A stretch of 27,987 bases of DNA from a virus (IMGVR_UViG_3300017903_002839:1-27987); one strand, 5' to 3'; positions 1 to 27,987 are shown, numbered from the stretch's first letter. Notes: generated by a model from the sequence alone, not told the origin. A program made the numbers and translations.

Positions 1-1
1 A

Positions 2-193
2 GTGATGAGTCAATTGTTAGAATCAGTTCAAACAAGCAAACTTCAGGCTTCATTCGACAAGTATCTACCTCACGTGATGGCTGACAAGGCTATGACTAAA
101 GAAAGTGCGAAAGTGCTTACTGAGTCAGGCGGCGACAGAGCACAAAGGGAAGATGCTGATATAACAAATATCCGTAAATTAGCGGGTATATAA
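2..193 (+). CDS. gp22: C-terminal part of prohead core scaffold protein (T4 gp22-like); 5' truncated by window edge
   Basis: Open frame from the window edge, directly upstream of the major capsid gene as in T4 gene order 22-23. Helical and charged, with LxE motifs (LLES, VLTES); ends IRKLAGI. Confidence 0.7.
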   Translation: MMSQLLESVQTSKLQASFDKYLPHVMADKAMTKESAKVLTESGGDRAQREDADITNIRKLAGI

Positions 194-219
194 CAACAAA
201 CTAAGGGGAAACGATACAA

Positions 220-1392
220 ATGTCAGATATATTTGAATCAAAATGGAGCGAAACTAAACAAGCTCTAACCGAAGGTTTAGCGGGTAACAAAAAGAAAACT
301 ATGGATGTTGTGTTGGAAAACACAAAGAGGTACTTAGCAGAGCAATCAACTGCTGGTGCCACATCTGCAGGTAACGTTGCAACGTTAAACAGGGTTATCC
401 TACCAGTAATCAGAAGGGTTATGCCAACTGTGATCGCTAACGAGATCGTAGGTGTACAACCAATGACTGGTCCTGTAGGACAAATCCACACATTAAGAAT
501 AAGATATGCAGACACAGTTGCGTCAAACACGACTGCAGGTGAAGAAGCATTATCTCCATTCAAAATCGCGAAAGCATATTCTGGTAACCAGAACAACACT
601 ACTCCAAAAGGTGCATCAACTGCCTCTTTAGAGGGTACACCTGGTAAGAGATTATCAATCCAGATCTTGAAACAACCAGTTGAAGCCAAATCAAGAAAAC
701 TATCAGCAAGATGGACTTTTGAAGCGGCTCAAGATGCTCAAGCACAGCAAGGTATCGATGTAGAAGCAGAAATCATGGCGGCATTAGCCCAAGAGATCAC
801 TGCTGAGATCGACCAAGAGATCATTGGATCATTAAGAACATTGGCAGGAACTGCTTCTGAGACTTTTGACCAAGCGGCTGTGTCAGGTACTGCAACATTC
901 GTTGGTGATGAACACGCGGCATTGGCTGTGTTAATCAACAGAGTTGCTAACCAAATCGCAACAAGAACAAGAAGAGGCGCTGGAAACTACGCTGTAGTAT
1001 CTCCAACTGCTTTAACTATTCTTCAATCAGCAACAACATCAGCATTTGCTAGATCAACTGAAGGTACATTCGAAGCACCTACTAACACAAAATTTGTTGG
1101 TACGTTAAACGGTGCAATGAGAGTATACGTAGACGCATACGCGGCTGACGGTACATCAGTACTTGTAGGTTACAAAGGTGCAAGTGAGGCAGACGCTCCA
1201 GCGTTCTATTGTCCTTACATTCCTTTAATGTCTTCAGGTGTTGTGTTAGATCCATCTACTTTCGAACCAGTAGTAGGCTTCTTAACTAGATACGGTTATG
1301 TAGAGTTAACAAACACTGCATCATCACTAGGTAACGCGGCTGACTACGTTGGATTAGTAGCGATCACATCTGGAAACTTAAAATTCAAGTAA
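220..1392 (+). CDS. gp23: Major capsid protein (T4 gp23 family)
   Basis: gp23 motifs: VIRRVMPTVIANEIVGVQPMTGPVGQIHTLR, VEAKSRKLSARWTFEAAQD, EITAEIDQEII, IATRTRRGAGN, FYCPYIPL, FEPVVGFLTRYG. SD AGGGG at about 204-208. Confidence 0.97.
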   Translation: MSDIFESKWSETKQALTEGLAGNKKKTMDVVLENTKRYLAEQSTAGATSAGNVATLNRVILPVIRRVMPTVIANEIVGVQPMTGPVGQIHTLRIRYADTVASNTTAGEEALSPFKIAKAYSGNQNNTTPKGASTASLEGTPGKRLSIQILKQPVEAKSRKLSARWTFEAAQDAQAQQGIDVEAEIMAALAQEITAEIDQEIIGSLRTLAGTASETFDQAAVSGTATFVGDEHAALAVLINRVANQIATRTRRGAGNYAVVSPTALTILQSATTSAFARSTEGTFEAPTNTKFVGTLNGAMRVYVDAYAADGTSVLVGYKGASEADAPAFYCPYIPLMSSGVVLDPSTFEPVVGFLTRYGYVELTNTASSLGNAADYVGLVAITSGNLKFK

Positions 1393-1417
1393 GCCAAGGC
1401 TTATTTTATTTTCAAAG

Positions 1418-1444
1418 AAAGGCGGCTTTATGTCGCCTTTTTTT
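1418..1444 (+). terminator. Intrinsic terminator after major capsid gene
   Basis: AAAGGCGGC-(tttat)-GTCGCCTTT stem followed by a T run. Confidence 0.88.
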
Positions 1445-1465
1445 GTGGCTGTAATATCTCAAATT

Positions 1466-1471
1466 TAAATA
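1466..1471 (+). promoter_or_regulatory. T4-type late promoter core (TAAATA), 4 nt before ATG
   Basis: TTTAAATA-cacc-ATG; matches the recurring TAAATA motif upstream of most genes here (T4 late consensus TATAAATA). Confidence 0.55.
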
Positions 1472-1475
1472 CACC

Positions 1476-2051
1476 ATGCATTATTGCTTCCATCATATTC
1501 CTAAAACAGGCGGAAGCTCGTTAAGGATAAGGCTTGAGGATCGTGCCGACAAGAAACAGATCAGCAAACTTGATTATGCAATAGGACATAACACCACTAT
1601 GCGGACGCCAGGCACACATTTTGTTTGGTTGCGTGATCCTTTACACAGAGACATATCCCAATTCAACTATGACCAAGGAAAAGGTGAGGCAGAGGCCAAG
1701 ACATTCGAAGAACATTGTAGAAGACTAGCAGGAAATTTCATGACACTTTGGCTATACAAAAATTATCTTCTCCGTGATCCCAACGATGACATAGAAAGAA
1801 AGTACGATGCGGTGCGACAAGCACTAAAAACAAAATTCAAAAAAGTTTTTTGCATTGAAAATTTTGAACAAAGTTGGAACACTGTGGCAGATATTCTTCG
1901 AATAGACAGAGAACCTCGGTTGAACACAAACAGAAGCAACGAGGACTACAAGAAATATGCAGACAAAAATAAATTGAATCAAAAATTTATTGAATGGCAT
2001 AAAAATTACAACCACTATGATTTTCGATTGTACAAAGAGTTTTGTGCATAG
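1476..2051 (+). CDS. Sulfotransferase-family protein (PAPS-binding motifs)
   Basis: 5'-phosphosulfate-binding loop HHIPKTGGSS and 3'-phosphate-binding motif WLRDPLHRDISQFNY; C-terminal N..D..LY typical of the family. Confidence 0.75.
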   Translation: MHYCFHHIPKTGGSSLRIRLEDRADKKQISKLDYAIGHNTTMRTPGTHFVWLRDPLHRDISQFNYDQGKGEAEAKTFEEHCRRLAGNFMTLWLYKNYLLRDPNDDIERKYDAVRQALKTKFKKVFCIENFEQSWNTVADILRIDREPRLNTNRSNEDYKKYADKNKLNQKFIEWHKNYNHYDFRLYKEFCA

Positions 2052-2122
2052 ATTTAAAATTTTTTTCCGGTTCATACCATTCACAGACCAAATGTAGTAG
2101 TTTTATCAGTGTGCAACACTTC

Positions 2123-2167
2123 TAAATAATTCGAAGGTTCATCAGAATCTTCTAACATCAAGGGAGG
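2123..2167 (+). promoter_or_regulatory. Late promoter TAAATA (2123-2128), 5' stem-loop (2133-2152) and SD (2161-2167)
   Basis: TAAATA, then an 8-bp hairpin GAAGGTTC-atca-GAATCTTC, then AGGGAGG 6 nt before the ATG at 2174. Confidence 0.6.
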
Positions 2168-2173
2168 TCCAAC

Positions 2174-2407
2174 ATGGATTATCTTAACAAAGTAAAAGGA
2201 TGGGCGAAAGGAATTGCTGACGTAGGAGTATCATTAATTGCGTTGGGAATTGTTTTAGAAATCCTTTTCAATGGTCAAGGTATTCCGTTCTGGCCAAACG
2301 TTTCTGTAATAGGAAACGTCCAGGGCGTACTGCAAGGCTTTTCTGATCAAGGTTTGATCGGATTAGTGGCAGTTTGGATTTTATATCATATCTACAACAG
2401 AAAATAA
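2174..2407 (+). CDS. Small (77 aa) membrane protein, two hydrophobic segments, function unknown
   Basis: Strong SD; hydrophobic VGVSLIALGIVLEILF and GLIGLVAVWILYHIY; basic C-terminus; flanked by its own promoter and terminator. Confidence 0.85.
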   Translation: MDYLNKVKGWAKGIADVGVSLIALGIVLEILFNGQGIPFWPNVSVIGNVQGVLQGFSDQGLIGLVAVWILYHIYNRK

Positions 2408-2437
2408 TATAAAAATCTAGAAATACGATAACCTCAT

Positions 2438-2478
2438 GAGTGGTGTGACTACCTAAGAATTTCACACCACTCTTTTTT
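2438..2478 (+). terminator. Intrinsic terminator
   Basis: Perfect 11-bp stem GAGTGGTGTGA / TCACACCACTC, 13-nt loop, then TTTTTT. Confidence 0.85.
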
Positions 2479-2507
2479 ACTAGCAGTTTATATCTCTAAA
2501 ATTTTGG

Positions 2508-2513
2508 TAAATA
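2508..2513 (+). promoter_or_regulatory. Late promoter core TAAATA driving structured leader
   Basis: GGTAAATA about 5 nt before the first base of the predicted RNA structure. Confidence 0.6.
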
Positions 2514-2518
2514 CACAC

Positions 2519-2607
2519 AGTTCAAACGTGCTTTGACATCAAGTCAAAGACTTATGCGGATAACCACCGCGTAGCCAGGAGAACTGGCATTGGACTCCTA
2601 TAAGGAG
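2519..2607 (+). ncRNA. Structured cis-regulatory 5' leader (four-way junction plus SD-sequestering hairpin)
   Basis: P1 AGTTCAA(2519-25)/TTGGACT(2590-96); P2 CTTTGAC/GTCAAAG; P3 TATGCGG/CCGCGTA; P4 GCCAG/CTGGC; alternative CTCCT-ata-AGGAG hairpin over the SD. Confidence 0.65.
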
Positions 2608-2614
2608 AAAAAAA

Positions 2615-3049
2615 ATGGGAAGACCTATAAGAAAAGACAGAATGGTTAGCGGATCAAATGACTTCGGTGGAGACAACGAAGGAAAGATCGCAGTAACGGC
2701 TTACAGAACATTTGGTGGATCTAAAGTTGATTCTACTACAGCATATATCGTAGCACAGAGATCATCTAAAACTTTTAAAGTTCACTTAGACGATTCTACT
2801 GAAGTTCTAATGCAATTGAAAGCAGTTGCTCCAGGCTCTCTTGCCAACGACAACAGCACAGGACTCGGTGAGTTCACAGTGCAAGGTATCTTAGACGACT
2901 CAACTGTTGTTTACATCAGTAAGTTCCACAACAACACTGTACAATACGTCACAGCGGCTAGTGCCACTGGCAGTGCACCATATGTGAGAAATGCTGAAGG
3001 TACTGACGAAGGACAAGTCGCTGGTAAAGTTAACATCAACGTCTTGTAA
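2615..3049 (+). CDS. Putative virion structural protein (144 aa; possible head decoration)
   Basis: SD AGGAG; beta-rich, small-residue composition; codon usage like the capsid gene; located between capsid and fibre genes. Function is inferred. Confidence 0.7.
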   Translation: MGRPIRKDRMVSGSNDFGGDNEGKIAVTAYRTFGGSKVDSTTAYIVAQRSSKTFKVHLDDSTEVLMQLKAVAPGSLANDNSTGLGEFTVQGILDDSTVVYISKFHNNTVQYVTAASATGSAPYVRNAEGTDEGQVAGKVNINVL

Positions 3050-3070
3050 TAATACAAACACGTGCATTTT

Positions 3071-3096
3071 GGGGGAGTTACACGCTCCCCCATTTT
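3071..3096 (+). terminator. Intrinsic terminator
   Basis: GGGGGAG-ttacacg-CTCCCCC followed by ATTTT. Confidence 0.7.
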
Positions 3097-3099
3097 CTA

Positions 3100-3107
3100 T
3101 ATAAATA
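3100..3107 (+). promoter_or_regulatory. T4 late promoter TATAAATA
   Basis: Exact T4 late consensus, 6 nt before ATG 3114; no SD in between. Confidence 0.75.
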
Positions 3108-3113
3108 CTGCAA

Positions 3114-3887
3114 ATGTCGAAAACAATAAGAACATCAAACAATTTAACGATAGACGCCGCGGGTGATGTCATCATTGATGCTGACAACGCCGATATAAAA
3201 CTACAGGACGGCGGCACAGAATTTGGTAGAATCAGCAGGGTAACGTCAGACTTGGTCATCAAGTCAATGGGCACTAATAATGATATTCTGTTGAAAGGCC
3301 TAGATGGCTCTTCAACAATCACAGCACTTCAACTAGACATGAGTGAGAACGGAAATGCCATATTCAGTGGCAACGTAACCGCCACAGATGTCACTGCAAA
3401 CAGTTTGACAACCAACGTAATAAGTTCAAATGGTTCCAATGCCAACATCAGCATCCAACCAAGCGGTACTGGCTCTGTGGAGATAGGCGCACTAGACATC
3501 AAGGGCACTTCAATATCATCCGCTGATTCTAGTAGAGTAAACATAAATGAAGATGTTACTGTTACAGGCGTTTTGACTGCTTCAGGCACTATCCATGGCG
3601 TGCAAAACCTGACTGGCTCAGGTAGCACAGAAGTCATAAATTTGACTGACACGGTGACGTTGCTAACAACAACCGGAGCACAAAACTTTTCATTAGCAAA
3701 TGGCACAGAAGGACAGATAAAGATAATCTCAATGAAGGTCGACGGCGGCGATGCTACCGTGACTCCAGCAACCTTTGTCAATGGAACAAGTATAACATTC
3801 GACAGTGTCAATGACACAATGACACTGCTCTATCAATCCACTGGATGGATCGTTCTTGCACAACAAAACACAACTGTAAATGCATAG
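3114..3887 (+). CDS. Fibre/whisker-like virion structural protein
   Basis: T/S/G/D-rich beta-strand repeats; SNANISIQPSGTG module shared with neighbouring fibre genes. Confidence 0.7.
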   Translation: MSKTIRTSNNLTIDAAGDVIIDADNADIKLQDGGTEFGRISRVTSDLVIKSMGTNNDILLKGLDGSSTITALQLDMSENGNAIFSGNVTATDVTANSLTTNVISSNGSNANISIQPSGTGSVEIGALDIKGTSISSADSSRVNINEDVTVTGVLTASGTIHGVQNLTGSGSTEVINLTDTVTLLTTTGAQNFSLANGTEGQIKIISMKVDGGDATVTPATFVNGTSITFDSVNDTMTLLYQSTGWIVLAQQNTTVNA

Positions 3888-3896
3888 GGATAATGG

Positions 3897-4340
3897 ATGA
3901 GATATAAAGAGATAGACATCAACATCAAAGCCATCCCAGACAAAGAAGATGAAGCATTATTAAATCAACTCATGGGAGCCAAAGGTGTATCAGTAACAGA
4001 TGACAGCGGTGACACTGATAAACCAGCCGCGGACAACAGCGACAATCCAGGCAAGGTCGCATCAGATGACCCTACCACAGTTGCTTCAGTTTATCCATTG
4101 CAACAAGAATTAGAACTCAAGAAAAAAGAAGCCGGAAAAGATCTAGCACAGTTTGACCACATCAATCAAGATGCAGACGAATCAGAAACTGATCAAGAAG
4201 CAAGACAGGATCCACCACTTGTAGATGAGCCAGAACTTACAGGTGACAATCCAGGAGTGCCGGCTGAGATGAAGAACAAAGAACCCAAGACGGAAAGCGA
4301 ATTTATACAAAGACTAAAAACACTATCTGGCCAAAACTAA
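3897..4340 (+). CDS. Acidic low-complexity protein, putative internal head protein
   Basis: D/E/P-rich; PLQQELELKKKEAG helix; C-terminal IQRLKTLSG resembles the scaffold C-terminus. Confidence 0.6.
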   Translation: MRYKEIDINIKAIPDKEDEALLNQLMGAKGVSVTDDSGDTDKPAADNSDNPGKVASDDPTTVASVYPLQQELELKKKEAGKDLAQFDHINQDADESETDQEARQDPPLVDEPELTGDNPGVPAEMKNKEPKTESEFIQRLKTLSGQN

Positions 4341-4349
4341 GGAGCGTAC

Positions 4350-5363
4350 ATGGCATTTAGGAAACTAGTAGGATCTTATAAAGATTACGATTTAGCAACA
4401 CACATCATTGAAGATGGATATCTAGCAGTAGACGTAGACACAGGCAGTCTAAGGATAGGAGATGGAGTGACTCCTGGCGGAACCGAGGTATCGGCCGGAG
4501 GTGGAGGCTCATCAAGTAGCCTTGGTGATTTGTCTGCAACAGGATCAACACTTTCGGCGCCTTCAAATGCAAACCTTACATTAACAACATCTGGGACCGG
4601 CAGTGTGGTTATAAATGACACATTCCAAATAGGTTCAGGAGCAGGTGTCACAACCATACTAGATGAAGATAATATGAGTTCAAATAGTGCGACTGCACTA
4701 GCCACCCAACAGTCAATAAAAGCGTACATCGATAGTGAAATATCAGGAGTTGGTGGAGGTGGTAGCACAGGTGATATTTCATTTGTTGGTTCAACAATAG
4801 CATCACCAAGTAACGCAGATCTTACTTTGACATCAAGCGGCGGGAATGTCGTCATCGAAGGCATAAGGGTGGCAGGTACCACTATATCAACGGAAGATTC
4901 AAGTGCAGGAGTGCAAATATCAGGTAACCTTATTCCAAGTCAAAATGGCGTGTTTCAATTAGGTAGTTCCACACGTAGATGGCAGACTGCATTTTTATCT
5001 GCAGAAACTTTAGATATAGGTGGAGCAACTATTTCTTCGGATGGAACAGGCACAATTGAAATTGCGGCAACCGGTGCTACACTACCAACAGGTAGTAAAG
5101 TGGCAACAAACCCAATATCTATACTTGGCGCAACAGGTAGGACAGCCGTAAGACCAGTTCAAAATGTCAAAGTTTTTGTGAGTGATGGTAGTACTTCGTT
5201 CACCGACGCACAACTTTTGGCCAAAGATGGAGATCTAAGCCTTGAATTTAACGCAACAGTAGAGACTATACCTGTATACACAGAGGCAGGACAATCATTT
5301 ACACTTTCAAACGGCACTGCATTAAGTGATCAGGTCACTGATGTGACCCTATTCCAATTTTAA
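4350..5363 (+). CDS. Fibre-like virion structural protein
   Basis: SD AGGAG; N-terminal G.L..D..TG.LRIGDGVTPGG fibre-anchor-like motif; LDED...ATQQSIKAY and P.....F.LGSST.RW modules typical of phage fibres. Confidence 0.75.
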   Translation: MAFRKLVGSYKDYDLATHIIEDGYLAVDVDTGSLRIGDGVTPGGTEVSAGGGGSSSSLGDLSATGSTLSAPSNANLTLTTSGTGSVVINDTFQIGSGAGVTTILDEDNMSSNSATALATQQSIKAYIDSEISGVGGGGSTGDISFVGSTIASPSNADLTLTSSGGNVVIEGIRVAGTTISTEDSSAGVQISGNLIPSQNGVFQLGSSTRRWQTAFLSAETLDIGGATISSDGTGTIEIAATGATLPTGSKVATNPISILGATGRTAVRPVQNVKVFVSDGSTSFTDAQLLAKDGDLSLEFNATVETIPVYTEAGQSFTLSNGTALSDQVTDVTLFQF

Positions 5364-5373
5364 AAAACCACAA

Positions 5374-5428
5374 TAAATACACTTGTTGATAGGATATCCA
5401 TCCGGTGAGGACAAGAAGGCCGGGGACA
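5374..5428 (+). promoter_or_regulatory. Late promoter TAAATA (5374-5379) and GC-rich leader hairpin
   Basis: AATAAATA, then TCC-at-CCGGT / GCCGG-GGA stem with purine-rich loop GAGGACAAGAAG upstream of ATG 5442. Confidence 0.5.
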
Positions 5429-5441
5429 GTACGAGAACATT

Positions 5442-8021
5442 ATGGCAGATAAAACACCGGTACGAGTAGTCTTTAACAGTTCAAATGTAGCCACTGGAAT
5501 GGCAGAGTTCCAAACAGGTGAAACTGTACCAATAGCAAACGGTGGAACGGGTCTAAGTTCAATTGGTTCTGCAGGACAAGTTCTCAGAACAAATGCGGCA
5601 GGTAATGCCCTAGAGTTCGCAACGCTAGAAGATCTAGCAGATATTGTATCAATTGGATCAACACTTACAGCGCCGTCTAACGCGGATTTTAACATAACCA
5701 CGGCAGGCACTGGTAACATAGTTTTAAATGATTTAAGCATAAGCGATAACACAATTTCGACCAATAGATCCAACGATGATCTTCACATCGACGCAAGTGG
5801 CACAGGAACAGTCGTCCTCGAGAACCTTAAAATAGGCACTAGTGGATCTACAGTAACAACGATACTAGATGAGGACAACATGTCCACTAACAGTGCCACA
5901 GCACTTGCGACCCAACAGTCAATAAAGGCCTACGTAGATTCAGAAGTTGGTTCGGTGAGCACAACCGCTATCAGCCAACTCGACAGTAATGTTACAGTGG
6001 CAGATGCAGGTTCAGGTACAATCACAGTCACGGTTGATGGATCTACCATTGGAACTTTTAACGCATCAGGTTTACAATTAGGAGGCTCGGGTGCAAGAGT
6101 AACAACTGTCTTAGACGAAGACGGATTCGACTCAAACAGTGATACATCATTAGCAACACAGCAGAGTATCAAAGCATATGTTGATGCACAAATCACAGCA
6201 GAAGATCTTGATGTTACGGCAGATGATTCGACTGCAATAGCAATTGACCTAGATTCGGAAGTTTTACATTTTGCCGGAGGAAACGGAATAAGCACATCCG
6301 TAAGTGGTAACACAGTGACCACGGCCATAGACTCCGGCACAGTTGTAACTTTAACAGATTCGCAGACATTAACAAACAAGGTTTTAACCAATCCAACAAT
6401 TAATGCATTTAGTGGCACAGGAAACGGAAGTATTACAGGAACATTGAGCCTAGTCACAACCACCACAGATGATTCGTTTTTAATCACAACCACTGAAGAC
6501 TCAAACAGTGCCGCACCTGTTATCACATTAAAAAGGAATAGTTCGAGTCCTGCTGATTCTGACTACCTGGGTAGGATTAAATTCAAAGGCGAGAACGATG
6601 CCGACCAAGAAGTCCAATATGGCACAATATCTGGAAAAATCCTAGATGCCTCAGACGGCACAGAAGACGGTGCGATAGAATTTAACGTTAAGAAGGCAGG
6701 ATCCAACAATATCGCAATGAGGCTTAATAGTGACGAACTAAAATTGTTGAATGGCACAGGCATTGATGTTGATGGCACCTCGGTTTTAGACGGCGTTACG
6801 ATCACAGACAACACAGTATCAACAAATGAATCAAATTCACCTTTAGAACTTAAAGCAAACGGAACAGGAGCGGTAAAAGTTGTATCCGGTGGCGTCACAT
6901 TTACACTACCCACTACTGATGGCAGTGATGGTGATGTGCTTAAAACTGACGGTTCAGGAGCATTAAGTTTTGCTTCAAGCACGACAACCGCATCTGATGA
7001 TACAAGGGCAGTGGTTAAAAATAACAAATCAGTGGGTACTTCTGCGAGAACTATCGATTACTTCCAGGCCACAAGTGCTGACGTGGCTTTTTATTTTGTT
7101 GCATTAAGTGATTTGACCAATGACCATTCTAGTGCGTCAATATTCACTGTGGCACACAACAACTCAGATGCATTCGTAGGTGCACCAAGGGGTGGTGCAT
7201 CAGGCACTGCCAATACACTACCAAGCACAGAAGCCGACATATCAAGTGCCCAAGTGAGGGTAAAAGTAACGGCACCAAGTGCAGATTCTAAATTAAGTTA
7301 TTACAAGATCCCATTATCAACAGCAAACACATCTGACGCTACATCAGGTGTGACTGTCACCACTTCAAACACTGATGTTGACTCCGCTTCGGAAAGCATA
7401 GACACATTTGCCCATGCATCATTCAGAGCGGCAAAATATTTCATATTGGTGGACAATGACAGTAAAACAGAAACAGGTGTTGTAGAAGCGTTGGTTGTAC
7501 ACAATGGATCAGATGCATTTATTACACAGTATGGTAACGTCAACTCAGGTAACCAAGATAAGATTGTTTTATCAGCGGCCATAAGCGGAAGCAACGTTGT
7601 GGTTTCAGCGTCAGGTAACGAACCAAACTTATCACTAAAGATACATAAAACTTTACTGTCAGACTCTATGACAGCGACATCAAACGCAAATCAAAAAATA
7701 ATAGGAGCAACCACTGTCAGTTCAAGTGCCACAGCATTCGATGACTTCGACTTGGATGACGCCACAGCCGCAGTTTATTATATTGTTGGAGGAAATTCCA
7801 GTGAAGGAACATTCAGTGTGCAAGAGGTTTATTGTGCAGGTGCTCCAGGAGAGGCATCCGTATCACAAGGTCCTTTCGTGTCAACAAAGGCGAGTACACA
7901 ACTAAACTTTACAGCGGCGTTCAAGTCAGATGCTGACAATAGTTTAGAATTGAGCGTGTCTTCTACATCGGGCGGCTCAACCACTGTGAATGCATACAGA
8001 ATAAACTGTCTAGCAGAATAA
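5442..8021 (+). CDS. Long tail-fibre-like structural protein (859 aa)
   Basis: PIANGGTG motif, two LDED...ATQQSIKAYVD modules, TLPTTDGSDGDVLKTDGSGALSF fibre motif, and three C-terminal repeats of a D.F.......A.Y domain. Confidence 0.8.
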   Translation: MADKTPVRVVFNSSNVATGMAEFQTGETVPIANGGTGLSSIGSAGQVLRTNAAGNALEFATLEDLADIVSIGSTLTAPSNADFNITTAGTGNIVLNDLSISDNTISTNRSNDDLHIDASGTGTVVLENLKIGTSGSTVTTILDEDNMSTNSATALATQQSIKAYVDSEVGSVSTTAISQLDSNVTVADAGSGTITVTVDGSTIGTFNASGLQLGGSGARVTTVLDEDGFDSNSDTSLATQQSIKAYVDAQITAEDLDVTADDSTAIAIDLDSEVLHFAGGNGISTSVSGNTVTTAIDSGTVVTLTDSQTLTNKVLTNPTINAFSGTGNGSITGTLSLVTTTTDDSFLITTTEDSNSAAPVITLKRNSSSPADSDYLGRIKFKGENDADQEVQYGTISGKILDASDGTEDGAIEFNVKKAGSNNIAMRLNSDELKLLNGTGIDVDGTSVLDGVTITDNTVSTNESNSPLELKANGTGAVKVVSGGVTFTLPTTDGSDGDVLKTDGSGALSFASSTTTASDDTRAVVKNNKSVGTSARTIDYFQATSADVAFYFVALSDLTNDHSSASIFTVAHNNSDAFVGAPRGGASGTANTLPSTEADISSAQVRVKVTAPSADSKLSYYKIPLSTANTSDATSGVTVTTSNTDVDSASESIDTFAHASFRAAKYFILVDNDSKTETGVVEALVVHNGSDAFITQYGNVNSGNQDKIVLSAAISGSNVVVSASGNEPNLSLKIHKTLLSDSMTATSNANQKIIGATTVSSSATAFDDFDLDDATAAVYYIVGGNSSEGTFSVQEVYCAGAPGEASVSQGPFVSTKASTQLNFTAAFKSDADNSLELSVSSTSGGSTTVNAYRINCLAE

Positions 8022-8036
8022 AAGCCTAAAACAGCA

Positions 8037-8042
8037 TAAATA
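8037..8042 (+). promoter_or_regulatory. Late promoter core TAAATA
   Basis: CATAAATA in the intergenic gap; SD GGGAG at about 8066-8070. Confidence 0.55.
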
Positions 8043-8080
8043 CAGCACAATAATAACAATCATGCGGGAGATATGGAACC

Positions 8081-10231
8081 ATGACAACACGAAACTTTAG
8101 AGTAAACAACGGACTTGAAGTTGGTAACATCACTATATCAGCAAGTGCTAATACCATAACAGGTCTAGCCACAGCGGCACCAAGTGCTGACGGAGACGTG
8201 GCAAACAAGAAATACGTTGATGACGAAATCGCGGCGCTTTCGACAACAGCCATAACACAAGGGAACAGTAACGTAACAGTAACTGACTCGGGCACAGGTG
8301 CAATCACAGTATCGGCAGATGGTACAGAAGTTGCAAACCTTGCCGTGGCGGCTACAACCATCACTGCCTCAGGTGCAATCAACCTTACAGCAGGTACAGA
8401 CGTAGTCATACCAGCCAACATTGGAGTTACATTTGGATCTGGTGAGAAGATCGAGGGTGACAACACGGACCTTACAGTTACATCAGGTGCCAAGATAAAC
8501 CTTACGGCAACTTCAGATGTACACATTCCACAAAACGTAGGTTTGGTATTTGACGCCAACGGATCAGAGAAGATCGAGTCCAACGACACAGACTTGACAA
8601 TAAACTCAGGTGCTGACATAAATCTTACAGCGACAGCAGATGTGAACATACCAGCAGACGTTGGTATTACGTTTGGTAACGATGCGGAAAAAATCGAAGG
8701 TGACGGTACAGACTTAACCATCACTGGTAACAATATTAAATTGACACCAACGGCTGATACAATTTTAGCAGTAAACACTGGTTTAGTTCTTGACGGATCA
8801 GGTGATGAAAAAATCGAATCTGATGGAACAGACATTTCAATCAGTGTAGGTGCAAACGGTGACATCAACATACCGGCAAATATTGGTTTGACTTTTGGTA
8901 ACGACGGTGAGAAGATCGAGGGTGACGGAACTGACCTGACCATTTCAGGTAACAACATCAACCTAACAGCAACAGCAGATGTAGTCATACCAGCAGACGT
9001 TGGAATAACATTTGGATCTGGTGAGAAGATCGAGGGTGACAACACGGACCTTACAGTTACATCAGGTGCCAAGATAAACCTTACAGCAACGTCAGATGTA
9101 CACATTCCACAAAACGTAGGTTTAGTGTTTGACGCAAACGGAAGTGAGAAAATTGAATCTAATGACACAGATTTGACAATCAACTCAGGTGCAAAAATAA
9201 ACCTTACAGCAACGTCAGACGTACACGTTCCGGCTAACGTTGGTATAGTTTTTGATGCAAACGCAAGTGAGAAGATCGAGTCCAACGACACAGACTTGAC
9301 AGTTAACTCAGGTGCGGACATCAACTTGACTGCGACGGCGGATGTTAACATACCGGCAAACGTTGGTGTAACATTTGGTGACGATGGAGAGAAGATCGAA
9401 GGTAATGGTACAAACTTAACCATTGCGTCTTCAGGTCTATGTACAATCACAGCAACTGGTGAAACGGTAGTAACTAACAACTTAAGAATTGGTGGTAACT
9501 TGACTGTGGATGGTACTGAAACAATCGTAAACACAACGACACTATCAGTTGAAGATAACATCATTGAACTTAACAGGAACGTATCAGCGGCATCAGGCAT
9601 GCCAAGTATATCTGGAATCAGAGCAAACAGGGGTGAAGGTTCGACTGCGACTGAACTAGCACTTTACTGGGCTTGGGATGAAAACTTTGCAGACGACGGT
9701 ACAACAACACACGGAAACGTGGGTGGTGCCTGGACGGCATTCGCGGCACCAAGAGGTGATGAATCAGGCTTCTCGGCTGATTCCTTAATTGACATTAGGG
9801 CGAACGTGGTACACGCCACTGCAACATCGGCTCAGTACGCGGACGTTGCCGAGCGTTTCGAAGCAGACGCTCCTATGTCAGCAGGTGCAGTAGTAGAAGT
9901 AGGCGGTGACGCGGAAATAACAGAAACAACATCGGATCTGTCTGAGAATGTTTTTGGTGTAATTTCTGAACAACCAGCATACGCCATGAACGCCGGGGCA
10001 GGTAACAATGACACACACCCATTTGTGGCGATGACAGGTAGAACACCAGTTAGAGTTACAGGTCCCGTAACAAAAGGGCAAAGACTTGTTACTTCATCAG
10101 TTAAAGGTTGTGCTAGAGCAGTAGCGACAGGTGAATCAATTTCACCATTCAACGTTATTGGTAGAGCACTAGAAAGTTCAACAGACGCAGGAATCAAATT
10201 GGTAAACTGTGCAGTGAGAACTAACAACTAA
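8081..10231 (+). CDS. Tail fibre/spike with nine tandem ~39-aa repeats and probable C-terminal intramolecular chaperone (autocleaving) domain
   Basis: DVANKKYVD motif; nine EKIE-containing repeats; GNLTVDGTETIVNTTTLSVEDNII motif; AQYADVAERFEAD...GVIS..PAY..N...GRTPVRVTG...IGRALE resembles Peptidase_G2-type chaperone tails. Confidence 0.82.
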   Translation: MTTRNFRVNNGLEVGNITISASANTITGLATAAPSADGDVANKKYVDDEIAALSTTAITQGNSNVTVTDSGTGAITVSADGTEVANLAVAATTITASGAINLTAGTDVVIPANIGVTFGSGEKIEGDNTDLTVTSGAKINLTATSDVHIPQNVGLVFDANGSEKIESNDTDLTINSGADINLTATADVNIPADVGITFGNDAEKIEGDGTDLTITGNNIKLTPTADTILAVNTGLVLDGSGDEKIESDGTDISISVGANGDINIPANIGLTFGNDGEKIEGDGTDLTISGNNINLTATADVVIPADVGITFGSGEKIEGDNTDLTVTSGAKINLTATSDVHIPQNVGLVFDANGSEKIESNDTDLTINSGAKINLTATSDVHVPANVGIVFDANASEKIESNDTDLTVNSGADINLTATADVNIPANVGVTFGDDGEKIEGNGTNLTIASSGLCTITATGETVVTNNLRIGGNLTVDGTETIVNTTTLSVEDNIIELNRNVSAASGMPSISGIRANRGEGSTATELALYWAWDENFADDGTTTHGNVGGAWTAFAAPRGDESGFSADSLIDIRANVVHATATSAQYADVAERFEADAPMSAGAVVEVGGDAEITETTSDLSENVFGVISEQPAYAMNAGAGNNDTHPFVAMTGRTPVRVTGPVTKGQRLVTSSVKGCARAVATGESISPFNVIGRALESSTDAGIKLVNCAVRTNN
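8375..9425 (+). repeat. Intragenic tandem repeat, 9 units of about 114-120 nt; includes an exact 77-nt duplication (8429-8505 = 9008-9084)
   Basis: Direct reading of the DNA and protein: consensus INLTAT.DV.IP.NVG..F...EKIE.D.TDLT. Confidence 0.92.
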
Positions 10232-10258
10232 TAAATATTAATACTTTTTAGTAGAATT

Positions 10259-10288
10259 AAAAGGCGGCTTCCGGGTCGCCTTTTTTTT
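10259..10288. terminator. Bidirectional intrinsic terminator between convergent genes
   Basis: AAAAGGCGGC-ttccgg-GTCGCCTTTTTTTT, with an A run on one side and a T run on the other. Confidence 0.88.
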
Positions 10289-10715
10289 ATGTAATCAAAT
10301 CCAATATAGTCTGAAGTTTGCCTTTGATCGACTTATTGTTAAGTGTGTTCCTAAGTCCCATATGTAGATTTTTTGGCCAACATTCGAAAGCAGTCCAACA
10401 ATATCCGGAGTGTTCTTCGTTCAATACAGGAATGAATTCATTGTCAATTGCAATCACATATGTGTGAAAATAAAATTTTTGATCGTTTGATGTGAACATT
10501 TCTAAAGGAATAACTTTTTTAAATTTAGGTGTATTTCCTACTTCTTCTTGGATCTCACGTTTCAGACCTTCGAACGCACTTTCCGAGTACTTCGATTTTC
10601 CTCCAACCAATCCCCATGTACCTGCAGTTTTCTTATCAGTTCTTTGTAAAAACAGAAATCTCTTTGTGCTTGTGGAATAAAAAAATGCTCCAGAGCAAAT
10701 TATGTTATCTTTCAT
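10287..10715 (-). CDS. Nudix hydrolase
   Basis: Complete Nudix box G-KSKYS-E-SAFEGLK-RE-IQ-EE-VG (GX5EX7REUXEEXG); LNEEHSGYCW C-terminal motif. Confidence 0.93.
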   Translation of the reverse strand: MKDNIICSGAFFYSTSTKRFLFLQRTDKKTAGTWGLVGGKSKYSESAFEGLKREIQEEVGNTPKFKKVIPLEMFTSNDQKFYFHTYVIAIDNEFIPVLNEEHSGYCWTAFECWPKNLHMGLRNTLNNKSIKGKLQTILDLIT

Positions 10716-10720
10716 GCCTT

Positions 10721-10749
10721 ATTATAACATCAAAACTCTATATTATCAA
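10721..10749 (-). promoter_or_regulatory. Sigma70-type promoter for Nudix gene
   Basis: On the minus strand: TTGATA (10749-10744), 17-nt spacer, TGn-TATAAT (10726-10721), then 5 nt to the ATG. Confidence 0.75.
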
Positions 10750-12191
10750 GGAGTAGTTGCGTCGTTGCTGTCTGCGTCTTCTGTTTGCTGGTAACCACCA
10801 TCTAATACAATACTCCAGTCTCCTTGTTTGTAAACGCCTTCATATGATTTAACCCATTCGGTTCCGTTGAACCTATATTGTATGCCTGTGTTAAGATTTG
10901 TGACATAATGTTGTGTTGAATCAGGATCTGAGGCATCAAAGGCAATGTTCCATTTACTAGTGGCACTGTTGTATTCGATGATGTCTCCAACTCTTGCAAC
11001 TAGTGTCCCCCATGTGCTACTCTGGAAACTAGCAGTTGAGTCACCCACATCATTTATTACCAAATACCTATCTCCATTAGCAGGTGTGCCTGGATTAAAT
11101 GTGGCTGGATTTATAATTTTTTTCACAGCAGTCAATGTGTTGCTTGGTATAGTATCATCATCTATTGTGTAAAGGAGAATGGTATCATCTAGTGTAGTGG
11201 TCGCGATTGTACCAATGATCTGATTGCCGTTTGATTGTTGTAATCTTATTTGCGATGTGCCGTTGATAACTTTTCCATACTGATCAAGAATCAGTTTCCA
11301 GTTAAGAGGTGGACCAAATGTCTCAAACGGATCTGCTAATGCTGGGTCTCTTGCACCTGTATGGAATCCGTCACCGCCGGACTTAACATTTGTGCCTGTT
11401 GTTCCTAATAATCTCAGTTGTCCCCCACTGACCAACAAGCCAAAATTGTTTGGTGTAATAAAACTTCTTGAAGCCAATTCACCATCAATTAAACCTTTTG
11501 CTATACCACCATCGTCGTCGTATATGCTCATGATAATTTTTTGAACCACACCCAATTTTTTTACTTTTACAGGTGGTGATAACCAGATTGGCATACTAAA
11601 TGTCATTGATGCAACATCAATTTCAGAGTCTGCTCCTACTGGAATGGTTCTCGAACTGAAAGTAATACCAGTTAGTTCAACATAACTCAAACTAGTCCAA
11701 TCTATATAGTTGTCGGTTTTTTGTATCTCGAAATCCGGATTGAATAGATATAATATTTGTTCAAGTATTTGTAATTTCTGATCAGTGTTAGATGAGAATA
11801 TATCAGCACTTACTTCTAATCTGAAAGGCGATGGCATCACTTTTTCTACAGTGTATCCTGCACCCAACTGACTCGTATAATTTCCGTCTGCGTCAACATC
11901 TCTTTCCCGTAAGTGTTGTTTTTCAATATGATAAGGATTTTGCATACGGTCTCTATCATAATTTAATTCTCTTACGTAACAAGCAATTTTTGGTGCGTAA
12001 TTTAAAGCGTTCTCACTGTTATTTCTTATTATATTTGCTACCTGTCTCGTAGGGTCTCCATAAACAACTGGCACGGCTCTAAGGTTAATCGACCCATCCT
12101 TTGCTTTCCCTGTTTCAACAGAAAAATTACTCAATATTCTTATAAATTGAGTTAAAAATTTCCTAACCTGTCCTTCGTAAAAGTGTAGCAT
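10746..12191 (-). CDS. gp15: Tail sheath stabiliser / tail terminator (T4 gp15-like) with C-terminal extension
   Basis: HFYEGQVRKFLTQF...VPVVYG...QILEQILYLFNPDF...FSMPIWLSPP pattern of gp15-like proteins; adjacent to gp14/gp13-like genes. Confidence 0.72.
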   Translation of the reverse strand: MLHFYEGQVRKFLTQFIRILSNFSVETGKAKDGSINLRAVPVVYGDPTRQVANIIRNNSENALNYAPKIACYVRELNYDRDRMQNPYHIEKQHLRERDVDADGNYTSQLGAGYTVEKVMPSPFRLEVSADIFSSNTDQKLQILEQILYLFNPDFEIQKTDNYIDWTSLSYVELTGITFSSRTIPVGADSEIDVASMTFSMPIWLSPPVKVKKLGVVQKIIMSIYDDDGGIAKGLIDGELASRSFITPNNFGLLVSGGQLRLLGTTGTNVKSGGDGFHTGARDPALADPFETFGPPLNWKLILDQYGKVINGTSQIRLQQSNGNQIIGTIATTTLDDTILLYTIDDDTIPSNTLTAVKKIINPATFNPGTPANGDRYLVINDVGDSTASFQSSTWGTLVARVGDIIEYNSATSKWNIAFDASDPDSTQHYVTNLNTGIQYRFNGTEWVKSYEGVYKQGDWSIVLDGGYQQTEDADSNDATTP

Positions 12192-13360
12192 TAATTGTCA
12201 GCCTTAGGTTTAAGAGCGTTTGAAAGTGCTTGTCTCTGTGTGACCGTCAAACCATTTATTGTAGATTCAGTTGTGTTGTTTACAAAACCTGTCTTATAAT
12301 TAGCCCGTGAGTCATTGTTAGTTGTTGTAATTCTCACTGAGTCTTCGATCTTTACCCATCTGTTTCCATCATATCTGAATAATCTATTGGGCAAATAGTC
12401 TGTGCGTAAAAAATAATCACCTTTGTCAACACCAGAGACAGGAAATGATATACCAAAACCCGCTGGGTATCCGTTCGGAGCAACTCCGTCACCATCGAGA
12501 TAAAAGCCATAGTGTGAACTTGCAGGAGTATCGATTGTTGCATTAACTGTTGTATCACTGCTGGCTCTCTGTTCTTCGGTATTGACATTGTCTGTCCTAA
12601 TGTTGCCTCTTTCGTCAATAGGCGCAACATAATATTGTTTGTAATTGAAACCTGCCTTCGGTGCGTCTGCTTCGGCCTGTGCAACAACCTGATCGTTAAT
12701 AGTTTTTTCTCTGTTGAATGTGCTCATGTAACTGGCGACACTGCCTGTTGTGGTTGCGTCTCCTAGAATATCCCTGAACTCCTGTGAATCAACTAGAGTT
12801 TTAAGTTTAAGTCTTAACAGATGTGGCCACCACGTAGCCGAAAATCCTTCAGCGGCTCTGTTTACATCCTCAATCACGTAATATCTTTTGAGTGCAATTG
12901 GTATGCTTTCGTCTAGTGAGAAATCATCTTTCATGTGTGGAAACTCCAACACATCACCTGCCATTGGCTTTCTTCCTATTCTTTCTACTATGTCATTGAG
13001 ATGCACTGTTAAGAACAGTGTGTCATTCTGTAAAAACATTCCAAACTGTGATAGGTTGAAATCTGCGTCCTGCACATTGTAAATGCCTCGCACAGTGTAG
13101 ACATCAGGCGAATATTTCCTGTCTCTGTTTTCTAAAAATAACAAATCCTGAATTGTTGTTTCATTTACCTCACTGTCTGCATAACTAGGCTGAGTCGGCG
13201 ATGCCGCTCCGTCCTTGTTGGTATCTCCTTGATTGTATGGACCAAGGTATTTGTGTAGGTGCAGATCTGTGCCTCCAACCGTGAACATCTCCTTTATGTT
13301 GCGATCGAAGAATTTATAGTCATTGCCTTTTTCAGGCTTAAAAATGGATAATCTTGGCAT
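12191..13360 (-). CDS. gp14: Neck / head-completion protein (T4 gp14-like)
   Basis: LSQFGMFLQND.L.L.......GRKPMAGDVLEFP...YYVIEDV pattern; located between gp13- and gp15-like genes. Start placed at ATG 13360 (MPRLS) because the 13369 start overlaps the promoter. Confidence 0.68.
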   Translation of the reverse strand: MPRLSIFKPEKGNDYKFFDRNIKEMFTVGGTDLHLHKYLGPYNQGDTNKDGAASPTQPSYADSEVNETTIQDLLFLENRDRKYSPDVYTVRGIYNVQDADFNLSQFGMFLQNDTLFLTVHLNDIVERIGRKPMAGDVLEFPHMKDDFSLDESIPIALKRYYVIEDVNRAAEGFSATWWPHLLRLKLKTLVDSQEFRDILGDATTTGSVASYMSTFNREKTINDQVVAQAEADAPKAGFNYKQYYVAPIDERGNIRTDNVNTEEQRASSDTTVNATIDTPASSHYGFYLDGDGVAPNGYPAGFGISFPVSGVDKGDYFLRTDYLPNRLFRYDGNRWVKIEDSVRITTTNNDSRANYKTGFVNNTTESTINGLTVTQRQALSNALKPKADN

Positions 13361-13366
13361 ATCACA

Positions 13367-13400
13367 CATATTTATTGCCTAGCCAAAGGCTATAAATATG
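13367..13400. promoter_or_regulatory. Back-to-back divergent late promoters
   Basis: Minus-strand TAAATA at 13374-13369 and plus-strand TATAAATA at 13391-13398; 9-bp inverted repeat CATATTTAT/ATAAATATG. Confidence 0.75.
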
Positions 13401-13403
13401 AGT

Positions 13404-14165
13404 ATGTCAGAACTACAAACAGGTCAGCAAGAGATATTCGATTACGTAAAAAATAATCTAGGTGATGGGATGATTGACGTTGAATTAGACCCAAAACACT
13501 ATCAAACGGCACTAGAAAGAGCAATTAACAAATTTAGACAGAGATCGTCGAATGCTGTCGAAGAATCCTATGCGTTTTTGGAATTGAAGAAAGATCAAAA
13601 CACATACATCTTACCAGATGAAATCATCAATGTGAGAAGTCTACACAGACGGACAGTTGGATCAAGGACCGAGGGCGGAGAAGGTGGTACCTTATTTGAA
13701 CCATTCAATTTAGCATACACAAACACTTACCTTTTAAGGGCAGGTGCAACTGGCGGACTAGCAACCTATTACGCTTTTGCTTCATATCAAGAACTTGTAG
13801 GAAAACTATTTGGAAGTTTCATTCAGTTTCATTTTGATGTGGCAACAAAAAAATTGACGATTACACAGAAGCCAAGAGCTGACAATGAAACAGTGCTTAT
13901 GCATACAGATAATTTTAGGCCAGATATTACACTATTCAAAGACATCTATTCGAAGCCTTGGATCAGAGACTACACACTTGCAGTATCAAAAGTGATGATA
14001 GGAGAGGCGAGAGGAAAGTTCCAACAAATCGCAGGCCCACAGGGAGGAACCACACTGAACGGTTCAGAACTTAAACAACAGGGTATGCAAGAAATGGAAA
14101 GACTTGAAGCGGAAATCGGTAACTATTCAGAAGGTGGCACACCACACAGTTTTGTTATTGGTTAA
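13404..14165 (+). CDS. gp13: Neck protein (T4 gp13-like head-tail adaptor)
   Basis: LGDGMIDVELD, WIRDYTLA..K..IGEARGKF..IAGPQGGTTLNG..L...G..E...LE, ending FVIG. Start probably ATG 13404. Confidence 0.88.
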   Translation: MSELQTGQQEIFDYVKNNLGDGMIDVELDPKHYQTALERAINKFRQRSSNAVEESYAFLELKKDQNTYILPDEIINVRSLHRRTVGSRTEGGEGGTLFEPFNLAYTNTYLLRAGATGGLATYYAFASYQELVGKLFGSFIQFHFDVATKKLTITQKPRADNETVLMHTDNFRPDITLFKDIYSKPWIRDYTLAVSKVMIGEARGKFQQIAGPQGGTTLNGSELKQQGMQEMERLEAEIGNYSEGGTPHSFVIG

Positions 14166-14196
14166 TAATCAATAGTCCACATTTAAATACGCAGAC

Positions 14197-14379
14197 ATGA
14201 AAGATTCCAACTATAAAAATTACTCTGATCTCACACTAGACGAACTGGAAGAAGTTGTTGTTGAACTAGAAAATTTAAGCATCAGGGCACTTAAAGAGAA
14301 GAAAAAAAGCCTCAGGAATCAAATATTACATTCTGTTGCAGAAGCAATAAAAGAGATTGAAAAACGTCTAAAAAAATAG
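14197..14379 (+). CDS. Small helical (coiled-coil) hypothetical protein, 60 aa
   Basis: Fills the intergenic gap; preceded by TAAATA (14184-14189); heptad-like L/V/I pattern. Confidence 0.65.
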   Translation: MKDSNYKNYSDLTLDELEEVVVELENLSIRALKEKKKSLRNQILHSVAEAIKEIEKRLKK

Positions 14380-14385
14380 TATAAT
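14357..14385 (+). promoter_or_regulatory. Sigma70-type promoter for dNMP kinase
   Basis: TTGAAA (14357-14362), 17-nt spacer, TATAAT (14380-14385), then 6 nt to ATG 14392. Confidence 0.78.
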
Positions 14386-14391
14386 AACACT

Positions 14392-15045
14392 ATGCTTGTA
14401 GGTATAGTAGGTTTGATAGGTTCTGGTAAAGGCACTGTCTCTGACAGACTTGTAGAAAAACACGGGTATCAAAAAGACAGTTTCGCCAAAAGTTTGAAGG
14501 ATGCCGTAGCATCCATGTTCAACTGGGATAGAGACATGTTGGAAGGAGACACAGAATCAAGCAGACATTGGCGTGAACAACCAGACAAATTTTGGAGTGA
14601 AAAGTTTGGCAAACCAGTAACACCTCGATGGGTGTTACAATACTTTGGAACGGAAGTCATGCGTGGGCAAATGTATGATGGAATATGGGTGGACAGTTGT
14701 ATGGGAAGGTATAAAGGACAGAACACAGTGATAGCAGATGTGAGATTCCCAAACGAAGTTACACAGATAAGGGCACAGGGTGGCAAAATTATCCGTGTAA
14801 AAAGGGGACAAGACCCAGAGTGGTTTACAAACTATATTGAAGGGAACATTGAGCCAACAGGTGTGCATTCATCAGAATATGCATGGGCTAAGGAAGAATT
14901 TGATTTCGTTATCGAAAACAACGGTGACAAGCATGAACTATATCAAAAAATAGATGACTTAATCATCAGCAACAAGATCACCCATTCTCCATCCAAGTCG
15001 TCTGATCCCTTGCAACCGTTGGCAATTGGCGCAAACAGTTTTTAG
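14392..15045 (+). CDS. gp1: Deoxynucleoside monophosphate kinase (T4 gp1-like)
   Basis: P-loop GLIGSGKGT, SFAKSLKD, TPRWVLQYFGTEVMR, VIADVRFPNE, HSSE and IENNG motifs. Confidence 0.93.
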   Translation: MLVGIVGLIGSGKGTVSDRLVEKHGYQKDSFAKSLKDAVASMFNWDRDMLEGDTESSRHWREQPDKFWSEKFGKPVTPRWVLQYFGTEVMRGQMYDGIWVDSCMGRYKGQNTVIADVRFPNEVTQIRAQGGKIIRVKRGQDPEWFTNYIEGNIEPTGVHSSEYAWAKEEFDFVIENNGDKHELYQKIDDLIISNKITHSPSKSSDPLQPLAIGANSF

Positions 15046-15318
15046 ATTAGTAGCCACAGTATTCCTCATATCTCCGTCCACAAAGAACACATCAAGTTGA
15101 CTTTGACTTTGTGCTTTAAACCCACACAGTTCACATTTTCTCTTTTTCTTATATCCAGATCTTTGAAGGGCAGTCACGCCACCTATCTTTTTACCTGCTT
15201 TTTTCCTGATGCAGGTGTCACAGAGTGTCCGCCAGTAAACCTTATCGTACCGCTTGTAGGCGTATGCTCTGGGTTTGGCCTTACATGATTTGCACAATGG
15301 TCTATCTTTGTACTGCAT
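14959..15318 (-). CDS. Zinc-finger / degenerate HNH-family protein (119 aa)
   Basis: Four CxxC pairs; CELCGF...QLDVFFVDGD..N....NLKTVCANCQR is HNH-like. Start ATG 15318 follows minus-strand TAAATA (15329-15324). Confidence 0.78.
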   Translation of the reverse strand: MQYKDRPLCKSCKAKPRAYAYKRYDKVYWRTLCDTCIRKKAGKKIGGVTALQRSGYKKKRKCELCGFKAQSQSQLDVFFVDGDMRNTVATNLKTVCANCQRLQGIRRLGWRMGDLVADD

Positions 15319-15389
15319 AATTGTATTTACGTTCCCTATATAGGTACCTAGAAAATGGTAAATTATGTCAACAAAACCGTATGATTGAA

Positions 15390-15395
15390 TAAATA
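15390..15395 (+). promoter_or_regulatory. Late promoter core TAAATA for sheath gene
   Basis: AATAAATA upstream of SD AGGAG (15420-15424). Confidence 0.6.
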
Positions 15396-15434
15396 ACTCT
15401 AGTATACGTACAACTTGCAAGGAGAATACGAAAA

Positions 15435-18400
15435 ATGGCAACATTAACATCACCAGGAGTAGAGGTTTCAGTAATAAATGAAAGTTTCTACGTACCATCA
15501 GATGCTGGTACTACACCACTATTCATAGTAGCATCATCACAGGATAAACAAAACGGAGCAGGAGACGGAACTGCGGCAGGTACACAGTCTGCTAACGCCA
15601 ACACTGCTTATTTGATATCATCACAAAGAGAATTAACAGAGACTTTCGGAGACCCGAAATTTTACACAGACGCTTCAGGAAATTCATTAAATGGATATGA
15701 ATTGAACGAGTATGGACTACAAGCGGCATACAGTTTCTTAGGAGTTGCCAACAGAGCATTCGTACTTAGAGCGAACGTGAACACAGCGGAATTAGTTGGA
15801 AGTGCTTCGGCACCGACGGCGGCGCCGGCAGATGGCACATATTGGTTTGACCTTGCATCAAGCTCTTATGGATTATTTGAGTGGTCACAGACTAACCAAA
15901 CTTTCACAGCAATAACTCCAATATTGATCACTACAGTTTCTGACCTGGTAGGAAATGTGTCAACAGGTGCTCCAAAACAAAACGTTGGAAACATCGGCAG
16001 TTATGCTATCAACACAACACACGTTACAAACAAGATTTACAAGAAAAACGCAAGTAACGAATGGAACCATGTAGGATCAAGTGCATGGCACGCCGCTTTA
16101 CCAATAATCACAGTTGCCTCAGGTACAACAGTAACTGACGGGCACACAATGGTTATGAACGATGTGACTATCACGGTATCAGGTACATCATTGGCTAACG
16201 TGGCAACAGCAATTGGTTCTAACGTCACTAACGTCACAGCAAGTGTAAACTCTGTGACAGGTAACCTAGAAATTTTCCACAATGGTCAATTTGCAGGTGA
16301 CTCAACTGGCGGAGCAGGAACAATCAGATTTAATGAAGGCACAGGAATGTTAGCAAGTTTAGGAATTACAACAGGTGTTTACAACGGACCTAAATTCCTA
16401 CAAGCAAAACACACTGACAGACCAACTTGGAAGACTGCAGACGAGAACAGACCTAATGGTTCTGTTTGGTTCAAGACAACAAGTGCAAACTCAGGTGCGA
16501 ACATCATATCTAAACTATACAGCACATCATCAGGTTCGTTTAGCCAAGTGGCTTCGCCACTTTATGCTAACAACCATCAGGCAATCTTCAACTTAGATGC
16601 CGCAGGTGGTGGAGCAAACTTATCAACAGGTGACTTGTACGTTCAGTTCAACGTCACTGAAGAGAGCATGACAGCGAATGACCTGGGTGGAGCGGACACG
16701 ACTAACAACGTGGGTGACTTCCAAATCTTCAGATACGAAGGTGGCGAAACAATCATCCGATCGAAGACAACTTTCCCAAGTTTCACAGCAGGTGAAAAAT
16801 TCCTTGTTCAAGAATCAATTAAAAATCAAGAGGCATTGGAGGCGGCTAAAACTGTTACAATGATATCAGGTGATGGTTCAACTTTGGGTGATGCGGACGA
16901 CTTTGTCACTGCATTCTCAACAGCAAACTTCACTAACCTAGAAGCATCAGTCATAGATTCAGGTGAATTCAAAGGTGCTATCCAGATCAAACACAAACTG
17001 GGCGGCGAGTTCAGAATGGTTGACTCTGTAGGTACTCCATTAGCAGATGCAGGTTTCAGCACAACGACTGCACACAGTTATGGATCATACACAGCAAACA
17101 GCTCTACATTGATTGACAATCTGTATGACGCTCCAACAGGAGAATCATTAGACTCATCTGCCAACAATGCGATGGTGGCTTCAAACTTCAAGAGATTGAG
17201 CTACACTGCTTCTACAAGTGCACCAACAAGTGAACCAGCAGACGGAACACTTTGGTACAGTACTTCAATAGATGAAGCGGACATCATGGCACACAACGGA
17301 ACAACTTTCGTTGGATACAAAACAGCGTACTCAGACACGGATCCAAATGGTCCACAGTTCAGTGCTACTGCACCGACTACACAGTCGGATGGTACAGCAC
17401 TTGTGAACAATGACTTATGGATTGATACAAGTGACTTAGAAAACTATCCAAAACTTTACAAGTACAACACAGCGGCAACATTGAGTTCAACAAACACATC
17501 AAACCAAGTTGCAGTCACTACAACAGGGGCGGCATGGGAACTTGTTGACAAAACAGATCAGACCACAGAGGACGGAATAGTTTTTGCAGATGCCAGAATG
17601 CAAACGACTGCGGAAAAAGCCGACTCGACTGATGCAAACACAGCCGGTCCATTCAGCACAATCAAGGACCTATTAAGCGACGGATTCTTAGATCCTGATG
17701 CACCAGATCCAAGTTTATACCCACAGGGCATTTTACTTTGGAACACAAGAAGAAGTGGTTACAATGTTAAAGAATACAAAAACGACTACATCACTACTAC
17801 AAAATATCCAGGAAGCGGATCAAGTGGTTTAGGTAACATCAGAGCAAGTAACGAAGCAGTTGGTGGCTACTACCCAGACAGATGGGTTACTAAATCAGGT
17901 AACAACGCAGACGGTTCTGGAACATTCGGTAGAAAAGCACAGAGAAAAGTTATTGTAGAACAATTAAAATCAGAGATCGACACTAACCAAGCAATCAGAG
18001 AAGACCAAAGAGGTTACAATGTTATTGCTTGTCCTGGTTATCCAGAGTTGATACAAAACATGATTAACTTGAACACAGATAGAAACAACACAGCGTTTGT
18101 TGTTGGAGATACACCTTTCAGACTAGAAGGCACTGCAACTGCAATCACAAATTACGCAAACAACTCGGCCGGCGCACTAGACAACGGCGAAGATGGTCTT
18201 GTTAGTTCAAGTGATCACCTAGGCGTATTTTATCCGTCTGGTTTGACCACTGACAACACAGGTAAATCGATTGTTGTTCCACCGTCACACATGATGATGA
18301 GGGTGTTAGCAAACAACGACAACATCGCTTTCCCATGGTTTGCACCATCAGGAACTAGAAGAGGTGTGGTCGACAATGCTACATCAGTTGGTTACATTGA

Positions 18401-18875
18401 TGCAAGTTCAGGAGAATTCGAAGCAATATCTGTAACGGAGTCAGTGAGAGATTCAATGCATGAAGTTAAAATCAACCCAATCACTTTCTTTGCAGGTGCA
18501 GGGATTGTTAACTTTGGTAACTTGACGAAAACATCAGCAAGTTCGGCATTAGACAGAATAAACGTTTCAAGATTGGCAGTGTTCTTAAGAACACAACTAG
18601 ACTCGATTGCGAAACCGTTTATATTTGAACCTAATGATGAACTAACAAGAAATGAGATCAAACAAGCAGTTGAGTCATTCTTGTTAGAGTTGGTTGGTCA
18701 AAGAGCATTGTTTGACTTCCTAGTAGTTTGTGATGACACTAACAACACACCTACGAGGATCGACAGAAACGAATTGTATGTTGATATAGCAATTGAGCCA
18801 GTGAAATCAGTTGAATTTATCTACATACCATTAAGAATCAAAAACACAGGAGAAATTGCAAAGTTAGGGAACTAA
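15435..18875 (+). CDS. gp18: Contractile tail sheath protein (T4 gp18-like), 1146 aa
   Basis: N-terminal LTSPGVEV..I.ES and FGDP; C-terminal PWFAPSGTRRG, KINPI, LDRINVSRL, FIFEPND, VVCDDTNNTP..IDRNEL.VDI.I.P.KS.EFI. Confidence 0.96.
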   Translation: MATLTSPGVEVSVINESFYVPSDAGTTPLFIVASSQDKQNGAGDGTAAGTQSANANTAYLISSQRELTETFGDPKFYTDASGNSLNGYELNEYGLQAAYSFLGVANRAFVLRANVNTAELVGSASAPTAAPADGTYWFDLASSSYGLFEWSQTNQTFTAITPILITTVSDLVGNVSTGAPKQNVGNIGSYAINTTHVTNKIYKKNASNEWNHVGSSAWHAALPIITVASGTTVTDGHTMVMNDVTITVSGTSLANVATAIGSNVTNVTASVNSVTGNLEIFHNGQFAGDSTGGAGTIRFNEGTGMLASLGITTGVYNGPKFLQAKHTDRPTWKTADENRPNGSVWFKTTSANSGANIISKLYSTSSGSFSQVASPLYANNHQAIFNLDAAGGGANLSTGDLYVQFNVTEESMTANDLGGADTTNNVGDFQIFRYEGGETIIRSKTTFPSFTAGEKFLVQESIKNQEALEAAKTVTMISGDGSTLGDADDFVTAFSTANFTNLEASVIDSGEFKGAIQIKHKLGGEFRMVDSVGTPLADAGFSTTTAHSYGSYTANSSTLIDNLYDAPTGESLDSSANNAMVASNFKRLSYTASTSAPTSEPADGTLWYSTSIDEADIMAHNGTTFVGYKTAYSDTDPNGPQFSATAPTTQSDGTALVNNDLWIDTSDLENYPKLYKYNTAATLSSTNTSNQVAVTTTGAAWELVDKTDQTTEDGIVFADARMQTTAEKADSTDANTAGPFSTIKDLLSDGFLDPDAPDPSLYPQGILLWNTRRSGYNVKEYKNDYITTTKYPGSGSSGLGNIRASNEAVGGYYPDRWVTKSGNNADGSGTFGRKAQRKVIVEQLKSEIDTNQAIREDQRGYNVIACPGYPELIQNMINLNTDRNNTAFVVGDTPFRLEGTATAITNYANNSAGALDNGEDGLVSSSDHLGVFYPSGLTTDNTGKSIVVPPSHMMMRVLANNDNIAFPWFAPSGTRRGVVDNATSVGYIDASSGEFEAISVTESVRDSMHEVKINPITFFAGAGIVNFGNLTKTSASSALDRINVSRLAVFLRTQLDSIAKPFIFEPNDELTRNEIKQAVESFLLELVGQRALFDFLVVCDDTNNTPTRIDRNELYVDIAIEPVKSVEFIYIPLRIKNTGEIAKLGN

Positions 18876-18898
18876 TTTTGAATAAATAGGAGAAACAG

Positions 18899-19525
18899 AT
18901 GGCAATATCAACTTTATCAAAATTTACAGTACCTTTAGCAAACGATCAAAGTTCAGCATCACAAGGATTGTTGATGCCAAAACTACAATATCGTTTTAGA
19001 GCGATACTGGAAAATTTTGGAGTATCAACACCAAGATCAGAACTAACAAAACAAGTTATTGACATAACAAGACCTAACTTGACTTTTGATAACGTAACAC
19101 TAGATGTTTACAACTCAAAAGTTTATGTTGCAGGTAAACACACTTGGGATCCAATAACAATCAACCTAAGAGATGACGTTAACAACTCAGTAACTAAATT
19201 AGTTGGCGAACAAATCCAGAAACAATTTGATTTCTTCGAGCAAAGTTCGGCGGCATCAGGTATTGATTACAAATTTACTGCTAGAATTGAAATGCTAGAC
19301 GGTGGTAACGGCGCAAGTGCACCAAATGTGTTAGAAACATTTGAATTATACGGTGCGTACATTGAAAACGTTAACTACAACACGTTAGCATATGCAACTT
19401 CAGACCCGGCTACAATAACAATGTCAGTAAGATACGACAACGCAATCCAAACTCCAACAGGAACTGGAATAGGAACAGCGGTAGCAAGAACTATTGGTAC
19501 ATTAAGTACTGGTGGTGGACAGTAA
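18899..19525 (+). CDS. gp19: Tail tube protein (T4 gp19-like)
   Basis: Directly after the sheath; RFR...RP.L.F........YVAGKHTWDPITINLRDD...FELYGAY....Y..L.Y; SD AGGAG. Confidence 0.9.
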   Translation: MAISTLSKFTVPLANDQSSASQGLLMPKLQYRFRAILENFGVSTPRSELTKQVIDITRPNLTFDNVTLDVYNSKVYVAGKHTWDPITINLRDDVNNSVTKLVGEQIQKQFDFFEQSSAASGIDYKFTARIEMLDGGNGASAPNVLETFELYGAYIENVNYNTLAYATSDPATITMSVRYDNAIQTPTGTGIGTAVARTIGTLSTGGGQ

Positions 19526-19558
19526 GATACAAATTTAAGTTAGCAATTATAATACAGG

Positions 19559-19585
19559 AAAAGCGTCTTTATAGGCGCTTTTTTT
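19559..19585 (+). terminator. Intrinsic terminator after tail tube
   Basis: AAAAGCGTCT-ttat-AGGCGCTTTTTTT. Confidence 0.85.
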
Positions 19586-19590
19586 GTGAC

Positions 19591-19598
19591 TATAAATA
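19591..19598 (+). promoter_or_regulatory. T4 late promoter TATAAATA
   Basis: Exact consensus, 8 nt before ATG 19607. Confidence 0.75.
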
Positions 19599-19606
19599 AC
19601 ACTACT

Positions 19607-20995
19607 ATGCCAACAATTAACAATTTCCTGCAAGGTTTCCAAGACGGATTACCTGGAATGAAAGATTACCAACACGCATCAAGGTTGTATATAGACGACC
19701 ATTTCAAACTGATGCCGAAACAGAAGTTTCTGTTTCATGTTGTTTTCAACACAGACGAAACTCTGTTCCAAGATGGTTTTAATGCCAATGAGCGTTATGA
19801 ATTAAACATGTTGGTGAGAGCCTGTGATCTGCCAAAATATGATCTCAGTCTAGAAGAGAAAGTTCAGTACAATAAAAAGATGTATGCGGCCACGAGAATT
19901 GCATACGAACCTGTAAACATCACTTTCCATGATGACCATGCAGTTACTTTAAATGCATTTTGGAAAAAGTATTATGAATACAACATAGCGGATTCAATAG
20001 GAATGAATAACGACTTGACTATCTCTAACACCAAAGACGACTACTATGATTTTGGATCAGCAAGAGCAACTACAAAATTTGGATTAGATACGCCAAAAGA
20101 GAGACGAAAACCTTATCTTAAAGGTGTTGAAATTTTTGTATTACACAAACAAAGATTTACATCAATGACCCTAGTCAACCCAGTGATAGGTTCATTCTCG
20201 CATGACAACCTCGACCAGGCAGACGGTGCAGGAGTCATGAACAACACAATGCAAATTTTATATGAAACAGTCATTTACAAATCTGGTATCGTGAACAAGA
20301 ACAACGTTCCGGGTTTTGCTACAATACATTATGATAACAGTCCTAGTCCTTTGACTGTGCTTGGTGGAGGCACCAACAGCATATTCGGTCCAGGTGGAGT
20401 CGTTGATGGCATTGGCTCAGTGATTAGGAATGTACAGTCTGGCAACATACTAGGTGCAATACTTACAGCATCCAACACATACAACAACGCTAAAAAAATA
20501 AAAAAAAGAGATGTAAAAGAAGAATTAAAAGGCATAGCAAAAGAAGGAGTTCTAGAAGTTGGAAAACAGGCAGGCACAATTACTAATCCAGTTGCACAGT
20601 TTTCTGTAGGAGCGGCGGTGGCCGCCGGTACCGTGATTGCCTCAGCACGTGGCACAGCGGATAACAACAATCAATCAAATAACACAGTAATCGTCAACCC
20701 AACTCCTGACTCTAATAATTTCTTAACTGGAGACGAGTCTTTCAATTTGGTATCAAATGATACTGCGGTACGAGACGAGATTGCCGCTGGATTGTACTAC
20801 AAGGATATAGGATCACGTAAAGGACTTACAGTTGCTGAATCGGATGTTGAATACACAGGATCCTCAGACAATGTCAAAACAGTTTACGAAAATAAAGTTA
20901 TTACAGACATAAGAAAATTAGTTACCGAAGGATACATTAAAATTGTAAGACAAACACAAGACGTTGTGATAGCAACCGAGAAGGCATCATTATAA
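19607..20995 (+). CDS. Tube-fold baseplate/tube-initiator protein (T4 gp48/gp54-like) with C-terminal extension
   Basis: Tube-like N-terminal half (DLPKY....QYN.K.....IAYEPVNITFHDD ... LVNPVIGSFSHDNLD ... ILYE); follows the tube gene. Confidence 0.65.
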   Translation: MPTINNFLQGFQDGLPGMKDYQHASRLYIDDHFKLMPKQKFLFHVVFNTDETLFQDGFNANERYELNMLVRACDLPKYDLSLEEKVQYNKKMYAATRIAYEPVNITFHDDHAVTLNAFWKKYYEYNIADSIGMNNDLTISNTKDDYYDFGSARATTKFGLDTPKERRKPYLKGVEIFVLHKQRFTSMTLVNPVIGSFSHDNLDQADGAGVMNNTMQILYETVIYKSGIVNKNNVPGFATIHYDNSPSPLTVLGGGTNSIFGPGGVVDGIGSVIRNVQSGNILGAILTASNTYNNAKKIKKRDVKEELKGIAKEGVLEVGKQAGTITNPVAQFSVGAAVAAGTVIASARGTADNNNQSNNTVIVNPTPDSNNFLTGDESFNLVSNDTAVRDEIAAGLYYKDIGSRKGLTVAESDVEYTGSSDNVKTVYENKVITDIRKLVTEGYIKIVRQTQDVVIATEKASL

Positions 20996-21372
20996 TGACT
21001 GAACTATATTCAAATCTGCCACCTAAAGACAAAGATCAATTAGAGAAAACTATACAAAAACTTACCACCGGAAATTATGAACAGGATTATTCATTTAATG
21101 TTGGTGAATATGATTCTACTGTTGCATTTTTTGTAAAACGTGGATTCAGTAGGACTTCAGCTGAATCTACTGCATACGCTATTCTTTCGCAGGCCAAAAT
21201 TGATGACATTAAACCTCAACAAATACTGGACCAATTGACGTACGCCAGTCCGGCCCTGTTGTCCGAATTGATAACAATAATTTTAAATGCCAACAGGTAC
21301 AAGTCCAGCAGGTTAGGTGTGAGAAAAACACTGGAAACAAAAGAGACTGTATCTAGAAACATAATAGACTAA
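20995..21372 (+). CDS. Hypothetical virion/baseplate protein, 125 aa
   Basis: Translationally coupled at both ends by TAATG overlaps. Confidence 0.75.
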   Translation: MTELYSNLPPKDKDQLEKTIQKLTTGNYEQDYSFNVGEYDSTVAFFVKRGFSRTSAESTAYAILSQAKIDDIKPQQILDQLTYASPALLSELITIILNANRYKSSRLGVRKTLETKETVSRNIID

Positions 21373-21812
21373 TGCTACCAAGATTTGCAAGGGGCAAATT
21401 TTCTCCTAAGAACCAAGAAAAATATGTGGGAACAAAAACACCGACCTATAGGTCAAGTTGGGAACATGCATTCATGAGGCTTTGTGACGAACATCCAAAC
21501 GTATATCAATGGGCATCCGAGTCAATCAAGATACCTTACAGGCATCCTTTCACAGGCAAGTACACTGTGTATGTGCCTGATTTCTTTATAATTTACCAAG
21601 ACAAGAACGGAAAGAAACACGCCGAGATGGTTGAAGTAAAACCTGCTTCGCAGACAAACATGGAGTCTGCGGGTAAGAGCATGGCAAAAAAGAAACAGGT
21701 CGTCATAAACATGGCCAAGTGGGAAGCCGCCAATGCCTATGCCAAGCAGAGAAAAATAAGATTTAGGGTGGTGTCAGAAGAGCAGTTATTCCACAACGGT
21801 AAACGTAAGTAA
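21372..21812 (+). CDS. gp4: Head completion nuclease (T4 gp4-like, TnsA-type PD-(D/E)XK fold)
   Basis: GKFSPKNQEKYVG...YRSSWE..FMR.CD......WASE.I.IPY......Y.PDF.....VEVKP...N.AKWEAA. Confidence 0.9.
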   Translation: MLPRFARGKFSPKNQEKYVGTKTPTYRSSWEHAFMRLCDEHPNVYQWASESIKIPYRHPFTGKYTVYVPDFFIIYQDKNGKKHAEMVEVKPASQTNMESAGKSMAKKKQVVINMAKWEAANAYAKQRKIRFRVVSEEQLFHNGKRK

Positions 21813-21820
21813 ATAAAGCA

Positions 21821-22348
21821 ATGACAAAAAAATTAGAAGACATCCTTAATTTACCAAATGTAAAAGAAGCATTCAAGGAAGTAGACAAAAAGGAAAAAGA
21901 TAAAAAAATCAAAGAGTCAAATGGGCACAATTCTTCATCAAAAAATTTAGATCCAAAAACACAGGCAAATCTACAAAAGAGTTATGCGGAATTTGACAAA
22001 ATAGCAAACGCTTTGCCACAGGTAAAAGGACTAGGTGAATTGTCTGACCTGGAGTTGGACAAATTGGCTGTTGAAGCAGAAGAGAGCTACAAGAATCTCA
22101 TGGATCTTGGCATGAATGTAGACTCAAGATATTCAGGACGTATATTTGAGGTAGCGAGTACAATGTTGCGTAACGCCATCGACGCCAAGGGATCTAAGAT
22201 TGATAAGAAGTTAAAAATGGTTGAATTACAACTTAAAAAGCAGAAATTAGACCAAGGCAACAAGGACGGTGGTCCCATCGAAGAAAGCGACGGATTTGTC
22301 ATATCTGACCGTAATGAATTGATGAAGAAACTACTGAAAAAAGACTAA
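21821..22348 (+). CDS. gp16: Probable terminase small subunit (T4 gp16-like)
   Basis: Helical; RIFEVASTML...K...LQLKK and C-terminal FVISDRNELMKKL resemble the gp16 R.YEV / FVGST.EL patterns; upstream of the large terminase. Confidence 0.6.
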   Translation: MTKKLEDILNLPNVKEAFKEVDKKEKDKKIKESNGHNSSSKNLDPKTQANLQKSYAEFDKIANALPQVKGLGELSDLELDKLAVEAEESYKNLMDLGMNVDSRYSGRIFEVASTMLRNAIDAKGSKIDKKLKMVELQLKKQKLDQGNKDGGPIEESDGFVISDRNELMKKLLKKD

Positions 22349-22357
22349 ATATTGCAT

Positions 22358-22951
22358 ATGAGCACGTTTAAAGACTATCTAACAGAAGCAGTAAAGTCAT
22401 ATGACTATAAAATTAAGGTTGCAGGAGCACCTAATGACATAGACAAAAATGCAGTGGAAACTGCCTTGCAAAAATTTGACTTGGCTAAGATGTCAGCGGG
22501 AAAAAGCACACCAATTCAGAGTCTACCTCTTGACTTTCCTTCATTAAAAAACGAGCAAGTAACAATATTTGATGTGACTACAAACTATCCAGAGTCACCA
22601 AGAGTGATGCAAGAGTATCTTTCAGACATTTTAAGGATACCGGCTACACACATCGTGGTTAGAAAACCAGGTGAGCCAACTGAACAGTATCAAGATTAAA
22701 TGGAAGCAACTAAAAAATCAGAATACAGAACAAAACTACAGGATCTAGAGTATTCAGAGCACGCTAAGATCAAGCCAGAAGATTTTCATTCCAAAGAAGC
22801 AAACATGAGTCTTTTGAAAGAATTACTAAAAGACAGAGATAGCAAATACGAAGTTGAAAAAGGTTCAGACAATGAAACAAAAGGCATAATGCCAAACGAA
22901 GACGACAAAACAGCAGGATCACCAATTCACACTGGTGCTGGAAGGGAATAA
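22358..22951 (+). pseudogene. Putative head-associated protein interrupted by an in-frame TAA at 22697-22699 (ORFs 22358-22699 and 22700-22951)
   Basis: Same frame, zero gap (CAA GAT TAA ATG GAA); no SD or promoter for the second half; the protein reads continuously across the stop. Confidence 0.5.
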
Positions 22952-22954
22952 GCC

Positions 22955-23779
22955 ATGGAAATGATAGACGTATTAAAAAAACTACAAGAAATTGCAGAAA
23001 CAAAACCTGAAGTGGTTAAAGATGCTGTAGAAAATGTTACTAGAACTAATCCTAAAGTTGACGAAAGCAGAATGAAAGACTACCTACACAGTGAAGCGGA
23101 AAAAATGTCCAGGGAAGAATTTCTTAAAAAACACGGCGAAAGTTTAAGAGGATTTTACAACTCTATAATGGGATCAGAAGATGATGAAGATGATAGACCA
23201 GATTCCATGGAAGGTAAAGATATGAAAAAAGACAAAGAGACTATGAAAGAAGACATGCATATTACTACTGACTCTCCAGAGGAAGCAGGAATGCTGATGC
23301 AAATTTTAAAGATGGCTGGACTAAAACCTGTAGATGCAAAGATGATGGGCATGGAACCTAAACAGGACATGGATCACGACGACGAAATGGGCACTATGCA
23401 CATGGCAAAGATGCGTGACATGATGATGAAGCCTGACATGGAAAAACAGGAAGAAACTTTTGCAAACGAACCAGAAGAAAAAGTTCAAGATGTAGATAGT
23501 TTGGTAAACAAACACTCAGGTGGATTAAACAGACAAAAAAATTCTTTCACAAGAGCGGAGCCAGGTGATAACCCAATGACAGCAGAGGATAAGATCACCG
23601 AACAAGCATTGGCAGACAGTCTAAGAACACAGTATCAAAACTTCAAAGAGACATATCAGAAAGCGGCAGAAACAAAAGCAAAGCCAGACTTTTTAGATAT
23701 GGACAAGGACGGCAACAAGACTGAACCAATGAAAAAGGCCGTTAAAGACAAAGAAGAAAAAGAAAAAGAAGCAAAGTAA
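22955..23779 (+). CDS. Highly charged Met/Asp/Glu/Lys-rich protein, putative internal head protein
   Basis: SD-like AGGGA; low complexity; QILKMAGL motif; DMDKDG motif near the C-terminus. Confidence 0.7.
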   Translation: MEMIDVLKKLQEIAETKPEVVKDAVENVTRTNPKVDESRMKDYLHSEAEKMSREEFLKKHGESLRGFYNSIMGSEDDEDDRPDSMEGKDMKKDKETMKEDMHITTDSPEEAGMLMQILKMAGLKPVDAKMMGMEPKQDMDHDDEMGTMHMAKMRDMMMKPDMEKQEETFANEPEEKVQDVDSLVNKHSGGLNRQKNSFTRAEPGDNPMTAEDKITEQALADSLRTQYQNFKETYQKAAETKAKPDFLDMDKDGNKTEPMKKAVKDKEEKEKEAK

Positions 23780-23818
23780 TACTTTTCTAGTCACACAGTC
23801 AGCATTAAATACTACACT

Positions 23819-25411
23819 ATGGCGTATGTATCACTAGATAGCGACCAAATTAAGAAGGCGCACAAGAAACACAAATACACCAAAGAGCAAGTTGAACAAC
23901 TTGAGAAGTGTATGGATGAGACCAACGGCCCTTTATATTTCATGAAACAGTTCATGAAAATACAACATCCTACAAAAGGAGAGATGAAGTTTAAACCTTT
24001 CCCGTATCAAGAAAGATTGGTTGAAGCATACAATAAACATAGATTCAGTATTTCAATGTTACCACGACAGACAGGAAAAACAACCTGTGCATCGGGATAC
24101 CTGATATGGTACGCCATGTTCAAACCTGATTCACAGATACTAATCGCGGCACACAAATACGCAGGTGCATCAGACATTATGTCAAGGGTGCGTTACGCTT
24201 ACGAAATGTTGCCCAGTTGGATCAAAGCGGGAGTAACACAATACAACAGAAACAGCATAGAATTTGACAACGGTTCAAAGATAATGGCAACCACAACAAC
24301 TGAGAACACAGGAAGGGGTATGTCACTTACACTGATATACTGTGATGAGTTTGCATTCGTGCAACCACCAGAGAAAGCAAAAGAATTTTGGACATCATTA
24401 TCACCGACCCTATCAACTGGAGGTAAATGTTTGATTACTTCTACGCCCAACAGTGACGAAGACCAATTTGCTATGATTTGGAAGGAAGCCAACAAAAGAT
24501 TCGATGAATATGGCAACGACAAGATAGTAGGAACAAACGGTTTCTACGCCATGAAGGCACACTGGAGTGAACACCCCGACAGGGACGAGACGTGGGCAGA
24601 AACTGAAAAATCTAGAATAGGTGAAGAACGATTTAGAAGGGAACACGAATGTGAATTCTTGATATTTGATGAAACATTGATATCCAGTTTAGTGTTGGCA
24701 GACATGGAAGGCGTGGCACCTGTGGAAACCACAGGACAGGTGCGTTGGTTCAAACGTCCTACGCCTGGCAACACATACCTAACAAGTCTTGATCCAAGCA
24801 TGGGTACTGGTGGCGACTACGCCGCTATACAGGTTTTTGAACTACCAACATTCGAACAGGTTGCCGAATGGCACCATAATCAAACACCAATGAATCAGCA
24901 GGTAAGAATACTGCAAGGAATCAACAAGCACATACATGATACAATCATGGAAAAAGATTCGTCAGCGACTCCACAGATATTTTACTCAATGGAAAATAAT
25001 TCAATTGGAGAAGCCGCACTAATGAGGGTAATGGATATAGGAGAAGAAAATATACAAGGAATGTTCCTATCAGAGCCTATAAGGAAGGGTCACAGACGTA
25101 AGTTCAGGAGAGGATTCAACACAACTGCAAAACACAAAATAGACGCTTGTACTAAATTCAAAGAACTCATTGAGAACGACAAGATGAAGATTAACTCGCA
25201 ACTCCTGATCTCTGAGCTAAAGGACTTTGTTGCATCGGGGATCAGCTGCAACGCCAAACCAGGAGAGCACGATGATCTAGTAAGTGCATGTTTGTTAATG
25301 ACCCGTATGATGAAAGTTTTAGCAGATTTTGACCCTAAAATATTTGAAAAATGGACAGATAGGACTAGCCAAATCACTCCAATGCCAATCTTCGGATCGT
25401 TTACAGGTTAA
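23819..25411 (+). CDS. gp17: Terminase large subunit (T4 gp17-like)
   Basis: Q-motif YQ, Walker A PRQTGKTT, Walker B LIYCDEFAF, motif III ITSTPN, nuclease LDPSMGTGGDY and HDDLV. Confidence 0.97.
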   Translation: MAYVSLDSDQIKKAHKKHKYTKEQVEQLEKCMDETNGPLYFMKQFMKIQHPTKGEMKFKPFPYQERLVEAYNKHRFSISMLPRQTGKTTCASGYLIWYAMFKPDSQILIAAHKYAGASDIMSRVRYAYEMLPSWIKAGVTQYNRNSIEFDNGSKIMATTTTENTGRGMSLTLIYCDEFAFVQPPEKAKEFWTSLSPTLSTGGKCLITSTPNSDEDQFAMIWKEANKRFDEYGNDKIVGTNGFYAMKAHWSEHPDRDETWAETEKSRIGEERFRREHECEFLIFDETLISSLVLADMEGVAPVETTGQVRWFKRPTPGNTYLTSLDPSMGTGGDYAAIQVFELPTFEQVAEWHHNQTPMNQQVRILQGINKHIHDTIMEKDSSATPQIFYSMENNSIGEAALMRVMDIGEENIQGMFLSEPIRKGHRRKFRRGFNTTAKHKIDACTKFKELIENDKMKINSQLLISELKDFVASGISCNAKPGEHDDLVSACLLMTRMMKVLADFDPKIFEKWTDRTSQITPMPIFGSFTG

Positions 25412-25423
25412 TAAATACACTAT

Positions 25424-27757
25424 ATGAACCCTAAAAATTCACAAGATTTATTCAATAAGATAAGATCACAGTTCTCAAACGTTAGACTTGGAGACGAAAA
25501 TGGGGCCGCTACAGCAGACCCAAGCAATGCTGTATTCTTTGAGTTCGAATTCAGAGAAGATGCAGACACATTCGGTGCAGTAAGCATCAGCCTTGCGGAC
25601 GGTGAGAACATGAAAGTGTATTACAACAGGGACCTAGTCAACAAAATAGACGAGGACAGCAAGGACGAATGGTATGCATTCCTTAAGGAATTGAAAGACT
25701 TCGCTGTGGAGCATCAACTACGTTTTGATGTGAGGGATATCACTAAAAATAACCTAACGAAGCAGGATTATCAAAATATTGCAGATACGAACAAAACGGT
25801 AAATACTGACGAGATGTCGGAAGAACTAGCAAGAATTACTAAATTAGCGGGTGTGAACGAAGGCCTTACAGGCACAGCAAAGCGTTCATACGAGAACCTA
25901 GATAAAACAAAATTAATAATCAGACACAAAGGCAAAGTGGACGAAACTGTGCCAGGTGCAAGATCAAGACAGATACAATCACTATACATAGAAAACGAAG
26001 ACGGTGAAAGATTCAAGTATCCATTAACACACCTAGCAGGTGCGAGAGCAATGACAAGACACGTTGCCAACGGCGGAAGACCGCATGATGAATTTGGACA
26101 ACACATAGTACAGACTTCTGAAGATATAGCGAAATTGAACTCCTTTTCGAGATATGTATCTAACAAAGACCAACTGAATGATAACGCAGGTGACATCATA
26201 GAACAGACTAAAATGAAACTTGAGAACCTTAGAGAATACATGAGAAATTTATCTAAACAATCACACTACGAGAATGCAAGTAAAGATTTCAAAAGTTCAG
26301 AAGAACAAATACTAGATGACGAGACAGTTGCAAAATTAAGAGAAAAATTCACGATGACAAACTTGGATAGCAGAGTTGAAGACGCTTTTCCACTTATTAA
26401 TAAAGTAATGGCAGAATTTGAGAAGACAAAAGAAGCAGAGCAGGTAAACGAACTCGAGCCAGATGCAGAGCCAATCGACGCACCTGTACAAGCACCAGTG
26501 GACCACGGTGCAGTAGTACAAAGTTTTTTAAACGATCCAGACAGCAAATTGATTTTAAGAAAAGACGATTCGGCAGACAAGATGTTAAAAGTCACAAAAT
26601 TTACAAACAAGAACACTATGTTAAGTTCTATACTTTCAGACATAGCATCAAGACTGTTGACTAAGACAGGTGAAGAAGACAGGGTGGCAAACTTTGCTTC
26701 AAGGGTGGCAGATGAGATGGAACAAGAGAATTCAGCAACATTCAAACCAACACCTGACTACATCAAGAATAAAAAAATTGCAGTGCAGTTGGCAAAGAGA
26801 TACATCGACGACTACAAGAAAATGGAGAAGGATCCAGGATATGAAAAAGAAGTTAGGATGGAGCCAGGAGCGTTCGCACCTAAGAAAGATTTAAAAGGCA
26901 AGGCAAAAGAAACAGAAGCGTTTGAAAGTTGGGTAGACAATGTAGGTGAAGCAACAATTAAACCTTACGTGTCTATGTACAAAGGCGACGACGGTAAGAT
27001 GATTTATGACGTGCTAGACAAGGACAGCAAGTCAGCGTTTCAGTCAGGCGATTACAAGGCGGCGGAAAAATACCTACACCAAAACTATGATAAACTAAAA
27101 GAAATTTCAACAGAACCAAAACAAGATCCTGAAATAGAAAAGAAGGACAAAGAGAACGCCACAAAACTAGACGTAACCAAAGCAGACAAAATGATGAATA
27201 ACCCTGCATACCAAAGAATGAAAGCAGGCGATCCTAGATATGCTGACAAAACAGAAGGTAATCAATTTGCTCAGGCAGTACAAAAAGCCAAAGCGGCAGG
27301 TATGAAAGCAGGCGATAAGTTTAAAGTTGGCGACAAAGAGTATACTTTGAAAGACGCGATCGAACTTGCTGGCTTACAATTAGAAGACTTCTTCTCAGAA
27401 GACTCTCATGACGATTGGTCAAAACTTTTGAATGCTGTGGCAGAAAGATATGGCAAAGAGAAAGCAAGAGTGATCCACGATTATGTCCAATACGGCACTG
27501 ACAGCGGACCGGAACTAATGAAAGACTATGGCTTGACACCCGGAGATGGTATGGAAGAGAATCAGCGGGAATGGTTCAAGAAGTTTCCATGGTTGGAAAA
27601 ATTAGATAAGACATCATGGATGGACCGTCTTATCAACATAGCCGGCGGAGGACCAGAGTATGGTGGAGCAGAGGTCAAATATCCCAAAGGTCTGGAATCA
27701 GTATCAGAAGAGAATCCTGAATTGGCTCGTATCAAAAACCTAGCACTTTACCAATAA
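25424..27757 (+). CDS. Large (777 aa) modular acidic protein, putative virion head protein
   Basis: TAAATA (25412-25417) before the ATG; several LAG-type helices (ELARITKLAGV, DAIELAGL, ELARIKNLA) separating modules. Confidence 0.7.
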   Translation: MNPKNSQDLFNKIRSQFSNVRLGDENGAATADPSNAVFFEFEFREDADTFGAVSISLADGENMKVYYNRDLVNKIDEDSKDEWYAFLKELKDFAVEHQLRFDVRDITKNNLTKQDYQNIADTNKTVNTDEMSEELARITKLAGVNEGLTGTAKRSYENLDKTKLIIRHKGKVDETVPGARSRQIQSLYIENEDGERFKYPLTHLAGARAMTRHVANGGRPHDEFGQHIVQTSEDIAKLNSFSRYVSNKDQLNDNAGDIIEQTKMKLENLREYMRNLSKQSHYENASKDFKSSEEQILDDETVAKLREKFTMTNLDSRVEDAFPLINKVMAEFEKTKEAEQVNELEPDAEPIDAPVQAPVDHGAVVQSFLNDPDSKLILRKDDSADKMLKVTKFTNKNTMLSSILSDIASRLLTKTGEEDRVANFASRVADEMEQENSATFKPTPDYIKNKKIAVQLAKRYIDDYKKMEKDPGYEKEVRMEPGAFAPKKDLKGKAKETEAFESWVDNVGEATIKPYVSMYKGDDGKMIYDVLDKDSKSAFQSGDYKAAEKYLHQNYDKLKEISTEPKQDPEIEKKDKENATKLDVTKADKMMNNPAYQRMKAGDPRYADKTEGNQFAQAVQKAKAAGMKAGDKFKVGDKEYTLKDAIELAGLQLEDFFSEDSHDDWSKLLNAVAERYGKEKARVIHDYVQYGTDSGPELMKDYGLTPGDGMEENQREWFKKFPWLEKLDKTSWMDRLINIAGGGPEYGGAEVKYPKGLESVSEENPELARIKNLALYQ

Positions 27758-27763
27758 TACTAG

Positions 27764-27792
27764 TAGACATTAGATAAATATAGTTGTATATT
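27764..27792 (+). promoter_or_regulatory. Nested sigma70-like (TAGACA-17-TATATT) and late (TAAATA 27775-27780) promoters
   Basis: TAGACA 27764-27769 and TATATT 27787-27792, with TAAATA inside the spacer. Confidence 0.55.
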
Positions 27793-27860
27793 ACGTACTA
27801 TATGTCTGATATACATTTAGGCAACAACAAACATAGGCACAATAAAAGGAGGCTTACATT

Positions 27861-27987
27861 ATGGCATCATTGGCTGAAATAAGAGCGAAACTAAAATCTC
27901 AAGAAGTGAATCGCTCCACTTCATCAACAGGCGGCGACAACGCCATCTACCCACACTGGAACATATCAGAAGGCTCAGAAGCAGTAG
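27861..27987 (+). CDS. gp32: ssDNA-binding protein (T4 gp32-like), N-terminal part; runs off window
   Basis: SD AGGAGG; translates as MASLAEIRAKLKSQEVNRSTSSTGGDNAIYPHWNISEGSEAV, matching the gp32-like N-terminus (helix, S/G linker, D...W). Not in the ORF track because it is truncated. Confidence 0.75.
   Translation, partial: MASLAEIRAKLKSQEVNRSTSSTGGDNAIYPHWNISEGSEAV

Follow-up and report, generated by a model that had tools for sequence, protein, structure and literature searches.

The closest described relative of the locus reported here is the freshwater-2 RNA, which reportedly goes back to the comparative screen by Weinberg et al. 2017 that yielded 224 motifs, and is said to have been described originally only in aquatic, mainly freshwater, metagenomes, upstream of genes without a known domain. 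Other leaders also invite comparison: the operator of E. coli rpsO (S15) is a pseudoknot that involves the start region, and 5′-terminal stem-loops stabilise messages, the stabiliser hairpins of the ompA leader type being, to our knowledge, not sequence-conserved. For phage T4, autogenous regulation through the gp32 and gp43 leaders is described in PMC3014915, which mentions the rpsO (S15) operator pseudoknot as well. The T4 gene 32 leader resembles the one considered here in that it, too, is structured, belongs to a message of a T4-type phage and serves one gene only, and it provides the model for how a protein might curb its own synthesis. Its operator combines a pseudoknot with an unstructured A+U-rich tract (PMC3014915), and our locus bears no likeness to it in sequence or structure. 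Additionally, T4 gp32 is a nucleic-acid-binding protein, whereas for the protein encoded here RNA binding is putative, and the comparison is one of analogy, not of membership.

The DNA that we analysed, hereafter the window, is the whole of an IMG/VR virus record of 27,987 bases, with a CheckV completeness of 8%. It bears a T4-like structural module made up of the major head protein (220–1392), two sheath-like genes, a tube gene, neck proteins and a large terminase, and near the major capsid gene sits a gene for a protein of 144 aa (2615–3049, + strand), whose structured leader is the subject of this work. In DNA the capsid gene is 66–69% identical to its counterparts in giant phages, among them PA5oct and Serratia phage BF, and three relatives of 139–221 kb are rated 39–63% complete, from which we infer a giant myovirus genome of about 350 kb. 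Near-identical contigs were found in runs labelled marine, and the contigs of many relatives selected by their protein are likewise named as marine.

The leader of the 144-aa gene is, with near certainty, a copy of the freshwater-2 RNA. In a cmscan search against Rfam 15, positions 2532–2617 (+) match RF02980 (freshwater-2, type Cis-reg) with 79.3 bits, compared to a gathering score of 49.9 bits for the family, and the match is full-length (model positions 1–84 of 84; E 7.4e-11). Over 2350–2750, and at E ≤ 10, all other Rfam families gave chance-level noise only. The likeness consists of three successive hairpins, a conserved UUAUGCGG...CCGCGUAG stem, an xAGAAC loop box, and then AAGGAG and AUG. 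The RF02980 model itself begins at the hairpin P2 and contains P2, P3, P4, a linker, AAGGAG and AUG, so the 5′ strand of the closing stem P1 and the promoter box, both discussed below, fall upstream of it. A preliminary description of this DNA had held that the element was not a known family and had named an Rfam hit as what would take its novelty away; with the full-length match that novelty is gone, and the element is one already known and catalogued in Rfam, without an assigned function. Where the present copy departs from the original description, as reported, is in lying on a marine giant-phage fragment and in preceding a gene family that can be tied to virion proteins of the Agrobacterium phage Atu_ph07. 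The name freshwater-2 is absent from the main text of that screen (PMC5737381), and a full-text literature search for it returned nothing on the RNA.

The family is broader than its Rfam model. Among 20 sampled loci of the window's protein clade, 16 reach the RF02980 cut-off, compared to 6 of 20 in a second clade; many divergent leaders with the same core thus fall below it (14 of the 20 sampled in one clade). When 50,697 phage records were searched by blastn with leaders of two types, all matches were at chance level (best E 0.06), and in Atu_ph07 and Serratia phage BF, searched with the covariance model, the best score of 24.5 bits stayed below the cut-off.

On the + strand, positions 2519–2596 of the leader fold as a four-way junction. 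The stem P1 (2519–2525/2590–2596; 7 bp, one of them G-U) encloses three hairpins: P2 (2531–2537/2543–2549; 7 bp, plus GU/AC at 2528–2529/2550–2551, hairpin 2528–2551), which is variable in sequence; P3 (2553–2559/2567–2573; 7 bp, UAUGCGG/CCGCGUA, loop AUAACCA), with a strongly conserved stem and an invariant U-G wobble; and P4 (2574–2578/2584–2588; 5 bp, loop GAGAA, hairpin 2574–2588), whose loop box is GAGAAC in the window and UAGAAC in most relatives. When 2519–2596 is folded alone with ViennaRNA, this junction is both the minimum free energy (MFE) structure and the centroid, at -30.8 kcal/mol compared to -15.4 +/- 2.7 kcal/mol for 200 dinucleotide shuffles (z -5.69; 0/200 as good), and the full leader 2508–2617 reaches -32.6 kcal/mol (z -5.2). 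The element has a G+C content of 0.43–0.46, the spacer around it one of 0.28–0.35. The 78-nt cloverleaf of the preliminary description, with each helix at the coordinates given for it, is thus borne out by the computed MFE fold, and its picture of a GC-rich element in an AT-rich spacer by the G+C values. Length and helix number (78 nt, four helices) would also suit a tRNA-like or otherwise processed stable RNA, a processed structural RNA having been suggested, but nothing points to one: ARAGORN finds 0 tRNA or tmRNA genes in the window, the arms and loops are of the wrong size (a 7-bp P2 with a 5-nt loop; a 5-nt P4 loop), the fold continues directly into the gene's Shine-Dalgarno sequence (SD) and AUG, and the stem that closes the cloverleaf is specific to certain lineages. 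We consider such an RNA scarcely credible here.

Comparison of related leaders supports the core of this fold. We aligned 89 distinct leaders of the window's type (alignment A3), namely the window, 86 of the 88 found, and L157 and L178, the two omitted from the 88 being L123, which is the window itself, and L224. In this alignment 7 of 9 pairs of P2 change on both sides (81.1% of cells paired), 2 of 7 in P3 (100% paired) and 4 of 5 in P4 (98.7% paired). Double-change cells number 212 compared to 60 +/- 9 in shuffles, a count that none of 500 shuffles reaches, and the signal collapses in slid controls. In 96 leaders without the P1-type linker (A5; 96 of 106, ten P1-like ones being dropped), P3 is paired in 99.9% of cells and has 27 double-change cells, among them GC to AU (15), GC to UA (9) and CG to GC (2). 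Covariation hence supports the three hairpins of the Rfam core, P2, P3 and P4, and the invariant U-G wobbles in P3 and P1 identify the + strand as the one that folds. The outer stem of P3 and the loop box of P4 are nearly invariant, though the proteins encoded downstream drop to a mean column identity of 21%; P2 varies freely. As a separate observation, GUC, GUUC or UCUAG, which could pair with the CUAGAAC loop box, is found near the predicted transcript start in many lineages. A pseudoknot between the 5′ tail and this box was considered and rejected, since by inspection variant boxes (UAAAAC, UAGAAU, UUGAAC) occur without a matching change in the tail.

The closing stem behaves differently from this core. 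In A3 it is paired in 98.1% of cells, but a single one of its seven pairs changes on both sides (in 2 cells), three never vary and two vary on one side. Both P1 and the hairpin over the SD are missing from most family members. For instance, in leaders of the L147, L150, L215 and L228 types, whose proteins are 66–69% identical to the window's, P4 leads directly to GGAGG with neither P1 nor an anti-SD sequence, and P1 must for this reason be regarded as a feature of lineages. Leaders of the second protein clade close with GUCAGAU/AUYGGAC, a stem that is in the MFE structure of 6 of the 8 leaders extracted (10 were tried) and that differs from the window's P1 by a C-G in place of one U-A pair and by one added mismatch. 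Inspection by eye adds two variants that, like this stem, hint in favour of P1 and make it plausibly real in the lineages that bear it. In L050 and L205, P1 is shorter by one base on each strand (AGUCAA/UUGGCU), and in L066, L173, L181, L184, L187 and L195 a CAGAGCC or CAGAGCU pairs with GGCUCUG in place of P1, with the result that the anti-SD sequence is lost.

Directly after the junction the window can form a hairpin CUCCU-AUA-AGGAG (2595–2607, +), in which CUCCU (2595–2599) pairs with AGGAG (2603–2607) and covers the SD, a strong AAGGAG at 2602–2607 with an A-rich spacer before the AUG at 2615. Folded by itself it is weak (-5.1 kcal/mol, z -1.25; 24 of 200 shuffles equal it), and in A3 none of its five pairs changes on both sides, though 98.0% of cells are paired; two pairs are invariant, two vary on one side, and one departs solely through unpaired cells. 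It had been proposed that P1 and this hairpin partly exclude each other and act as a riboswitch-like SD switch. The overlap exists, though it amounts to 2 nt only, and in the MFE structure of 2508–2617 both are present, a 6-bp P1 followed directly by a 4-bp SD hairpin, so exclusion was overstated. A multi-stem junction beside an SD-complementary segment does resemble an aptamer with its expression platform, and the Rfam type of freshwater-2 is Cis-reg, but for a small molecule at the junction to flip the P1 fold into the SD-hiding hairpin the two would have to compete, whereas they coexist, their helices show almost no covariation (0/5 for the anti-SD hairpin, 1/7 for P1) and both are absent from most lineages. 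Additionally, the conserved bases lie in a stem and a hairpin loop and not in the junction, and the gene, a predicted late one, likely encodes a virion protein and has no link to metabolism. We therefore hold a riboswitch to be very improbable.

The leader and its gene are predicted to form a small transcription unit of their own. On the upstream side, the intrinsic terminator of the preceding unit (2438–2478, +) has an 11-bp stem with a 13-nt loop and ends in a U run; 2438–2472 plus the U run gives -17.7 kcal/mol (z -5.21; 0/200 shuffles as good), and a consensus scan missed it because its loop exceeds 8 nt. On the downstream side a second terminator (3070–3096, +; 3070–3092 plus U run), at -17.0 kcal/mol (z -5.10), closes the unit, which is monocistronic. 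Between the two, a T4-type late promoter box GTAAATA (2507–2513, +; core TAAATA 2508–2513) lies 5 nt before P1. The insulation by terminators on both flanks and the start of the element about 5 nt after a late promoter core had both been noted from the sequence, correctly. By the T4 late rule, transcription starts about 6 nt after the box, and with this spacing the predicted start in the window is A2519 (+), the first base of P1.

The box accompanies the leader throughout the family. A TATAAATA-like box, TAAATA, is found upstream of all 80 unique leaders collected by pattern search, and in 150/150 loci of the window's clade and 79/80 of the second clade when loci were selected by protein. In the window, ATAAATA occurs 11 times compared to 5.6 +/- 2.2 expected (4 of 100 shuffles reach 11), mostly directly ahead of ORF starts on the same strand. 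For CBB, a giant phage of the Rak2-like kind, the same ATAAATA has been put forward as late promoter from its likeness to that of T4 (PMC5259590). A late timing of the message would agree with these observations. Contigs from RNA libraries (four runs, three studies) cover parts of 2570–3137 with at least 90% likeness and none of them lies on 2405–2569, but such contigs show neither strand nor transcription and cannot show where a transcript starts.

The RNA is linked near-exclusively to one gene family. A search of IMG/VR with an exact pattern for the P3 hairpin gave 119 stretches (about 270 are estimated for the whole collection); for stretches whose peptide patterns match, the estimate for IMG/VR is about 2000. 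In 114 of 120 pattern matches the element is followed by an SD and then by an ORF beginning MGRP, MARP (L034, L083) or MGRA (L039); the other six are three G+C-rich chance matches, one unrelated ORF and two truncated loci. The converse search, in which loci were picked by protein alone with two clade alignments (A2 and A4), found the conserved P3 hairpin and loop box in 78 of 80 loci of the second clade and, for the window's clade, in all but one of the 150 loci that could be used (149; of 160 fetched, one was without a start and nine had too little upstream DNA). Among the exceptions, L196 has the promoter box 8 nt before the ATG and neither SD nor RNA, L309 is the second copy in a tandem pair and lacks the RNA, and L310 has, by eye, a 6-bp variant of P3. 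Both homologous genes of Atu_ph07 also have the promoter box and lack the RNA. Each genome piece searched has one copy of the RNA, and the three relatives of 139–221 kb have a single RNA and a single gene each.

This distribution bears on whether a protein other than the one encoded might recognise the core, either a phage translational repressor or activator like T4 RegA or an RNA-binding protein of the host. P3 and P4 are conserved across very divergent phages, T4-type phages do possess general translational repressors (PMC3014915), and the 144-aa protein has no clear RNA-binding fold. A general regulator, however, would be expected to act on several messages, and there is one copy in each genome piece searched; RegA sites in T4 are unstructured and A+U-rich (PMC3014915), unlike this element; and no candidate factor was identified. 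Such a factor binding P3–P4 seems to us unlikely.

The 144-aa protein, which begins MGRPIRK, belongs to a large family without a name. In the protein collection it has 696 relatives at E <= 0.001, none of them named and none with a Pfam domain, and neither the protein nor the family core matches a PHROG or Pfam family. In an alignment of 36 diverse relatives (A1, the source of the 21% mean column identity) the invariant residues are M1, G2, R3, P4 and Q48. The AlphaFold2 model is all-beta (pLDDT 82.9). Foldseek found no match to it in the PDB at E <= 0.001, a sequence-profile search of the PDB gave nothing below E 0.85, and the ESM Atlas yielded no usable match. In the VIA wide structure comparison the best hits were small SH3/Tudor/KOW-like barrels at a Z of at most 3.2, which is too weak to name the fold. 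Among predicted viral structures, matches (E 2e-6 to 8e-4) were to proteins from uncultured phages, Atu_ph07 and Yersinia phage fHe-Yen9-04, all of them uncharacterised.

A tblastn search of the phage collection with the 144-aa protein and a 326-aa relative found no match. The A1 profile matches two genes of the Agrobacterium phage Atu_ph07 (E 1e-16 and 2.4e-9). Their products, AUZ95257.1 and AUZ95225.1, both begin MGRP and have computed masses of 35.15 and 52.32 kDa. Table S5 of PMC6102473 records, from ESI-MS/MS of Atu_ph07 virions, gp498 (printed as 35,16 kDa; 23 unique peptides, 75.5% coverage) and gp466 (52,32 kDa; 21 peptides, 62.8% coverage). We equate the two pairs by mass alone (35.15 and 52.32 kDa), as the table gives no accessions. 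Since these distant homologs occur in virions, the 144-aa product is itself likely a virion protein, and the earlier designation of its gene as structural is, by this homology to gp498 and gp466, likely right. Longer family members (200–420 aa) have repeat-rich inserts between the conserved N terminus and a conserved C-terminal core; such inserts are common in surface-exposed virion proteins. As a family the proteins have no consistent basic character (median pI 6.2; values from 4.5 to 10.0), though the first 12 residues alone are always net positive.

Taken together, the results support the part of the preliminary description that saw a structured cis-acting leader before a predicted late gene for a likely structural protein. 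As to what the leader does, we tentatively favour a protein-responsive translational operator, most plausibly an autogenous one, which the preliminary description had named as an example, in which the P3–P4 core would be bound by protein, a reading that we hold with well short of even confidence and that draws on the T4 analogy. The freshwater-2 RNA would occupy the 5′ untranslated region predicted for a late, monocistronic message that likely encodes a virion protein; the product of the 144-aa gene, as long as it is unassembled, would bind the conserved P3–P4 core, and binding would stabilise a closed form of the ribosome-binding site and start region. In the window's lineage the masking would be the CUCCU:AGGAG pairing, in a hairpin stacked onto P1; most other lineages would instead mask the site by pairing the P3 loop (CCCA) with UGGG, formed by the start codon and the G that follows. 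For such an operator speaks the contrast between the nearly invariant P3 stem and P4 loop box and the freely varying P2, which suggests a specific partner, as well as the recurrence of start-site masking in two forms across lineages and, as circumstantial evidence, the strict linkage to a single gene family. Against it, the family proteins are not consistently basic and the fold matches to small barrels are weak, homologs work without the RNA (both Atu_ph07 genes, L196 and the second copy L309), and the conserved stem and loop bases could equally serve a tertiary structure of the RNA itself.

The second form of masking can be followed in the leaders without the P1-type linker. In A5 the last four bases of the P3 loop, mostly CCCA, pair with the UGGG of AUGGG in 90.1% of cells. 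Three of the pairs vary on one side only, and one double change is seen, GCCA:UGGC in L083, which has a MARP gene; in L034, the other gene of this kind, the loop GUCA still pairs with the start. In 115 leaders not of the window's type, the longest complementarity between loop and start averages 3.80, compared to 3.29 +/- 0.06 when the loops are shuffled (200 shuffles, the highest at 3.47), whereas 92 leaders of the window's type show no excess (2.63 compared to 2.65 +/- 0.05). Lineages that bear CUCCU may thus have mostly lost the loop-to-start complementarity, a lead and not a proof, as shared descent confounds the comparison and the helices involved have few pairs. Covariation in the masking helices is almost nil because they are short and have nearly invariant partners. 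A further arrangement is found in the L016-type lineage, in which the SD is enclosed in a hairpin loop with a stem that runs into the AUG, the register shifting between members. The pseudoknot at the start region recalls the rpsO (S15) operator of E. coli, to which the P3-loop:AUGGG pairing of most freshwater-2 lineages is similar; the window differs, its loop offering CCA:UGG only (3 bp) and its lineage being without excess complementarity. That the core is an autogenous operator by which a virion protein of giant aquatic phages, while unassembled, throttles its own translation, and that lineages have repeatedly swapped a P3-loop:AUGGG pseudoknot for a CUCCU:AGGAG hairpin, stacked on a P1 that also pairs the 5′ end of the message, or the reverse, is the more specific form of the proposal, and we consider it doubtful.

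Nearly as likely as the protein-responsive operator, though still somewhat improbable in itself, is a constitutive leader that acts in cis without a trans factor, its compact fold guarding the message from decay that depends on the 5′ end and the weak hairpin near the SD setting a fixed rate of translation. With a start at A2519 the first transcribed base would be paired in P1, as in a 5′ stabiliser of the ompA leader type; the SD is strong, its spacer A-rich, and it is predicted to be open in many lineages (unpaired 0.8–0.99); and the stretch that links P4 to the SD is freely exchanged, L301 and L303 having proteins that are 90% identical yet different P4-to-SD modules. The core fits such a role less well. 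A plain stabiliser needs no invariant P3 stem and P4 loop box, P2 showing that any hairpin sequence is tolerated, and it is in the sequence conservation of P3–P4 that the element differs from the ompA type. The strict linkage to one gene family would also go unexplained, given how many genes, presumably late as well, lie behind this promoter box.

As a discovery the finding is modest, the RNA being already in Rfam. What it adds is context for an orphan motif: freshwater-2 is a phage element, the predicted leader of a late message between a T4-type promoter box and one gene; the gene family that it precedes includes proteins detected in virions of a giant phage that has been cultured; it occurs in marine as well as freshwater data; and around the ribosome-binding site it bears interchangeable, lineage-specific modules of closing stem and anti-SD sequence. 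The function of freshwater-2 thereby becomes a question that can be put at the bench, namely whether the protein binds its own leader.

The leader between the P4 hairpin and the Shine-Dalgarno site (SD) varies considerably among relatives of the window in IMG/VR. The MGRP-type proteins, homologs of the window's 144-aa product, encoded at L301 and L303 are 90% identical and their P4-to-SD modules (about 290-403) are not alike, a short A-rich linker standing against AUUGGACUACU... with a closing stem, which suggests that leader modules have been exchanged or have turned over fast. One lineage (L016, L024, L058, L099, L104, L109 and L119) has a hairpin, AUGAUUA...UAAUCAU, that holds the SD inside a 13-14-nt loop and whose 3′ strand overlaps the AUG. 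The register of this hairpin varies by member (for example AAUGAU/AUCAUU and AAUGU/ACAUU), and because members differ in this way the helix appears to be maintained.

At the other end of the leaders, the predicted 5′ tails of many (such as L010, L036, L063, L086, L093 and L120) are frequently complementary to the conserved P4 loop box CCUAGAAC, with GUC, GUUC, UCUAG or GUUAAAGG as the predicted first transcribed bases. In the window, AGUUC at 2519-2523 could pair with GAACU at 2581-2585. Among leaders with variant P4 boxes no matching change was found in the 5′ tail. Within the window's P3 3′ strand, position 2570/2571 is the shared start of contigs from two RNA-library runs of one study; these starts probably reflect a break in assembly, either at the hairpin or at a strain difference, and not an RNA end.

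Some genes of the MGRP family occur without the freshwater-2 RNA (RF02980). For instance, L309:285-403 concerns a tandem pair of family genes of which the second copy has an SD only, the RNA being absent because the DNA upstream is coding sequence for the C-terminal end of copy one. A different arrangement is found in the contig fragment L196, whose MGRP-type protein is a homolog with 52% identity to the window's protein. Here a terminator is followed by TATAAATA and, 8 nt on, by the ATG, with neither an SD nor a freshwater-2 RNA in front of the gene, which may thus be a leaderless version of it. Two distant members, annotated as hypothetical, lie on the minus strand of Agrobacterium phage Atu_ph07 (MF403008: 360882-361862 and 336268-337680), each preceded by a ATAAATAC box and a short, unstructured leader; the molecular weights of their products fit those of gp498 and gp466, which are abundant virion proteins in the proteome published for this phage. 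A sub-threshold RF02980 match in Serratia phage BF (KY630187: 182159-182233, plus strand; 24.5 bits, E 0.02), directly followed by a scaffolding-protein gene, is probably due to chance.

Several ATAAATA boxes in the window lie just 0-10 nt upstream of an ATG, namely those at 3101-3107, 13392-13398, 18882-18888 and 25411-25417, where the next ORFs start at 3114, 13398, 18899 and 25424, respectively. Given T4-like spacing, messages from such boxes would be leaderless or nearly so, unless the ORF starts are misannotated. Three large ORFs downstream (4350-5363, 5442-8021 and 8081-10231), with weak tail-fibre/tail-spike PHROG matches or none, are likely to encode host-recognition or whisker proteins of the giant phage.
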